Below are positions 1 through 64,000 of a DNA stretch of 64,000 nucleotides, one piece after another (positions within the stretch are counted from its first letter, which is position 1; every line of letters starts with the position of its first letter). The stretch spans positions 6,249 to 70,248 of the forward strand of contig CBDCGX010000010.1 of assembly GCA_965216965.1 (NCBI GenBank). The letters run 5' to 3'. The notes under the pieces were generated by a model, which searched no databases, had not been told where the DNA came from, and was given only the letters and a program-made list of their open reading frames with translations. Source of the DNA: Spirochaetia bacterium (lineage in GTDB: Bacteria; Spirochaetota; Spirochaetia; WTKD01; G963693115). Made by a program: the position numbers and the translations under genes.

Positions 1-567
1 GATATTTCTAATGTTGAAATTATACGAAAGCCGCAGCTTGTTACTCTTATTATTTATACTTCTCGACCGGGTGTGTTGATTGGCATAAAAGGGGCTAATA
101 TAGAAAAAATCACAACAAAGCTTTCTAAATTTTCTAAGAAAAAGATTTTGGTTAAAATACGAATAGTTAATAAAGTTGAGGCTGATGCGCAACTTTTAGC
201 AATACATATTGCAAGGCAGCTTAAACAAAGAGGTGTGTGGAGACGAACGTTAAAAATGGCTATTATAAACGCCATGAAGTCTGGTATACAGGGAGTGAAG
301 ATAAAAGTATCGGGGAGACTTGGTGGAGCAGAAATGTCTCAAAATAAAATTGTAAAGGAAGGAAGAATCCCACTTCATACATTACGGGCTAATATCGATT
401 ATGGATTTGCAGAGTCTCATACAACTTATGGAAGTATTGGAGTAAAAGTATGGATATTTAAAGGTGAGCTTGTGAGAAAACAAAGAGGAGATGCTGGGCA
501 TTTATTGATAGGACAACATTTTTCACGAGATGGAAGACTAGAGAAGGGGGGAAGAGACGGTGCTTAG
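1..567 (+). CDS. rpsC: 30S ribosomal protein S3 (5' truncated by window edge)
   Basis: Frame open from base 1 ([18 protein letters not shown]); [36 protein letters not shown] motifs. Confidence 0.98.
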
Positions 568-979
568 TCCTAAGAGAGTGAAATTTAGAAAGCAACAGAG
601 GAGAATTAAACGGAGGATACAAGGAGTTGCTACAAGAGGCAATTCAATATCTTTTGGAGATTATGGTCTTGTTGTACTTCAAAGAGGATTTATAAGTGCT
701 CGTCAAATAGAAGCAACACGTATTTCAATTACTCGTTTTATTAAGCGGGGAGGAAAAGTATGGATTCGTATTTTTCCTGATTTTCCATATACAAAGAAAC
801 CTGCAGAAACTCGAATGGGAAGTGGAAAGGGAGGCCTGGAGAAATGGCTTGCACCTGTTCGTCCTGGTCAGGTTATTTTTGAGATTGCGGGAGTTTCTAA
901 AGAATTAGCAAAGGGTGCTATTCAACGTGGTATTGGAAAATTACCTGTAAAAGCAGTATTTGTAAGCAGGGAGTTATGA
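560..979 (+). CDS. rplP: 50S ribosomal protein L16
   Basis: [33 protein letters not shown]; operon order. Confidence 0.98.
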
Positions 980-983
980 TATT

Positions 984-1178
984 ATGAAAAATTCATTTAA
1001 GAACATGACTTTTGCTGAGCTTATTGCTAAAAGAGAGGAACTTATTAAAAAATTATATGATTTAAGAGTGCAACTTGTTGTTGGACAAGTGAGTAATGCT
1101 CTTGAAAAGAGAATGTTAAGAAGGCAAATTGCAAGGTTGCACACTCTTATTTATAATCATGACGAGGTAAAAGAATAG
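984..1178 (+). CDS. rpmC: 50S ribosomal protein L29
   Basis: 64 aa, LRRQIARLHT motif, position between rplP and rpsQ. Confidence 0.95.
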   Translation: MKNSFKNMTFAELIAKREELIKKLYDLRVQLVVGQVSNALEKRMLRRQIARLHTLIYNHDEVKE

Positions 1179-1179
1179 T

Positions 1180-1446
1180 ATGGAAAAAGAAGTTAAAAAA
1201 CGCCGCATATTGTATGGAGAGGTTGTAAGCGATAAAATGCAGAATACTGTTGTTGTTGCTATAAAGAGTAGAAAAATGCATACTTTGTATAAGAAGTATA
1301 TAAATACAACTAAGAAAATAATGGTTCATGATGAACGCGAAGAAGCACATATTGGCGATGAAGTGAAAGTAGTTGAGGCAAGACCTCTTTCTCGTCATAA
1401 GAGATGGAGATTGCTTTCTGTAGTTCAAAAGAAAAAACAGATTTAA
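1180..1446 (+). CDS. rpsQ: 30S ribosomal protein S17
   Basis: [26 protein letters not shown]. Confidence 0.97.
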
Positions 1447-1459
1447 GAAGGAAAAATGT

Positions 1460-1819
1460 ATGGTATTTGTAGGTACAAGACTTAACGTAGCAGATAATAG
1501 CGGGGCAAAGAATGTTGAATGCATTAAAGTCCTTGGAGGCTCGGGACGAAAAAGTGCGTCTGTAGGTGACATAATAGTTGTAGCAGTGAAAGTTACGCTT
1601 CCTCTTGCTGCGGTAAAAAAAGGAAGTGTACAAAAGGCGATGATAGTGAGAGTAAGCAAAGAGTATAAAAGAGAAGATGGAACTCATATTAGGTTCGATG
1701 ATAATGCGTGTGTTATTCTTGACGCCTCGCTTAATCCTCAGGGGAAAAGAGTTTTTGGTCCTGTAGCACGTGAAGTAAGGCAAATGAAGATTGTCTCACT
1801 TGCACCGGAGGTTCTCTAA
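1460..1819 (+). CDS. rplN: 50S ribosomal protein L14
   Basis: [31 protein letters not shown]. Confidence 0.98.
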
Positions 1820-2128
1820 ATGATAAGAAGCAAAATTAAAAAGGGCGATATGATTAAAGTTTTGAGTGGAAAGGAACGAGGAAAAACTGGGAAAGTAACT
1901 GAAATTGATTTTAAAAAGGAACGGGTGTATATTTCTGGAGTTAACATAGTAAAGAAAGCAGTAAAACAAAAAAACAAACAAGAAAAGGGAGGAATCATTG
2001 AGATTGAAGCTCCTTTACATATATCTAAGGTACAACTTCTTTCTAAAGGAATGACATCACGTATTGGTTTTGTGTTTGAGAATGGGAAAAAGGTGCGATT
2101 AGCAAGAAAGACAGGAGAGCATTTGTAA
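1820..2128 (+). CDS. rplX: 50S ribosomal protein L24
   Basis: KOW motif IKKGDMIKVLSGKERGKTG; EAPLHISKV. Confidence 0.97.
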   Translation: MIRSKIKKGDMIKVLSGKERGKTGKVTEIDFKKERVYISGVNIVKKAVKQKNKQEKGGIIEIEAPLHISKVQLLSKGMTSRIGFVFENGKKVRLARKTGEHL

Positions 2129-2670
2129 TGGCAGTACAATATATGGAAGACTTGTATACAAGTATTGTTCCTAAATTGAAAACTCAGTTTGGGTATTCAT
2201 CTGTTATGCAGGTGCCACGCTTGGAGAAAATAGTTGTTTCTTCTGGTGTTGGCGATGTAATACAAAATAGAAAAAGAATAGAGAATGTTCAAAATGAAAT
2301 CACTCTTATTGTAGGTCAGAAGGCAGTTCCTACTCAAGCAAAACTTTCAATAGCAAATTTTAAGCTTAGAGAAGGTATGGCAATTGGAGTTAAGGTTACG
2401 CTAAGGAAAAAAAGAATGTATGAGTTTTTATATAGACTTGTGCATATTGCTATCCCTCGTATAAAAGATTTTAGAGGGCTCAAAAACAATGGGTTTGATG
2501 GGAATGGATCATATTCATTGGGAATTAAAGAACATATAGTGTTCCCTGAAATTGATTATGATAAAATTGAAAAGGTTATAGGGTTAAATATAACCTTTGT
2601 AACAACAGCGAAGACAGATGAAGAGGCAAGTGCTTTACTTAAAGAGCTTAAAATGCCTTTTATGAAGTAA
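2128..2670 (+). CDS. rplE: 50S ribosomal protein L5
   Basis: VPRLEKIVV, FKLREGMAIGVKVTLR, PRIKDFRG, FPEIDYD. Confidence 0.98.
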   Translation: MAVQYMEDLYTSIVPKLKTQFGYSSVMQVPRLEKIVVSSGVGDVIQNRKRIENVQNEITLIVGQKAVPTQAKLSIANFKLREGMAIGVKVTLRKKRMYEFLYRLVHIAIPRIKDFRGLKNNGFDGNGSYSLGIKEHIVFPEIDYDKIEKVIGLNITFVTTAKTDEEASALLKELKMPFMK

Positions 2671-2693
2671 GTAAATTGAGGAGAATATAAAGC

Positions 2694-2879
2694 ATGGCGA
2701 GAAAAGCACTTATAATAAAAGCTAATCAAGTTCCAAAGTTTTCTACACGAAAAGTAAACAGATGTAAAATGTGTGGAAGGGCAAGAGGATATATGAGACG
2801 TTTTGGAATATGTAGAATATGTTTTAGAAATTTTGCAAGCCAGGGACTTATTCCTGGTGTTAGAAAATCAAGTTGGTAG
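2694..2879 (+). CDS. rpsN: 30S ribosomal protein S14, short Zn-binding type
   Basis: 61 aa, CKMC...[15 protein letters not shown]. Confidence 0.97.
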
Positions 2880-2890
2880 GAGGAAAAAGT

Positions 2891-3295
2891 ATGGCAATTT
2901 CGGATTCTATAGCGGATATGTTAACAAAAATTCGTAATGCATATAGGGCAGGACACACAACTGTTGTTGTGAGAAACTCAAAGATAAACAAGGAAATTAT
3001 GAAAGTGTTACAAAACGAAGGGTATATTAATAAATTCCGTGTAGAGAAAAGAGAAAACTCGGTATTCTCATTTTTGAAAATAATGCTTAGATATGACGAT
3101 AATAATAAACCTGTTATCCATGAAATAGAAAAAATATCAAAGCCGGGAAGACGTGTATATGCAAAGTATCGTAACATAGAAAGAGTGAGAAATGGATTTG
3201 GAACATATATTGTTTCTACATCTCAAGGTGTTATAAGCGATAGAGAAGCACGGAAAAATAAAGTTGGAGGCGAGCTCATTTGCTTGGTATGGTAG
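2891..3295 (+). CDS. rpsH: 30S ribosomal protein S8
   Basis: DSIADMLTKIRNA, ISKPGRRVY, STSQG, VGGELIC; ATG 2891 follows GGAGG. Confidence 0.97.
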   Translation: MAISDSIADMLTKIRNAYRAGHTTVVVRNSKINKEIMKVLQNEGYINKFRVEKRENSVFSFLKIMLRYDDNNKPVIHEIEKISKPGRRVYAKYRNIERVRNGFGTYIVSTSQGVISDREARKNKVGGELICLVW

Positions 3296-3296
3296 T

Positions 3297-3839
3297 ATGT
3301 CTCGAATAGGTAAAATGATTATTCCAATTCCTTCGGGAGTTGAAATTAAATATAACGATTCTACTGTTTCTGTAAAAGGACCTAAGGGAGAGTTGTCTCA
3401 AACGCTTCTGCCCGAAGTAGATGTTTGTATTGAAGATGGTGTGTGTACTGTAAAAAGAATAAACGATCAGAAGCGAAGTAAACAACTTCATGGGCTGTAT
3501 AGACAGCTTGTGTATAATATGGTACAAGGTGTTTCTGTTGGATTTGAAAAAAAACTACAGCTCGTTGGAGTTGGGTATCGAGCAGAAGTAAAACAAGCAT
3601 CAATAGTATTTAATTTGGGTTATTCTATGCCTATAGAATATGTTATACCTTCTGATGTTTCTATTTCTGTTGAAGGACAAGATATAGTTGTAGTACAGGG
3701 GATAAGCAAAGAACGAGTTGGACAAATTGCGTCTGAAATTCGTTCTCTTAGAAAGCCTGAACCATATAAGGGAAAAGGTGTGAAATATATTAATGAAATT
3801 ATACAAAGAAAAGAAGGAAAGTCAGCTGCTAAAAAATAA
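3297..3839 (+). CDS. rplF: 50S ribosomal protein L6
   Basis: MSRIGK start, VKGPKGEL, GVGYRA, PEPYKGKG. Confidence 0.98.
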   Translation: MSRIGKMIIPIPSGVEIKYNDSTVSVKGPKGELSQTLLPEVDVCIEDGVCTVKRINDQKRSKQLHGLYRQLVYNMVQGVSVGFEKKLQLVGVGYRAEVKQASIVFNLGYSMPIEYVIPSDVSISVEGQDIVVVQGISKERVGQIASEIRSLRKPEPYKGKGVKYINEIIQRKEGKSAAKK

Positions 3840-3852
3840 GGGGTAAAAAAGC

Positions 3853-4233
3853 ATGGTAAAAGTTAGAATTCCTAATAGAAAGATCTCACATAAAGTTGCT
3901 AAACGAAATAAAAGAAAGCTGAGTATTAGAAAAAAAATAAGAGGTATAACAGAAAAGCCTCGCCTTTCTGTATTCCGATCTAATAAGCATTTTTCTGCTC
4001 AAGTTATTGATGATAGTAAAGGAGTTACTATTGCGAGTGTTTCATCATATGAAAAAGAGCTTAAAATAAATAAAAATGTGACTATTGAAACGGTGAAGAA
4101 GTTAGGAGAAGTATTAGCGGTGAGATTGAAAGAACAGAAAACAAACTCTGTTGTGTTTGATAGAAATGGATATAAGTACCATGGGTTGGTAAAGTCTTTT
4201 GCGGACGGAGTTCGTTCCAAAATTAAATTTTAA
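3853..4233 (+). CDS. rplR: 50S ribosomal protein L18
   Basis: PRLSVFRSNKH, VVFDRNGYKYHG. Confidence 0.97.
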   Translation: MVKVRIPNRKISHKVAKRNKRKLSIRKKIRGITEKPRLSVFRSNKHFSAQVIDDSKGVTIASVSSYEKELKINKNVTIETVKKLGEVLAVRLKEQKTNSVVFDRNGYKYHGLVKSFADGVRSKIKF

Positions 4234-4251
4234 TATAAAAGGTGAAGATGT

Positions 4252-4881
4252 ATGTCAGAAGAACAAAAAAATGAACCAATAAATACGAATACAAATGTAA
4301 AAACAAATGTAAATGTACATAGGGGCGGTGAAGAGAGAAGAAGACAGCCAAATAGGAGAGGACATGGTCAACGAACGAGAAGAACAGAAAGAAAGGAAGT
4401 AGACCAAGAGTTTATAGAAAATCTTGTATGCGTTAATCGTGTTACAAAAGTCCTTAAGGGAGGAAGACGGTTTTCATTTGCTTCTCTTGTAGTTGTTGGG
4501 AACAAGAAAGGAAAGGTAGGATATGGTTTGGGAAAGGCAAGTGATGTTTCAGAATCTATCCGTAAAGCTGTAAGTTGTGCAAAGAAAAATATTATTGAAG
4601 TTGTTATGTATAAACATACAATACCATATTGGGTACAAGGGAAATCTGATAAGTCTGTTGTTTTGATAAAGCCCGCTGCTCCAGGTACTGGAATTATTGC
4701 TGGTGGTGCAGTTCGTATTATCTTAGAAATGGCGGGATATAGCGATATTCTTTCAAAATCATTAGGATCTCGTAATTCAATAAATATGATAAAAGCAACA
4801 TTTGACGGGTTACAACAACTATTTTCTCCGCGAGATATTTCAAAAACTCGTGGTAAAACGCTAAAAAATCTTTGGAGTTAA
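4252..4881 (+). CDS. rpsE: 30S ribosomal protein S5 (Arg-rich N-terminal extension)
   Basis: NRVTKVLKGGRRFSF, PAAPGTGIIAGG, KSLGS. Confidence 0.98.
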   Translation: MSEEQKNEPINTNTNVKTNVNVHRGGEERRRQPNRRGHGQRTRRTERKEVDQEFIENLVCVNRVTKVLKGGRRFSFASLVVVGNKKGKVGYGLGKASDVSESIRKAVSCAKKNIIEVVMYKHTIPYWVQGKSDKSVVLIKPAAPGTGIIAGGAVRIILEMAGYSDILSKSLGSRNSINMIKATFDGLQQLFSPRDISKTRGKTLKNLWS

Positions 4882-4884
4882 TGT

Positions 4885-5067
4885 ATGAATAAAGTAAAAG
4901 TAACATTGGTTAAAAGTTATTTTGGAAGGTCTCCTTCACAGACTGCAACTTTGCATGCACTTGGATTGACTAAATTAAACAGATCTCGTATCCATATTTC
5001 TAATAACTCTATTAAAGGAATGATTAATAGAGTGCAGCATCTTATAAAAGTTGAGGAGATATCATGA
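4885..5067 (+). CDS. rpmD: 50S ribosomal protein L30
   Basis: 60 aa, [23 protein letters not shown]. Confidence 0.95.
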
Positions 5068-5570
5068 ATATTTATGTTCCAAAAGGTGCAACAAAGCAAA
5101 GAAAAAGAGTAGGTCGTGGTCCTGGAAGTGGTTGGGGCTGTACTGCGGGTCGAGGTACTAAGGGACAAAAATCTCGTTCTGGAGGGGGAGTTCGACCTGG
5201 ATTTGAAGGGGGACAAATGCCCCTTTATAGGAGAATACCTCGTAGAGGATTTTCTAATTATCCTTTTAAGCGGAAGCCTGTAATTATCTCTATTGCTATA
5301 ATAAAGGATTCTTTTTCTAGTGGTGATGAAGTTTCTTTAAAGACGCTTTCTGAAAAAAATATAATTAAAAAAACAGATGATTTTGTTAAAATATTGGGGA
5401 ATGAACCCATTGACAAGGCTCTTACTTTTTTGGATGATGTTTATGTTTCTAAGACGGTATATAATTCTATAATTTCTGCAGGCGGGTCGGCTAAAAAAGT
5501 TCCTTGTTCTTTGGAGAAAGAAAAATTAAAAAATAAAAAAGATACTGAGAACAAAGGAGACAATGCATAA
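5064..5570 (+). CDS. rplO: 50S ribosomal protein L15
   Basis: [26 protein letters not shown]. Confidence 0.98.
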
Positions 5571-6886
5571 TGAATTTGAGATCAATTTTCACAATAAAAG
5601 AACTACGCCAAAGAGTTTTATTTACTCTTGGTATTCTTATGATCTTTCGTTTGGGGGTTGTAATACCTATTCCAGGAATTAATCTTGATGCACTCAATGA
5701 ATATTTTTTAAGACAACAATCTGGAGTGGCAACTTCATTAATAAGTTATCTTGATTTTTTTGCGGGCGGGGCATTTTCGAGGTTTTCTATATTTATGCTT
5801 GGTGTTATGCCATATATAACTACATCTATCATTGTGCAGTTGCTTACTGTTTCATTTCCATCTATTAAGAAAATATATGAAATGGAAGGTGGAAGAAGAA
5901 GAATGCAAAAATATACTCGATATGCAACGGTAATTGTGGCAATAGTACAATCTTTTGTAGTTACAATATATGCACGTTCCATTTCTGATGCAATTACATT
6001 GCCTTTTCTTCAGTATTCTATTATTGCAATGCTTACTGTTACTACAGGTACTATGTTCTTACTTTGGTTAGGAGAACAAATCAACCTAAGAGGAATTGGG
6101 AATGGTGTTTCTCTTATTATATTTGCTGGTATAGTAGCAAGAATGCCGCAGGCTATTTTCTCGCTTATGAGGCTTATACGAAATGGGCAACTTAATCCTA
6201 TTTATTTCTTATTTGTATTTGTTTTATTTACTGGAGTAGTTGCTCTTGTTGTTATAGAACAAAAAGGACAGAGGCGTATACCTGTTTATTATGCAAAAAG
6301 AGTTGTTGGAAGAAAGATGTATGGTGCTCAGAATACATACATACCATTTCGAATAAATCCTTCTGGAGTTATACCCGTTATTTTTGCGTCATCACTTATG
6401 ACGTTCCCCTTACAGATATTACAAGGGCTTGGTTCAAATGCTCCATTGCTTTCAAAAGCACTCTATTGGTTTCGTCCAACTGGGTGGCTATACATAGTAA
6501 TGTATGTTGTGCTTATATTGTTCTTTGCATATTTTTATACACAAGTAACGCTTAATCCTATAGAGATATCAAAAAATATAAGAGAAAATGGAGGAACTAT
6601 ACCAGGAGTAAGGAGTGAAAATATAGAAGTATATCTTATGCAGGTTCTTAATAGGATAATTCTTCCAGGGGGGCTGTTTTTAGCTTTTATAGCTGTTATT
6701 CCAACGCTTATACAGAACTTTCTAGGATTTCCTCCGCAAACGGCATATCTTTTGGGAGGTACATCTATGCTTATTTTAGTTGGTGTTGATTTAGATTTAA
6801 TGTCTCAAATGGATGCAAGCCAGAGAATGCATCACCAAGGGGGACATTCAAAATCAAAAGGTATTATTAAAGGAAGAAATTTATAA
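5570..6886 (+). CDS. secY: Preprotein translocase subunit SecY
   Basis: LGVMPYITTSII, GIGNGVSLIIF, GVIPVIFA, GGTSMLI; multi-TM. Confidence 0.98.
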   Translation: MNLRSIFTIKELRQRVLFTLGILMIFRLGVVIPIPGINLDALNEYFLRQQSGVATSLISYLDFFAGGAFSRFSIFMLGVMPYITTSIIVQLLTVSFPSIKKIYEMEGGRRRMQKYTRYATVIVAIVQSFVVTIYARSISDAITLPFLQYSIIAMLTVTTGTMFLLWLGEQINLRGIGNGVSLIIFAGIVARMPQAIFSLMRLIRNGQLNPIYFLFVFVLFTGVVALVVIEQKGQRRIPVYYAKRVVGRKMYGAQNTYIPFRINPSGVIPVIFASSLMTFPLQILQGLGSNAPLLSKALYWFRPTGWLYIVMYVVLILFFAYFYTQVTLNPIEISKNIRENGGTIPGVRSENIEVYLMQVLNRIILPGGLFLAFIAVIPTLIQNFLGFPPQTAYLLGGTSMLILVGVDLDLMSQMDASQRMHHQGGHSKSKGIIKGRNL

Positions 6887-6908
6887 TTGAAAAATATTTG
6901 GGGGTATG

Positions 6909-7022
6909 ATGAAAGTTAGAGCAAGTGTTAAGCCATTATGCAATAATTGTAAAATTATAAGAAGAAAAGGCATCTTACGGGTGATATGTAAAAACCCTAA
7001 GTGTAAGCAAAGACAGAGGTAG
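6909..7022 (+). CDS. rpmJ: 50S ribosomal protein L36 (not in ORF track)
   Basis: Hand translation: [37 protein letters not shown]. Confidence 0.96.
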
Positions 7023-7026
7023 TGAA

Positions 7027-7392
7027 ATGGCTCGTATAGCAGGAATAGATCTTCCTAATAAGCATGTTAGTATTGCTTTGACTTATATTTATGGTATAGG
7101 AAATTCTCGTGCAAAAGAAATTTGTAAGAAGATAGAAATAGATTTAGAAAAAAAAGTGAATGATCTAAGTACAGATGAAATAAGTAAGATTCATAAGATT
7201 ATTGAAAATGAGTATGTTGTTGAGGGACGATTAAGAACGGAAATATCGCTTAATATCAAACAACTTATGGATATAGGGTCGTATAGAGGCATTAGACATA
7301 GAAAAGGACTGCCAGTACGGGGACAACGAACTCAAACAAATGCACGAACTCGTAAGGGGAAAAGAAAAACTGTTGCAGGTAAGAAAAAATAG
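7027..7392 (+). CDS. rpsM: 30S ribosomal protein S13
   Basis: [36 protein letters not shown]. Confidence 0.98.
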
Positions 7393-7408
7393 GAGATAGA
7401 GAAATTAT

Positions 7409-7783
7409 ATGGCAAAACATAAAAAAGAAAAAAAGAACGTTATAAATGGAAGGGTGTATATACAGGCTACATTCAATAATACTCTTGTAACTGTTACCGA
7501 TGATGGAGGTGCTACAATAAGTTGGGCAAGTGCAGGAGGACTCGGGTTTAAAGGAGTGAAAAAATCTACTCCCTATGCCGCTCAAACCACAACAGAGGCG
7601 GCAGTAAAAAAAGCTCAAGACTTTGGATTAGAGAGAGTTGCTGTATATGTAAAAGGACCTGGTTCTGGAAGAGAATCAGCAATTCGTTCTATTATAAATT
7701 TAGGTGTTTCTGTGACGACTATTCACGATATTACGCCTATACCTCATAATGGGTGTCGACCTCGAAAAATACGAAAACCATAA
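7409..7783 (+). CDS. rpsK: 30S ribosomal protein S11
   Basis: [35 protein letters not shown]. Confidence 0.98.
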
Positions 7784-7821
7784 ATAGCAAAATTTAAACA
7801 TTATCTGGAGGGTAATAAAGA

Positions 7822-8838
7822 ATGTGGGAAAAACATTTATTAAAAGGCTATAAACTACCTAATAAAATATCTCTTGAAGTAAAAGAAGGAGATTCTGATT
7901 CAAAAGCTGTAGTGGCTTTAGAACCTTTTGAAAGAGGATTTGCAGTAACTATTGGGAATAGTTTGCGAAGAACGCTTCTTTCTTCTATTCAAAGCTTTGC
8001 TGTCACCGCAGTCAAAATAACAATATACAATAAGGATGGAGGGCACAAATACATTAATAGCGAATATGACTCAATTGATGGTATTAAAGATGATGTAATA
8101 GATATTTTTGATACTCTAAAGAAAATGAGATTCCGTGTTTCTGATGAAGAAAGTACTCATATCACCCTTAAAAGCGAATTTAAGGGCGAGGGAGAGTTTA
8201 CTTTAGAAAGCTTTGAAAAGACTGGAGTCGAAATAGTAGATAAAAATGTGGTGCTCTTTACTGCAATAGAGGATATTCAATTACTCGTAGAAATAGATAT
8301 AGAACTTGGAAGAGGATATCTTCCAGCTGAAGAAACAGAAAAAAGAATGGAAGAAGAAAATGTTGTTTCAGTAGATGCAGTATTTTCTCCTATAAAAAAT
8401 GTTTCTATTTCGGTTACAAATGTACGAATTGGGTATAGGAGTGATTTTGAAAGACTAGAGCTTTCTATTGAAACAGATGGGACAATAAGTGTTGTAGACA
8501 GCATGTCTCATGCCGCAAAGATAATGAAGGATATTATTACCCCACTTATTAATTTTGATGAGACACTTGTTGAGAGTGTTGTGGAGAAAGATAATACCCT
8601 TGTAGAGCTTGAAACAAAACTAAACCTATCTGTAGAAGAGCTTGAGCTTTCACAACGATCAAGTAATTGTTTAAGAATGGCAGAAATAACATATCTTAAA
8701 GATCTTGTAAAGCTTACAGAAAGAGAAGTTTCTAATCTACCTAATTTTGGAAGCAAGTCTATGTCTGAAGTAAAAGAAAAGTTGCGAACGCTTGATCTTA
8801 GTTTGGGGATGCACCTTCCTTCGGATTTAGATATATAA
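7822..8838 (+). CDS. rpoA: RNA polymerase alpha subunit
   Basis: EPFERGFAVTIGNSLRRTLLSSI, DAVFSP, alpha-CTD LSQRSSNCL..NFGSKS; no rpsD upstream. Confidence 0.97.
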   Translation: MWEKHLLKGYKLPNKISLEVKEGDSDSKAVVALEPFERGFAVTIGNSLRRTLLSSIQSFAVTAVKITIYNKDGGHKYINSEYDSIDGIKDDVIDIFDTLKKMRFRVSDEESTHITLKSEFKGEGEFTLESFEKTGVEIVDKNVVLFTAIEDIQLLVEIDIELGRGYLPAEETEKRMEEENVVSVDAVFSPIKNVSISVTNVRIGYRSDFERLELSIETDGTISVVDSMSHAAKIMKDIITPLINFDETLVESVVEKDNTLVELETKLNLSVEELELSQRSSNCLRMAEITYLKDLVKLTEREVSNLPNFGSKSMSEVKEKLRTLDLSLGMHLPSDLDI

Positions 8839-8862
8839 GGAATATAGAGGAGAGCAAAATAT

Positions 8863-9453
8863 ATGAGGCATAAGGTTGCACTTAAAAAGTTAAATAAAAC
8901 ACCAGCACATCGTAAGGCAATGATACGGAATATGCTCATTGCCTTATTTAGAGAAAAGCGGATAAAAACCACTCTTGCAAAGGCAAAAGTCTTGCGAAGG
9001 TTTGCTGAAAAATGTATAACGAGAGCAAAAAAAGATACCGTGCATAATCGACGTGTGATTGCAAAATGGGTACAGGATAAAATGGTGCTTAATTCTCTTT
9101 TTACTGAATTATCTCCCATGTATAAAGAAAGAAAGGGCGGATACACAAGAATAGTGAAAATTGGACCTCGTCGTGGTGATGGAGCGGAAACAGCCTATAT
9201 TATGCTAATTGAAGAAGAAACAAATGTGGAATCTCCTAAAAAAGGCAAGAAAAAGCAATTATCATCTCCTAAGGTAGTGTCTCCTGATAAAAACACCCAA
9301 AAGGCTACTTCATTATCTAAACAAACGAAGCAAAAAGAAATAGTTGATACAAAAACAAAAAGTATTGATGAAAAAAATAAAGGAGCAGAAGGAGCGGATA
9401 GTAAGAATAATGGTGAAGAAAAGAAAGAGCAAGATAATAAAAAAAATATATAA
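8863..9453 (+). CDS. rplQ: 50S ribosomal protein L17 with charged C-terminal tail
   Basis: MRHK, HRKAMIRN, IKTTLAKAK, GGYTRIVK, RRGDGA. Confidence 0.97.
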   Translation: MRHKVALKKLNKTPAHRKAMIRNMLIALFREKRIKTTLAKAKVLRRFAEKCITRAKKDTVHNRRVIAKWVQDKMVLNSLFTELSPMYKERKGGYTRIVKIGPRRGDGAETAYIMLIEEETNVESPKKGKKKQLSSPKVVSPDKNTQKATSLSKQTKQKEIVDTKTKSIDEKNKGAEGADSKNNGEEKKEQDNKKNI

Positions 9454-9481
9454 GACTATTTAGCTGTATGCGTTTTTAAAT

Positions 9482-10624
9482 GTGAATATACCAAAGAAAG
9501 AGCTTGAAGTATATCAAAGTCTCACCAAGTTTTTTTACAATATAGTATTTTCTTCTCAATATAAGCATTTGCTTGGCTGGGAGAGCAGAGAAACTCAAGA
9601 AGCAAGGTTTGAAGTGCTTGTACAGGAAGTACGGGAAAGTGCATGCTGTGTTTCTGGATGTAGTGTGCTTGATGTTGGATGTGGATATGGTGACTTATAT
9701 AAATATATAATGAAACAGAAAGATGTTTTTAAAAAATATGTGGGAGTAGATAGTGCAATAGAATGTATAAGCGAAGCAAGTCTCACATATAAAAATGATT
9801 CATCCACATTGTTTTTGCATGATAATGTATTATCTCCTACAATGAGCACTTCATGGGGGATGCATGATGTAGTGTTTATGTCGGGTCTTCTTAATCTTAA
9901 TTTAGATGGTAGCATGTATAAGGGTGCTAATAGAGCTCTTGTTCTTTTTGTTATTCAAAAAATGCTTTTTCATTCTAAGAAAATTGTAGTGTGTAATTTT
10001 TTGCATAAAAAATCTCCTAGCAAAGATCCTTTATTTTTCTACCATGATCCAAATGAATTGATATCTTTTCTTGAAAAGAATGGAATAGGCGTAAGCAATA
10101 TGAAAGAGGAATATCTCTCTAATGATTTTACTTTAGTATTAAAAAAAAATGTTAGCCATCATGGTGTGAAAACAGGTGGCACAACAGTTAATATATATAC
10201 CGATGGAGGATGTAGCGGTAACCCTGGAATAGGTGCGTGGGCATTTATTAGTGGCTCTTTCGCTATAGAGCAAAGTGGCGGTTCTCATCATACAACAAAT
10301 AATAAAATGGAGTTACAAGCAGCAATAGAGGCGCTTGTATGGTCAGAAAAAAACGCTAAAAATAAACACATAGTTATTCATACTGATTCTCAATATGTAA
10401 AAAGAGGAATCACAGAATGGATTGACAAATGGATACGAAGAAAGTGGATATTAGAAAATAGAACTTCTGTAAAGAACAAGGAGTTATGGGAAGCATTGTA
10501 TGCACTTACAAAAACGCAACGGGTTACATGGGTATGGGTGAAAGGGCATGTAGGAGACGAGTATAATGAGAAATGTCACTTGCTTGTAGAAAAAAAAATA
10601 AAAGCTTTAAAAATAAAATACTAA
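9482..10624 (+). CDS. rnhA: Class I SAM-dependent methyltransferase fused in frame to ribonuclease HI
   Basis: N-part VLDVGCGYGD; C-part IYTDGGCSGNPG, TNNKMEL, TDSQYV, KNKELW, WVKGH; junction contains an A9 run at 10141-10149. Confidence 0.85.
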   Translation: MNIPKKELEVYQSLTKFFYNIVFSSQYKHLLGWESRETQEARFEVLVQEVRESACCVSGCSVLDVGCGYGDLYKYIMKQKDVFKKYVGVDSAIECISEASLTYKNDSSTLFLHDNVLSPTMSTSWGMHDVVFMSGLLNLNLDGSMYKGANRALVLFVIQKMLFHSKKIVVCNFLHKKSPSKDPLFFYHDPNELISFLEKNGIGVSNMKEEYLSNDFTLVLKKNVSHHGVKTGGTTVNIYTDGGCSGNPGIGAWAFISGSFAIEQSGGSHHTTNNKMELQAAIEALVWSEKNAKNKHIVIHTDSQYVKRGITEWIDKWIRRKWILENRTSVKNKELWEALYALTKTQRVTWVWVKGHVGDEYNEKCHLLVEKKIKALKIKY

Positions 10625-10756
10625 AGTAAACTACTATTTGTTATAAAGATCTACCAAAATGGATTTTTATTTTTAAATATATTACAATTAATCTTGAAAA
10701 AAATAAAACATACTCCCCATTATTACTATATTTAAGGTGTGGTTGAGGTTAAGCAT

Positions 10757-11110
10757 ATGATCAAACAAGATAGTAATAAAGAACAAACTACTAATGACAT
10801 AGAACAGGTAAGCGATAAGGAGCGAGTGATTGTATTATTATTGTCATGGTTTTTGGGGATGCTGGGAATACATAGATTTTATGTAAAGAGAAAAAAGTCT
10901 GCAATTGTAATGTTCGTATTATTCGTTGCAGTGGTGGGGAAATTTATTGTTTTTCTATGGAACCCTGCTGATATGATATATGTATTGGTAGTGCTTATAC
11001 CGTTTTATCTTGTTTTGCTTATATGGAGTGGTGCTGATACAGTATGCATACTTATTGGAGAATTTAAAGATGGAGATGGGTTGAAAATAAAGAAATGGCT
11101 GTCCAAGTAA
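10757..11110 (+). CDS. TM2-domain membrane protein, copy 1 (extra 22-aa hydrophobic segment)
   Basis: SDKER..LLLSWFLGMLGIHRFYV TM2 signature; C-terminal GEFKDGDG. Confidence 0.88.
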   Translation: MIKQDSNKEQTTNDIEQVSDKERVIVLLLSWFLGMLGIHRFYVKRKKSAIVMFVLFVAVVGKFIVFLWNPADMIYVLVVLIPFYLVLLIWSGADTVCILIGEFKDGDGLKIKKWLSK

Positions 11111-11311
11111 TTCTTATTGGAGAATTGAGAAAATAATTTATATTGCCGATATTGGTAATAATCGAATACGAAAGATAACACTTCCCTATGCATAAAGCTT
11201 ACCATGACGATTTCTATCTTTGATATTACAACTAATTTCACAGGAAGTAAAATGAAAATGTGAAAATAAAGACTTATTATTGCTATACTTGAAGTATGGA
11301 GTTTAGAGAAT

Positions 11312-11596
11312 ATGCTTAAAGAATTGAATGATAAAGAACAAACTACTAATGACATGGAACAGGTAAGCGATAAAGAACGGCTGGTTGTATTGTTATTAGC
11401 ATGGTTTTTAGGTATACTAGGAATACATAGGTTTTATGTAAAGAGAAAGAAGTCTGCAATTGTAATGCTATTATTGTCTATTACAATAATAGGAGGAATT
11501 GCTACTACTATATGGAATATTACTGATATGGTATATATACTTATTGGAGAATTCAGAGATGGAGATGGACTAAAAGTAAAAAAATGGCTGTCGTAG
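11312..11596 (+). CDS. TM2-domain membrane protein, copy 2
   Basis: LLLAWFLGILGIHRFYV; GEFRDGDG. Confidence 0.9.
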   Translation: MLKELNDKEQTTNDMEQVSDKERLVVLLLAWFLGILGIHRFYVKRKKSAIVMLLLSITIIGGIATTIWNITDMVYILIGEFRDGDGLKVKKWLS

Positions 11597-11747
11597 CATA
11601 TTAATATCCATTAGTGGAGTAGTTGTGACAAGCGATGGAAAAACTTCAAAGTGGTATTGATTCTCTAAAATACTGAATACAAAAGATAATACTCCCGTAG
11701 GTAAAATCCCTGTATTAGTGCATTAGTGGTAAAGTAATAGTTATCTA

Positions 11748-11776
11748 AAAGCCCATCATGATGGGCTTTATTTTTT
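11748..11776 (+). terminator. Perfect 22-bp palindrome followed by a T-run; likely intrinsic terminator
   Basis: AAAGCCCATCATGATGGGCTTT (11748-11769), then A and TTTTTT. Confidence 0.6.
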
Positions 11777-11865
11777 ATACACAATTAATCTGCAAGGAAG
11801 AGAAAAAACACAAGAATAAAATACTCATTAATATACTATAATTATATTAATTAGGAGGTAGGATA

Positions 11866-12111
11866 ATGACTGAACCAGTAAGTGATAAAGAACGGGTAGT
11901 CGTGTTGCTATTGGCATGGTTTTTAGGGTTGCTAGGAATACATAGGTTCTATGTAAAGAGGAAAAAGTCTGCTATTATAATGCTTGTATTAACTATTACA
12001 ATAGTAGGGGGAATTGTTACAGTTATATGGAATATTGTTGATATGATATACATACTTATTGGAGAATTTAAAGATGATGATGGATTAAAAATAAAAACGT
12101 GGTTATCCTAA
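11866..12111 (+). CDS. TM2-domain membrane protein, copy 3
   Basis: LLLAWFLGLLGIHRFYV; GEFKDDDG; strong AGGAGG RBS. Confidence 0.9.
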   Translation: MTEPVSDKERVVVLLLAWFLGLLGIHRFYVKRKKSAIIMLVLTITIVGGIVTVIWNIVDMIYILIGEFKDDDGLKIKTWLS

Positions 12112-12159
12112 GTATATTAATATATACATAAAAAACATCAAAATTATAGAGGAGAAAAT

Positions 12160-14154
12160 ATGAGTAAAGTAAATGATATTATACTTAATGGGATTGCACT
12201 ATCTGTACGCATGCTTTCAGTAGATGCAATTAGTAAAGCAAATTCGGGACATCCGGGCTTGCCGCTAGGTCTTGCAGAATTGGGAGCATTGCTTTTTGCA
12301 GAAGTGCTTTCGTATAATCCCGCAGATTCACAATGGAAGGGGCGAGATAGACTTGTTCTTTCGGCAGGACATGGGTCTATGTGGCTCTATAGCTTGCTTC
12401 ATTTAAGTGGCTATAAAGTTACGCTATCGGACATAAAGAAATTTAGACAGTTTGGTTCTAAAACTCCTGGTCATCCTGAATATGGACATGTAGATGGAGT
12501 TGAAACAACGACAGGCCCCTTAGGAGCAGGATTTTCTAACGGTGTTGGGATGGCAATTGCAGAGAGAATGATTTCTAAAAAATTCAAGGGAATTATAAAC
12601 AACTATACATATGTGGTATCGGGCGATGGATGTATGATGGAGGGAATTACCTCAGAATCCGCCTCACTGGCAGGGCATTTGAAATTAGGGAAACTTATCG
12701 TTTTTTATGATTCAAATGGTATTAGTATAGAAGGTTCTACAGATCTTGCCTTTACTGAAGATGTTTCAAAGAGATATGCTTCCTATAATTGGCAAGTACT
12801 CAAGGTAAATGCTCACAATTATGAGAGCATGAGAAAAGCAATTGCTGAGGCAAAAAAAGAGAAGAATAAACCGTCTATTATTATATGCAAATCTATAATA
12901 GGAAAGGGAGCTCCTACCCTTCAGGGAACAGAAAAAGTTCATGGTGCCCCGCTACCACAAAAAGAATGTGAGGCTATGAAAAGAAAGTATAAAATAGATC
13001 CGCAAAAACAATTTTATATTGATCCAAATGCGATTGTATTTTTTGCAAAAAAGAAAAAGAAGAATATTGAACTCTGTATGAGCTGGAATAAAAAACTTTC
13101 ACAATGGAAAAAGACTTCTATAAAAAACAAGAGGGAGTGGGATGGGTATTTTGACAAGAAAACAACAAAGAATATTCAATGGCCACAATATAAAAAGGGA
13201 GATAGTCTTGCAACTAGAAAGGCAAATGGGGCATGTATAGAAGCAATCTCACAAGTAGCAGAGTGGTTTACTGGGGGATCTGCAGATTTACAACCATCAA
13301 ATAATACAAAAATGAGTAGAAAAAGTTTTACTGCTAACAATTGGGATGGTCGTATGATGCATTATGGTGTGCGTGAGCATGCTATGGGCGGAATTGTAAA
13401 TGGGATGACACTCTATGGAGGTCTTAGTGTGTTTGGAGCTACTTTTTTAGTGTTTGCAGATTATATGAGACCAGCCTTGCGTCTCGCAGCAATTATGAAA
13501 ATACCATCGAATTTTATATTTACTCATGATTCTATCTTTGTAGGAGAAGATGGACCTACTCATCAACCAGTTGAACAATTAGCATCATTGCGACTGATTC
13601 CTGATTTGAGAGTGTTTAGACCTGCAGATGCACAGGAGAGCGTATTGGCATGGGAAATGGCATTTTCTCAAAAAAAACACAACCTTAAAAGTAGTCCAAA
13701 CGCGTTGCTTTTTACGAGACAGAATATAACTGTGTTTGATAAACCTACTGGATGGCAAGAGAATGCAAAGCGAGGAGCATATGTTGTGGTTTCTTATAAA
13801 CAAAAAAAGAAAGGAGATGATCTTACTCTTGTTGCAACAGGGAGTGAGGTTTCTGTTGCATTGGAAGCTGCAAAAATACTAAGTAAATGTTATACTGTCC
13901 GCGTAGTATCTATGTTTTGTAAGGAATTGTATGATGATAAAAAAGAAAAGAAATGGAAAGAGACTATAATACCGCATAATAGCAAGGTAGTAGTTGTAGA
14001 AGCTGGAGTGCCTATGGGATGGGATAGCATAAGACCTATAGGGCATGTTTCTATAAATGAGTTTGGTTCATCTGGACCAGCTTCTACACTTGCAGAATAT
14101 TATGGGCTTGTACCCGCAGCAATTGCAAAAAAAGTTGAGACGTTTGTAAAATAA
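12160..14154 (+). CDS. tkt: Transketolase
   Basis: SGHPGLP, DRLVLSAGH, TPP motif GDGCMMEG, YGVREHAM, THDSIFVGEDGPTHQP. Confidence 0.98.
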   Translation: MSKVNDIILNGIALSVRMLSVDAISKANSGHPGLPLGLAELGALLFAEVLSYNPADSQWKGRDRLVLSAGHGSMWLYSLLHLSGYKVTLSDIKKFRQFGSKTPGHPEYGHVDGVETTTGPLGAGFSNGVGMAIAERMISKKFKGIINNYTYVVSGDGCMMEGITSESASLAGHLKLGKLIVFYDSNGISIEGSTDLAFTEDVSKRYASYNWQVLKVNAHNYESMRKAIAEAKKEKNKPSIIICKSIIGKGAPTLQGTEKVHGAPLPQKECEAMKRKYKIDPQKQFYIDPNAIVFFAKKKKKNIELCMSWNKKLSQWKKTSIKNKREWDGYFDKKTTKNIQWPQYKKGDSLATRKANGACIEAISQVAEWFTGGSADLQPSNNTKMSRKSFTANNWDGRMMHYGVREHAMGGIVNGMTLYGGLSVFGATFLVFADYMRPALRLAAIMKIPSNFIFTHDSIFVGEDGPTHQPVEQLASLRLIPDLRVFRPADAQESVLAWEMAFSQKKHNLKSSPNALLFTRQNITVFDKPTGWQENAKRGAYVVVSYKQKKKGDDLTLVATGSEVSVALEAAKILSKCYTVRVVSMFCKELYDDKKEKKWKETIIPHNSKVVVVEAGVPMGWDSIRPIGHVSINEFGSSGPASTLAEYYGLVPAAIAKKVETFVK

Positions 14155-14175
14155 TAAATGTAAGAGAGTAAAATA

Positions 14176-16008
14176 ATGAATGGACGCCTCCCCCAAAAAA
14201 AGAGAAATATTTTAATAAGAATATATATGTGTATGGAATGGATAGTTCGTGTATGTATTACGCTTTTCATCTCCACTATTATTATTGCGAGTGGGGTTTT
14301 TGTTCTTATTGGGATTATTAGTGTGCTAAAAAAAGATACTTTAGAGGGTTTTTTTATAGTAAAGGAAAAATCTCAACCTAATGTATTACTTTTTGATCCA
14401 CAGGGTGTAATGAAAGAAATATATGAAGGATCTTATGGAGGGTTTAATAGTTCAAAGTTATTGCTTGAGGTAAAAAAGTCTATTTCTTTTTCTACGAATA
14501 TAATTTCTTTACAAGAGTTTACAGAAGCTTTGTATAAAGCGGCTAAAGATAAAAACATACAAGCTGCTGTATTCAATTTCCAGGATCTTGTATTTGATAG
14601 TCTCTTAAGTCAACAAGCAGCGACACATGCTTTGCAGACCTTTAAAAATTCTGGAAAGAAAATTGTTATTTTTGACACTATAGACATGTCTACATATATG
14701 GCATCTTCTACTGCTGATGTTCTTGTAGTTGATGAGTTAGATCCAATTCTTCTTACGGGAATGAAAAATGGGAATTTATATCAAAAGGGATTTTATGATA
14801 AATTAAAAGTAGATGTAGAAGTATTTTATCAAGGAAAATACAAAAGCTCGCCAGAAGTATATTTTAGAGATTCATTATCAAAATATGCAAAAGAGAATCT
14901 TATTGAAATTGTAACTGGAGATTGGAATAAATTTCTTTCATTGTCTGCTACAAATAGAGGGATAAGTGTCTTTGAGATAAATAATTTTATTAATACATAT
15001 GATGTGTTGCTATCTGATGAAAAAAGGATTGCGTATGTAGCACGTGACATGGGACTTGTTACTCATCTTTACAAGGGGGGCGAAAGTAAAAGTGATTATC
15101 TTATAGAATTACTTTCTACTGAGTTAAAAAAAGATAAACAAACGTTTAGATATAAAAGCTATCAAAATTATATTGATAATGCTTACCTTGTTAGTGAGTC
15201 AAAATACAATGTAGCGGTAATTTCGCTTGAAGGAAAGATAGAAGAACAGATTTCTACCGATACTACTATGGGTTCATTTAGCGTCGTTCCTTTTTTACAA
15301 GATATTTCAGACGATACAGGCATCAAAGCAATTGTAATACGCGTAAATTCTCCGGGAGGAGATGTAATTGCTGCCCAGAAAATACGAAGAAAAATCCTTT
15401 TTATTAAAGAAAAACGTAATATACCTGTTGTTGTGTCTATGGGAAGAGTTGCGGCTTCGGGAGGTTATCTTATATCGACGGTAGCAGATCTTATTATCGC
15501 TGATCCATTTACCATTACGGGATCAATAGGAGTGTATGCTGTAGATTTTAATTTTAATAATTTCTTAGATTCTTTGGGAATATATTGGGATGGATATACT
15601 ACGACGTGGCTAGCTGATATCAATAATAATAAAATTCCTTTAACAGAGAGGATGCAAAATCTAAAGACCTTGCAAGTAGAGAAAATATATAAAAGATTCT
15701 TAGGGTATGTTGCAAAAGCAAGAAATATGAGTATACAAGAAGTAGATACTATAGCCCAGGGAAAAGTATATACTGCCACTGGAGCACTAAAGGTAAATCT
15801 GATAGATAAGATTGGAACATTGCAAGATGCTATAAAAATTGCAGCAGAACGAGCAAAACTTGATGAAATAAAAGTAGCATATTTTGTCCCCGCTAAAAAA
15901 ATAAATATGTCCAACTCTATTAACTTCTTTTTGGCGACCACTATTAAAAAAAATCTTGCGAGTGTAATAAAAACGCTATTATTTGAAGATCAAGCATCTT
16001 TTCGTTAA
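14176..16008 (+). CDS. sppA: Signal peptide peptidase SppA (long form, S49)
   Basis: GKYKS, RVNSPGG, SMGRVAASGGY, TGSIGV, AQGKVYT; N-terminal TM. Confidence 0.93.
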   Translation: MNGRLPQKKRNILIRIYMCMEWIVRVCITLFISTIIIASGVFVLIGIISVLKKDTLEGFFIVKEKSQPNVLLFDPQGVMKEIYEGSYGGFNSSKLLLEVKKSISFSTNIISLQEFTEALYKAAKDKNIQAAVFNFQDLVFDSLLSQQAATHALQTFKNSGKKIVIFDTIDMSTYMASSTADVLVVDELDPILLTGMKNGNLYQKGFYDKLKVDVEVFYQGKYKSSPEVYFRDSLSKYAKENLIEIVTGDWNKFLSLSATNRGISVFEINNFINTYDVLLSDEKRIAYVARDMGLVTHLYKGGESKSDYLIELLSTELKKDKQTFRYKSYQNYIDNAYLVSESKYNVAVISLEGKIEEQISTDTTMGSFSVVPFLQDISDDTGIKAIVIRVNSPGGDVIAAQKIRRKILFIKEKRNIPVVVSMGRVAASGGYLISTVADLIIADPFTITGSIGVYAVDFNFNNFLDSLGIYWDGYTTTWLADINNNKIPLTERMQNLKTLQVEKIYKRFLGYVAKARNMSIQEVDTIAQGKVYTATGALKVNLIDKIGTLQDAIKIAAERAKLDEIKVAYFVPAKKINMSNSINFFLATTIKKNLASVIKTLLFEDQASFR

Positions 16009-16041
16009 TGTTTCTCCTATTTTTGATAGGAGAAACATTAA
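16005..16041. terminator. Perfect 16-bp stem-loop overlapping the sppA stop
   Basis: TTAATGTTTCTCCTAT-TTTTG-ATAGGAGAAACATTAA. Confidence 0.7.
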
Positions 16042-16139
16042 AAGGCTCTCATTTTGTGTGGAAAATCCTAAAATACGCATAGAATGTGTACTAAATTAAA
16101 CACTTGATAATCTAAAGAGTAAATATTTTTCAATATACT

Positions 16140-16168
16140 TTGACCTTCTATAGAATTATGAATATTAT
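16140..16168 (+). promoter_or_regulatory. sigma70-like promoter of clpS-clpA
   Basis: TTGACC-N17-TATTAT. Confidence 0.55.
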
Positions 16169-16197
16169 ATAAATATAGCAAATATAAATTATTTAAA

Positions 16198-16626
16198 ATG
16201 GATATGGATACATTAACTATAAACTATAATTATCTGGAAGAATTTCAATTTTTTTGTCTCAATGGAGCAAAGGATTCTCCTTCTTCTGAACAAAATAATA
16301 TTTTTCAAAATGGGGCACACGAAGATGCTTATAAAAAAGAAAAATATACCATAGAGTATGGCAAACGCTCCTTTAAACTGTATAAATTATTTATTCATAA
16401 TAATGATGCTACTCCAATGAATTTTGTTGTTCAGGTTATTAAAGTTGTATTTAGCAAAGCGCCTTCCGAAGCATATGCAATTATGTATGAGGCACATTGT
16501 TATGGTAAAGCTGTTTTAGGCGTGTTTGCAAAAGATATTGCTGATGCGTATATAAAGAATATAACTTTTATAGCAAGAAAGCATGGATATACGCTCCATT
16601 GCTCAAAAATAGTATGTAAAAAATAA
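16198..16626 (+). CDS. clpS: Clp protease adaptor ClpS
   Basis: YKLFIHNNDATPMNFVV..IMYEAHCYGKAVLG; immediately upstream of clpA. Confidence 0.9.
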   Translation: MDMDTLTINYNYLEEFQFFCLNGAKDSPSSEQNNIFQNGAHEDAYKKEKYTIEYGKRSFKLYKLFIHNNDATPMNFVVQVIKVVFSKAPSEAYAIMYEAHCYGKAVLGVFAKDIADAYIKNITFIARKHGYTLHCSKIVCKK

Positions 16627-16627
16627 T

Positions 16628-19028
16628 ATGAGTAAAACAAGAAAAATTGTATTTGATGAAATAGTTACGTTGATTTTTAATGCTGCTATAGATGAGGCAC
16701 ATAAAATGAAACATATGTATCTTACTCCAGAACATGTTCTTTTTTGCACGCTACAATTCCATCCGGTTAAAGGTGCTTTAGAGCTTCTTCAGGTTGATCC
16801 ACTTAGTATAGAAAAAGAAGTTCAAGAATATCTTTCGCACATAAAGGAAACAACAACAAAGGAACATCCAAGTCGTTCTCCTGGTTTTGAAAAATTACTT
16901 GAATGTGTTTGCAAACATATTCAAGTAGAGAAGAAAAAAGAAGTAGACATCGTAGTGCTTTTATATTCTTTTATTGATTTAGAAAATATACAAAATACAT
17001 ATTTTTTTCGAGGGCGAAATATTACTGTAAAAAAAATTAGAGAGATTTTTGATAGTAGAAGCGTGTTTGATAGTTATTTGAAATTTAGACATGAAGAAGA
17101 CATATCTGATTCATATGATAACGAAGAATTTTTAGAAGAAGATATGATAGAAAAAAGAATAGATATTGAATTAAACGAACAGATGCTTGATCATTTTACT
17201 ACTAACCTTAATAATAATATCAAAAATGCTGATCCTTTTATAGGACAAGAAACTGTTATACATGAAGTATTTCAGGTTCTTTTGCGAAGAAGGAAAAACA
17301 ATGTTTTACTTCTTGGGGATGCTGGAGTTGGGAAAACGGCTCTTGTGAGAGAGGTTGCTCGGAGAATAGAAGCAAATATGGTTCCCGAACAGCTCAAAAG
17401 TATTACAATACTTGAATTGAATATTGTTGCACTCGTAGCAGGGACTCGATATAGGGGGGGATTTTGAAGAACGAGTTCATAAACTTGTAAAAGAATTACA
17501 TGCTTCTCCTAAAAAATACATTCTTTTTATAGATGAAATGCACACTATATTAGGGGCAGGCGTTTCCTCGGGAAATACAAACGATTTTTCTGATATTATT
17601 AAGCCTCTTCTTGTTGATGGTAAAATACGTTTCATTGCTTCAACTACATATCAAGATTATAAATATATAGAAAAAGAAAGTGCTCTTGTTCGCCGTTTTC
17701 ATACAGTAGATGTGCCAGAGCCAAGCAAAGAAGCTACAAAGGAAATTTTAAATACTATTAAAGACGAGTATGAAAGTTTTTATTCCATAGCATATAATCA
17801 AGACGTGCTTGATTCTGTTATTGACTTGAGTGATAGTTTCTTAGTTGATCGTAAATTTCCTGATAAAGCAATTGATGTGCTTGATTCTGTGGGTGCTATG
17901 GTTAAGTTTCAGTCTTTTGCAGAAGGGAAAGAGAGAAAGAATATAAAGCAGAGAAAAACAATACGAACGGAAGATGTAGAAAAACTTATAGGAAGAATGG
18001 CAAAACAACCACCAAAGAATATAAATAAGAATGAGTTTTTGCATTTGTTGTCCGTGGAGAGGTATCTTAGCAAAAAAATTGTGGGGCAAAAAGAGGCCAT
18101 AGGAACCATTGTTAAAGCTGTACGGCGTTCTAAAAGTGGATTGAAAATAGAAAACAAACCACTTGTATCTGCACTTTTTGTAGGATCAACTGGAGTTGGA
18201 AAAACTGAGTTGTCTAAACAGCTTGCAGTTGAAATGTCTATGCATTTTCATCGCTTTGATATGAGCGAATATCAAGAAAAGCATTCTGTGGCAAAATTTA
18301 TTGGATCTCCTCCCGGATATGTAGGACATGAGCAAGGTGGAATTTTTATTGAGCGAGTACGAAGATATCCACATGCAGTAATTTTACTTGATGAAATAGA
18401 AAAAGCCCATCCTGATATTTTCAATTTGCTTTTGCAGATTATGGATTATGGTGTAATTACAGATAGTACTGGATTACAAGCTAATTTTAAAAACACAATG
18501 ATTATTATGACATCAAATATAGGGGTTAAAGAGGCTGCAAAATTACCAATTGGGTTTAGCAAAAATTCTACTTATGGAAGAGTGGATATACTTAATGCTG
18601 TTGAAAAGCTTTTTTCTCCAGAATTTAGAAACAGGCTTGATGAAATAGTTGTTTTTAATAATCTTAACAAAAAAAATATACAAACAATTGTAAAAAAAGA
18701 ATTATGTAGCATTAAAACCCTTTTACAAAAAAAGAAAATTGATTTTATATGGGAAAATTCAGTAGTATACTATCTTTCTGATAAAGGATATTCAGATTTA
18801 TATGGGGCTCGTAGTATATTAAGAGTTATAGACAAAGAAGTAAGAGATTTTATAGTAGAGGATATTATCTCGTTACTTGCACAGAAAGGGAGAAAGCACA
18901 ATAAATATATTGCTTGTATTAGGCTAACAGTAGATCAGGGTGCTATAAAAGTATATAAGGAAATAGTATCAGAAGAATTACAAAAAGACTTAAAAGATAA
19001 TGAAGTAGTGAAAAAAATCTCTCAGTGA
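16628..19028 (+). CDS. clpA: ATP-dependent Clp protease ATPase ClpA, frameshifted at a G7 run (17454-17460)
   Basis: Walker A motifs GDAGVGKT and GSTGVGKT, IGSPPGYVG, FSPEFRNRLD; removing one G restores GTRYRGDFEER. Confidence 0.9.
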
Positions 19029-19127
19029 TAAACAAGTAGGAGAAAAGTTGTTAAAGAGGGTCTAATTATAAAAAGAAAAACACTTCCTCTTATGGTAATA
19101 ACCTATTTGTAATAAAAATATTAGCAA

Positions 19128-20297
19128 CTATCTGTCTTTTTCTAAAATAGTAGCCCGTAGTTTTTTTAATAAGTATATTCTTTTTTGACTTGCTTCTTCA
19201 ATGATCCTAAAATCAGGATGTGCAGATGATATCATAACGATTTTTTTTTGAGGGTTGTTTGAGTTGTCTGTGAGTACTTGTACAATTGGATGTTGTGTTT
19301 TTTGAGGAGTGTAAAGAACAACTGCATGTGTATTGTTTTTGAGTTTGACGTATGTTCCTGTGGGGATTGGTCCTAGTATTTGTTTTATGTTATTTGCAAG
19401 TTCTTTGTTAAAGTGAGTGGTAGTGTTTTTTTCTATTTCTAATAAAACAGTACGTGGAGAATTTTTTTTTAGACAGAGATTTTTTACATAATAATTTCCA
19501 ATTGATATAAATTGCCCATGCATTTCTGTTTGTATTGTTTTGTTTATTTTTGTTATATTGAGTTTTTGGGGATTTATAAATGATTTTATTTCTTTTATTG
19601 TACATATAATTTCTTTAGGGAAACGCCATTTCTTTAACATTGCAAGAGATATTTTAGAAATAAGTTCTTGAATTTTAGGGTGAGAGAAACCATCTTCAGT
19701 TATATACGGGGTTGATTTTTTTATTATTTGGAGTCGACCTATTTCGGAAAGAAAAGCACTCATTGCTATATTGATTTTTGTTTGTTTGTCTGAAAATTCA
19801 TTTAAGGTGGGAGACTCTAAGAGTGCTGTTATAAAAAGAGTAAAACGCAACAATATATCAAAGGTTAGATGACTGGATATTCTTTCAAAATCTTGGGGCA
19901 TTAAAAATAGAAATGGATATATCTTAACATTGGGAAAGATAGTGGAAGTAATAAAATTTTCTAGATTCTTGTAAGATAGCGAGGATTCTAAAAGTACTTG
20001 ATTTAAAATGATTTCAGTTTGTTGCATGAGATCTTTATATATGAAACAAACGTTTTTAAATTTTTCGATTTCTGAGGTGGCTTCTTCTAATGTTAAGATT
20101 CTAGGAATTATGGTAGAAAGAGATGAAGAAATGTCTTTTTTAGAATATAAAGTAGGTATTTGAGAGGCAATAAAGATGTTTTGTATATCATTGTTTATTT
20201 CTGTGTATGGAAATAATAGAATAAAGGATGTATCAAGATATATATAATCTTTTGTATAACATGTGGGCGGTATATGTATTGGTGAATTTTTTTTCAT
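19128..20297 (-). CDS. Degenerate HD-GYP-like protein
   Basis: AFLSEIGRL (cf. LLHDIGK), FSHP, C-terminal LGPIPTGTYVKLKNNTHAVV typical of extended HD-GYP proteins. Confidence 0.6.
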   Translation of the reverse strand: MKKNSPIHIPPTCYTKDYIYLDTSFILLFPYTEINNDIQNIFIASQIPTLYSKKDISSSLSTIIPRILTLEEATSEIEKFKNVCFIYKDLMQQTEIILNQVLLESSLSYKNLENFITSTIFPNVKIYPFLFLMPQDFERISSHLTFDILLRFTLFITALLESPTLNEFSDKQTKINIAMSAFLSEIGRLQIIKKSTPYITEDGFSHPKIQELISKISLAMLKKWRFPKEIICTIKEIKSFINPQKLNITKINKTIQTEMHGQFISIGNYYVKNLCLKKNSPRTVLLEIEKNTTTHFNKELANNIKQILGPIPTGTYVKLKNNTHAVVLYTPQKTQHPIVQVLTDNSNNPQKKIVMISSAHPDFRIIEEASQKRIYLLKKLRATILEKDR

Positions 20298-20443
20298 ATT
20301 ATTGAGTAAATACTAAAGAATATATACTTTTTCTATTATTGGCATGATTCTAGTCTTATATTATGTGATAATATCAATTATATTGTAAAAAGATACTATT
20401 ATATAATAGTAGATAATAAATAAACTATTGCGGAAAATCATAC

Positions 20444-20473
20444 TTGACATAATATGAGTATGCCTGTTATTAT
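20444..20473 (+). promoter_or_regulatory. sigma70-like promoter of rho
   Basis: TTGACA-N18-TATTAT with extended TG; implies a ~175-nt leader. Confidence 0.55.
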
Positions 20474-20653
20474 TATTTATGCTATAGTATAAAGTAGTAT
20501 ACAAAATATCTGAGGGAATACTTCATACTTACATCAATGAATATCTAAATTGTAGCTATCAATTTATAAACAATGTGTGTATGTATGTGTGTGTATATAT
20601 AAAGATAAAATTTTATTTAAAGTAATTATTTACTATTTCACAGGAAGAACATT

Positions 20654-22240
20654 ATGGAAAAAGAAATACAATCTGATGGAAAAAAAGTTGTGTGTAAAAT
20701 ACTAACAAAAAAATCAGATGATACAATATCAGATGCAGTAGGGAATATTGTAGCTGCTCCTATTACAGAGGAAAATACAACTCTTTTAAAAAAAGATAAA
20801 GTAAAGCAAGATGGGTTTTCTCATAAGACTGTGCGTTATAGAAAAAGTGTTGTGTCAGAAGAATCTAACGGTATGCCTTATAAGTATATAAAAGAAAATA
20901 AAGAGGTAAAAAGAGAGGAAGTGGAGAAAAAAGAAGAATATGCTCCCTCCCCCACAGACATCAATGGCCGTGCTGATGTATATCATGATATGCTTACAGA
21001 AAAGTCAATGATTGAGTTGAGAAAACTGGCAGAGCAAATTAATGTTGTCTCCGATAATATTGCTGCTCTAAAAAAACAAGAAATTATATTTGAGATAATG
21101 GATACGTATGTAAAACAAGGAATAACAGTGCATGCACGAGGAACACTTGAAATAATGTCAGATTCGTATGGATTCCTTCGATCTTCTCAAAATTCTTATT
21201 TACCTGGTCCTGGAGATATTTATATATCTACTTCACATATTAGACGAACAAATCTTAAGACAGGTGATATGGTAGAGGGGCTAATCCGACCTCCACGTAA
21301 AGGAGAAAGATTCTTTGCACTTAAAAGTATAGAAAAAATAAATTTTGATATTCCATCAACTACGCAGACGCGTATACCTTTTGATACTCTTACTCCTCTG
21401 TATCCAGAAGAGCGTATTCAACTTGAAAAATCTGATGGTGATATATCTACAAGAATAATAGATATTATATCTCCTATAGGAAAAGGTCAAAGAGGACTAT
21501 TAGTAGCTCCTCCGCGTACTGGAAAGACAATCTTACTCCAGAAAATAGCAAATGCAATTACAGAAAATCATCCGGAAATATATCTCATTGTTCTTCTTAT
21601 TGATGAACGTCCTGAAGAAGTTACTGATATGCAACGGAACGTAAAAGCAGAAGTTATTGCCTCTACGTTTGATGAGCAGGCAAGTAGGCATGTTCAAGTT
21701 GCTGAAATGGTGCTTGAGAAATCTCGCAGGTTTGTAGAACATGGGAAGGATGTTGTTATTTTGCTTGACTCCATTACTCGGTTAGCTCGTGCTTATAATC
21801 AGAGTGTGCCAGCATCTGGAAAAATACTTTCTGGAGGAGTTGATTCTAATGCTCTTCATAGACCTAAAAGATTTTTTGGTGCAGCGCGTAATATAGAAGG
21901 GGGAGGTAGCCTTACTATTGTTGCAACGGCATTGATTGAGACAGGAAGTCGGATGGATGAGGTTATTTTTGAAGAGTTTAAGGGAACTGGTAATATGGAG
22001 GTATGTCTTGATAGACGAATATCTAATAGAAGGGTGTTTCCTGCCATAAATGTGAAGAAATCAGGTACTCGTCGTGAAGACCTTTTGCTCACTCCCGAAG
22101 AGCTTCAGAAGATGTGGGTTTTAAGAAAAGTAATAAATACTATGGATGATACAGAAATTATAGAACTTATAGTAGATAAGATGAGGAAAACAAAAACGAA
22201 TCAAGAGTTTTTTCAATCTATGAATGTAGCATCTCAATAG
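20654..22240 (+). CDS. rho: Transcription termination factor Rho (N-terminal extension)
   Basis: [45 protein letters not shown]. Confidence 0.98.
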
Positions 22241-22245
22241 AAATG

Positions 22246-22274
22246 TTTACAAAAATATAAAGAAAGGATATACT
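22246..22274 (+). promoter_or_regulatory. sigma70-like promoter of rpmE
   Basis: TTTACA-N17-TATACT. Confidence 0.6.
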
Positions 22275-22314
22275 AATTATTATCTTACTTTAAATTTGAG
22301 GAGAAATAAAAATA

Positions 22315-22587
22315 ATGAAAAAAGAAATACATCCTGAATATAACAAAATAGTGTTTAGAGATATGTCTACAAATGACATGTTTCTTATTCCTTCTACGTT
22401 GCATAGTAATAAGAAAGTAAAGTATGAAGATGGAAAAGAATATCCTCTTGTAGAAATAGAAATCACAAGTGCTTCTCATCCTTTTTATACAGGTACTCAG
22501 AAACTTGTTGATACAGCTGGACGTATTGAACGATTTCGAAAGAAATTCAAGCTTGATAATGTAAATCTTATCGCTGACAAAAAATAA
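22315..22587 (+). CDS. rpmE: 50S ribosomal protein L31, type B (Zn-free)
   Basis: [24 protein letters not shown]; no Cys. Confidence 0.96.
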
Positions 22588-22722
22588 AGTAATTCTTCTA
22601 TGTGTATTATCATTTTTGGATGATAGCTTTTCTGAATACATCATACTAGTTAAAATATCTATACTCTGCTCATAATTTGTGCAAAGAAAAAAATATAGTA
22701 AATATGATATTATATTGACTAT

Positions 22723-25657
22723 ATGAGTTTTTCGTTGAAAAAAACATTTTCTAATACTTTTGCAAATGCAGAAGTATTTCTATATGAACATGCGTTAACC
22801 GGATGCGAAGTGATTCATGTTTATAATAATGATGCAGAAAATATCTTTGCATTTACTTTTCCAACGTATCCTACAAATAATACAGGGATATCTCACATAT
22901 TAGAACATACTGTATTATGTGGATCACAAAAATATCGTTCCAAATCCCCTTTTTTACATCTTTGTAAGAGTAGCTGCAAAACATTTTTGAATGCAATTAC
23001 TTATCCTGATAGAACCATATATCCTGCTGCATCAACTCTTAAAGAAGATTTATTTAATATTATGTCTGTATATGTAGATGCTGTGTGGTTTCCTCTTTTG
23101 GATGAAGCGTTTTTTAGACAAGAAGGGTTTTATATAGTGCCTCCCGATAGTAATTCAAAACATCCTTCTACGGCAGGAGTTGTATATAACGAGATGAAGG
23201 GAGCATATTCTGAACGAGATTCTATTATTATGGAGCGCATACTTTCTAGCCTTTTTAGAAACTCATTATATCAATATGATAGCGGAGGATGTCCTAATAA
23301 TATACCAGAATTATCATATGAGGATTTTGTACGCTTTCATAAGAAATGGTATCATCCGAGTTTGACAAAAATAGTACTATATGGCAATATCCCTACACAA
23401 GAATATTTATTGTTTTTAGAAGAGCGGCTTAATCAATGGCAATGTATGCAGAATGAGAATATAAAAGGTCATGTAGCAAATGAAAAGGTACTGCCTATTG
23501 TGCCACGAAATTCATATCAAAAAACAAGAAGTCTTGAAAAAGACATAGAAATTCTTGTTCCATCTTCTCAAGAAAAAAAAGCATATAAACAATTCTCTCT
23601 TGATATAAGTTGGGTACTTCCTCATGATAGTACTGATAGTATTTCTCGTATGAGTATTATCCTTTTGCATACAGTGCTTATAGGAATGACAGGAGCTCCA
23701 ATTCGAAGACGACTGGTAGATAGTGGATTGATAGATGATATAAGCGAACTTACAGGAGTAGATTCTGATATATATAATATTATCTACACTATGGGGTGTT
23801 CTGGTATTGCAAAAGAAAATGTGCAAAAAGTTAAGCAGCTTATTCTTACTTCATTGAGTGAGGAAATAAATAGGGGATTAGAAGAATCTCTTTTACGTGC
23901 TGCATTTAGAAGGGCAGAATTTTCTATAAAAGAGTCGCTCACAAGCACTCAAAGCAAGGTATATTGGGTACTTGGAATTGCGAAGAATATGCTATATAGA
24001 GGTAATATAGAACAGAATATAGAACCCGTGTCTATTTTAGATATGCTTAAGAAAAAATTCTAGATAAGCACTATCTTGTAACTTTCGCAAAGAAATACAT
24101 TCTTGAAAACACACATAGAGTTGTAGTAGTTGGCACTCCTGATCCTGAGTATACTCAACGTGAAAAAGAAAAAGAAAAAGAAATGGTACAGCGGTTTGTG
24201 GAATAAAAAGGATCAACAGGAATATTGGATAAATATAGGTAAAAAAATAATAACTGGAATACAACAAGATGATTCAACAGAAGATGTAGAGACCATACCG
24301 TCACTTACATTAGAACGACTTCCTAAAAAAGTAAAGTGTTTTTCACAGGAAAAGGGATTATATAAGGATATTCCATACCAATGGGTGGAAAATGATGACA
24401 ATGGGATTGTGTATTTATGGTGGTATTTTGATATTACAGACATAGCGTATGAAATGAAAAAAATGAGTCCCATATTGCCAACACTTGCGGTAGGGTTTAC
24501 AGATTTTGGACTTATTGATACTCCCTATGAAGTGCTTTCGGCAGAAATAAAAAGTACTACGGGAAGATTAGGTGGAGGTACTTGATACTGTTGCTACATT
24601 AGAAAAAGAAGCAAAAGCATATCTCTGTATTCATATGAGTGTGTTAGATACCCATGTGGAAAAGGGCATGAATCTTTTACATAGAATGCTTAGTAGAGGG
24701 GATTTTACAAATGAAACACGATTTACTCAAATTATAAATGAAGGGAAAGCATTTATGAGATCGCGAATGATGGATGGAGGAACTCATCTTGCAATTTTAA
24801 AAGCTTCACTTCCATATAGTGCAATAGCATCTTTAGATGATATATGGCATGGAATGGAGCAACTTTCATATCTTTTATCACCCCAGAATAATAAGAATAT
24901 GCTAAATGACATTGCTCTGCTTACAAAGAAAATATATTCTCGTAATAGAATGCACTGCGTAGTGGTGGCACACTCAAAGTATAAGAAAACTATATTACCA
25001 TTGATTGAGAAAACTGCACAAAAACTACAGAGTGATAAGGAATATGTATCTACGCGTACGTATTCTTTTGTGCGTTCCGATACACAGAAGCAAAGGGCTT
25101 TTTTATTGCCGTCTCAAACTGCATATAATGCAATGGTATTACCTACAGTGGATTACACACATAAATATTATGTTGCATATGATGTGCTTTCTCGCGTTGT
25201 GTCGGCACGTCTTTGGGAGAACATACGTATGCGATACGGAGCATATGGGACAGGATGTTCTTTGATAGGTAATGAAGGCCTTATGGAATTCTATACATAT
25301 AGAGATCCTAAGATAGCAGAAAGTTTTGATGCATTTGAAATCACTTTAAGAGAGATTGCAAAAGGAATTGACTATCAGGAAATACAGCATGTATGTGTGG
25401 GGAAAATAGGCGAGTCATTGAGCCCCTTATCACCTATACAAAAAGGAAAAATAGCACACAGAAGAGATATATGTTCTATTACAGATGAGCTAAGACAAAA
25501 CATACGCGATTCTATCTTTTCACTTACTCCAGATGCTGTAAGTGATGCAGCACATCATTGTTTGGACATTATGGATAGAGCTAGTAAAACGTCATTTTGT
25601 AATGAAGATGTATCTCACACATATCAATGGGACACTATAGAACGGGTTCCACAATAG
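22723..25657 (+). CDS. M16C presequence-protease/insulinase family peptidase, three apparent frameshifts (~24055, ~24196, ~24578)
   Basis: HILEH inverted Zn motif, FLNAITYPDRT, GVVYNEMKG, LWENIRMRYGAYG, YRDP; bridging frame ILENTHRVVVVGTPDP at ~24057-24200. Confidence 0.88.
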
Positions 25658-25682
25658 AAACGTACGCACTATACTATAAATT

Positions 25683-26499
25683 ATGGCATATATTGTAATT
25701 ACTGGGGCTTCGTCTGGTATAGGAAAGGAACTTGCATATAGTTTTGCAAAAAGAAAATATAATCTCCTTCTTATTGCTCGTAGAGAAGACTTGCTTAAAA
25801 AAATATCAGTTACTATAAAAAAATTATATGCAGTGCAGGTTGATATTCTCATATACGATATAACCGATAAAAATAATAGAGATAAGATTATTTCTCATAT
25901 ACAAAAAAAGAAATATTCTATAAAAGCGTTTATCAATAATGCTGGTTTTGGTGGTGTAGGAATGTTCTTTGATATGGATATTGAAACACAACAAAGTATG
26001 ATTGATCTTAATATTTCTGCATTGGTGTATTTTACTCATAAGATATTGCCTATACTAGAATGTTTTAGTGCAGAGGACAATGAGGCATATATAATGAATG
26101 TTGGATCTGTTGCGGGGTTTATGCCTGGTCCCTACATGACTAATTATTACGCTACAAAAGCGTTTGTGGTATCTTTTACAGAATCTCTTTCTGAAGAGTG
26201 TAAGAAGAATAAAAGATATATAATACCCTCTGTATTGTGTCCCGGGTCCTATAGGAACTGAGTTTAGTAGGGTGGCACACTTTGCAAATAATACATCTTT
26301 ACTTGGTAGGATCTTTAGCAAGAAAGAAAAAAAATCTTTGAATGTTTCAAAAGTAGCTGAATATGCAGTTGTTCAAATGTTTAAAAATAAACGCATAATT
26401 ATACCTGGTATGTTTAAAGTGGTGATCTTCCTATTTCGTTTTTTACCGCGAACTGTTGTTTCTAGAATTATGGAAATAATTCAAAGGCAGAGAATATGA
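25683..26499 (+). CDS. Short-chain dehydrogenase/reductase, frameshift at ~26245
   Basis: TGASSGIG, NNAG, YYATK; removing one G gives CPGPIGTEF and joins ORF 26272-26499. Confidence 0.88.
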
Positions 26500-26665
26500 C
26501 ATACTTATACATTCCTTGTAGTAAAGTTGTAATTTATATGTATTTTTTAATGTTATTACATACAAATAAATTAAATCTGGCTATAATATATATAACAACT
26601 AATAAAAAACAATATAATATCATTTTCTAATGACCATATGTTGTGAATCTTAAGGAGGATATATA

Positions 26666-27744
26666 ATGATGTTTAATCTTAAGCCCGGAATTATTTATGG
26701 AAATCAAATGAAAGAGCTTTTCCAATACTGCAAGGAGCAAACAATGTGCATTGCCCGCAGATAAATATTATAGGTTCTAGCACGGCAAATGCTGCTATGA
26801 ATGCAGCAAAGAAATCGTCTTCACCTATAATTATTCAATATTCAAATGGAGGAGCGATTTTTAATGCTGGTAAACATATTGACAATACAAACAATCGTGC
26901 GGCGGTAATAGGTGCTGTTGCGGGAGCATTACATATTCATACACTTGCAAAATTATACGGTGTAAGTGTTATTTTACATACAGACCATTGTCAAAGAAAA
27001 ATTATTAGCTGGGTAGATGGATTGCTTTTAGAAAACGAAGCATTTTATTGAAAAACATTCGCGACCTCTTTACAGCTCTCATATGCTGGATCTTTCGGAG
27101 GAAAACCTTGACGAAAATATACAAACATGTGCAAAATATCTTGAGAGGATGAGTAAAATTGATATTACACTTGAGATTGAACTTGGAGTAACAGGTGGAG
27201 AAGAAGATGGCGTCGATAATACCGGCATGGATTTATCACGACTTTATACACAGCCCCAAGATGTGCTTAAGGCATACGATGCACTTTCTTCTATAGGACA
27301 GTTTACTGTTGCTGCATCGTTTGGCAATACTCATGGAGTATATAAGCCGGGAAATGTAAAGCTTACTCCTGAGATACTTAAGAACTCACAAGAGCTTGTA
27401 CAAAGAGAAAGAAACACTAGCGAAAAACCAGCTTGACCTTTGTATTTCACGGCGGATCTGGTTCTGAGAAATCAAAGATTAGTGAGGCACTTTCGTATGG
27501 TATAATTAAAATGAATATAGATACTGATACTCAATGGGCATATTGTGAACCAGTACGAAGGTATATGGATGAAAAACATGAATACCTAATGGGACAAATT
27601 GGTAATCCTGAAGGTGAAGACAAGCCAAATAAAAAACATATTGATCCTCGTATGTGGCTTATGAAAGGAGAAGATGGAGTAACAGAAAGACTTATAGAGG
27701 CGTTTAAGGATCTTAACTCATTTAATAAGTTTACATTTTCTTAA
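26666..27744 (+). CDS. fbaA: Class II fructose-bisphosphate aldolase, ~4 frameshifts (~26740, ~26760, ~27048, ~27432)
   Basis: ALPAIN, HTDHC, SSHMLDLS, GGEEDGVDN, GNTHGVY, FHGGSGS, KMNIDTD spread over frames; AAGGAGG RBS. Confidence 0.92.
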
Positions 27745-27803
27745 ATAATAAAAAAACTTAAAGAAGTCTTTGGAAAATAGAGATCTTTTATAAAGGGATA
27801 AAG

Positions 27804-28505
27804 TTATTTCTTTAATATTTCTGTAAGTACTTCTTCACATTGATGTCTGTTTCTGTTAAGAGGGCTTGGGTGTGGTATATAAGATGTATTCATGGTAGGA
27901 AATGCTTTTGTAATCATGGTAAAAGTATATCTTCCAATTGCAAGTATGTGAGTGATTTTTAATATGCGTATATAGCTGGTTAAATGATTTAAACAAATAC
28001 CTTCTATATTTATTCTGTGTTGTTTAGGGAGCTTATCGGGAGTAATATTTTCTCCTGATGGAGAAAAAAAAGCAAGGGGACAATAATTGAGCACACAGTG
28101 GCGAGAGAAAAAATGTTTTGCATGTGGAAATAATGAACTAATAATTTTCCAGAGAAGTACTCCACTTGGTTCTTCTCTGGTATAATTCATTCCTTTAATT
28201 GGGCGCTGAGAAATTGTTGTTTTTGGAAGGTGTATTGTGGGAGAAATGGCAATATAGTCTCTTACTGTGCTAATGTTTCCAAAGGGGACACCTGTTTGTA
28301 GCATGCCATGAGGACCGGGATTTATACCAAGGAGTAGCGTATGGGTTGTAGGAAATATCGTTTTTTTGATATACTGTTTCCAACCATCCCATGCATAATC
28401 AAATACGTTATATATGGTGATATTAGTGTCAATTGTATCGGTAGGAAAAAGTTTTAGAAAATGTTTTGTGGTATTTTTACTTATAGAAAGAAGCTTTTGT
28501 TTCAC
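27804..28505 (-). CDS. SMUG1-type (family 3) uracil-DNA glycosylase
   Basis: GINPGPHGMLQTGVPFG, E-x-SG, NYCPL, NITPDKL, HPSP. Confidence 0.88.
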   Translation of the reverse strand: MKQKLLSISKNTTKHFLKLFPTDTIDTNITIYNVFDYAWDGWKQYIKKTIFPTTHTLLLGINPGPHGMLQTGVPFGNISTVRDYIAISPTIHLPKTTISQRPIKGMNYTREEPSGVLLWKIISSLFPHAKHFFSRHCVLNYCPLAFFSPSGENITPDKLPKQHRINIEGICLNHLTSYIRILKITHILAIGRYTFTMITKAFPTMNTSYIPHPSPLNRNRHQCEEVLTEILKK

Positions 28506-28548
28506 GTTATAATAATTATAGTTTATTGAGAAATTAAGAGGTATATCA

Positions 28549-29525
28549 TTGGAATTATTGCAGAAAAATTTTAATATGGCAATTACAACATGGAAAACTA
28601 TTTCTACAGAAATAGGAAAAGTACTTGTAGGTCAAAATATGCTTATAGATAGACTTATTATGGCTATTGCTCTCAATGCTCATGTCTTAGTAGAGGGTCT
28701 CCCTGGACTTGCAAAAACACTTTCAATAAAACTACTAGCAGAGACAACGGGAGCTGGGTTTTCTCGAATACAGTTTACTCCTGATCTTCTTCCTGCTGAT
28801 ATTACAGGAACAATGATATATAGCCAACAGGCTGGCTATCTTAAGCCTCATAAAGGTCCTATATTTTCTAATGTGGTTCTTGCAGATGAAATTAATAGAG
28901 CACCAGCAAAAGTGCATGCTGCCCTCCTTCAAGCAATGGAAGAACGGTCAGTTACCCTTGGCAAAGAAGTGCACACACTTCCTTCTCCTTTTGTAGTTAT
29001 GGCGACGCAGAACCCCATAGAACAAGAGGGAACATATGAGTTACCAGAGGCACAATTAGACAGGTTTTTATTTAAACTTATAGTTGATTATCCTAGTCTT
29101 GATGAAGAACATACAATACTTTCTCGGGCAGATGATATAGAGGATTTTCATGTTTCAAAGGTGAGTACTCTAGCAAGTATTAAAGAGATAGGAGCATTTG
29201 CAAGACATGTGAATGTTGAAGACTCAATAAAAAAATATATAGTAAATATAGTAGATGCTACGCGAGGGGGAGAACAGTCGGGAATAGCATCATCATTTAT
29301 ACGATATGGTGCTTCTCCGAGAGCATCGCTTGCTCTTTTTAAAGTTGCAAGAATAGAGGCTCTACGACATTCACGTTCTTATGTTACTCCCAGATGATGT
29401 AAAAGCAATAGCCTTTGATGTGTTAAGACATAGAATAATACTTTCTTTTGATGCAATAGCAAACGGAACAAGCACAGGACGATGTAATTAAGGATGTTCT
29501 TTCACATGTTTCTGTTCCGCAATAA
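28549..29525 (+). CDS. MoxR family AAA+ ATPase, two frameshifts near the C-terminus (~29390, ~29478)
   Basis: EGLPGLAKT, RIQFTPDLLPADITG, ADEINRA, ATQNPIEQEGTY, AQLDRF; shifted frames give VTPDDVK..VLRHRI and DDVIKDVLSHVSVPQ*. Confidence 0.92.
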
Positions 29526-30417
29526 ATCACAACGCAATCAAAACAAAACACATTCTCTAGAATATAAAGAGAATGCCGTGCTCTTACAAAAAGTGTGGAT
29601 GAATGTAGATAGAATAAGAAAAAGTACGCGAATAGGGCAATATGAGTCGATGTTTCGCGATAATGGTCTTGAATATGCTGGTTCTCGCCAATATGTGTAT
29701 GGAGATGATAGCAGATATATAGATTGGAACGTTACTGGTCGATTACAGAAATTGCATACAAAGTCTTTTTTTACAGAACGTTCTCGTACGTTATGGTGTG
29801 TGTGTGATATATCAGCATCAATGGAAATTGGATCACCGCGCTCGCTTTTGAGTGTTGCAACAGAGATAGGGGCAACCTTTTTACTTCTTGCTCACACATA
29901 TAAGGATAAAACAGGAGCAATTACATTCTCCGAGGAAGTAGACGATGTGTTGCCAATACAAGCACAATCTAATGTTGCAATTCGTTTTGTAACGAATTGC
30001 ATGGGGAAAAATCAATATAAACAAAAAAGCAGTTTATATAGTGCGTTGCTATATACAAAAAATATATTGTCACAGCGTTCTTTTGTAGTAATTATTTCTG
30101 ATTTTTTTACTCCTAGAATTAAAGAGTCAATTTCACTTATATCATGTTATCATGATGTGCTTGCTATAAGAGTAATATATGATGTTCATAATTTACTTCC
30201 TTATAAGGGGGTAATCCCTTTTAAAGATAGCGAAGAAAGAGAAAAGAAGTTTTTGTCTTTTTCAAAAATACACTCAGAATACATGCAATGGTGTAAAGGA
30301 CGTGATAGAGCGTGGAAAGATATGTGTAGAAACAATAAAATACAATCTATTGATATTACTTCTGGAGATTCAATTTTGTATGTTTTGCTCAGATATATAA
30401 AATATAGAAAGAGATGA
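29494..30417 (+). CDS. DUF58 domain protein (start uncertain)
   Basis: GLEYAGSRQYVYGDDSRYIDWNVTGR, DISASM, IISDF; follows MoxR. Confidence 0.88.
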   Translation: MFFHMFLFRNKSQRNQNKTHSLEYKENAVLLQKVWMNVDRIRKSTRIGQYESMFRDNGLEYAGSRQYVYGDDSRYIDWNVTGRLQKLHTKSFFTERSRTLWCVCDISASMEIGSPRSLLSVATEIGATFLLLAHTYKDKTGAITFSEEVDDVLPIQAQSNVAIRFVTNCMGKNQYKQKSSLYSALLYTKNILSQRSFVVIISDFFTPRIKESISLISCYHDVLAIRVIYDVHNLLPYKGVIPFKDSEEREKKFLSFSKIHSEYMQWCKGRDRAWKDMCRNNKIQSIDITSGDSILYVLLRYIKYRKR

Positions 30418-31382
30418 AAAAAAATTGTTGTTTAATAATATGTATTTTTATTGTTACATATGGGTTTTCTCAAATCCTAAAGACAAGCATTGTTTCTATT
30501 AAACCAGATAAGCCTAAAGTTGGAGAAGTAATCTATGTAACGGTACAATATGTGTCTTCTCAAAATGAGGAAAAGGCTATATATTCATATAATTATAGGA
30601 ATTCAGATATTGTAGAGTTTGTTAGTGTACAACATAAGAAAACAAGAGGAGATATTGTAGAGATGCAAATCTCGTTTTATGTGAAGCGTCCAGGAATAAT
30701 AAGGTTGCCACCTATTGTTCAATCAATGGTAAGTGATACTATTTCAAGTAGTAGAAGCGTTATATTTCCTGATATATATATTTATAGCCTTCTTTCTGAA
30801 CAATTGTTAGAAATGATCAAAGACAAGGGAGAACCGATGTTCCCTATGAAAGGGGCTTTGTATTTTATTCTTTTTTTGATAAATAACATATTATTAGTTG
30901 TTTTGTTTTGTATTTTTATATATAAAATAAGAAAAAAACAATACATAAAGAAAATGATTGTGTTGTATGGAAATAGGTATAATGTAAGACTGTGTGAGGA
31001 AAAAGTTATGAAAGTCTATACTATTTCTAAGAAAATGAGCCAACCAAATTTTAAGAGACCACCTATAAATACAAGAAAATGTTATAAACAACTTATAGTG
31101 GCAATAAGGGAAAGAATGTTGTTTTTATTTGGAGAGGAAGTGATCTCTTTCACTCATGATGAGATGAGAGATGTTATACATAAGAGAATTTTCCATGGTC
31201 CCACTCAAGAACTATTTGAGCCCATTATGGGGTTCTTTAATGTTTTAGATAAGGTATTATATGGGAATGAAAAACAAGATCAAAACGTAAGAATTTATCA
31301 TTGTGGTGTGGTGCTAGAAGTACTCAAAAAATCTCGAAGAGTAGCTGTAAAGAACGATTCTAAAGTAGGCGAAAATAAATGA
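30414..31382 (+). CDS. Membrane protein of MoxR/Bat cluster (BatD-like)
   Basis: Signal peptide, beta-rich domain, one internal TM; position between DUF58 and vWA genes. Confidence 0.55.
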   Translation: MKKNCCLIICIFIVTYGFSQILKTSIVSIKPDKPKVGEVIYVTVQYVSSQNEEKAIYSYNYRNSDIVEFVSVQHKKTRGDIVEMQISFYVKRPGIIRLPPIVQSMVSDTISSSRSVIFPDIYIYSLLSEQLLEMIKDKGEPMFPMKGALYFILFLINNILLVVLFCIFIYKIRKKQYIKKMIVLYGNRYNVRLCEEKVMKVYTISKKMSQPNFKRPPINTRKCYKQLIVAIRERMLFLFGEEVISFTHDEMRDVIHKRIFHGPTQELFEPIMGFFNVLDKVLYGNEKQDQNVRIYHCGVVLEVLKKSRRVAVKNDSKVGENK

Positions 31383-32371
31383 CACAAGTATTTATTACAA
31401 GAATATGGCCATTAGGCATTGCATTTTTATTTGTATGCATATGTAGTTTTATATATGTTCTTATCAGAAAGAAAAACATAGGGCGGTGTTCCTTTTATAT
31501 TAAAGAATTTTCTTTTGGGTATACGCCTTTATATAGTGTTTATAAAATAATATTTAATACAATATTAATACTTGCTATGATCCTCCTTTTATTATCTTCT
31601 ATGGGAGTAACTATTCAAAAGGTAGAGAATCGCGTGCATGTTGATGATTCTATTCTTTTTCTTATAGATATTTCTCCAAGTATGAGTATTTCTGACATAG
31701 AAGAGAAATCTCGTATAGATGTAGTTATAAAGCAATTTTCTTCTTTTTTAGATTTTATTTCAGGTTCATCAATTGGAGTTGTTATCTTTGCTGATACGGT
31801 ACGTATGATAGTTCCCTTTTCTAAAGATTATATAAATATAAAGAATATTCTTTCTTCTGTAGAAATAGGGTTACTTGGGAATGGTTCTGCTATTTCAGAT
31901 GCAATGTTATATGCTATTAATGTATTTTCTATTGTACAATCATCAAGAAAAAAACTCATTGTGATTACAGATGGTTTACAGAATAGTGGGCAGAGTAGTA
32001 TTAAAGATCTAAAGCAGTATAAATCATCTTTTACTTTTCCCATCGTATTTGGACATATAGGGTCTCAACAAGGTGGTTTATTTAAATATAAAGATTTCAC
32101 AACACAAAAAATAGTCAGCGGATATGTAGAAGGGAAGGGAACTTCTGTATTAAAAGATATAGGAAAAACGCTAGATATAGATCAATATAATTTGAAAAAA
32201 GAACGAGCAATAAGAGATTTTTTTCACAGCCTTGCTATTGAAGATCCTTCTTTTAAAATTATACAACAGAATACAATATTGACAGATTTTACAAATATAT
32301 TCTTATTTATTTTCTATATATTGTCTTTGCTTGCATGTTCTATGAAATTAACAATTTTGAGGAGATGCTAA
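31379..32371 (+). CDS. vWA-domain membrane protein (BatA-like)
   Basis: MIDAS DISPS, GSAISDA, ITDG; flanking TMs. Confidence 0.85.
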   Translation: MTQVFITRIWPLGIAFLFVCICSFIYVLIRKKNIGRCSFYIKEFSFGYTPLYSVYKIIFNTILILAMILLLLSSMGVTIQKVENRVHVDDSILFLIDISPSMSISDIEEKSRIDVVIKQFSSFLDFISGSSIGVVIFADTVRMIVPFSKDYINIKNILSSVEIGLLGNGSAISDAMLYAINVFSIVQSSRKKLIVITDGLQNSGQSSIKDLKQYKSSFTFPIVFGHIGSQQGGLFKYKDFTTQKIVSGYVEGKGTSVLKDIGKTLDIDQYNLKKERAIRDFFHSLAIEDPSFKIIQQNTILTDFTNIFLFIFYILSLLACSMKLTILRRC

Positions 32372-33312
32372 TGGTATTTTTGCGACCAACTATGTTCTTT
32401 TTAAATATTATTAGTATTGTTGTCTTTTTATATATGTTATATTCGCATAAGGGAAGTATGAGACAATTTTCTAAAATATATGATGCTCGCTATCTTAGTA
32501 AGATGAATCTTTCTATTCGTATAATAGTGAGGTTTTTCTCTCTTGTAGGTATTGTTTTCTCTATGTCTTTCTCGCTTGCAAATGCTAATCTCATTATGGA
32601 ATCTTATATTTCTCAGAAAGACAACGTGAAACAGACGGTGGTAATTGCTTTGGATGTTTCTCAGAGCATGTATGTGCAAGATTTCAAAGATTCGTCTCGA
32701 ATAGAAAAAGCAGTGCAATTTATTTTATCTTTTATTGACAGACAAAAAAAGGGAACAGAATATATTTTGTTTGTGTTTACAGATACTCCCGTTTTACTTT
32801 CTCCTAAGACTTCTGATAAGTATTTTATTAAAAACATTCTTGATGGAATAAAAAAAGTTTCATATATACAGGGACCTTCTGATTTTAAGAATGTGTTTTC
32901 TGTTCTTTTTTCAAAGAAAGATATATTCTTTGAAAAACAAAATAGCCCTGTTAGAGAAACAACGTTCTTATTTGTTTCGGATGGCGAATCACATACAACT
33001 GTTTCAATGCGAAAAATGAAATCTGTGTTTTCATTAAATGATATAACGCTTGTTGTATCTGTAGGCACTAGAGAGGGAGCACCTGTTCGTAGTTTGGCTG
33101 TGATGTCTCATGCACAACCTGAGTTTATGGAGAAAATTGCTAATGCAACAGAAGGAAAGTTTCTTTCTATAGAAAATGATGTTGTAATCAAAGATGCTGT
33201 ATTACAAACATTGGATGTCAATGAAATCAATGAGTATACAGATATATCTTTTATAGGGACCATTGGAGCATTTTTGTTTTTATTTATATATTTTTTAACA
33301 ATACTTTTATAA
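32371..33312 (+). CDS. vWA-domain membrane protein (BatB-like)
   Basis: ALDVSQSM, SRIEKA, VSDGE; TAATG overlap with the upstream gene. Confidence 0.85.
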   Translation: MVFLRPTMFFLNIISIVVFLYMLYSHKGSMRQFSKIYDARYLSKMNLSIRIIVRFFSLVGIVFSMSFSLANANLIMESYISQKDNVKQTVVIALDVSQSMYVQDFKDSSRIEKAVQFILSFIDRQKKGTEYILFVFTDTPVLLSPKTSDKYFIKNILDGIKKVSYIQGPSDFKNVFSVLFSKKDIFFEKQNSPVRETTFLFVSDGESHTTVSMRKMKSVFSLNDITLVVSVGTREGAPVRSLAVMSHAQPEFMEKIANATEGKFLSIENDVVIKDAVLQTLDVNEINEYTDISFIGTIGAFLFLFIYFLTILL

Positions 33313-33331
33313 AAGACATGCAGGAGAAAAA

Positions 33332-33955
33332 ATGAAAAAAAATATTATATTTGTTTGTTCTGGAATTATTGTAATAACAATGTTTTTTATATCGTTGTAT
33401 TTTATACCACCATTCTCTCTTTTTACCGCATGGTATGCATCTCAAAAACAAGATTATAAATTACTTCAGAATGCAATAGGAAAACTTTCTTCTTCTCAAT
33501 CACAAGAATATAAGGTGGATATAGCGTATTATAAGATTTTCCTACAATATTTATTGTATAATAAAGGGATTATCAAAGAAAATGCTATTAATGTGACCGA
33601 ACTTGAAAAATTACAAGCAATATTACATGTATCTAAACATCAGAATAAGAAAAATAGGATCCTTCTTTCAAGAATGTATCTCTTAAAAGGAGAATATCAA
33701 AATGCTATGAAAGAATATTGGATACTATTAAAAATGGATCCAAATAACGATGTTGTTAGATATAATTATGAAATATTATTGTTATCTCAATTCCTTGCTA
33801 AGAAAAAGAATATTTCAAAGGAAAAGAAAACACTTGTGGATTCGTCTTCTGCAAAGGATACAGAAGTTCCGCAATCTCTTTTTAAAATTGCTCCTTATAG
33901 AGTACATATCCTTTTAGAGAAAGAAAAAAGGAAAAATAGTATTCCTAATTATTAA
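33332..33955 (+). CDS. TPR-like membrane-anchored protein (BatC-like)
   Basis: N-terminal TM; GEYQNAMKEY..LKMDPNNDVVRYNYE. Confidence 0.6.
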   Translation: MKKNIIFVCSGIIVITMFFISLYFIPPFSLFTAWYASQKQDYKLLQNAIGKLSSSQSQEYKVDIAYYKIFLQYLLYNKGIIKENAINVTELEKLQAILHVSKHQNKKNRILLSRMYLLKGEYQNAMKEYWILLKMDPNNDVVRYNYEILLLSQFLAKKKNISKEKKTLVDSSSAKDTEVPQSLFKIAPYRVHILLEKEKRKNSIPNY

Positions 33956-34016
33956 GAGTGGAAAAGAATATTGTTAAGAATAAGAATAAAACAGGTATGG
34001 GGTATAATATAGGATA

Positions 34017-34235
34017 TTATTTTTTCCTGTAAATTATTCTTCCTTTTGTAAGATCATAAGGGGACAACACAATTTTTACAGAATCCCCAGGAACTATTCG
34101 GATATAGTGACTTCTCATTTTCCCGCTAAGGTGGGCAAGAATTTGGTGGCCGTTTTTAAGTTCTACCTTAAACATTGTATTAGGGAGGGAGACTTTTACA
34201 ACTCCTTCTGTTTCTATTACGTCTTCTTTTGCCAT
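34017..34235 (-). CDS. infA: Translation initiation factor IF-1
   Basis: [34 protein letters not shown]. Confidence 0.98.
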
Positions 34236-34446
34236 TACATGCGTAAGTATACTATATTGAATATCTTTGTGCAATAGATGATGCTATGATAAAATAAATA
34301 ATTGTACAAAACTTGCTTGTGATATTTAAGACTATGTATTGAATTGTATTAAGAGCATGGCATTAAATTGTAGATTTTGTTTGTTTTTACACAAAAGACT
34401 ATAACCTAAGACATTTTATTATCTTTTAATAAACACACATATTTAT

Positions 34447-34473
34447 TAAAGATATTTTAGAAGCCTCCGATTA
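34447..34473 (+). promoter_or_regulatory. sigma28 (FliA)-like promoter
   Basis: TAAA-N15-TCCGATTA (consensus TAAA-N15-GCCGATAA), ending 22 nt before the ATG at 34496. Confidence 0.6.
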
Positions 34474-34495
34474 TTTCAAATTATAGGGATATAAT

Positions 34496-34861
34496 ATGAT
34501 ACATAACAATATAACTTTGTTTAGTGAGAATAAAGAAACTGTGAAAATCACTAATACAAAGGCGTTCTCTTTACAAAAAGAAGAAGCGTTTAAAACGCTA
34601 ACCATTTCGTTACCTCTCCAATCTGCATCAAAGAAAATAGGCATACAACGGCTTACAAACAATATAGATTCATATAAGTATAAAAAGTATATACAAAATA
34701 CATATATAGCATATCAGAATAATGAGTTACCACTTCAGGGGTTTATGAATGCTCTAGAAGAAATAATATCATATGTTATTCAAAAACCAAGATATGTTTC
34801 TTCTTTTCCTTCCCTCTCTAATAACAATATAACGGGTCTAATCCTAAACAAGAAAGTATAA
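34496..34861 (+). CDS. Hypothetical protein
   Basis: 121-aa ORF with AGGGA RBS; ends GLILNKKV. Confidence 0.6.
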   Translation: MIHNNITLFSENKETVKITNTKAFSLQKEEAFKTLTISLPLQSASKKIGIQRLTNNIDSYKYKKYIQNTYIAYQNNELPLQGFMNALEEIISYVIQKPRYVSSFPSLSNNNITGLILNKKV

Positions 34862-34865
34862 AAAA

Positions 34866-35471
34866 TTATTTTCTATGTGGGGAATGACTTTTTAATCTTA
34901 TAAGGGTGTTTTTATATTTTTTACCGTTTATATCCTTAATAAATTGGCTTGTCTTGTGCGATTGTACGTATACAAGGGAATTTTTGTGTAAAATTTTTAT
35001 TTGAGCAATAGAACTTTTTTCTATACCGTTAGATATAAGAAAGTGTGTAAGCTCTTCTTTAGTGGTATCATCCCTTCCTATAGGAAGAGAAATGCGTTGG
35101 TTTCGCGGGTATTGGGTGGTCCCCTCGGGTGATTGCTCATTCCTATTGTTAGAGTTTTTTTGTAAATGAGGGGGGGGGGTAAGATGGGTAGATTTTCTAT
35201 TTTGTTGAGGGCGTTTGTCTCTTATTTTATTTGACTGTATAAATTTATTTTTGTTATCTTTATAATCGTTTTCTCTAGAAGCTATATATTTCTTTATAAG
35301 ATATGCTCCTACATATGTTCTTGCAAATATATTTACATGTTTTTTGAAAAACTTTTTGTATTCTGTAATTTCTTCTGGATTCTCATTTTGATATATTTCT
35401 TTAAGAATAGTCTTAAGATTTCTAGAAAGTATGTCTTTGTTTTTAATGTATGTACGTTTTGTCTTTTTCAT
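34866..35471 (-). CDS. Stand-alone DbpA RNA-binding-domain protein (spirochaete type)
   Basis: C-terminal ISLPIGRDD..EELTHFL..SIAQIKILHKNSLV..DINGKKYKN resembles the DbpA RBD; no helicase core. Confidence 0.65.
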   Translation of the reverse strand: MKKTKRTYIKNKDILSRNLKTILKEIYQNENPEEITEYKKFFKKHVNIFARTYVGAYLIKKYIASRENDYKDNKNKFIQSNKIRDKRPQQNRKSTHLTPPPHLQKNSNNRNEQSPEGTTQYPRNQRISLPIGRDDTTKEELTHFLISNGIEKSSIAQIKILHKNSLVYVQSHKTSQFIKDINGKKYKNTLIRLKSHSPHRK

Positions 35472-35531
35472 TTTATTTTGTAATAGTCCTTTTTATTAAT
35501 TTTATAATAATTTTATTATACTATAAGATAA

Positions 35532-36788
35532 GTGTGTAAACAGAAATTAATAAAAATATTTTTTATTATAAATATCTTCCTTGGGGAAGTTATATTCTTT
35601 GCATGGGGTCAAAAAGAGGATTTAAATGCTAAGATTATATTTTCATATAAATATTCTGATTCAAACATATACGCTATTGAGACTGAGAACTATCAAACAG
35701 TAAGAGAAGATGGACGTGTTTTAATTAGTAATGCTCTTCTAGAAAACTATATTTCAGTAGAAATAAAAAAGAGAAATCAAAATGATTTTCTTATTTCTCA
35801 AAATACAGAATTTTCAGAAGAAGGACATCTTATACGAGAAGAAAAAAGTTTATATGAACAAGATGTTTTTGGTACTATGGATGTGCCCAATCAATATATA
35901 ACACCATTAGCAAGAGATATTCCTCTTTTTTTAGCTAATGTGCCCATTGCGATAGGAGACACATGGGAGAATTCTGGAACAGACACTATTCATATCCCTT
36001 TTTCTGATACGTTTGAGCGTGTTCCTGTAGAAGTTTCTTATACTTACAATGGATATAACGAACTTCCTTCTATTGCGTATGATCTTGTTAAGAGACGGTT
36101 TAATAGAGAGTTAGAACAACCTAGAGTGCTTCCTCTTGTGCAAATACGCTATAATATTGTAGATCATGCCGTACGTCTCCCTAATTCTTCTGCATGGCGT
36201 ATAGATGCAAAATTCATCATAAACATATGGTGGAATAATACATATGGAAGAGTGGAGTTTTATTCAGAAGATTATTCTTTGACCTTTACAGACCCCATTA
36301 CTGTAACAAGGTATACGTTTTCTGGAGTGTCAACTGGATATATGATGGCAATGCTGCCATTAGAAAGGCAAAAGGATGTAGAAATAATAAAGAAGAAACT
36401 TAAACGAGATAATGTAGAGGCAGATGTTGTTGCTTCAGAAAAAGGAGTCTTGTTGACTATTAATAACATTCAGTTTTCTCCTGATTCTGCCATTTTGCTT
36501 GATAGTGAAAAACAGAAATTAATAGGAATCATCAAAATACTTAGAGAATACCCTAATCGCAGAATACTTATAGAAGGACACACAGCACTTGTGGGAGTAA
36601 AAGAGCAACGAAAAAGACTTAGCATATTAAGAGCAAAAGTAGTGAAGGAATATATAAAGAAAATATTAGGTAGAAAGAAGAAGATACTTTTTAAAGGCTA
36701 TGGGGCAGAAAAGCCAATAGCATCAAATAAGAATGAAAAAGGAAGAACAAAAAACAGACGAGTGGAGATAACTATTTTAGAAAATTAA
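35532..36788 (+). CDS. OmpA-family protein
   Basis: Signal peptide; C-terminal IQFSPDSA, IEGHTA, LSILRA, GYGAEKPI, NRRVEI. Confidence 0.9.
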   Translation: MCKQKLIKIFFIINIFLGEVIFFAWGQKEDLNAKIIFSYKYSDSNIYAIETENYQTVREDGRVLISNALLENYISVEIKKRNQNDFLISQNTEFSEEGHLIREEKSLYEQDVFGTMDVPNQYITPLARDIPLFLANVPIAIGDTWENSGTDTIHIPFSDTFERVPVEVSYTYNGYNELPSIAYDLVKRRFNRELEQPRVLPLVQIRYNIVDHAVRLPNSSAWRIDAKFIINIWWNNTYGRVEFYSEDYSLTFTDPITVTRYTFSGVSTGYMMAMLPLERQKDVEIIKKKLKRDNVEADVVASEKGVLLTINNIQFSPDSAILLDSEKQKLIGIIKILREYPNRRILIEGHTALVGVKEQRKRLSILRAKVVKEYIKKILGRKKKILFKGYGAEKPIASNKNEKGRTKNRRVEITILEN

Positions 36789-36819
36789 AAATCTAGATGG
36801 TAACTTACCGTATTTATAA

Positions 36820-38139
36820 ATGGCTTTGAGGAGAGTTTTGTTTTTATATAATAAAAAAACTATAGAATATATATTCTTTATAATTTTTACTTGTACAATA
36901 TTTCTTTTACATATTGTTACTGGGTTTTCTCAAGTAGCAAATCAATTAAAAGGAACTCGTGTTCCTAATGAAGATAACATATTCTTAAGTGCGCCACAAT
37001 TGAAATATACCTCTTGGAAGAATTACTTAGAGTATCCTAATGCTCCTTCTATTAAAGCGGAGTCGTATTTGCTTGTGCACGTAAACACTGGACAAGTAAT
37101 ATATAATTATAACTCACAGCAAATTATGCCCATTGCTTCTCTTACTAAGATTATGACGGCACTTTTAGTTTTTGAAGCTATTTCTCAAAAAGATTTTTTT
37201 CTTGACAAGCAATATGATGTACGTCAAGAGCATCTTAATAATTTACCATTTGATGCTTCTATTATGGGTCTACAAGCAGGAGATAAACCTACGGGTGAAG
37301 ATCTCCTTAAAGGATTACTCATACATTCTGCAAATGATGCTGCAAATGTGTTGGCCTTTGTGTTGGCAGGTTCTATAGATAATTTTGTGTTTTTAATGAA
37401 TAATAAAGCAGTGCAATTACAACTCATGAATACTCGTTTTTCAGATTCATCTGGACTTTCTGCGTATAATGTATCTACTGCCGAAGATATTGCGCGGCTT
37501 TCTATTTATTTTTTGAAACGTTCATTTTATTTTCCAGTAACAGATATTACTAGTCTTCCAAGCATTAGATGGAAGGGAAGAATATATAAAAATACAAATT
37601 TACTTATACAAAAAAACAAAGAAGTTGATGGGCTAAAAACTGGATATACAGAGGAAGCTGGATTCCATATTGTTACTACCGCATTTAGAAAGCAAACAAG
37701 GTTGCTTTCAGTGCTTATGCGGGTAAAGACAAATAGCCTTGCAGAAGGAGTAGTACTACGATCAAAAGAATCGTGGAGATTATTACAATATGGACTAGAT
37801 AAATTTCAGCCCATAAGGTTTACATATACTCGCAATGTGGGCGTTCTGGGAGGAAAAAAAGAAGCTATTAAAATTTATACGGAATCTCCAGTGTTTTATG
37901 TGCCTACTCAATGGATTCCAAGAATAGATTCTCAGTTTACAATTATATACAAAAATGAAAAATCAGAGTTGTGGGCACCTATAGAAGAAGATGCTGTTGT
38001 GGGTAATATTCGATTTTATCTTAATGAAAGTAACAAAACTATTGCTATTACTACATTGTTTAGTTCAGAATCTGTAGAAAAATCGTCGTTTATACGCCGA
38101 ATTATAGACTTCTTTAAGGTTCGAAAGAAGAATTTATAA
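36820..38139 (+). CDS. D-alanyl-D-alanine carboxypeptidase (S11)
   Basis: SxxK (ASLTK), SxN (SAN), KTG (GLKTGYT). Confidence 0.93.
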   Translation: MALRRVLFLYNKKTIEYIFFIIFTCTIFLLHIVTGFSQVANQLKGTRVPNEDNIFLSAPQLKYTSWKNYLEYPNAPSIKAESYLLVHVNTGQVIYNYNSQQIMPIASLTKIMTALLVFEAISQKDFFLDKQYDVRQEHLNNLPFDASIMGLQAGDKPTGEDLLKGLLIHSANDAANVLAFVLAGSIDNFVFLMNNKAVQLQLMNTRFSDSSGLSAYNVSTAEDIARLSIYFLKRSFYFPVTDITSLPSIRWKGRIYKNTNLLIQKNKEVDGLKTGYTEEAGFHIVTTAFRKQTRLLSVLMRVKTNSLAEGVVLRSKESWRLLQYGLDKFQPIRFTYTRNVGVLGGKKEAIKIYTESPVFYVPTQWIPRIDSQFTIIYKNEKSELWAPIEEDAVVGNIRFYLNESNKTIAITTLFSSESVEKSSFIRRIIDFFKVRKKNL

Positions 38140-38291
38140 TGTTATTCATAATAAAAAGCTTTAAGAAATATGATTTATTGTTTTAAAAGGTGGTTTTTTA
38201 CATTTAAGGTGGGATTTATATTTATTTTTATGAATTTCACTTGCGTAGTATTTATTTTTTAGTATACAATAATATATACGGGGGGGACATA

Positions 38292-41200
38292 ATGTCTATT
38301 ATTATTGATGGAGTGCTATTATTATTGATAATAGGGCTTTTTATATTAAATAGGTCTCAGAAAAAGATGAGCACGTCTTATCGAGATGAATCTCTTTTAG
38401 AAGAAAAAAATAAATTTAAAAAATCAGTTGAGAAAATCACAAAGGAGCAATACAGAAAGCTTGATAGGATTTCTCAAGAGACAATAGGAGCAGAAAGGAA
38501 TATTTCAACAATATTTCAAAAGATGAGTGCTATTGCTACAGAAATGGCTTCAATGAAAAAAGATGTAAAAGCAGATCAAACTATTATTCAAGCATTTAAT
38601 GAGCATTCAAAAGAATTTACTCAGCAGCTACCACAATCTCAAAAGGCTATAGAAATGCTTTCGCATCTTTGCAATAGGGCAAAAGAATACGGAATACAGT
38701 TAGAGCAACGTGTTACTACTCATAATAATATTATTGATGCTTCTTTAGGAAGAGAGAAAGAGTTTACAGAGAAAATGAGACAATTAGAATATTATATTTC
38801 TGAGATTACAGATAAGGTAACTCATATGGTAGAAGATTCTATTTCTGTTCAACAAAGGAAAATAGATACCATAATTATGGAAACACAGAAAGCATTCCAA
38901 GAGGGCATAGATGGATTTATGGAAGAGGAGAAACAAAAAATACATAACTTTATACAATCGGAGCAGGGTGCTATTAATGCTATGATACATACACACAATA
39001 CGCATCTTACAAAAGAACTAGAATATTTAAAGCAGAATAAAACAGATATTTCACAGTTTGTAGATGAGCAACAAGAGAGATTAAGTATGATAAAAGAAGA
39101 TTCTATTCTTACTATGCGTACTATTATGGGAAAACAGGAAGAGGAAATACAAACAAAATTATTGAAATTAGAAGATGATATTCAATTGAGAATTTCAAAC
39201 CTCAAAGAAGTTCTTGAAACAGATATACATAAAGCAAAAACAGCTATTACCCCTCTTATGGATACATTTTCCCATATAAAACAAGAAGTCTTTAGTCAGA
39301 AAGAAGAAGTATCACGTTTTTATACAAAGATTAAATCTATGATAGTAGAGGAAAATAAAGAGTTGAGTGCAATGCATCAAAAAGTAAGTGAGGAAGTATA
39401 TTCTACCAAGGCAAATTTGGAAGATATTAGAACGGAGCTAAAAACAGAACTTATTAAAAAAATAGGAAATTATTCAGATCATTGGGACAAAGAAGTACAG
39501 CAAAAAAAGAATGAATTAGATGTTTATATAAATAGTCTAGATAATTATTTATTAGAATTACAGAAAAAAACAGATGATGATGTTAGTTGTATGTTGCAAA
39601 ATGCAAAGAAGGCTCAAGAAAACATATATGTTCAATATGAAAAAGGTACAGAAGATTTCTCGAAATTTTGCGAAGAGAAATATATGAGCAAAGAAAAAGA
39701 AGTGAATAATTACATACATAATTTAGAAGGTAATTTATCAGAATTGCAAACAAGAATAGATAACGATATTAATCGTATGATGCAAAGCTCAGAAGAAGCA
39801 CAAGGGAAAATATATACTCAATACGAAAAAGGGATAGAAGATTTCTCAAGGTTTTGCTCCGAAAAATATGCGAGCAAAGAAGAAGAAGTTAATGAATATG
39901 TCGATACATATATTTCTGATTGGAAAGTGCGATTGGAAGAAAAAAGAAACGAGTTTGAAGATATTGTAAAAAACCTTGGTTCTCATGTAAATATTTCATA
40001 TGAAGATATGAAAGAAAAACTTGAAACATATTCACATGATTTTGAAAATGATATTCAAGAAGTGAGAAATGAAAATGCAGAGCAAATAGAACATATAAAA
40101 GAAGAATATGTGAAGTTACAAGAGCAATTGTATAATTATTCGGGAGAAATTCACAAAGAGAATCTTGTACATCTTGATAGTTTTAAAGATGAATATCAGA
40201 ACGTAAAAGAACAAGTCGTAGAAGCTCATCAGAAAAACATTGAACAATTAAAGCAACTTGAAGAAGAATATGAGCATGTGGAAGAGCAAACCAAGGAACA
40301 TATATCTCAATTGCATGAAGAAAATATGAAAGATATAAAAGACAAGCATGCTGAAAATATTTTAGATACCATTGATCAAACCGACCAGTTGCTTAAAGAC
40401 GCAAAAAAATATGGAGAAACTATTCAAAGTGGTGTAAAAAAAGACTCTGATCAACTGAGAAAGGAATTTTTAGGAACGAGAAAAAATATAGAAGAGAATA
40501 TCAATGAGATAACAGAACATGTAGATGCACTTTCTAAAAAGTCTGCAAGACAAAAAGAATTTTTAGAGAAGGATACCTTTGCTCTTGAAGAATTGCATAA
40601 ACTTCATGCAGATGCATCTTTACAGACAGATCTTATAAAGCAAAATATACTTGATATAAAGGCAAAATCTTCGGAATATGAAAAATTAAGAAAGAAGTTT
40701 AGAGATTTAGAAACACATGTTGAATCTATGTCTGAAACTGTAGAAAAATTGCGAATGCAAGAAAGCGATCTAAAAAATGCTATTAAAAACCACGAGCGAT
40801 TAGGAAAACAGATTAAGAAAATCGACGTTCGCTCAGAAAAAATTGACAATGTTATTGAGCTATTACAACAAAAAGAAGAAAAAATTTTGGCATTACAACA
40901 AACAATACTTGATATACAATCTACACAAAAAGAGATTAATAAGTATGGAGTGGAATTAGAAAAAAGTAAAAAAGCATATGAACACGCTATTGATGATAGT
41001 CACGTGTTGGAGAAAAATATAATACAGCTTGAGAAAGAAGCTGGATCTGTAAAAGATGAAATATCTTCATGGGATATAAAAGTTAAAAAAATGTCTGATA
41101 TAATTTCATCAATAGAGCAGAAGCAGTCGGCAGTTAAAGAAATTGCGACGGAAGTACAGGCTACTACAAATAACATTCCAAAAATAACAGAGAAATTACA

Positions 41201-41477
41201 AGAAATCACTGATGCACAACGTTGGATAGCTGATCTTGAAACTCGCTTACAAAACCTTAACCGTGAAGCATCAGAAAAGCTATCACTTCTTTCGCTTGTA
41301 AGTAGTTCTTCTACAGTAGCTGGCAGTCGTAGAAAAGAAAAACTTCGCATGACAGAAAAAACCAAGGAAATGATTAGAGGTTTATATGAATATAAATATT
41401 CAAAAGAGCGTATTGCACAAGTGCTAAAAATAAGTGTAGGAGAAGTAGAAATGGTGCTTGGACAAACACTTATCTAA
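38292..41477 (+). CDS. Large membrane-anchored coiled-coil protein (SpiroCoCo-like)
   Basis: N-terminal TM, ~1000 aa of E/K/Q-rich helix, C-terminal ERIAQVLKISVGEVEMVL HTH-like motif. Confidence 0.7.
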   Translation: MSIIIDGVLLLLIIGLFILNRSQKKMSTSYRDESLLEEKNKFKKSVEKITKEQYRKLDRISQETIGAERNISTIFQKMSAIATEMASMKKDVKADQTIIQAFNEHSKEFTQQLPQSQKAIEMLSHLCNRAKEYGIQLEQRVTTHNNIIDASLGREKEFTEKMRQLEYYISEITDKVTHMVEDSISVQQRKIDTIIMETQKAFQEGIDGFMEEEKQKIHNFIQSEQGAINAMIHTHNTHLTKELEYLKQNKTDISQFVDEQQERLSMIKEDSILTMRTIMGKQEEEIQTKLLKLEDDIQLRISNLKEVLETDIHKAKTAITPLMDTFSHIKQEVFSQKEEVSRFYTKIKSMIVEENKELSAMHQKVSEEVYSTKANLEDIRTELKTELIKKIGNYSDHWDKEVQQKKNELDVYINSLDNYLLELQKKTDDDVSCMLQNAKKAQENIYVQYEKGTEDFSKFCEEKYMSKEKEVNNYIHNLEGNLSELQTRIDNDINRMMQSSEEAQGKIYTQYEKGIEDFSRFCSEKYASKEEEVNEYVDTYISDWKVRLEEKRNEFEDIVKNLGSHVNISYEDMKEKLETYSHDFENDIQEVRNENAEQIEHIKEEYVKLQEQLYNYSGEIHKENLVHLDSFKDEYQNVKEQVVEAHQKNIEQLKQLEEEYEHVEEQTKEHISQLHEENMKDIKDKHAENILDTIDQTDQLLKDAKKYGETIQSGVKKDSDQLRKEFLGTRKNIEENINEITEHVDALSKKSARQKEFLEKDTFALEELHKLHADASLQTDLIKQNILDIKAKSSEYEKLRKKFRDLETHVESMSETVEKLRMQESDLKNAIKNHERLGKQIKKIDVRSEKIDNVIELLQQKEEKILALQQTILDIQSTQKEINKYGVELEKSKKAYEHAIDDSHVLEKNIIQLEKEAGSVKDEISSWDIKVKKMSDIISSIEQKQSAVKEIATEVQATTNNIPKITEKLQEITDAQRWIADLETRLQNLNREASEKLSLLSLVSSSSTVAGSRRKEKLRMTEKTKEMIRGLYEYKYSKERIAQVLKISVGEVEMVLGQTLI
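39504..39905 (+). repeat. Intragenic tandem repeat, 186 bp (62 aa), about 2.2 copies
   Basis: YEKGTEDFSKFCEEKY and YEKGIEDFSRFCSEKY are exactly 186 nt apart. Confidence 0.85.
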
Positions 41478-41515
41478 TAATGCGTAGATTAATTATGTAC
41501 TGAGTAAGAAAAAAT

Positions 41516-42487
41516 ATGAATATATCGGTATTAGATACTGACCATCTTGGTGATGATATTGACTTCACCCCCCTTACACATCTTGCAAATAGGTATGGAG
41601 GAAGATGTACTCTCTACGATAATACAAGCGATGAGGATTTTTTTTCACATTGCATGTCTTCTCAAATACTTGTAGCCAATAGAGTAAAGTTTACTCAAGA
41701 TAAGCTAAAGAGATTAAATGATCTCAAATTAATTGCAATTACTGCTACGGGATTTAATTCTATAGATATTGATGCTGCAAAGTTGCTAAAAATAGGAGTT
41801 GCGAATGTTCCACATTATTCAACACCGAGTGTAACGCAATTTACATTTTCTTCGCTTTTTTTCCTGATGAATCATATGTCGTTTTATGATTCTTTTGTAA
41901 AGAGCGGAAGATATTCTAAAGGCATAGTATCAAGTAATTTAGATCGTTCGTGGCATGAATTGAAATCCTTGACGTGGGGAATTATAGGCATGGGACATAT
42001 AGGGCGAGAGGTCGCACGTATTGCGAAAACATTTGGATCTCATGTTGTATATTATTCTACAAGTGGAAAAAACATGAATGCACCTTATACCCACCTTCCG
42101 TTATTGCAGCTTCTTTCTGAAAGTGATATTATTTCTGTACATGCACCTCTTAACACAGTTACTCGTGGGCTACTCAATGCAGAAACGCTGAGCCGTGTTA
42201 AAAAGAATGCTATATTAATAAACGTAGGACGTGGTGGCATTATTGATGAAGAAGCTATAGCGAATATGATAAATACTAATGCCATTGGAGGGGTAGTTAT
42301 AGATGTGTTTGAGCGAGAACCGTTGCATCCTAGTAACCCCTTGCTTTCGGTGAAATATCCCGAGCGTTTATTACTAACTCCCCACATAGCGTGGTCAAGT
42401 ATTGAGGCGAGAAGAAAACTTGTACAAGTTGTACATAGCAATATAACTGCTTTTTTGGAGGGGAGAGAAGAGAATAGGGTGTGCTAG
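41516..42487 (+). CDS. D-2-hydroxyacid dehydrogenase (glycerate dehydrogenase-like)
   Basis: GIIGMGHIG, INVGRG, DVFEREP, TPHIAW. Confidence 0.92.
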   Translation: MNISVLDTDHLGDDIDFTPLTHLANRYGGRCTLYDNTSDEDFFSHCMSSQILVANRVKFTQDKLKRLNDLKLIAITATGFNSIDIDAAKLLKIGVANVPHYSTPSVTQFTFSSLFFLMNHMSFYDSFVKSGRYSKGIVSSNLDRSWHELKSLTWGIIGMGHIGREVARIAKTFGSHVVYYSTSGKNMNAPYTHLPLLQLLSESDIISVHAPLNTVTRGLLNAETLSRVKKNAILINVGRGGIIDEEAIANMINTNAIGGVVIDVFEREPLHPSNPLLSVKYPERLLLTPHIAWSSIEARRKLVQVVHSNITAFLEGREENRVC

Positions 42488-42522
42488 AGACATTTTGTTT
42501 TAGCTAATGTACTCTTATAGGG

Positions 42523-42589
42523 ACTTGACATTTTATTTTACTATTACTATTTTAAGTAATATAGTAAGCTAAACATTTTAATGTCAAGT
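42523..42589. promoter_or_regulatory. Inverted repeat overlapping the putative grpE-dnaK promoter
   Basis: ACTTGACATT (42523-42532) and AATGTCAAGT (42580-42589), inner TTACTAT/ATAGTAA pair; TTGACA on both strands. Confidence 0.5.
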
Positions 42590-42635
42590 AATGTGTCCTT
42601 ACAAAAGAATTATAAATATTTAGGTGAATTTATAT

Positions 42636-43346
42636 ATGAAAAACATAACTACTAAGAATAATCAAAGCGTATATACAGAAGAAGACGATATGGCGTCATC
42701 TATGAAAACATCTTCAGAAGAAGCGAATATATTGAGAGAAAATCAACACGGAAAATGCGAAGGTAAATGTATAGAAGAAGAGTGTACTTCGCAAGAAGAA
42801 TGTTGTCCAGAATGCAAAGAAAATGTTTCTGTAGAGAATGGTAATAAAATAGAAAATCAAGATATATTTAAAAAGTTGGAAGAAGAAAATCAAAGATTAA
42901 AAGATGAACTTTTAAGAGTTCATGCAGAAATGGATAACTCTAGAAAACGACTTCAAAAGCTTTTTGAAGAGAAGACGCAAGAAAAAACAAAAGATCTTCT
43001 CTTAGATATAGTGGAATTGCTTGATAATTTTGAAAGAGCGATAGGGGCAGAGAATGTAACGGATAAAAAAGAGGTAGGCGATTCACAGCTTTCGGCTGTT
43101 ATAGAAGGCGTAAAAATGATAGAAATACAATTTTTACAGACATTAAGTAATAAATGGGGGCTTGAACGATATGAGTCGGTAAATGTAGAATTTAATCCCG
43201 AAAAACATGAGGCAATGATGAAAGAAGAATCAGAAAAGGTCTCTGCTGATGTTGTTGTGGAAGAATATGCCAAAGGATATGTCTTTCGCGAAAAAGTATT
43301 GCGACCAGCAAAGGTAAAAGTCGCAGTGCCTAAAGAAGAAAAATAA
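42636..43346 (+). CDS. grpE: Nucleotide exchange factor GrpE (Cys-rich N-terminus)
   Basis: [40 protein letters not shown]. Confidence 0.95.
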
Positions 43347-43372
43347 GAATTTTAAAGAAGGAAGGTATAAAT

Positions 43373-45295
43373 ATGGCAAAAATCATAGGAATAGATTTAG
43401 GAACAACGAATAGTTGTGTTGCTGTAATAGAAGGTGGGGAGCCCGTAGTAATTCAAAACGAAGAGGGACAACGTACTACTCCATCTATTGTTGCTTTTTC
43501 AAAGAAAGGAGGAGCAATTGAAAGAATTGTTGGTCAAAATGCAAAGAACCAAATGGTTACAAATCCGGAAAACACGGTGTACTCAATTAAACGCTTTATG
43601 GGAAGAAATTACTCTGAGGTTTCTGAAGAAACAAAGAGAATTCCATATACGGTAAAGCAAGAAGGAAAAGGTGGGGTTTCTATTGAGTGTAACGAAAAGA
43701 GCTATACTCCACCAGAGATTTCATCAGTGATCTTGCAGAAGATGAAAAAAACTGCAGAAGATTATCTTGGAGAAGAAGTAAAAGAGGCAGTTATTACGGT
43801 TCCTGCATATTTTAACGATGCTCAAAGACAAGCTACTAAAGATGCAGGTCGTATAGCAGGACTTGATGTTAAGCGTATTGTAAATGAACCTACAGCTGCG
43901 GCGCTTGCATATGGACTTGATAAAAGTGCAAAAGAAGAGAAAATAGTAGTGTATGACCTTGGAGGAGGTACATTTGACATATCTATACTTGAATTAGGAG
44001 ATGGAGTGTTTGAGGTATGTTCAACAAACGGAGATACACATCTTGGTGGAGATAATTTTGATGATGTAATAATAGATCATCTTATAGCTGAGTTTAAAGG
44101 TCAGCAGGGGATAGATCTTGGAAAAGACAAAATGGCACTCCAACGGCTTAAAGAAGCTGCAGAAAAGGCAAAACGAGAGCTTTCTACAACTCAATCAACA
44201 GAAATAAATCTTCCGTTTATTACAGCCGACAGTGGTGGCCCAAAACATTTGCAACTTACACTAAGCAGGGCAAAGTTTGAGCAGATGATAGGCGATTTAG
44301 TTGAAAAAACAAAAGCACCTTGTATACAAGCACTTAAAGACGCTTCTGTAAGTGCAGCAGATATAGATCAAGTTATCTTAGTAGGCGGTTCTACTCGTAT
44401 TCCTCTTGTACAAAAAGCGGTAGAAGATATTTTTAAGAAAAAACCAAGTAAGGGAGTAAATCCTGATGAAGTTGTTGCAATGGGTGCAGCAATACAAGGG
44501 GGAATACTTGCAGGTGATGTAAAAGATATATTACTGTTAGATGTAACCCCACTTTCACTTGGTATAGAAACGCTTGGTGGTGCATTTACTCGGCTTATAG
44601 AAAAGAATACGACTATACCAACAAAAAAGTCGCAGATATTTTCAACAGCTGCAGATAATCAAACAGGGGTTACAATTCATGTTTTACAAGGAGAACGAGA
44701 GATTGCATCACAAAATAGGACGCTTGGCAGATTCGAGCTTGTAGGCATTCCTTCTGCACCTCGTGGAGTTCCTCAGATAGAGGTTACTTTTGATATTGAT
44801 GCAAATGGCATTGTGCATGTTTCGGCAAAGGATCTTGGAACTGGAAAGGAGCAGAAAATAAGAATTGAGTCTTCTTCTGGTCTTTCAGAAGAAGAAATAG
44901 GAAAAATGGTCAAGGACGCAGAAATACATGCAGAAGAAGACAAAAAACAGCGGGAGCTTGTAGAAAGCCGTAATATGGCAGAACAACTTGTATATTCAAC
45001 AGAAAAGTCTCTTAAAGACTATGGAGATAAAATATCTGATGATGATAAAAAGAAAATAGAAGAAGCTCTTAAAGAAGTGAAAAAAGTAAAAGATTCTGAT
45101 AATGTAGAAGACATTAAGGCTAAAACTGAGGTTCTTACGAAAGCAGCACACGCTCTTGCAGAACATATGTATAAGAATACGCAGCAAGAGCAGCAGCAAC
45201 AGCCAAAAAATGCTACTTTTGATGAGAAAACGAGCGATAATAAGAATGATAATAAAAATAAGAATGAGGCTGACTACGAAGTAGTAGATGAATAA
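43373..45295 (+). CDS. dnaK: Chaperone DnaK
   Basis: [32 protein letters not shown]. Confidence 0.99.
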
Positions 45296-45327
45296 AAGAT
45301 TATTCTTAATTAAAAAATAGAGATTTT

Positions 45328-45357
45328 ACACCTATGTTTTGTTGCGTAGGTGTTTTC
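45328..45357 (+). terminator. Putative intrinsic terminator after dnaK
   Basis: ACACCTATG-loop-CGTAGGTGT followed by TTT. Confidence 0.55.
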
Positions 45358-45418
45358 TATAATTCAATTACGTGTTATACTTTATGTAATATGCTAAACG
45401 TGGAGCGGATAAAATAAA

Positions 45419-46561
45419 ATGGCCCAAAAACGAGATTATTATGAGATATTAGGAGTATCTAGCAGTGCCTCAAATGATGAAATAAAAAAGGCATATAGAA
45501 AACTTGCGATTAAATATCATCCCGATAAAAATCAAGGAAATAAAGAAGCCGAGAATTATTTTAAAGAAGCGACAGAGGCGTATGAGATTCTTAGTAGTAC
45601 AGAAAAGCGAAAAATGTATGATCAGTATGGGTTTGAAGGCTTAAATGCGGCGTCTGGTGCGGGAGGACATGATTTTTCGAGTGTTTTTAGAGAATTTAAA
45701 GATATCTTTGAAGGTGGAAGTTTTGAGGGCTTTTTTAGCGGGGGGGGTGGAGGAGAGAGCATATTTGATAGTATTTTTGGAATTAATCAAAATAGAAAAA
45801 AACGAGATAAGCGAGATATTCGTGTTGTTATGCGGATACGCTTAGAGGATGCAGTAAACGGAAGTGAAAAAAAATTCTCATACGAGAAATACATAGAATG
45901 TGATAGTTGTGGAGGAAGTGGTTCTGAAAAAGGATCATCTGTGCAAACATGTCAGCATTGTGGCGGAAGCGGAATGGCTCACAGTAGCGGGTTGGGAGGA
46001 TTTTTTTCTTTCTCATCGACATGTGGACATTGTGGTGGTAGTGGTAAAATTATTGTTAAAAAATGTAGATCCTGTAGAGGCGAGGGGTCTATCGTTAAAA
46101 GACAGTCAGTAAAGGTGAGAATACCTTCAGGATCAAATTCTCATGACACACTTTCTCTTACAGGTATGGGACATGAAATTGAAGGGGGAAAAGGTGATGT
46201 TAACATAACGTTAGAAATCCAACCTCACAATGTATATATTAAAGACCATAATGATCTCATTGCGTATTTGCCCGTAGATTTCATTACTGCAACTATAGGA
46301 GGATCTGTGTATTTCACCTCCATTACGGGAGAACGATTGCATGTTCCCATTCCTCCTCATTCAGAAGATGCTAAAACTATACGTATAAAAAGAAAAGGTA
46401 TTTCAGGAGCAAATACGTTTACAGGCGATATGCTAGTTGTTATAAAGATAGTATCTCCTCAAAAAATATCTAGGCATGCAATGGAGCTACTTAAGAAATT
46501 AAAAGAAGAAATAGGAGATGATCATGAAGTATCTCCGCTTACGCATAATCATTATGAGTAA
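45419..46561 (+). CDS. dnaJ: Chaperone DnaJ
   Basis: J-domain HPD, G/F region, four CxxCxGxG repeats. Confidence 0.97.
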
Positions 46562-47042
46562 TTTTTTAAATATTATATGTAGAAAAAACAAGATTATCTT
46601 TTTGTCAATAATTGTTTTTTTATTGATACATTCTATAAGTTTTGCAGAAAAGACTATTAGATATAAGGCAGAGGATAAAAAAGGTCCTGATATTCCTCAA
46701 GGAGTGTTCTTTTATAAGGAAAAACGGATATGGGATATGAGTGAGTATAAACTCCCTTGGCTTTTGGTTGATGTAAATGGCGATAAAAAAATAGATGCAA
46801 CAACTCGTATTCGATCGCGTGATTTTACGAAAATAGTTGAGGTGTTGGATTCTAATTATGATGGCAAAGCAGATGACTTTGCATTTTTTAATCAGAGTGG
46901 TGATATGGTTTATCAAGAAGTAGATAGTAATTTTGATGGGAAAATTGATTTATGGGTTTTTATCAGAAGTGGAAAATATGTAAAAAAGTTTCAGAGAGAT
47001 AAAAATTTTGATGGATATATAGATATTGAAAGAAAGTTCTAG
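46554..47042 (+). CDS. Exported protein with four Dx[DN]xDG-like loops
   Basis: Signal peptide; [36 protein letters not shown]. Confidence 0.7.
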
Positions 47043-47051
47043 TTGTTTTAT

Positions 47052-47801
47052 ATGAGAGTAATTGGAACCCACGCAATACGACAATCTATACACAGTAAGA
47101 GCAAAGGTGTGTTGTATGTGGTAAAAAATAACTCTCATCTTAAAGAATATACTGATCGTATAGCTCACACTGGAGCATCTATTACAGTTACACTGTGTAC
47201 TCATTTAGAAATGAAGGAGAAAAAAGTAAAGCAAGGTGCTCTTTTGATTCTTACTGCAGGGGGAGAGGAAAAGCATGTTTTACGTCTTAATGAATGGTTG
47301 CAATCCACACTCGCTTCTAATCGATTATGTATACTTGTTTTAGATCATATACATGATGTTCAAAATTTAGGGGCACTTTTTCGGAGTGCGTTGCTTTTTG
47401 ATGTTGATCTTATTATTTCTCCAACATTAAGAAGTGCTGCTGAGAATGAATTTGCTTTTAAAGCATCTTCGGGGGCATTGGGTATTGTTCCTCATTGCAA
47501 GGTAGTTAATATAACGCAAAGTATAGCATTACTTAAAAAACACAATGTATGGACCTATGCTTTAGATATGAGGGGGGAGGATATTAGTTCATATGATATC
47601 CCATCTCGTATTGCGTTTGTAGTAGGAAATGAAGAGAAGGGAATATCTACTTCTGTAATAAAAGAAAGTGATGGCATACTTTCAATTCCAATGACAGAAA
47701 GATGTTCGGATGTAGATTCATTTAATGTAAGCGTAAGTGCCGCTATAGCATGTTATGAATATATAAAACATCATAAATTACGAAACATACACCCTGCTTG
47801 A
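47052..47801 (+). CDS. rlmB: TrmH/SpoU-family RNA methyltransferase (RlmB-like)
   Basis: LDHIHDVQNLGALFRSA, VGNEEKG, IPM..SFNVSVSAAI. Confidence 0.85.
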   Translation: MRVIGTHAIRQSIHSKSKGVLYVVKNNSHLKEYTDRIAHTGASITVTLCTHLEMKEKKVKQGALLILTAGGEEKHVLRLNEWLQSTLASNRLCILVLDHIHDVQNLGALFRSALLFDVDLIISPTLRSAAENEFAFKASSGALGIVPHCKVVNITQSIALLKKHNVWTYALDMRGEDISSYDIPSRIAFVVGNEEKGISTSVIKESDGILSIPMTERCSDVDSFNVSVSAAIACYEYIKHHKLRNIHPA

Positions 47802-47826
47802 CATTAGACATAATTCTGTTTACCAT
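47798..47826 (+). promoter_or_regulatory. sigma70 promoter of tRNA-Gly/tig
   Basis: TTGACA-N17-TACCAT; the -35 overlaps the rlmB stop codon. Confidence 0.7.
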
Positions 47827-47838
47827 AAAAAATAAGGT

Positions 47839-47911
47839 GCGAGAATAGCTTAGTTGGTAGAGCGCCACCTTGCCAAGGTGGAGGTCGCGAGTTCGAGCCT
47901 CGTTTCTCGCT
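47839..47911 (+). tRNA. tRNA-Gly(GCC), CCA not encoded
   Basis: GCGAGAA/TTCTCGC acceptor, CCACC-TTGCCAA-GGTGG anticodon arm, GTTCGAG T-loop. Confidence 0.97.
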
Positions 47912-47940
47912 TATTATGTGCAAAGCGTTGTGCATAATAA
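47911..47940. other. Hairpin directly after tRNA-Gly
   Basis: TTATTATGTGCAA-AGCG-TTGTGCATAATAA (with G-U pairs). Confidence 0.45.
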
Positions 47941-47971
47941 CGTTTATAAGTAATGGAGTTAATATTCTAAT

Positions 47972-49339
47972 ATGTCAGAAATATCTCATAAGATTATAGA
48001 AAAAGGAAATGCACGAATATCTCTTACAATAACGGTCCCGTTGTCTAGAGTTACTGCTGTATATAATACTTCTGTTAAAGAAATAGCTAAGAAAGCACAG
48101 ATAAAGGGATTTAGAAAAGGAAATGTTCCTGTTGCAGTATTAGAAAAGAGATTTGGAGATGCTCTTAAGGCAGATTCTTTTGAGAAGCTTGTTAATGAAT
48201 CGGTGCAGGAAGTGCTCAAAGAAGTTGAGAAAAAACCACTCCCATATGCAAGACCAGAGTTGCAAAAAGAAGATACATTTTCTTTTGATATATCAAAAGA
48301 TTTTATATTTACCATAGAATATGATACTATTCCTTGTATAGAGCCATGCAAGATAGATTCTCTTACTATTTTAGAACCTAAAATAAGAATTACCGATAAT
48401 GATATAGAAGAAGAGCTACGAGGTATACAAGATCGGAATGCTATTACAATAGAGAAACAGGGGGCTATCGCTAATGGCGATGTAGTTAGTATAGCATACA
48501 GCGAATGTGATGAGAAAAAAAATGAAATACACGGGACAAAGCGAGAAAATTATACATTGACTGTTGGGGAAAAGGAACAAAGCGTATACGATATAGGTAA
48601 GGATCTCATTGGAATGTCAAAGGATGAAGAAAAAATTATTACAAAAACATTTTCCAAGGACTATGCATTTAAAGAATATGCAGATAAAACAGTTATTCTT
48701 AAAGTTTTTATAGAAAATGTAAAACAAAGAGATCTTCCCGATATAGATGATGAACTTGCTCAAGACTTTAGTCAAAAATATAAAACACTTGACGATCTAA
48801 AAAAAGATCTCAGGATCCAATTGGGTGAGAGGGCTCAAAAAATTATAGAAGATACACAAGAAAAACAAATAATGAGCTATCTTGTAAAAAATTCAAAGGT
48901 AGAAGTACCCGCATCTGCTGTACAGATGCAATTAGAAAGCTTTTGGCAGAATTTTGTTCGCAGTAATGGCAATAATGCAGAAACAATGCTTGCAGAGCTT
49001 GCTAAAGTAGGAAAAAGTAAGGATATGCTCATGGATTCGTGGAAACAAGATGCAGAAAAACAAGTCATAAGCCAGTTTCTTGTTGCAAAGTTGCGTGAGG
49101 AAGAAAATATAACGTGTACGGACGAAGATGTTATTGAACGAATAAAGTCTGATTGTGAAAAAACGGGAGCAGATTATAAAGAAATAAAGGATTATTATAC
49201 AAAGCACAACCTTATGGAACAAATAAAAGATGACCTTGCACATAAAAAACTTTTTGAAATTTTAAAAAAGCGTACTACTATAAAAAAAGAGGGAGAAAAA
49301 TCTTTTTTACAAATAGTTGAAGGACAAAACAATGAGTAA
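47972..49339 (+). CDS. tig: Trigger factor
   Basis: [10 protein letters not shown] signature, LPDIDDELA; tig-clpP-clpX order. Confidence 0.95.
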
Positions 49340-49979
49340 AAACAAAAACAATAAAAATTATCACAAAGAAGATGTATATATGAACACTGTCGTGCCCATG
49401 GTTCTTGAGCGCTCTGATGGGGTGGAAAGAGCCTTTGATATCTATTCTCGTCTTCTAAAGGAACGAATAATCTTTATTGGTGGTGTAATAGACGATGGTA
49501 TTGCAAACCTTGTTATTGCTCAAATGCTTTTTTTAGAGTCGCTTTCTACTGAGAAACCAATACAGTTATACATTAATAGCGTAGGTGGGTCTGTTACAGC
49601 AGGATTTGCAATTTATGATACAATGCAATACACAAATAGTCCTGTACAAACTATTTGTGTAGGTCAAGCAATATCGATTGCAGCATTGTTATTGGTAGCA
49701 GGGACACCTGAAAGAAGAAAAGCCCTTCCCTCATCACGTATTATGATACATCAACCATGGGGTGGTGTAGAGGGACAGGCAACAGATATTAGCTTACAGA
49801 CGAAAGAAATGTTACGAATAAAACAACTTATTACACATTATTTTGTAAAACATACTGGAAATAAAGAAGAAGTCATATCAAAGGATATTGAGCGGGACTA
49901 TTTTATGTCTCCTCAACAAGCACTTTCATATGGTCTTATAGATGAGATACTTGTGAGGCATGAAAAACAACATGAATGA
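49332..49979 (+). CDS. clpP: ATP-dependent Clp protease proteolytic subunit
   Basis: [18 protein letters not shown] (catalytic Ser), IMIHQP, ERDYFM. Confidence 0.97.
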
Positions 49980-51316
49980 TACTACTATTGAATGCTCTTT
50001 TTGTAGACAGATTGTTACAAACCAACAGGTGATACAGGGAAATAAAGCAATTATATGTAGAAAATGCATCTTATACTGTTCGAGCTTTTTTAAAGAAGAA
50101 GAGCATATAGAAAAAAAGAAGTATGATTTTTTAAAAGAACCACCAACCCCACAAGAAATAAAAAATATTTTTAGATGATTTTGTCGTGGGGCAAGAATAT
50201 GCAAAGAAGGTGCTTGCCGTTTCTGCATATAATCACTATAAGCGAATCTATCATAATAGAATGAATTTTCATAAGAAAGAAGATACAAATCATTTTCCTA
50301 AGGGTCATTATCAATATAAAAAATCATTGCAAAATGACAATGAGGATAAAAAAAAGGATGTACATGAGAATGTAGTCCTTGAAAAGTCTAACATATTGCT
50401 TATTGGTCATACGGGAGTTGGAAAAACCTTACTGGCCAAGACTCTTGCAGATTTTCTTAATGTTCCATTTGCAATAGCTGATGCTACTACACTTACCGAA
50501 GCGGGATATGTAGGTGAGGATGTCGAAAATATACTCCTTAAATTATATCAAGCAGCAGATAAAGATGTGGATGCAACGCAGCAAGGTATTATATTTATAG
50601 ATGAAATAGATAAAATTTCTCGAAAAAGCAAAAATCCTTCTATTACTCGTGATGTATCGGGAGAAGGGGTCCAACAAGCACTACTAAAAATCATAGAGGG
50701 CACTGTTGCTTCTGTTCCCCCGCAAGGTGGAAGAAAACATCCTCACCAACCGATGATACAAATTGATACAAGTAATATATTGTTTATATGCGGGGGAGCT
50801 TTTGTTGGATTAAAAGACATAGTGCTTTCTCGTATAAGTGCCCAGACACTGGGATTTGATAGCGATGTTTCTAATAAGGAATACTCTGACTCAGATATTT
50901 TAAAAAAGATACATCCAGAAGATTTAATCCATTATGGATTTGTTCCTGAGTTTGTAGGACGACTTCCTATTATTGCTTCTCTTGATTCTCATGATGCGAT
51001 AAGTTTACGGAAGATTTTATTAGAACCAAAAAACTCAATAATACGGCAAATGCAACAATTTTTCAAACTAAGCAATGTTGAGCTTGTGTTTGATGACGAT
51101 GCCATTACTACAATTGCCGAAATGTCATTTAGGCGGAATATTGGGGCGCGAGGACTTCGTACAATTATAGAGGAATTATTGCTTGATACCATGTATATAA
51201 TCCCTTCAAATTCTGATGTTAAACGAGTAAGGGTTACCCAAGAAGCAGTTCTAAAGAAGATTGCTCCTTATATTGAATATTCCCAAAGAATAAAAGCTAT
51301 TAAAGACAGTGCATAA
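49972..51316 (+). CDS. clpX: Clp protease ATPase ClpX, frameshift at ~50170 (T5 run)
   Basis: CSFC..CRKC Zn finger; [38 protein letters not shown]; one-base removal gives [13 protein letters not shown]. Confidence 0.95.
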
Positions 51317-51334
51317 TATACCGAAATTATAAAT

Positions 51335-52288
51335 ATGGATCTTCCATTTCTTAACTCTTTTATAACTGTAGACAATGCTGGTGAAAAAAATATACGTTCT
51401 TTGTTGAAACTTTCACATAAGTGTAAAAAAGAAGGCATACAGAAGAAAATGACGAGAAAACAATACCTTCTAGGGAAAACAATTGCACTGCTTTTTGAAA
51501 AACCTTCAACACGAACGAGGGCTTCATTTGAGACTTCTATATCAGAAGAGGGGGGAGGAGCTATTTTTCTCTCAAAAAATGATTTGCATTTAGGAGATAA
51601 GGAGAGTATAGAAGATACCGCACGTGTATTAGGGGGAATGTTTTCTGCCATAGTTTTTAGAGGAAACAAGCAGAATAATTGCGAAATTTTACAGAGAGAG
51701 AGTGGTATTCCTGTTATTAATGCGCTTACAGACACCCACCATCCAACTCAAGCATTAGCAGATATTATGACAATTCAGGAGCATTTTAAAGATTTAAGAA
51801 TAAAAAAAGACTGTATAGTCAGTTTTGTTGGTGATGGGTGCAATAATGTGGCATGTTCGCTTATTACAATATGTGCAATGCTTGGAATACGCATTCATAT
51901 AGCATCATCAAAGCATTACTTCCCATCAAAAGAAACACTTGTTATTGCAAGGCGATATGCGAAAAAGAATAAATCAGAAATACATATGGATGAAGATATA
52001 AAAAAGATGCTTAAGGGAGCTGATGTAGTTTATACTGATACATGGGTCTCTATGGGAGAAAAAGAAAGTAGCGTAAAAATAAAACGATGTAAACCATATA
52101 AAGTTACTCAAGAAGTAATGAAAATGGCAAAAAAAGATGCAATATTTATGCATTGTCTTCCTGCAAAAAGGGGATATGAAGTTTCTGATGAAGTAATTAA
52201 TGGAAAACAATCTCGTGTATGGCAACAAGCAGAAAATAAAAAACACTCTGCAAAGGCTGTATTGCTTGCATGTTTAAAAATTATATAA
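51335..52288 (+). CDS. argF: Ornithine carbamoyltransferase
   Basis: FEKPSTRTR, HPTQALAD, YTDTWVSMG, HCLP. Confidence 0.95.
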   Translation: MDLPFLNSFITVDNAGEKNIRSLLKLSHKCKKEGIQKKMTRKQYLLGKTIALLFEKPSTRTRASFETSISEEGGGAIFLSKNDLHLGDKESIEDTARVLGGMFSAIVFRGNKQNNCEILQRESGIPVINALTDTHHPTQALADIMTIQEHFKDLRIKKDCIVSFVGDGCNNVACSLITICAMLGIRIHIASSKHYFPSKETLVIARRYAKKNKSEIHMDEDIKKMLKGADVVYTDTWVSMGEKESSVKIKRCKPYKVTQEVMKMAKKDAIFMHCLPAKRGYEVSDEVINGKQSRVWQQAENKKHSAKAVLLACLKII

Positions 52289-52378
52289 TTTATAGAGGCT
52301 ATTCTGGTACAGGGGCTTTTGCACAAAATATTGGTGATATAGAGATCATCAATCAAAAATTAAAAGGATTATACGTTG
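52289..52378 (+). pseudogene. Deleted 5' remnant of the hypothetical gene at 59064
   Basis: ggtacagggg cttttgcacaaaatattggtgatatagagatcatcaatcaaaaatta..ttatacg matches 59118-59190. Confidence 0.85.
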
Positions 52379-52400
52379 TTTTTTTGTTCGCAAAGTAAAT

Positions 52401-53645
52401 CTATTTTATATATTTTGAGGGTTTTATATTTTTTATTCTTTGAAAGGAAATATAATTTACTATTCCAAAAACTGCTAGAAAGATTAAAGAAATTTCAATA
52501 AACATCCATAGGTTAAAATGGATTGGCAAATGAGTAGTGATTGTTCTATTAATAGCATTTACTTGAGGTAGAAAATGTGGTTTTGCTGATATTTCCCATG
52601 GTAATTCCATAGATATGTTCTGTTTGCTTAAAACGACTAAGGAGCCGATTGCAAAAACATTCCCTAGCAATAAAGCGATTATTAATAGGAAAACGCTTTC
52701 AGAAATAAATTGCCTCTTTAAATTCTTAAAACTCCATCCGATCATTCGCAAGATTGCAATTTCTTTTTCTCGGGTTTTAAAATTATAACTCACTAGCAAG
52801 CTAAAAATAATTAACAGAATTATTCCCAGAATGATAAACATAATTTTACCTAAAGATGAGACAATCTTAATTTGATCTAATATTTCTTTGTTAAAAGTTT
52901 TCTCGCTGAAAACAATATAATTTTTATTAAGTTTTTTAATTTCTTTTTCTTTGTTTCCTTGCCATTTTGGGTTGGCATCTAAAGCAACAACATTGATAAA
53001 GTTGTTGCTTTTAAATTTATAAATTCTTTGCATTTCAACAGAGCTTAAAATAATTTTTTGAGCTTTATCTAAGTTAAGATAAATATCAGCTGGAATAATA
53101 TTACTACTTAAGTTTGGTTTTAAAATCCCAGCTACTGTAAAACTTTTTTTTCCAAAATCAATTTTCGAATTTAGGTTTAGTTTATTCTTTTGGGCAAAAT
53201 CAGTGGTAATTAAAGCTTGGTTAGTAGACAAATTAAAATCACCTTGTTCTATATTTTGTTTTAAAAGTTTTTGAAAAGTGGAATTATCTGTTTTTATTCC
53301 TAAAACAGTTTTAAAATATTCTTCATCAAAATACCAAAAATAAAGTCCTTGGTCAGAATTTTGAATGAAATCAAGCTGGGAGATTCTAGATAACTCATCT
53401 TGGTAAATTGGTCCATTGGAATGCGGGAAAATAGCGCCAATCATCTGGTCAGGTATTTCTCCTGTTTTTTGTATGATTACACTAACACCAATTTTTTTAA
53501 AAGGAAGAGAAGCAACTTCTGGCAAGGATTTATTTAAGGTTAGTAGCACAGTTGATAATGTGAAATAAACAGTAATGCTTAAAATAAGAATAGTGATTTT
53601 TATTTTGTTGTTTTTACAAAAAGAAATGAAATAACTAAATATCAT
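52401..53645 (-). CDS. ABC transporter permease, FtsX/MacB family
   Basis: TM1 + large extracytoplasmic domain + REKEIAILRMIGWS + 3 TMs. Confidence 0.88.
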   Translation of the reverse strand: MIFSYFISFCKNNKIKITILILSITVYFTLSTVLLTLNKSLPEVASLPFKKIGVSVIIQKTGEIPDQMIGAIFPHSNGPIYQDELSRISQLDFIQNSDQGLYFWYFDEEYFKTVLGIKTDNSTFQKLLKQNIEQGDFNLSTNQALITTDFAQKNKLNLNSKIDFGKKSFTVAGILKPNLSSNIIPADIYLNLDKAQKIILSSVEMQRIYKFKSNNFINVVALDANPKWQGNKEKEIKKLNKNYIVFSEKTFNKEILDQIKIVSSLGKIMFIILGIILLIIFSLLVSYNFKTREKEIAILRMIGWSFKNLKRQFISESVFLLIIALLLGNVFAIGSLVVLSKQNISMELPWEISAKPHFLPQVNAINRTITTHLPIHFNLWMFIEISLIFLAVFGIVNYISFQRIKNIKPSKYIK

Positions 53646-53649
53646 AATA

Positions 53650-54714
53650 TCACAACCTAAAATTTTGGTTTAATAATGCTTCAATTCCTATGTAAGGTAA
53701 AACACTAAAATAAAATATGAGCAAAAAGATCAAACTGGTGAATAGAGAAAATACAATAATTAAAGAAGATTCAAAAAACATCCACTGTCGGGTTTTTTGT
53801 TTTGGCCAGCCAATTGTTTGAAGGATCCTTGTTTGCTTGCCAAGATCTATTTGATTCATTTTTAGAATCCAAAATATCAAAATAAGTGCTAAAAAACTGA
53901 TTCCGAAAGAAAAATAATCTCCAAATTTATAAATTAACCTGTTAAAAGATGATAAGTTTTTTAACAAACGATCTTTGGTTATGATAGAAATATTTGAGAA
54001 AATATTTCTAATTTCTTTTTGTACTTTAGATAACAAAGAAGCATTAGATAAAGATATATAAATTTGATTTATAATGGTTTTTTTTTGGTTGAGTAATGAA
54101 AGTGCTGTTTTATAAGGCATGAAAATTTGTGCATTTGACAAATTGCTTTCTTCTTTAAAATCAACTATACCTACTATTTTATAATCTTGATTATTTATTT
54201 TATATGAAGTGTTTAATTTATACCCAAATAATCTAGAAAAATGCCTTTCTAAAATTACTTCTAGAGCATTATCATTACTAAAAAAATTGCTTTTTGGCAT
54301 TAGCCAGTGTTCAATTTTTCGTAAACCGATTAGTGGATCGTTGACGTTTAGCCCAATAATTGTACGGTTGTTTTTAATATCAAATTGCCAAAGAACTAAA
54401 GAACTGGATGTTTCTTTTATTCCTTTAATATTGGAAAGCCTTTTTAAGACGTCATCTTTGTACAATGATTCTAGACTAAAAGGTTCAATTACTCCGGTTG
54501 TTTTTATCTGGTTAGCGTTTTTATTATTTTTATCCCATTGTAGAATGATTTCTGTTTTTAAGGAATTAAGCGGAGCATCAGCAAACTTTTTAATTTTGTT
54601 TATGAATAAAAAGGAAGTAAAAGCGAGAAAGAATAAAAAAGTAATCAATATTGTAATTAACGTGTTTTTTTTCCAATAGAAAAATAAATTTCTTAAAACA
54701 ATTCTTTTAATCAT
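53650..54714 (-). CDS. ABC transporter permease, FtsX/MacB family
   Basis: TM1, periplasmic domain (YKIVGIV, IFMPY), ILQTIGW. Confidence 0.82.
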   Translation of the reverse strand: MIKRIVLRNLFFYWKKNTLITILITFLFFLAFTSFLFINKIKKFADAPLNSLKTEIILQWDKNNKNANQIKTTGVIEPFSLESLYKDDVLKRLSNIKGIKETSSSLVLWQFDIKNNRTIIGLNVNDPLIGLRKIEHWLMPKSNFFSNDNALEVILERHFSRLFGYKLNTSYKINNQDYKIVGIVDFKEESNLSNAQIFMPYKTALSLLNQKKTIINQIYISLSNASLLSKVQKEIRNIFSNISIITKDRLLKNLSSFNRLIYKFGDYFSFGISFLALILIFWILKMNQIDLGKQTRILQTIGWPKQKTRQWMFFESSLIIVFSLFTSLIFLLIFYFSVLPYIGIEALLNQNFRL

Positions 54715-55199
54715 TTTTGATATTTATCAGGATTAGATAGTATTTTTTCTAAATAATCATAATTCCAAGAACCTTCCAAGGTTGGTACAAAAACATTGTC
54801 TTTTGGGAAATTTTTTAAAATTATTTCTTGTCCATCAATTAAAAAAGTATTTGTTCCTTTGATAAAAATTGCTACCGGAATATGGCCAAGTAAATTATAA
54901 TCTTTAATCTTTTGTTTGTTGTTTTTGTTATAAAAGTCATACTCTTTTAATTTATATTCTGGGAATTTTTTCAAAATACTTTCTATTCTTTTTTTGATTG
55001 GATTAATTGTCGAATGTGGAAGATAAAAAAACTCTACTAAGTTTTTTTCAACTTTTTGAGATTCGTTATTAGTGGATAAATTCTGAATAGTAGAATTATT
55101 TATTGGATGATTATTTTGATTTGATAATTTCCAAGAAACTATTCCTCCGATAAGAATAGCAATGAGAATAGAAATAATAAATAGATTTTTTTTCTTCAT
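54711..55199 (-). CDS. Membrane-anchored extracytoplasmic hypothetical protein
   Basis: N-terminal TM; overlaps both neighbours by 4 nt; YLPH, GHIPVAIFI, NFP..GSW; no Cys. Confidence 0.75.
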   Translation of the reverse strand: MKKKNLFIISILIAILIGGIVSWKLSNQNNHPINNSTIQNLSTNNESQKVEKNLVEFFYLPHSTINPIKKRIESILKKFPEYKLKEYDFYNKNNKQKIKDYNLLGHIPVAIFIKGTNTFLIDGQEIILKNFPKDNVFVPTLEGSWNYDYLEKILSNPDKYQK

Positions 55200-55855
55200 A
55201 ATGCCTCTAAATTTTGTTTTGTTAATTGATAATTTTTTTGCATTTTCCGTGCAATATCATTATCATGTGTAATAATAATAAAAGAAGTGGATAATTCTTG
55301 ATGTAATGTGTTAAAAAGCCCCATAATATTTCCCGATGTTGCTTCGTCTAAATTTCCTGTTGGTTCATCGGCTAAAACTATTTTTGGTTTTCCTACTAAA
55401 CTACGAGCAATTGCTACTCTTTGTTTTTCGCCCCCGCTTAGATTGTCAACTGTTTCTGTTAGTTTATTTTCAAGTTCTACAAGTTTAATCATATTTTCAA
55501 CAATTTTCTTTTTGTTTTCTTTTTTCATATCTTTTCTGGGATGAATAGCTAAGTATACATTATCAAACACTGATAGTGACGGAATGATTTTGAAATCCTG
55601 AAAAACAATACCGATATTTAGAAGGCGAAAATGTGCCAATTCTTCTTCATTCAAATTAGTAATTTCTTTATTTTCAAAGAATATCTTCCCCTCATCAGGC
55701 TTTACTAATCCTGCTAAAATAGAAAGTAAAGTTGTTTTACCGACTCCTGATTTTCCAATAATACTGATAAATTCTTTTTCTCCAATTGAGAAATTAATGT
55801 TTTTTAAAACTTCTTGAGTATTATATTTTTTTGAAATTGATTTTAATTTTAGCAT
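55196..55855 (-). CDS. ABC transporter ATP-binding protein (LolD/MacB type)
   Basis: GKSGVGKTT, LSGGEKQRVAIAR, LADEPTGNLD, ITHD. Confidence 0.96.
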   Translation of the reverse strand: MLKLKSISKKYNTQEVLKNINFSIGEKEFISIIGKSGVGKTTLLSILAGLVKPDEGKIFFENKEITNLNEEELAHFRLLNIGIVFQDFKIIPSLSVFDNVYLAIHPRKDMKKENKKKIVENMIKLVELENKLTETVDNLSGGEKQRVAIARSLVGKPKIVLADEPTGNLDEATSGNIMGLFNTLHQELSTSFIIITHDNDIARKMQKNYQLTKQNLEAL

Positions 55856-55856
55856 G

Positions 55857-56132
55857 TTATTTTTTATAAAGATTAATAATTTGTTTTAGTTTTTTAATTT
55901 TTTCTTCTGACACTTTTTTATTGGCTATAAAATCATTTAAAATAAAGCCTTCTAAAGTTTTAGCACGTAAGGAGTCAAACGATTTTACAACTGAAGTTGT
56001 TAGTTGTGCGATTTTTCCACAACATTCATCTTGTTCAATATATTTCTTAAGCGTTTTAAATTGCCCTTGAATACGATTTAAATGATTAATAGTTTGTTTG
56101 CGTTTTTCTTTTATTTCTTTTGTAATTTTCAT
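55857..56132 (-). CDS. CsoR/RcnR-family metal-sensing repressor
   Basis: HLNRIQGQ..IEQDECC..Q; 91 aa; GGAG RBS. Confidence 0.82.
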   Translation of the reverse strand: MKITKEIKEKRKQTINHLNRIQGQFKTLKKYIEQDECCGKIAQLTTSVVKSFDSLRAKTLEGFILNDFIANKKVSEEKIKKLKQIINLYKK

Positions 56133-56148
56133 GAAACACTCCAGTATC

Positions 56149-56201
56149 TATACCCCTATACCTATATTATATAGGATAGGAAAATTAATTTATTTTGTCA
56201 A
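56149..56201 (-). promoter_or_regulatory. Promoter and candidate operator of the CsoR-ABC operon
   Basis: Minus strand TTGACA-N17-TATCCT; inverted repeat CCTAT(A)CCTATA-TTA-TATAGGATAGG at 56155-56180; adjacent TATACCCC tract. Confidence 0.6.
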
Positions 56202-56240
56202 TAAGTTTTAATAAATATTTAGTTTTAATTTATTTTTGTA

Positions 56241-56374
56241 ATATTGATGAAAACACTAGTAACTAAAGAATACTCCGTAGGATATATTACTCGTTATTTG
56301 AATGAAAATGATATTTTAATCAAAAATAAAAAATATGGCATAGGAATACTCTTTCTAAAATATTATTGAGTTAA
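56241..56374 (+). pseudogene. Possible C-terminal relic of a serine recombinase
   Basis: ILMKTLVTKEYSVGYITRYLNENDILIKNKK then, after a -1 shift, WHRNTLSKILLS*; resembles S..IA..LN..GI....W.......IL. Confidence 0.45.
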
Positions 56375-56411
56375 GCTTAACAAAGTATGCAGTATAGTGT
56401 ATGCTAAACTC

Positions 56412-56778
56412 ATGGATCAGATATTAAAGAAATATCAGACATTATCCCAAAAATGCAGATTCAGAATAATGCATCTTCTAATCAAAGTAGAATCTCCGTT
56501 ATGTATTTGTGAACTCATGGACGTTCTTCATAAACCTCAATATAAAATTTCCAGGTGTTTATCGATACTTAAGGAAGCAAATCTTATTAATGAAGAACAC
56601 GACGGGCGACTTTTAATGCATAGCTCTGATTTATCAGAGCCTTTAAATGAAAATCTATTTGACAGTGTTCAATTAGTAAGCATAAAAGAAAATACAGATT
56701 TAATCGTTGATATTAATACACTGAATGACAGATTAGCTTTAAGAAAAAAATGGAAAGGTTGTAACTTACAACAAATGA
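56412..56778 (+). CDS. arsR: ArsR/SmtB-family repressor; C-terminus probably frameshifted at an A7 run (56744-56750)
   Basis: RFRIMHLL, PLCICEL alpha3 site, ISRCLSILKEANLI; removing one A ends the protein RKNGKVVTYNK*. Confidence 0.82.
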
Positions 56779-56797
56779 TATTTTTTTATATTTTTAC

Positions 56798-56819
56798 TAT
56801 GCATGGATTTGCATGCATA
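56798..56819. promoter_or_regulatory. Candidate ArsR operator
   Basis: TATGCATG-GATTTG-CATGCATA inverted repeat between arsR and the permease, next to a GGAG RBS. Confidence 0.55.
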
Positions 56820-56971
56820 TGGAGTATTAATTATGAAGAACTAGGGAAACGCATCAGAAAACGAAATTGTATGCTACTGCTTGTAAATTGTTAATGTAAT
56901 TAAAATGAAAAATATGAATGAAAAATATCTAATCAAAATTGGGCTATATTATCAATTGTTTGAGGTGAGAT

Positions 56972-57946
56972 ATGTTTGTGATATTTAGTAAACTTGCTGA
57001 TTTAATCATTTTTGACTTATTTGCATTAACTAAAGGAACAAAGCTAGCTAATGCCCTTCATTTCTTTGTTGAAGATACAACAAAGATATTCTTTTTAATT
57101 ATAATAATGATTTATATTATTGCGATTTTGAGAGCATCTTTAAATATGGAGTTTATTCGAACCCATTTACAAGTACGTTCTAAATGGTTTGGATATGGAG
57201 CTGCATCTGCATTTGGTGCGGTTACCCCCTTTTGTAGTTGTTCTAGTATTCCAATGTTTTTGGGTTTTACTTCGGTTGGGATACCAACTGGTGTCACGCT
57301 TGCTTTTCTAATAACCTCGCCTCTTATTAATGAGGTAGCTGTTGTTTTATTAGGTTCCCTCCTAGGTTGGAAATTTACTGCAGTATATATTACTGCAGGT
57401 CTTTCTGTAGGAATAATTGGAGGTTTTCTTTTTGACTATCTTAAAGCAGATAAGCAGTTACAGCCGCTTGCATCAAAAATACGTGATGATGAAACGACTG
57501 TAAATGAGAATATTGTGCAACAAAAATTATCTATGCACGATCGCCATCTCTTTGCAAAACAAGAAACTATTGAAATTTTTAGACATATTTGGAAGTGGGG
57601 TATCTTTGGTGTTGGAGTCGGTGCTGCATTACATGGATTTGTACCAGAAAGCTGGATTTCAAACCATCTTGGTAATGGAACGTGGTGGTCAGTACCTATA
57701 GCTGTTCTTATGGGAATACCACTTTATAGTAATGCTTCAGGGATGATTCCCGTTGTTGAAACTCTACTTGCTAAAGGACTTCCTGTGGGTACAGCTCTTG
57801 CCTTAATGATGTCAACCGTTGGAGCAAGCTTTCCCGAGTTCATTTTGTTAAAAAAAGTTTTAAAGCCAAAGCTTTTAGCTTGGTTATTTATTTACTTTCT
57901 AATATCATTTACAATGATTGGGTGGCTAATTAATTTTTTATTTTAA
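56972..57946 (+). CDS. arsP: ArsP/DUF318-family permease
   Basis: VTPFCSCSSIP, FLITSPLINE, HGFVP, GIPLYSNA, GTALALMM; multi-TM. Confidence 0.88.
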   Translation: MFVIFSKLADLIIFDLFALTKGTKLANALHFFVEDTTKIFFLIIIMIYIIAILRASLNMEFIRTHLQVRSKWFGYGAASAFGAVTPFCSCSSIPMFLGFTSVGIPTGVTLAFLITSPLINEVAVVLLGSLLGWKFTAVYITAGLSVGIIGGFLFDYLKADKQLQPLASKIRDDETTVNENIVQQKLSMHDRHLFAKQETIEIFRHIWKWGIFGVGVGAALHGFVPESWISNHLGNGTWWSVPIAVLMGIPLYSNASGMIPVVETLLAKGLPVGTALALMMSTVGASFPEFILLKKVLKPKLLAWLFIYFLISFTMIGWLINFLF

Positions 57947-57957
57947 AAGAGAAAAAC

Positions 57958-58293
57958 ATGAGTGAAAAAAAGAAGGATGTGTTTTCAGTGGGCAATAAAT
58001 TTAATCTTTGCTTGTTCAAATGCTGCTGGTGTTGAAGGTATATCCGATCAAATAGTAAGAAAAATGACAAAGGACAGATCTGAAAAAAAATTAGCAATAG
58101 TTATGGATGCCCTGTTGTTTGTACAAAAAAGTTGCTTGAGAGAAACGGATTTAATGAGCTCAAATATGTGGAACTGATAAGTATTGGTTTTAAGAAAGAA
58201 AGAACGCCAATCTCGGAAGAAGCGATAAATACTGCTTCTGAGAAAGGCAAAGAGTTATTTTACTGTTATAATAAATATAAAGAATTATTATGA
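57958..58293 (+). pseudogene. DGC-domain (putative Zn-binding) protein, frameshifted with an internal deletion
   Basis: LIFACSNAAGVEGISDQIVRKM in one frame, GCPVVCTKKLLERNGF..IGFKKERTP in another; the usual central segment appears missing. Confidence 0.7.
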
Positions 58294-58520
58294 TAATTAA
58301 AATTTTAGGTAGTGGATGTTTGAAGTGTAAAATGCTGGAGAAAAACACCAGAAAAGCGGTTGATGAGTCTGGGATAGATGCTGAAGTGATAAAAGTAACG
58401 GATCTTAACGACATTATGAGTTATGGAGTAATGGTAACACCTGCTTTAGTTATAGATGAAGAAGTAAAATCGGTCGGGAAGATCCTATCGCCGGATCAAA
58501 TTATTTCATTTCTCAAATAA
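58290..58520 (+). CDS. Small thioredoxin-family redox protein (MTH895-like)
   Basis: IKILGSGCLKC, YGVMVTPALVID; 76 aa. Confidence 0.92.
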   Translation: MIIKILGSGCLKCKMLEKNTRKAVDESGIDAEVIKVTDLNDIMSYGVMVTPALVIDEEVKSVGKILSPDQIISFLK

Positions 58521-58591
58521 AGTAAAGAAACAATGATGGTAGAAATATTCTCACTACATTATTATCTCTATGCCATTTTCAAGTATTCCAG

Positions 58592-59193
58592 TAAACGAGT
58601 AGGGGCTACCCAGGAAGCAGTTCTAAAGAAGATTGCTCCTTAAATATTGAATGTTTTCAAAGAATAAAAGCTATTAAAGACAGTGAGTAATATGCCGAAA
58701 TTATAAATATGGATCTTCCATTTCTTTGCTCTTTTATGACTGTAGATAATGCTGGCGAAAAAAACATACGTTTTTTCTTGAAGCTTTCACATAAGTGCAA
58801 ATATAAGGAGCAGTATGAAGATAAAACGATGTAACCCATATAAAGTTACTCAAGAAGTAATAAAAATGGCAAAAAAAGATGCAATATGTATACATTGTCT
58901 TCCTGAAAAAAGAGACTATGAGGTTCCCGATGAAGTAATCGATGGGAAACAATATCGTGTATGGCAACACGCAGAAAATAAAAAACACTTTGCAAAGGCT
59001 GTATTGCTTGCATGTTTATAAATAATATAATATAATGAAATGTATATTTTTGAAGGAGAGGATATGAAGAAAATATTTTTAAAAATTTATATAGCTATAT
59101 GTATAGTGACTACCTTTGGTACAGGGATAGTTTTTGCACAAAGTATTGGTGATATAGAAATTATCAATCAGAAATTAGAAGAATTATACGCTA
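58592..59193 (+). repeat. Right copy of direct duplication (clpX 3' remnant + deleted argF + start of intact gene 59064)
   Basis: taaacgagta..ctaaagaagattgctcctta..atggatcttccatttctt..ataaaacgatgtaa..gcatgttta matches the left copy. Confidence 0.92.
58709..59021 (+). pseudogene. argF: argF remnant with a ~630-bp internal deletion
   Basis: MDLPFLCSFMTVDNAGEK joined out of frame to KIKRCNPYKVTQEV..HCLP; STRT and HPTQ motifs lost. Confidence 0.9.
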
Positions 59194-59516
59194 CTGAATA
59201 TGGATATGTTGCTCGTTATGCTACATCCGATTTATATAGAGGGGAATTATATATTCCACGAGCGTGGTTTGTTTCTATAGATAAAAAAGAGGGAGATCCA
59301 GATATTTATGCACAACAAGTAACAACTGCAGCAGACTATTCTCTCCCATATCTTAGACTTGTCTATGTTGATAAAGTACTCAAAAGAATTCGACTGATAG
59401 TACCGAAGGAATATTCTAGAAGTGGTGTTCCTCCTTATAAAGGAAGATTGACTAAGGAAGAGCTTAAAGTGAAATTTGATGAACAAGCTGCAAGCGGTGT
59501 TATTACAGTACGCTAG
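59064..59516 (+). CDS. Hypothetical exported protein
   Basis: GGAGAGG RBS, signal peptide ending VFA/Q. Confidence 0.75.
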   Translation: MKKIFLKIYIAICIVTTFGTGIVFAQSIGDIEIINQKLEELYATEYGYVARYATSDLYRGELYIPRAWFVSIDKKEGDPDIYAQQVTTAADYSLPYLRLVYVDKVLKRIRLIVPKEYSRSGVPPYKGRLTKEELKVKFDEQAASGVITVR

Positions 59517-59527
59517 GCTACAGTAGC

Positions 59528-60532
59528 GTGTTACAAAAGCCATTAGAAGATAATTTAAAAAAACTTAAGAAGTTTATAAGTTCGTATCGGATTTTTTATG
59601 TCATGGGACATGAGAAACCTGATGGGGATTGCATTGGATCTCAGCTTGCGTGTGCAGGGTTGCTTAAGAAGCTTAACAAAAAAGTACACATACTTTCTTC
59701 GGGGCCTTTTTCTGATGCTGTATCTCAATTATATAGAGCATTCTTTCCAATGTATCCTCCTTCAGAGGATGTTGTAAGGGCTCATAAAGGTGATGCTGCC
59801 GTTATTTGTGTTGATACGTCCTCTCCTAGTCGATTAGGTCATTTCTTTTTGCCACTTAAGGATCTTCCTTTAGCGGTTATAGATCATCATGCCGAAGGAG
59901 AGTCATATGGAGAGGTGAAGTATATAGATCAAACGGCCTCTTCAAATACCCTTCTCATATATAGACTTTTTAAAGAGTATAGAATAGTTCCTACAAAAGA
60001 AGATGCATATTTTATATTGTTGGGTCTCCTTACCGACACTCAATTTTTCCGTTTTGTGTCTGCAAAAAACACCGAGCCTTTTGAGGTTGCTGCAAAAATG
60101 GTAAGGTTAGGAGTATCGCCACGAGAGATATATAGGCAAATCGAATTTGGATACACGTTTTTATCAAGAAAGATTCTTGCAACTATACTCAATAGAGCTA
60201 CTCGTGTAAATAATAATCGAATTGTGCTTACGCATATAAGACATGGTGATTATATGTATAAAGATGATATTCCTCAGTCATATGAAGTATACCAAATACT
60301 TCAAGGAGTACAAAAGATAGAGATCGTTGTATATATTCATGAAGATGTGAGAGATGATGGTAGTGTAGTATGCAAGATAGGATTGCGATCTCAAAGAATA
60401 GTAGATGTTGCAAAAATAGCAAGATCATTTAATGGGGGAGGGCATACTAAGGCATCGGGTTTTATGATAGCAAAGCCACTTTCTGAGGTATGGGATTTTC
60501 TTAAGAAGTATTTTGATGAGCTTTCTATATGA
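59528..60532 (+). CDS. nrnA: DHH/DHHA1 phosphoesterase (NrnA-like nanoRNase/pAp phosphatase)
   Basis: HEKPDGDCIGS, VDT, IDHH, GLLTDT, GGGH. Confidence 0.88.
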   Translation: MLQKPLEDNLKKLKKFISSYRIFYVMGHEKPDGDCIGSQLACAGLLKKLNKKVHILSSGPFSDAVSQLYRAFFPMYPPSEDVVRAHKGDAAVICVDTSSPSRLGHFFLPLKDLPLAVIDHHAEGESYGEVKYIDQTASSNTLLIYRLFKEYRIVPTKEDAYFILLGLLTDTQFFRFVSAKNTEPFEVAAKMVRLGVSPREIYRQIEFGYTFLSRKILATILNRATRVNNNRIVLTHIRHGDYMYKDDIPQSYEVYQILQGVQKIEIVVYIHEDVRDDGSVVCKIGLRSQRIVDVAKIARSFNGGGHTKASGFMIAKPLSEVWDFLKKYFDELSI

Positions 60533-61061
60533 ATGATAATGTGTAATAAAAAACAGTAGAGTAACTGTTCTTATTAGAGAACTCCAAAAGAAGAAGGAAA
60601 GAAAGAAAGCAATAGGAGTAAAGAGAAATAACAATAACAAGCCAATCTTTCCAATTAGGGGGCAACATAGAAGCAGGCTGTTTTTATAGTCTTCATCACA
60701 ATAATAAATATTGCTAACCAAAATTTTAAAACATATTCTTTATGCTGTTGATCCTGATGTGTATCAAACCTATGGTCTTGAATATATCATCTCTGTTCCA
60801 TTGTCCAGTTTATTTGAACAATACTTTGATTTTTTTGGGGAGGTTTTATAAAGTTAGGAAATTTGTATATCTTTTTTGTTATTTTTTGATATGTTTTTAA
60901 TTAATCTAATTTTTTTATTGTAATGCGATTTAATATTATGTTAACTTGCTATTTTAGAAGTCTTTTTACCAATTTTGAAAATGTTAATGGGTTTCTTAAC
61001 AGTTTTTTGTATCCTTGCAAAATATTCTTCTCCGTAATTCAAAATGCATTGCTAATCGTAG

Positions 61062-61134
61062 CTCCCCCAGTTGGACTCGAACCAACGACCCGATGGTTAA
61101 CAGCCATCTGCTCTACCAGCTGAGCTACAGGGGA
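61062..61134 (-). tRNA. tRNA-Asn(GTT), CCA not encoded
   Basis: Reverse complement TCCCCTGTAGCTCAGCTGGTAGAGCAGATGGCTGTTAACCATCGGGTCGTTGGTTCGAGTCCAACTGGGGGAG. Confidence 0.97.
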
Positions 61135-61202
61135 ATGTATATATATAATTGTTGCATATACTATCTTTTATGTCAATATCTTTGTACAATACTACGTACT
61201 AT

Positions 61203-63920
61203 TTATAATTTCGCCTTATGAATTTCTTTTATTTTCACGTTGTATTCTTTGTCATTAATGGTAAAACTACATAGTTCGTTTAGCTTCCTTTTGTATAACT
61301 TCTTTCCAATTGGTGAAAGATATGATATTATATTCTTTTCAGGTGAAGATTCCCAGGGACCGAGTATGGTAAACTCTTTACGAGCCTTATCGTTGACATT
61401 TTCAAAAATGATGCGAGTTCCAAAGCTCACAAAATCTGTAGAAAGATTATCTTCTTTGAAGATTTTTGCCTGCTCAAGCTCTTGTTTTAAAAGGGCTGCT
61501 CTGGTATTAAGCATTTCCTGATGTTCAAGTGCTGCTTTATATTCTGCATTTTCTTTAAGGTCTCCAAAGGAGCGTGCTTTTTCAATTTCTTTGCTGTTTT
61601 CTGGAACTTCTATCTCATGCAAATGCTGTAGCTCCTTTTGTTTTTTCTTGTATGATTTTTCAAGAGTGAGAAATCCTGTAGAAGAAGTTACATCATCAAT
61701 ATCAAATCCATCATTAAATTCAAAATCAGGGAAGCGTTTTTCAATAATTTCTCGGATAGCGAGTATATGCGATGGAATAATGTCACTTAGCTGACTCAAG
61801 AGAGAATAAAGATATTGTATGTCGTCGAGTTTTTTTGTTTTAAAAACAGTGGTAATTCTATCTGTTGTAAAGAGATAATCTTCTACATGTTGCATAATTC
61901 GTTTGTTTTGAGGAGTATTATGTTTGTTTTGGATATCTCGTGTTATTAGAATGGCTGTTTTAATGATATCTGCATATATTTTAAACACATCTACATCCTC
62001 AAGCCATTTTTTGCTATGCTGGGTAACAGTAAACCAAATAAAAGCATTTTTGGATGATTGACAGTTTTGTTGGAGAGATATATATATTTCTTTTAAAAAA
62101 TCATATTCCTCTTCTTTTTCGAGCAATTTTACTATGTCTGTGGTATAGTGATGCGGAATAAGTTCTATATATAATTCTTTCCAATTGGGACATAAGTCTT
62201 TGATGAGTATAAAGAGCCAGTTTTTGTAATCGGTAATTTGTAGTGTTTGTATAATTGTTTTTAAATTTTTTATTGTTAGTTCTGGTATTATTGTTGCGAG
62301 TGAAAGTTCTAGCTTTTGTTGTGCTGTTTTCATATAATTGCAGACATCATTACATATAAAAAGTGCGTGTACATAGTCTTCTGTAAATGGAAGTTCAGTG
62401 AAAGTATTTGTTTTTGTTTTTAAGTGTGCATTACAATATTCAAACATTTGCCAAAATGCATCAATATATTCATTATCGTCTAAAGAATTAGTTTTTAATG
62501 ATTTTTTAAAGCATTTTGCTTTTCCTACAAACTTTTCTTCCATTCTAAAAAGAGAAAGTACTTTGTCACCATGTCCAATGGGGGTGTTAGAATATGTATA
62601 TTGATCGCTTGTATTTGAGAGCATTTTAAAAGATAAGTTATTTGCAAAGTGCTTTCGTGCTTTTAGGCTCCACGAATTCCATTCTTTTTCGGTTAGTAAT
62701 TGTGGTGTTAGTTCGGATTTTATTGTTTTCATGTTTGCAGAGCCGAGACTTTTTACTATGCGAGTAAGCGTCCACAAAGGATCAGAAAGAATTTTCTCTC
62801 GAAGTTTCTCTTTTGGAAGTACGCTTGAGAGTACTCTAAAGTGGTTCTTTGGTAAGGGTTCAAGAGAGGATACTGCCATTCCAATATCCATTTGATGATT
62901 TCGTTTTTTTGCAAAATCTATGCATAAATAACGGTGCGTTGTTTCTTTTATGCGTCCTATGCCCCATTTATTGTGGTAGACAAAACTATTGGGAGAAAAT
63001 GCGATGTGTTTCTCAAAATCCGAAATTGCCTCGTTAACATTTCTCCAGTTTTGCGAGAGGTTAGACATTCTAATAAAATCTTCAAGTTTGGGGTTGCTTT
63101 TATATTTCTTTCGGTAGACATTAACGAGTTCTTCTCTGTATTGTTCATTGTTTGGTTTTAGTTTAAGTAAGTGTTTTAATACAGTTATTTGTAGATTGAA
63201 ATTATTTGGATGTTGTTCGTATATGGAATCTTTTAAAAGGCATAACAGTTCTTCTGATTTTTCTCCAGCTTGGTTGCGCTCTAGGTTTTGGGTGAACGAA
63301 AAATAAAATTCGGTATCAAGAGAATCATACTGTAGGAGCGTTTTCCATATGTTTTTGGCATTGTCATAATCTTTTTTTAAGAGATAGCGGTTGATAGCTT
63401 TTTTATAGTCTTTTATAGCTTCTTTGATAGTATCATTGTTTTTTGCTTTATGAGATGCTAATTTCACAAGAATATCTGCTTCTTCAAAATCTTCATGTAT
63501 TATAGCTTCCCATATGGGCATAAGTTTTTCGGTTTGTTTGTTTTCTTCATATACGCTGACCAACACTCGTAGAGCATTAAGGCTATTATTGAATGTAAGA
63601 ATTGCTTTTGCAAGTGTTTCCACGCAGTCCCATTTTTTTCCTTCAATAAATATATTGATTAGCTGCATCATGTACATATCGTCAATTGAATTTTGTTCAA
63701 GACGGAACATACCTGCAACGTATAGCCCATAAATGCTATGCTTGTTGTTTTTAAGATGTTCTTTGGCAAACTCAAATAAGGATTCTTTTTCTTTTTCTGA
63801 AAGTGTTTTCAGTAATTCATTTGCTTCGTGAAAAGAATCTTTGGAAAACGACTGGAAATCAGCTCTTGTCCATTGTTCTGTATATACAAGTTTTTTTACT
63901 TGTTCTAATGTTGTACTCAC
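61203..63920 (-). CDS. greA: Transcription elongation factor GreA, long spirochaete/chlamydia type
   Basis: C-terminal ARSFGDLKENAEYKAA, ILGPWES, ISYLSPIG; ~750-aa N-terminal extension. Confidence 0.93.
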   Translation of the reverse strand: MSTTLEQVKKLVYTEQWTRADFQSFSKDSFHEANELLKTLSEKEKESLFEFAKEHLKNNKHSIYGLYVAGMFRLEQNSIDDMYMMQLINIFIEGKKWDCVETLAKAILTFNNSLNALRVLVSVYEENKQTEKLMPIWEAIIHEDFEEADILVKLASHKAKNNDTIKEAIKDYKKAINRYLLKKDYDNAKNIWKTLLQYDSLDTEFYFSFTQNLERNQAGEKSEELLCLLKDSIYEQHPNNFNLQITVLKHLLKLKPNNEQYREELVNVYRKKYKSNPKLEDFIRMSNLSQNWRNVNEAISDFEKHIAFSPNSFVYHNKWGIGRIKETTHRYLCIDFAKKRNHQMDIGMAVSSLEPLPKNHFRVLSSVLPKEKLREKILSDPLWTLTRIVKSLGSANMKTIKSELTPQLLTEKEWNSWSLKARKHFANNLSFKMLSNTSDQYTYSNTPIGHGDKVLSLFRMEEKFVGKAKCFKKSLKTNSLDDNEYIDAFWQMFEYCNAHLKTKTNTFTELPFTEDYVHALFICNDVCNYMKTAQQKLELSLATIIPELTIKNLKTIIQTLQITDYKNWLFILIKDLCPNWKELYIELIPHHYTTDIVKLLEKEEEYDFLKEIYISLQQNCQSSKNAFIWFTVTQHSKKWLEDVDVFKIYADIIKTAILITRDIQNKHNTPQNKRIMQHVEDYLFTTDRITTVFKTKKLDDIQYLYSLLSQLSDIIPSHILAIREIIEKRFPDFEFNDGFDIDDVTSSTGFLTLEKSYKKKQKELQHLHEIEVPENSKEIEKARSFGDLKENAEYKAALEHQEMLNTRAALLKQELEQAKIFKEDNLSTDFVSFGTRIIFENVNDKARKEFTILGPWESSPEKNIISYLSPIGKKLYKRKLNELCSFTINDKEYNVKIKEIHKAKL

Positions 63921-64000
63921 TCATTACACCTCAGTTTTTTATAATCTGCACGCATGTAGATTATAATAATTATATTATCATTTGCTATTATAGCGTGTTT

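Follow-up and report, generated by a model that had tools for sequence, protein, structure and literature searches.

Two predicted exporter cassettes between direct copies of a clpX-argF host segment: a candidate insertion-duplication in a spirochaete genome

Within a 64,000-nucleotide stretch of an assembled Spirochaetia genome (the window), a block of foreign genes is flanked on both sides by the same piece of ordinary chromosomal DNA. How did this host segment come to be duplicated around an insert that has no mobility genes, and what became of the two copies afterwards? The genome is spirochaete-like and from an uncultured organism.

The duplicated host segment

A segment formed by the 3' end of clpX, argF and the 5' part of a gene for a 158-aa protein (hyp) was present twice, in direct orientation, at 51220-52378 (left) and 58592-59193 (right), the two copies being ~90% identical. 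Such repeats are far above chance level. The locus is organized as follows:

49960..51316, + strand: clpX, left, functional-looking copy (Pfam AAA_2 and ClpB_D2-small; ORF list and reading of the sequence)
51220..52378, + strand: left duplicated segment, from the last ~32 clpX codons across the intergenic spacer and the whole of argF to the dead 158-aa gene stub
52379..58591: insert (island) of 6,213 bp, with two predicted exporter cassettes back to back and no mobility genes
58592..59193, + strand: right duplicated segment, with a dead clpX 3' stub, an argF remnant and the intact start of the 158-aa gene
59040-59516, + strand: hyp, the intact 158-aa gene, right flank of the ancestral site
59528-60532, + strand: nrnA-like gene (DHH/DHHA1), right flank of the ancestral site

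The left and right copies were compared at fixed offsets, and this comparison returned the following blocks:

Block 1: 51220-51273 = 58592-58645, 93% identical
Block 2: 51270-51427 = 58644-58801, 90% identical
Block 3: 52067-52292 = 58809-59034, 89% identical
Block 4: 52317-52375 = 59132-59190, 90% identical

The blocks confirmed the claim of the first-pass annotation that the clpX 3' end, argF and the third gene occur on both sides of the island. Beyond 51220/58592 or 52378/59193, the search for homology gave chance-level matches only. The longest perfect identity between the copies, as determined from maximal exact matches, was 32 bp (51321-51352 on the + strand, equal to 58695-58726). This is the sole exact word of at least 31 nt common to both copies, and it covers the argF start codon.

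The boundary genes are in reciprocal states: the left copy has the complete clpX 3' end and a stub of hyp, the right copy a clpX stub and the intact hyp, and the full argF belongs to the left copy. The left argF (51335-52288, 317 aa) scored 361 bits against TIGR00658, for a cut-off of 280.85. The left stub of the 158-aa gene (~52289-52378) ends at the junction and lacks ~67 bp, including the RBS and the start codon. For the left copy, the earlier description thus stood for the full argF and the third-gene stub, but not for an "intact" clpX, in which this assembly has a +1 frameshift, located in a T5 run near 50166-50172. The resulting halves, a 72-aa N-terminal zinc-finger ORF (49960-50178) and a 376-aa AAA+ body (50186-51316), lie in one frame in relatives, and the frameshift may be an assembly error.

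On the right, the clpX stub carries a 2-bp indel and an early stop. The right argF misses a net 632 bp (offsets 7374 vs. 6742) and is out of frame, its first 31 codons being fused to the last ~74, where the frame soon meets a stop. This agrees with the earlier reading of the right copy as a clpX stub, an argF shortened by ~630 bp and an intact third gene. The microhomology also reported there was located: AAAAAGAA lies at both endpoints of the argF deletion (51426 and 52059) and occurs a third time at 51962.

The insert and the site without it

The gene content of the island was assigned by domain searches (Pfam, NCBIfam):

52401..56132, - strand: cassette 1, five genes, GC 25-28%
55857-56132, - strand: CsoR/RcnR/FrmR-family repressor, cassette 1
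55196-55855, - strand: ABC ATPase, cassette 1
54711-55199, - strand: 162-aa protein, cassette 1, no match in Pfam, NCBIfam or PHROGs
53650-54714 and 52401-53645, - strand: two FtsX/MacB-type permeases, cassette 1
56397..58520, + strand: cassette 2, four genes
56397-56894, + strand: ArsR/SmtB-family regulator, cassette 2
56972-57946, + strand: PF03773 (ArsP_1) permease, cassette 2
57962-58177, + strand: 71-aa ORF, cassette 2
58290-58520, + strand: MTH895/ArsE thioredoxin-like protein, cassette 2

The two cassettes are predicted to be metal- or toxicant-responsive exporters. The island is gene-packed, with spacers of just 22, 264, 77, 112 and 71 bp, and its GC content is 25-28%, vs. 33-36% in the flanks. 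Promoter-like sites did not exceed those of shuffled sequence (40 vs. 44.5) and were given no weight. Cassette 1 recurs in L098 and L099 with all five genes in unchanged order (52-73% aa identity). At the nt level it is ~70% identical, over 3.85 kb, to two MAG contigs whose labels name other phyla and which have no cassette 2. A regulator-permease-thioredoxin set of the cassette 2 type occurs without cassette 1 in 3 of 40 relatives, all of the same class (G013, G016 and G021), where the permease is ~56% identical at the aa level and the thioredoxin-like protein 37-59%; it was found in none of the five same-family genomes. The island is foreign and composite, each cassette occurring alone in other genomes.

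The insert is derived at this position. Four of the five relatives examined keep an uninterrupted site, with no island gene between clpX and hyp: the order is tig-clpP-clpX-argF-hyp-nrnA in G003 and G005, and the same without argF in G001 and G002. The fifth (G004) has a rearranged locus. These empty-site relatives are distant, with ~70% nt identity, and the metagenome contigs contained no conspecific genome, the best of 80 ArgF loci being 49% identical at the aa level. The proposal that relatives would retain clpX-(argF)-hyp-nrnA without the island was therefore borne out, and the island genes are not ancestral there.

Routes to the duplication and the topology of the locus

Insertion-duplication is the explanation that we favor, at about an even chance: a circle and a single crossover would have added the foreign block to a tig-clpP-clpX-argF-hyp-nrnA locus. 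Incoming DNA that circularises and then integrates by single crossing-over is described for Escherichia coli in excerpts of PMC3240628. At the spirochaete locus, a non-replicating circle would have carried the 6.2-kb block beside 1.16 kb of DNA (clpX'-argF-hyp') from this lineage or one almost identical to it, and would have recombined once with the chromosome via the host RecA pathway. The product would have been clpX-argF-hyp', the island and 'clpX-argF-hyp-nrnA, in this order, with one intact copy of each host gene kept. Later, slippage between AAAAAGAA repeats may have deleted the 632 bp of the right argF, the left hyp stub would have lost ~67 bp, a 2-bp indel and early stops would have arisen, and ~7-9% of the sites in each dead copy would have been altered. 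Of this route, the circle, its one crossover and the origin of the homologous DNA are inferred.

The first-pass annotation had proposed Campbell-type integration; the anatomy, the empty site, the composite cargo and junctions internal to contigs fit this, and the donor-allele part of the proposal does not. It had also taken the stubs as decay, which applies to the argF and hyp deletions, the 2-bp indel and the point changes, all of them later, but not to the truncated ends of clpX and hyp, which would have been made by the event itself. The genome encodes RecA (443 bits, over the cut-off), and ComEC and DprA are also present. As these proteins are common in control genomes (RecA in 14/14, ComEC in 10/14 and DprA in 11/14, 10 of them over the cut-off), their presence means only that the route was possible. 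No circle or excision product was seen. The first-pass annotation had considered the island locked in; it may be, but the contig graph itself still allows a circle or a tandem form, with a loop deeper than its flanks. The circle model has further weaknesses. It needs two illegitimate joints (between hyp' and the island and between the island and 'clpX) plus the crossover, where a one-step insertion needs the joints only, and the presence of a host fragment beside two unrelated cassettes on one circle has no explanation.

Such a one-step duplicative insertion is doubtful, though the best placed of the alternatives. It would start from a linear 6.2-kb fragment and use two illegitimate joints, at hyp 52378 and clpX 51220, made by microhomology or end-joining on sister chromosomes or at a replication fork, or by an unequal interchromatid exchange triggered by the incoming DNA. 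The 1.16 kb between the two joints would become duplicated around the insert. The product would be identical and the steps fewer, neither junction shows a repeat signature, both being simple new joints, and the copies would have to be near-identical at birth, as they appear to have been. In Streptococcus pneumoniae, transformation-triggered unequal crossing-over between sister chromatids yields tandem duplications (excerpts of PMC3784515); however, the merodiploids documented in the same excerpts originate at repeats already present and cover ~100-900 kb, as opposed to 1 kb around a foreign insert. Moreover, a circle with DNA of the same lineage likewise predicts copies identical at birth.

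Both the preferred insertion-duplication and the one-step insertion presuppose real junctions, and the possibility of a chimeric assembly had been raised. We have examined independent k-mer contigs from two runs (X1 and X2) of one sample, which is probably the assembly's own source. The left junction lies within single k-mer contigs (51323-55376 and 51500-55376) and the right junction within a single k-mer contig (55348-58724) in both runs, so that both new junctions are inside single independent contigs and the suspicion of a chimera was not borne out. The contig graph branches at the shared 32-mer: the contigs that run into it stop at 51350 and 58724, and those that leave it begin at 51323 and 58697. 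Since the graph has no link across the 32-mer, the assembly is the sole source of the integrated topology. Joints and loose ends inside the island were set aside, as these records had a depth of 26-136 and short 88% matches, typical of other, abundant organisms.

The loop of 7,374 bp (the island plus one repeat copy) had contig depths of 5.51 and 6.0 in X1 and of 6.54 and 7.86 in X2, vs. 2.8 and 3.97 (X1) and 2.91 and 4.47 (X2) for the flank contigs. Against the longer flank contig, this is a ~1.4-1.7-fold depth, with overdispersed coverage. We have therefore weighed a reading in which the integrated form is not the sole or not the true topology, the alternatives being a chromosome with clpX-argF-delta-hyp-nrnA plus a 7,374-bp circle, or a tandem 7.4-kb unit. 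The circle would hold 'clpX, full argF, hyp' and the island, and circle and tandem give the same junction. The k-mer contigs stop and start exactly at the 32-mer, which leaves both paths open. The loop exceeds the flanks in depth, and the depth of 9 at the 32-nt node matches flank plus loop contig on each side (2.8 + 6.0 and 5.51 + 3.97). On the other hand, the assembly threads both copies in one contig, and no other contig of the genome has the alternative join. Nor does the loop encode any replication, partition or mobilisation function. The two flank contigs themselves differ ~1.4-fold at depths of just 3-4, which is why the coverage is considered overdispersed, and the two runs are one sample, probably the source of the assembly. 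In addition, RecA exchange between the copies should be rare because they are ~10% diverged and nowhere identical over more than 32 bp. Altogether, we consider a non-integrated or tandem topology unlikely.

There is a similarly small chance that the 7,374-bp unit is still dynamic, part of the source population having it as an excised circle or a tandem amplification formed via the remaining 32-bp block of perfect identity, which overlaps the argF start. If true, this would make it a recombinase-free cassette, amplifiable by host recombination, with metal exporters and the only working argF.

Age of the copies and comparison with known systems

The first-pass annotation had raised the possibility that one of the copies came in as the allele of a donor strain, and had proposed dN/dS between the copies as a check. 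Over 154 aligned codons (462 sites), we counted 38 transitions and 11 transversions, in line with its statement that most substitutions are transitions; pS was 0.23 and pN 0.072, giving a pN/pS of 0.33 between the copies. Of 17 replacements that could be polarised, 15 have the derived state in the dead copy and the ancestral residue in the live one. Simulations were run with K80-like mutation and an omega of 0.1 for live copies over 462 sites. With copies identical at birth, the simulated pN/pS had a median of 0.38 (5-95% range 0.24-0.65), which includes the observed 0.33. The donor-only model gave 0.07 (5-95% range 0.03-0.13), which does not, and an equal mix of allelic divergence and decay gave 0.19 (range 0.12-0.31). 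The probability of at least 27 non-synonymous with at most 21 synonymous changes was ≤0.001 under both the donor-only and equal-mix models, in a simulation too simple to tell whether the alleles already differed by a few percent when the event took place.

The ~10% divergence is mostly post-event decay of copies that were near-identical at birth, and the event is therefore old. An integration (Campbell or homology-facilitated) from another strain or species, with the ~10% difference mainly allelic, is very unlikely. The excess of pS over pN and the prevalence of transitions would suit it, but the observed 0.33 is above both the donor-only and the mix ranges (P ≤0.001 each), and the replacements are concentrated on the dead copies instead of being even across both. 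The donor-allele suggestion is hence disfavored.

Insertion-duplication, our preferred reading, requires no recombinase of the island's own. Domain searches (Pfam, NCBIfam) detected no recombinase, integrase or transposase among the nine island ORFs, and nothing for replication, partition or mobilisation. Five small proteins (three island ORFs and two of the right flank) had no counterpart in PHROGs, and viral contigs searched with the permease contained no relative. None of the six inverted-repeat pairs found connects the island ends, and no tRNA lies at either junction, the nearest being at 47839 and 61061. These searches upheld the earlier claim that there is no tRNA target and no intact integrase or transposase. 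At the DNA level, no plasmid covered more than 5% of the island, the one match being of 312 nt (67%) to a permease gene.

The locus accordingly lacks the hallmarks of a site-specific island or prophage, as it has no integrase, short att or tRNA target and its repeats are 1.16 kb of host genes. Nor does it look like a transposon or IS insertion, there being no transposase, no terminal inverted repeats and a duplication of 1.16 kb in place of a short target-site duplication, and the island does not have the features of a plasmid or episome. That it is the remnant of a site-specific integrative element or transposon with a lost recombinase deserves next to no credence: recombinase-free islands with extensive imperfect direct repeats that nevertheless excise and integrate do exist, such as E. 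coli H47 (excerpts of PMC3191183), but here the repeat is 1.16 kb of ordinary host genes and not an att site, there is no recombinase remnant and little non-coding room for one, and terminal inverted repeats, a tRNA target, a PHROG match (three island ORFs) and a viral-contig relative of the permease are all missing.

H47 resembles the locus in being small and without its own recombinase; in the excerpted account, however, its repeats are attachment sites, with an exchange that takes place in short segments of identity and does not depend on homologous recombination (PMC3191183), whereas those described here are duplicated host genes. There is also a likeness to Campbell-type integrants, such as those of suicide vectors or of incoming DNA that circularises in E. 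coli (excerpts of PMC3240628), in the direct duplication, the intact and truncated boundary genes, the absence of an element recombinase and the presence of RecA. The present case differs in being natural and old, with an inferred circle, copies diverged by ~10% and losses of 632 bp and ~67 bp. Another comparison is with homology-facilitated illegitimate recombination, which combines one homologous anchor with one illegitimate joint and by which T6SS effector-immunity modules of Vibrio cholerae have been suggested to be displaced (excerpts of PMC5361080); it is alike in adding foreign genes beside conserved ones with no recombinase and in leaving dead host remnants. As described in those excerpts, it replaces or deletes recipient DNA and predicts no 1.16-kb flanking direct duplication; at our locus the joints at the two ends of the island are both illegitimate and the host DNA has been doubled, not deleted, which departs from its definition (excerpts of PMC3240628 and PMC5361080). 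S. pneumoniae merodiploidy is similar in that host recombination duplicates a gene and one copy is free to decay, but it involves ~100-900 kb between IS-derived repeats (excerpts of PMC3784515) and not 1.16 kb of unique DNA around a foreign insert.

The process is a known one, and nothing at this locus departs from textbook recombination. Software that recognises islands by an integrase, a tRNA or short att repeats would overlook this one. The locus also illustrates how such a scar would age, the redundant copies decaying reciprocally and erasing step by step the homology able to reverse the event. As an insertion-duplication, it would be a clean, datable natural case of gene gain by host recombination without an integrase or transposase.

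The duplicated host segment and its gene content

We have run a repeat search across positions 48000-64000 and refined the boundaries by fixed-offset comparisons. Four co-linear direct-repeat blocks were found flanking the island (52379-58591).

Direct-repeat blocks (left copy, right copy, identity)
Block 1: 51220-51273, 58592-58645, 93%
Block 2: 51270-51427, 58644-58801, 90%
Block 3: 52067-52292, 58809-59034, 89%
Block 4: 52317-52375, 59132-59190, 90%

Homology between the copies set in sharply at 51220/58592 and ended at about 52378/59193. The left-right offsets (7372, 7374, 6742 and 6815) reflected a 2-bp indel towards the end of the right clpX stub, a net loss of 632 bp that puts the right argF out of frame, and a loss of ~67 bp from the left copy of the third gene (hyp), including its RBS, start codon and first codons. 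The motif AAAAAGAA was present at both argF deletion endpoints (51426 and 52059), with a third occurrence at 51962. In nearly every detail, the first-pass annotation had described this duplication correctly.

Genes were called from Pfam and NCBIfam searches.

Genes of the flanks and island
47972-49339: trigger factor
49317-49979: ClpP
50186-51316: ClpX AAA+ body
51335-52288: ornithine carbamoyltransferase, argF (TIGR00658, 361 bits vs cut-off 280.85)
52401-56132, minus strand, within 52379-58591: cassette 1, with a CsoR/RcnR/FrmR-family repressor, ABC ATPase, 162-aa protein without family match and two FtsX/MacB-type permeases
56397-58520, plus strand, within 52379-58591: cassette 2, with an ArsR/SmtB regulator, PF03773 permease, 71-aa ORF and MTH895/ArsE thioredoxin-like protein
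59040-59516: hyp, 158-aa protein without family match
59528-60532: DHH/DHHA1 NrnA-like protein

Both left-copy genes, clpX and argF, had been read as intact. This held for argF, with its above-cut-off TIGR00658 match, and failed for clpX, whose zinc-finger part (49960-50178, a 72-aa ORF) and AAA+ body (376 aa) lie in different frames. The split is a +1 frameshift caused by one additional base in a T5 (or adjoining A5) run near 50166-50172; the two parts share one frame in all five relatives. It may be a homopolymer error of a low-coverage assembly, or a real pseudogene or split gene.

Pfam and NCBIfam searches of the ORFs, with PHROGs for five small proteins (three of the island, two of the right flank), returned no recombinase, transposase, replication or phage domains, and no tRNA was found at the junctions, the nearest lying at 47839 and 61061, in agreement with the earlier reading that a tRNA target and an intact integrase or transposase are absent. 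No inverted repeat joining the island ends was detected between 48000 and 64000. Farther right, a 905-aa protein (61203-63920, minus strand) has its GreA/GreB N- and C-terminal domains confined to the final ~150 residues, behind a long N-terminal extension; long GreA forms are known in spirochaetes.

The ancestral site and the source of the cargo

The nearest species-level genomes share only ~70% DNA identity, and we have compared gene order instead. Two same-genus genomes (G001, G002) showed the order tig-clpP-clpX-hyp-nrnA and two same-family genomes (G003, G005) tig-clpP-clpX-argF-hyp-nrnA; at the rearranged site of one more family member (G004), clpX-argF was found with hyp-nrnA inverted nearby. 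No island gene lay between clpX and hyp in any of the five. By gene order, the single-copy state is thus ancestral, and insert and duplication are both derived, as the first-pass annotation had supposed for the island.

The clpX-hyp gap lacks argF at the same-genus loci L013 (G002) and L014 (G001) and contains it in G003, G004 and G005. It seems that argF has been lost repeatedly at this locus, parallel to the decay of the second copy in the window.

All five genes of cassette 1, in the same order, were found on two MAG contigs whose labels, Atribacterota and Thermus/Deinococcus group, name other phyla (L098, 2153-5902; L099, 3801-7544), with 52-73% protein identity and ~70% DNA identity over 3.85 kb. 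In the window, the homologous stretch opens with the outer permease's stop codon, which lies 22 bp from the left junction; cassette 2 is missing from both contigs. The GC content of cassette 1 is 25-28% vs 33-36% in the flanks. Three same-class genomes have the regulator-permease-thioredoxin cassette with no cassette 1 (permease ~56% protein identity), and none of five same-family genomes has it. A plasmid search with the island DNA and a viral-contig search with a permease found nothing resembling the island. The 71-aa ORF (57962-58177), between the permease and the thioredoxin-like gene, partially matches (50% identity) positions 1124-1231 of L103, a contig with the same cassette from one same-class genome, and may be a genuine small gene of cassette 2.

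Divergence between the copies

Alignment of 154 codons (462 sites) showed 21 synonymous and 27-28 non-synonymous differences between the copies (pS 0.23, pN 0.072, ratio 0.31-0.33); the 38 transitions vs 11 transversions bear out the transition excess noted before. We have polarised the replacements against the five relatives, which left 17 informative sites. The live copy carried the ancestral residue at 15 of these, and the dead copy at two: 3 vs 0 in clpX (live copy left), 10 vs 1 (aa 289) in argF (left) and 2 vs 1 (aa 51) in hyp (right). Conserved residues near the HCLP-x-x-R-G stretch are lost from the right argF.

We have then simulated pN/pS with the observed transition bias (462 sites, simple model). 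Copies identical at the event, one then live and one dead, gave a median of 0.38 (5-95%, 0.24-0.65); half allelic divergence and half decay gave 0.19 (0.12-0.31), and a donor allele only 0.07 (0.03-0.13). Counts of 27 or more non-synonymous together with 21 or fewer synonymous changes had a probability of 0.34 for the identical-at-event model and ≤0.001 for both others. A donor-strain allele as the cause of the differences, raised earlier as a possibility to check, was rejected as the sole source. Together, the simulation and the polarised replacements argue that most of the divergence arose by post-event decay, at about 7-9% per dead copy, and that the event is old; a small earlier allelic difference would be compatible with the data.

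Junctions, loop depth and formation of the locus

Two public runs (X1 and X2, from one sample, probably the source of the assembly) cover the stretch as k-mer contigs, which we have aligned onto 50600-59800. The left junction lay inside contigs 51323-55376 (one differing letter) and 51500-55376, and the right one inside contigs 55348-58724 of both runs, reaching 133 nt past the joint. Since these contigs bridge both junctions, the joints are present in the reads and are genuine, and the chimeric assembly considered earlier, with no reads across the junctions, was discarded for these joints.

The contigs break exactly at 51323-51350 and 58697-58724, at a 32-mer that is the only exact word of at least 31 nt common to both copies and forms a separate 32-nt node (depth 9). 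Two paths across this node are possible: the integrated form as assembled, or an empty chromosome (clpX, deleted argF, hyp) accompanied by the 7,374-bp unit as a circle or in tandem. No alternative join was found on the genome's other contigs.

Contig depth (X1, X2)
Loop, left part: 5.51, 6.54
Loop, right part: 6.0, 7.86
Left flank: 2.8, 2.91
Right flank: 3.97, 4.47

In both runs the loop (51323-58724) has ~1.4-1.7 times the depth of the long right-flank contig, at very low depths in one sample and with flanks that differ ~1.4-fold mutually, a gap about as large as the loop excess. The excess may hint at an additional circular or tandem copy of the 7,374-bp unit.

A circle carrying clpX'-argF-hyp' beside the cargo, integrating by a single crossover, would give the product as found. 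This Campbell-type integration, proposed in the first-pass annotation, fits the locus, except that the end stubs of clpX and hyp, taken there for decay, would be truncations from the capture of the fragment; only the two deletions (632 bp and ~67 bp), the 2-bp indel and the base changes would be post-event. RecA, ComEC and DprA are encoded in the genome, and all are likewise common in control genomes. In E. coli, incoming DNA has been documented to form circles that recombine by one crossover (PMC3240628). Equally economical is a one-step duplicative insertion, either by a pair of illegitimate joints formed on sister chromosomes or by unequal exchange between chromatids, the latter known from transformation-triggered merodiploids (PMC3784515); its product would be identical to that of circle integration, and sequence alone does not tell the two apart. 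A degraded site-specific element is unlikely, because the repeats are ordinary host genes and no recombinase remnant was found; the recombinase-less H47 island (PMC3191183) is a loose analogue only. Plain homology-facilitated illegitimate recombination does not predict a duplication such as this one.

Insertion-duplication is textbook genetics, and the locus is a real, old and well-preserved case of an integrase-free island between host duplications of ~1 kb. What it adds is a 7.4-kb unit that may still exist in additional copies or forms, and a divergence between copies shown to be mainly decay, as opposed to an allele of foreign origin.

Follow-up and report, generated by a model that had tools for sequence, protein, structure and literature searches.

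An uncharacterised type VII ABC variant and its proposed periplasmic partner on a low-GC island of a Spirochaetia bacterium

What kind of machine is encoded by the five tightly packed minus-strand genes at positions 52401-56132 of a 64,000-nucleotide stretch of Spirochaetia DNA (the window), and does it handle metals? An initial annotation had read the locus as an uncharacterised metal/metalloid-responsive ABC system with a dedicated extracytoplasmic partner, co-selected with neighbouring organoarsenical resistance genes. The gene coordinates and junctions (a 1-nt gap, a 4-nt overlap, a second 4-nt overlap and a 4-nt gap) were reproduced. The products are a CsoR-like repressor (PF02583), an ATPase resembling LolD and FtsE (ABC_tran), an anchored protein of 162 aa, and two MacB/FtsX permeases that are unlike each other (MacB_PCD and FtsX), in agreement with what had been predicted. 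The five genes are as follows.

55857-56132, minus strand: CsoR/RcnR/FrmR-family repressor (91 aa; PF02583)
55196-55855, minus strand: ABC ATPase of the LolD/FtsE/MJ0796/YtrE type (219 aa; ABC_tran)
54711-55199, minus strand: membrane-anchored, Cys-free partner with a predicted thioredoxin fold (162 aa; AF2 model, alignment)
53650-54714, minus strand: permease 1, three membrane helices (354 aa; MacB_PCD, hydropathy)
52401-53645, minus strand: permease 2, four membrane helices (414 aa; FtsX, MacB_PCD, hydropathy)

As far as the contigs extend, each of the 55 related loci has the order ATPase-partner-permease 1-permease 2. Their hosts belong to at least seven phyla and include Atribacterota, Gammaproteobacteria, Desulfobacterota/Thermodesulfobacteriota, Spirochaetaceae, Nitratifractor and Deferribacterales. 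Permease 1 was present in 53/55 loci. The ATPase was found in 48/55, the remaining 7 contigs beginning no more than 132 nt from the partner gene, and permease 2 in 40/55, the remaining 15 contigs stopping before permease 2 or no more than 91 nt past permease 1. Because this four-gene order recurs across the 55 loci, the five-gene arrangement is more than chance; the counts overstate independence, since the set holds near-duplicates (L002/L018/L060, L023/L024, L007/L041 and L044/L045). All of the related sequences found come from MAGs or metagenomes, and none carries a functional name. No HlyD/MacA-type adaptor or TolC-type outer-membrane factor was present in the window, the island or the scanned flanks of related loci, in agreement with the initial annotation.

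The ATPase matched ABC_tran at 124.9 bits, and its translation shows the Walker A, signature, Walker B and H-loop motifs. LolD was among its best equivalog-type matches in NCBIfam, with 207 bits for LolD and for FtsE, both under the cut-offs. Among its nearest solved relatives OpuCA came first (6.6e-51, with no stretch passing alone), followed by YtrE, MJ0796, LolD, BceA, YbbA and FtsE. Permease 1 matched MacB_PCD at 42.3 bits, and its FtsX match was partial (16.4 bits against a cut-off of 25.5; profile positions 3-69 of 120). Hydropathy placed its membrane helices at residues 20-38, 268-286 and 318-336, with the C-terminus outside the membrane. This three-helix form, rather than four, was kept in 26/26 aligned sequences, 25 of which share the final column while L010 stops 4 columns short; the consensus tail reads ...NQNFxL. 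Permease 2 matched FtsX (44.1 bits) and MacB_PCD (27.4 bits) and has four membrane helices by hydropathy and a MacB-type periplasmic domain. In a 25-sequence alignment it showed an invariant IFPHSNGPI motif and a conserved outer loop of about 40 aa between TM3 and TM4, MELPWEISAKPHFLP. Invariant extracytoplasmic His residues are H158 in permease 1 and H75 and H357 in permease 2. In Foldseek, the AF2 model of permease 2 (pLDDT 82.6) matched LolE best (9rlc_E, E 4.7e-15, TM 0.62), then MacB, HrtB, Spr0695, YbbP and YtrF, with BceB and FtsX also among the matches. Profiles of both permeases retrieved no PDB sequence at E<=0.01, and the lolCE equivalog scores, 24 and 18.7 bits, fell far short of the cut-off of 362.

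The 162-aa partner reached no Pfam or NCBIfam family cut-off. As described earlier, it is Cys-free and contains YLPH and GHIP. It has a single N-terminal hydrophobic segment, residues 5-23 by hydropathy, which probably anchors it with the N-terminus inside, judging from the KKK start, and it is anchored or lipidated throughout its family. Its AF2 model had a mean pLDDT of 76.7, with 10-residue block means of 78-96 from residue 51 onward. The model aligned with thioredoxins and PDI b/b' domains at Z 7.7-9.6 (VIA-align), and the top Foldseek matches were thioredoxins (E 0.02-0.1). LPHS stands in place of CxxC, and GH-I-P bears the cis-Pro position. Among 51 sequences, H62, P64, H106, G115 and L150 were kept in at least 90%, and F131, P132, G143 and W145 were invariant. 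The modelled protein, a predicted thioredoxin fold without CxxC and with two near-invariant His residues, is new here, and the earlier proposal of a dedicated extracytoplasmic partner is supported. The partner has no classical metal site, neither a CxxC nor a Met-rich motif, and two His residues alone do not define one. Among remote homologues, P0056 carries an HMA domain with GMTCxxC and has Arg at the position of His106, and P0052 and P0087 have His/Cys-rich tails. With a partner that belongs to no family, permeases that match no PDB sequence and NCBIfam equivalogs far under their cut-offs, the Pfam, NCBIfam and PDB profile searches yielded no match to a characterised transporter. We judge the operon to encode a genuine type VII ABC variant (MacB/LolCDE/FtsEX fold) that is so far uncharacterised and has a periplasmic partner of its own.

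The CsoR/RcnR/FrmR family also senses formaldehyde and persulfide. The repressor shares PF02583 membership (44.3 bits, cut-off 22.8) and the X-position Cys with CsoR, RcnR, FrmR and CstR, and its top NCBIfam match was FrmR (39.3 bits against a cut-off of 133). In an ungapped alignment with E. coli FrmR (5lbm), Cys38 corresponds to FrmR Cys35 and Phe63 to FrmR His60. Only Cys38, the X position, and His17, a helix 1 residue to which no role is ascribed in the family, were invariant among five aligned homologues. The W-X-Y-Z fingerprints given in PMC8643695 are x-C-H-C for Cu, H-C-H-H for Ni/Co, P-C-H-x for formaldehyde and x-C-x-C for persulfide. The repressor itself reads x-C-(F/S)-(D/E/Q); it has no His or Cys at Y and Z, and all four fingerprints are absent. 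Its signal therefore need not be a metal. Two sites lie upstream of its gene.

56150..56165, minus strand: operator-like site ATAGGTATAGGGGTAT, the core of ATATAGGTATAGGGGTATAGA, 18-33 nt upstream of the repressor ATG
56173..56201, minus strand: promoter-like site TTGACA-17-TATCCT (consensus scan, 10/12 matches), just upstream of the operator

On both strands of the 64-kb window, the operator-like site was the sole match to ATAGG-N2-5-GGGTAT. Of the 22 loci having the CsoR-like gene, 17 carry the motif, with consensus ATATAGGGGTAGGGGTATA and conserved G-tracts, just upstream of this gene; the remainder of the 337,193 nt of related loci has no copy. The operator resembles published CsoR/RcnR sites in style (PMC3902906), whereas those sites form a C4...G4 palindrome and here both G-tracts lie on one strand. 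The promoter-like site is weak alone, because the consensus scan found no more such sites in the region than in shuffles; it is supported by adjoining the conserved operator. The candidate regulator-operator pair, read from the sequence, is counted among the results of this study.

Upstream DNA was readable in 35 related loci: 22 had the CsoR-like gene, six an ECF-type trio, two a Crp-type regulator, and five no recognised regulator. PF13801 proteins are general envelope-stress proteins too. In the six loci, an ECF sigma factor, a zf-HC2 anti-sigma factor and a PF13801 'Heavy-metal resistance' protein take the place of the CsoR-like gene. A Met-rich SHOCT membrane protein and a DsrE-like protein accompany the cassette in three CsoR-type loci, one of which also has a CDF exporter; a PCYCGC protein occurs in one further related locus. 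Only about 5 loci have metal-related neighbours. The earlier claim of metal/metalloid responsiveness is accordingly suggestive only. The PF13801-linked regulators, the HMA and His-rich relatives and the Met-rich, CDF and PCYCGC neighbours speak for it, and the missing sensing fingerprints speak against it.

The operon lies on a horizontally acquired low-GC island, which also holds a divergent module.

52376..58591, no strand: accessory island, 6.2 kb, carrying the operon and the divergent ArsR/PF03773/Thioredoxin_3 module as separate cargo (G+C, flanking repeats)
56397-56894, divergent from the operon: ArsR/SmtB HTH protein
56972-57946, divergent from the operon: PF03773 'ArsP_1' permease
58290-58520, divergent from the operon: Thioredoxin_3 / MTH895-ArsE protein

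Direct repeats about 90% identical flank the island (51220-51427 with 58592-58801; 52067-52375 with 58809-59190). Gene content, folds, gene-order conservation and island status are observations. The initial annotation had identified the divergent neighbours correctly; the co-selection it proposed did not hold. A functional tie between the ABC system and this module, in which the ABC system handles arsenic or antimony species, would fit their divergent promoters on one island and the LCICEL motif read in the translation of the ArsR-like protein, at the place of the As(III)-binding CxC. We consider such a tie disfavoured and very improbable. None of the three module genes was found in the 55 related loci at E<=1e-4, where the sole trace was a 93-aa ORF in L010 with a sub-threshold ArsP_1 score (24.5 bits against a cut-off of 32.3). 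The modules differ in G+C (the ABC cassette has 0.25-0.29, the flanks 0.33-0.35 and the PF03773 gene about 0.35) and in distribution, since the PF03773 permease occurs in 4/20 relatives and permease 2 in 0/40. Furthermore, the PF03773 protein fell under every NCBIfam cut-off, including 'arsenic_eff' (32 bits against 100). The link to the adjoining arsenic genes is accidental.

As a whole, the locus is somewhat better explained than not by an undescribed, repressor-controlled and horizontally acquired type VII ABC variant with a thioredoxin-fold partner. We infer complex formation, transport direction, inducer and substrate as follows. The repressor, on the double-G-tract operator at its own promoter, would silence the operon until a signal acts on the single conserved Cys38, possibly with His17, by modification or binding. 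The LolD-like ATPase, presumably a dimer, would power the asymmetric pair of three- and four-helix permeases, each contributing a MacB-type periplasmic domain. ATP binding and hydrolysis in the cytoplasm would shift these domains by mechanotransmission; the domains would then pick up a toxic species in the periplasm or outer leaflet and exchange it with the partner, in either direction. The partner would take the role of LolA, EnvC or TesA, and its two conserved His residues would occupy the loops that in true thioredoxins make up the active site. The operon's probable function is protection of the cell envelope, perhaps against metals. The evidence for a metal is no more than suggestive, and a metal ion or metal complex is our leading, if tentative, guess for the substrate. 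Against this guess, the species handled by solved type VII ABC systems are, by the titles of the matched structures and PMC12646458, lipoproteins, peptides, antibiotics, heme and hydrolase partners, and not free metal ions.

The same machine might instead act on a toxicant of hydrophobic or amphipathic nature, which it would pull out of the outer leaflet or periplasm and give to the partner, with Cys38 sensing a thiol-reactive signal. Such a substrate could be heme or porphyrin, an antimicrobial peptide or a membrane-active compound; it could also be a lipid or protein that an electrophile or sulfur species has damaged. The nearest solved folds (LolE, the heme system HrtB, YbbP, BceB and MacB) extract membrane-embedded or lipid-linked substrates, and YbbAP-TesA is said to extract hydrophobic compounds (PMC12646458). 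The one conserved Cys and the top match to the formaldehyde sensor FrmR, the DsrE-like sulfur-carrier genes at three loci, the peptide binding of Cys-less thioredoxin folds among the partner's structural matches (PDI b', ERp27), and the ECF-type and Crp-type regulators, which suit a general envelope or redox stress signal, also agree with such a substrate. However, the FrmR mechanism fails for want of Pro2 in the repressor, and the CstR mechanism for want of a second Cys. The scanned flanks show no recurring bacteriocin, lantibiotic or heme genes, and the HMA fusion and His-rich tails of remote partner homologues point to metals. We regard a non-metal substrate as rather unlikely. A biogenesis machine, in which motor and partner supply an extracytoplasmic protein with a cofactor or metal, or bring about the folding or release of such a protein, is less probable still. 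Its models would be LolCDE-LolA, which with FtsEX-EnvC represents the trafficking and activation machines among type VII systems (PMC12646458), and NosDFY-NosL, NosL being an 18-kDa lipoprotein Cu chaperone of the nos cluster, which builds the Cu centres of N2O reductase (PMC8457098). The anchored or lipidated partner family and a second ABC/FtsX set beside a LolA-like gene next door in L011 and L049 are consistent with it. On the other hand, no conserved client gene adjoins the cassette across the 55 loci, the lolCE and LolD equivalog scores are far under cut-off, and a repressed accessory island set, with permease 2 in 0/400 sampled other genomes of the host phylum, is unlike housekeeping trafficking.

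The undescribed type VII variant that we favour shares with LolCDE-LolA a separate ATPase gene, two unlike FtsX-type permeases with MacB-type periplasmic domains and a periplasmic partner. LolE is the best structural match of permease 2, at a sequence identity of 11-15% for the fold matches. It differs from LolCDE-LolA in that permease 1 has three helices, not four, the partner is an anchored, predicted thioredoxin fold and not LolA, and the gene set is repressor-controlled, island-borne and not found in the 400 other genomes sampled from the phylum. NosDFY-NosL pairs an ABC motor with a periplasmic metal carrier held by a lipid anchor; the operon may work in a similar way, by analogy and with no homology claimed. 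NosY is of the ABC-2 type, and the permease fold, partner fold and gene set are unrelated to the operon. With MacAB-TolC the operon has in common the PF12704 periplasmic core and the FtsX domain, and MacB chains were among the top fold matches; it differs in its separate ATPase polypeptide (the matched MacB chains have 599-650 residues) and in having no adaptor or outer-membrane factor gene in the island or scanned flanks. EnvC is a coiled-coil/LytM protein. In YbbAP-TesA and FtsEX-EnvC, ATPase-driven periplasmic domains work with a dedicated partner and no adaptor or outer-membrane duct, as PMC12646458 describes. Here the partner is thioredoxin-like rather than EnvC or the lipid hydrolase TesA (PMC12646458), and there are two different permease genes, one truncated. 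The fold matches of permease 2 include YbbP and FtsX, and the same logic, with the partner binding the permeases, would operate here.

Five coupled ORFs lie on the minus strand of the window, and the ORF listing and Pfam bear out the coordinates that the initial annotation had given for a CsoR-like repressor, an ABC ATPase, an anchored partner protein and two permeases. The junctions within this operon are one 1-nt gap, two 4-nt overlaps and one 4-nt gap.

Genes of the operon
55857-56132, minus strand: CsoR-like repressor, 91 aa (PF02583, 44.3 bits against a cut-off of 22.8, residues 11-87)
55196-55855, minus strand: ABC ATPase, 219 aa (ABC_tran in Pfam)
54711-55199, minus strand: partner, 162 aa (no Pfam family above cut-off)
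53650-54714, minus strand: permease 1, 354 aa (MacB_PCD and a partial FtsX match)
52401-53645, minus strand: permease 2, 414 aa (FtsX and MacB_PCD)

Three other claims of that annotation also stood. Pfam and NCBIfam identify the products of the divergently oriented neighbours as ArsR/SmtB, a PF03773 permease and Thioredoxin_3/MTH895-ArsE, Pfam finds no MacA-type adaptor or outer-membrane factor such as TolC on the island, and the window partner contains no Cys at all. Taken together, the genes, the folds and the conservation point to a predicted type VII ABC complex that is powered by ATP, has its own extracytoplasmic partner and would be switched on by stress-type regulators.

The four genes that follow the repressor form a conserved cassette. 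Pattern scans gave 70 matching stretches in species-representative genomes and 206 in metagenomes, and tblastn confirmed 10 and 45 loci, respectively; the content of these 55 loci was established by tblastn with the eight island proteins and nine neighbour proteins of the window as queries. The set includes near-duplicates (L002/L018/L060, L023/L024, L007/L041 and L044/L045). The order ATPase, partner, permease 1, permease 2 is kept in all 55 loci as far as the contig reaches, and no other gene occupies a cassette position in any of them. The ATPase is present in 48 loci, and in the remaining 7 the partner gene lies at most 132 nt from the contig start. Permease 1 is present in 53; L032 stops inside the partner gene, and L054 has 254 nt left with no match. 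Permease 2 is present in 40, and the other 15 contigs stop before it or at most 91 nt past permease 1. By record title, the hosts include Atribacterota, Gammaproteobacteria, Deltaproteobacteria/Desulfocapsaceae/Thermodesulfobacteriota, Spirochaetaceae, Nitratifractor and Deferribacterales, and integrase, recombinase or phage-like genes adjoin several of the loci.

Some loci have further genes beside the cassette. A second set, made up of an ABC ATPase, a 4-TM FtsX permease and a LolA-like protein, lies directly downstream in L011 (9424-12522) and L049 (5629-9793), and in L049 it also includes an ABC-2 system. A secreted protein of about 240 aa, with a weak alpha-acetolactate-decarboxylase-like Pfam match (E 6e-9 and 6e-7), flanks four cassettes that have no CsoR-like regulator (L006 1207-1929, L043 2728-3453, L046 4714-5019 and L057 5883-6407).

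The regulator was surveyed, using the tblastn table and Pfam scans, in the 35 loci that contain the ATPase start and at least about 200 nt upstream.

Regulators upstream of the cassette in 35 loci
CsoR-like gene directly upstream: 22
ECF sigma / zf-HC2 anti-sigma / PF13801 'Heavy-metal resistance' set, or its last two genes: 6 (L005, L010, L011, L044, L045, L057)
Crp-type regulator: 2 (L006, L008)
No regulator recognised: 5 (L009, L036, L046, L049, L058)

Because the upstream regulators differ among these loci, the four-gene cassette is the constant element and the regulator is exchangeable.

FrmR is the best match of the window repressor in both family and structure searches, at 39.3 bits against an NCBIfam cut-off of 133, and RcnR scores 21.3 bits against 138. 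The W-X-Y-Z register was set by ungapped alignment to E. coli FrmR, in which Cys38 aligns with FrmR Cys35 and Phe63 with FrmR His60, and the residues were read from five homologues. In these, Cys38 at the X position is invariant, as is His17; Phe or Ser stands at Y and Asp, Glu or Gln at Z, and the N-terminus reads MKI... or MND..., without Pro2 or His3. Published fingerprints (PMC8643695) are x-C-H-C for Cu, H-C-H-H for Ni/Co, P-C-H-x for formaldehyde and x-C-x-C for persulfide. The five homologues depart from the x-C-H-C set of Cu(I)-sensing CsoR. They also depart from the H-C-H-H set of RcnR and the P-C-H-x set of FrmR with its Pro2, as there is no His3, no Pro2 and no His at Y, and from the two-Cys set of CstR, as Cys38 alone is conserved and Cys37 occurs in the window protein only. 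The uncharacterised clusters 6-9 of the CsoR network in PMC8643695 may already include this repressor clade.

The repressor loci have a common upstream sequence, ATATAGGGGTAGGGGTATA. An operator-like consensus, ATATAGG(G/T)(G/A)T(A/G)GGGGTATA, precedes the repressor gene of the window and its counterpart in 17 of the 22 CsoR-like loci, and the candidate operator itself reads ATATAGGGGTAGGGGTATAT. In the 64-kb window the pattern ATAGG-N2-5-GGGTAT has a single match, on the minus strand at 56165-56150, and this match precedes the ATG by 18-33 nt. It was found in the same 17 of 22 loci, every time upstream of the CsoR-like gene, with zero further occurrences across 337,193 nt of loci. Of the five CsoR-like loci without the pattern, L002 and L018 have a longer variant, L037 has ATACCCCCCAGTGTAT, L033 has a broken regulator gene, and the upstream DNA of L041 is cut off. 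The putative site conforms to the operator of the CsoR/RcnR superfamily as defined in PMC3902906, and both of its tracts are G on one strand. By this comparison of loci the pairing of regulator and putative operator is well supported. Since the cassette has a repressor with a sharply defined putative operator, the inducer, and hence the function, is directly testable.

Permease 2 has four hydrophobic segments (17-35, 268-286, 320-338 and 381-399), and permease 1 has three (20-38, 268-286 and 318-336), its chain ending 18 residues after the last of them. Both have a periplasmic core domain at about 40-265, between TM1 and TM2. PF12704, the MacB-type core, scores 42.3 bits in permease 1 and 27.4 bits in permease 2; the FtsX domain (PF02687) scores 44.1 bits in permease 2 against a cut-off of 25.5, and its match in permease 1 is partial (16.4 bits, profile positions 3-69 of 120). 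In the alignment of permease 1, 25 of 26 sequences finish at the identical last column and one finishes 4 columns earlier, with a consensus tail of NQNFxL. Because this C-terminal end is common to the 26 aligned sequences, the absence of TM4 characterises the family and is no truncation peculiar to this genome. Permease 2 thus has the four helices of type VII permeases and permease 1, in 26 of 26 sequences, has three, and because permease 1 ends after TM3 we file the system as a type VII variant. The invariant periplasmic motifs of permease 2 are IFPHSNGPI and MELPWEISAKPHFLP, the latter within the TM3-TM4 loop of about 40 aa.

Profiles of either permease returned no PDB chain at E<=0.01 in sequence searches, and permease 2 was placed by fold search only. 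Its AF2 model (pLDDT 82.6) had 67 Foldseek matches at E<=0.001, headed by LolE (9rlc_E, E 4.7e-15, TM 0.62) and followed by MacB, HrtB, Spr0695, YbbP, YtrF, BceB and FtsX at 10-15% identity. On this model, permease 2 is predicted to take the type VII fold. A complex prediction for both permeases and the partner (930 residues, own alignments) scored 0.00, which counts neither for nor against their association. That the single helix of the partner might stand in for TM4 of permease 1 is no more than an idea, the two topologies being opposite (N-in/C-out against out-to-in).

The partner has a single hydrophobic segment, residues 5-23. Because this is the only such segment and follows a KKK start, the N-terminus is placed inside and the remainder outside. 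Its AF2 model, built with ten homologues, has a mean pLDDT of 76.7, with means of 78-96 in 10-residue blocks from residue 51 on. Against 48,161 chains, VIA-align gave Z of 7.7-9.6 over 80-100 aligned residues, with thioredoxins, PDI b/b' domains, ERp27, SasA-N and thioredoxin fusions; by title, most of the 50 matches listed are thioredoxins, PDI-type domains or thioredoxin fusions. Foldseek matches were likewise mostly thioredoxins (E 0.02-0.1, probabilities 0.9-0.99), and the ESM Atlas look-up (clusters without names, 0.90-0.92; one thioredoxin lead, 0.87) was consistent and added nothing. The model therefore predicts a thioredoxin fold. The active site of thioredoxin is the meeting point of the CxxC loop and the cis-Pro loop. 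The window partner has no redox-active CxxC, and only 2 of 51 family members have Cys within the folded domain. The place of the CxxC, at the strand-loop-helix, is taken by FFYLPHS, with LPHS/LPHPP filling the loop before helix 1, and GH-I-P occupies the loop preceding strand 3, with Pro at the cis-Pro position.

A partner HMM, run against 1.84 billion representatives, gave 109 clusters at E<=1e-3, of which 40 reach <=1e-10 and 10 reach <=1e-30. In the 51-member alignment F131, P132, G143 and W145 are invariant, and each of H62, P64, H106, G115 and L150 is present in 90% of the members or more. A lipobox replaces the N-terminal helix in many remote members. None of the 48 members scanned has a Pfam family for the partner domain, and four have extra parts.

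Partner homologues with extra domains
P0056: HMA domain with GMTCxxC
P0094: DUF4395 membrane domain
P0067: FtsH_ext domain
P0116: Dimerisation2-like domain

His- and Cys-rich tails end the homologues P0052 and P0087. A cluster look-up of ten family members gave two names only, evidently automatic: 'CopZ', for the HMA fusion, and a glycerol-3-phosphate-binding label. In the flexible linker ahead of the thioredoxin-fold domain, six of the ten close homologues (P0002-P0007, alignment A1) carry a CX4C pair, e.g. VCNSSSC, which is missing from the window partner and three others.

In the window, the cassette lies on a 6.2-kb island, from 52376 to 58591, between direct repeats that are about 90% identical.

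Direct repeats at the island borders
51220-51427 with 58592-58801: pair 1
52067-52375 with 58809-59190: pair 2

The repeats span the 3' end of clpX, argF and the start or 5' part of the next gene. In the left copy argF is whole and the downstream gene is reduced to a remnant; in the right copy about 640 nt are gone from the middle of argF, leaving an OTCace C-terminal fragment at 58815-59021, and the downstream gene is retained at 59040-59516. The arrangement looks like Campbell-type integration: a circle that carried a diverged version of this stretch would have entered by homologous recombination, with reciprocal decay afterwards. Genomes of the same genus are only 67% identical over clpX and have argF elsewhere. 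The clpX gene (49960-51316) is itself split over two frames. Its zinc-ribbon N-terminal part (49960-50178) ends at TAG and the AAA+ part resumes in the +1 frame, with ...LDDFVVGQE readable across the break, which falls in a T run after AAAAAATA and may be either a MAG assembly error or a real frameshift.

The initial annotation had further supposed that the cassette is co-selected with organoarsenical resistance, and here the homologue search went against it: the ArsR, the PF03773 permease and the small thioredoxin of the window were found in none of the 55 loci (tblastn, E<=1e-4), with one 93-aa ORF in L010 giving a sub-threshold ArsP_1 match. The G+C content is 0.25-0.29 in the ABC cassette, about 0.35 in the PF03773 gene and 0.33-0.35 in the flanks, and the PF03773 permease is patchy among relatives (4 of 20). 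The cassette and the ars module are separate cargo of one island, and an ars-specific role for the cassette is very improbable. As to the module itself, the ArsR-like ORF (56397-56894) encodes 165 aa, about 50 aa above the usual, with a hydrophobic, Cys-containing C-terminal extension that looks like read-through; its LCICEL motif lies where such proteins usually bind As(III). The 'ArsP' permease (56972-57946) matches PF03773 at 229 bits and stays under each of the NCBIfam cut-offs, with 107 for SaoE (cut-off 325), 97 for SO_0444 Cu/Zn efflux (300) and 32 for arsenic_eff (100).

A metal as the substrate of the cassette has, in our estimate, a little less than an even chance. The repressor belongs to the CsoR-type regulator family, but it lacks every known metal fingerprint. 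Invariant His residues occur in the outer parts of the partner and of both permeases, whereas the partner lacks a classical metal site. Remote partner homologues with an HMA fusion or His-rich tails point to a metal, yet the HMA-fused relative has Arg at position 106. Among neighbouring genes, the PF13801-linked ECF sets at some loci, the CDF exporter in L037, the PCYCGC protein in L033 and a Met-rich SHOCT membrane protein with a DsrE-like protein beside three CsoR-type cassettes argue for a metal, although metal-related neighbours are few. The solved type VII systems, moreover, handle lipoproteins, peptides, drugs or heme. Another envelope toxicant as substrate is rather unlikely, and a biogenesis role is improbable. 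Rather unlikely, too, is the boldest version of the metal reading: the first MacB/LolCDE-fold machine for metals, in which an asymmetric, ATP-driven 3-TM and 4-TM pair would take soft or borderline metal ions (Cu, Ni, Co or Zn) out of the periplasm over a relay of invariant His on both permeases and exchange them with the Cys-free partner, under a CsoR-family repressor with a new Cys38/His17 sensing site.

DsrE-like and SHOCT pair beside CsoR-type cassettes
L003, 5906-6929
L004, 4380-5400
L037, 9618-10923

In this conserved pair the DsrE-like protein has 107-120 aa, and the SHOCT protein is a secreted membrane protein of 230-320 aa whose SHOCT domain is C-terminal and which also has a region rich in Met, Gly and Trp; in L037 the CDF exporter comes after the pair. 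A passage on SHOCT and silver in PMC10694973 was dropped as a lead, as it concerns a single induced gene.

On the model of LolCDE-LolA, FtsEX-EnvC and YbbAP-TesA (PMC12646458), the complex would drive its periplasmic domains by ATP-powered mechanotransmission, and the substrate would be passed to the partner or received from it. If the substrate is in fact a metal, anaerobes living in sulfidic sediments would handle periplasmic metals by a new route, and the CsoR family would gain a new sensing site. There may also be a wider unrecognised class of type VII ABC motors with anchored thioredoxin-fold partners.

The characterised type VII ABC systems are few and each is distinct, serving lipoprotein release, cell division, drug or toxin efflux, heme removal or lipid hydrolysis. 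No named or characterised homologue of the cassette was found, the partner having no Pfam or NCBIfam family and the permeases no sequence-level PDB relative. Keyword searches of the literature found no paper describing such an operon; PMC3140484 had matched through unrelated genes. MacAB-TolC has an adjacent MacA (HlyD-type) adaptor and the cassette does not, with no HlyD-type or OEP Pfam match among 11 window proteins or the 81 + 79 flank ORFs of related loci. In NCBIfam, the ATPase is nearest LolD and FtsE (207 bits each, under equivalog cut-offs) and the permeases score 17-27 bits with lolCE/ADOP models, whose cut-offs are 360-620. At the equivalog level the system differs from LolCDE in both components, with 24 and 18.7 bits for the permeases against the 362.45 of TIGR02212 (lolCE) and 207.3 bits for the ATPase against the 307.75 of TIGR02211 (LolD). 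LolCDE is also a housekeeping system and the cassette is not, as permease 2 was found in none of 40 relatives (E<=1e-20) and none of 400 other genomes drawn across the phylum (E<=1e-40). Beside these systems, the cassette is a conserved multi-phylum type VII variant marked by two features that the keyword searches did not find described, a permease lacking the fourth helix and a Cys-free thioredoxin-fold partner.
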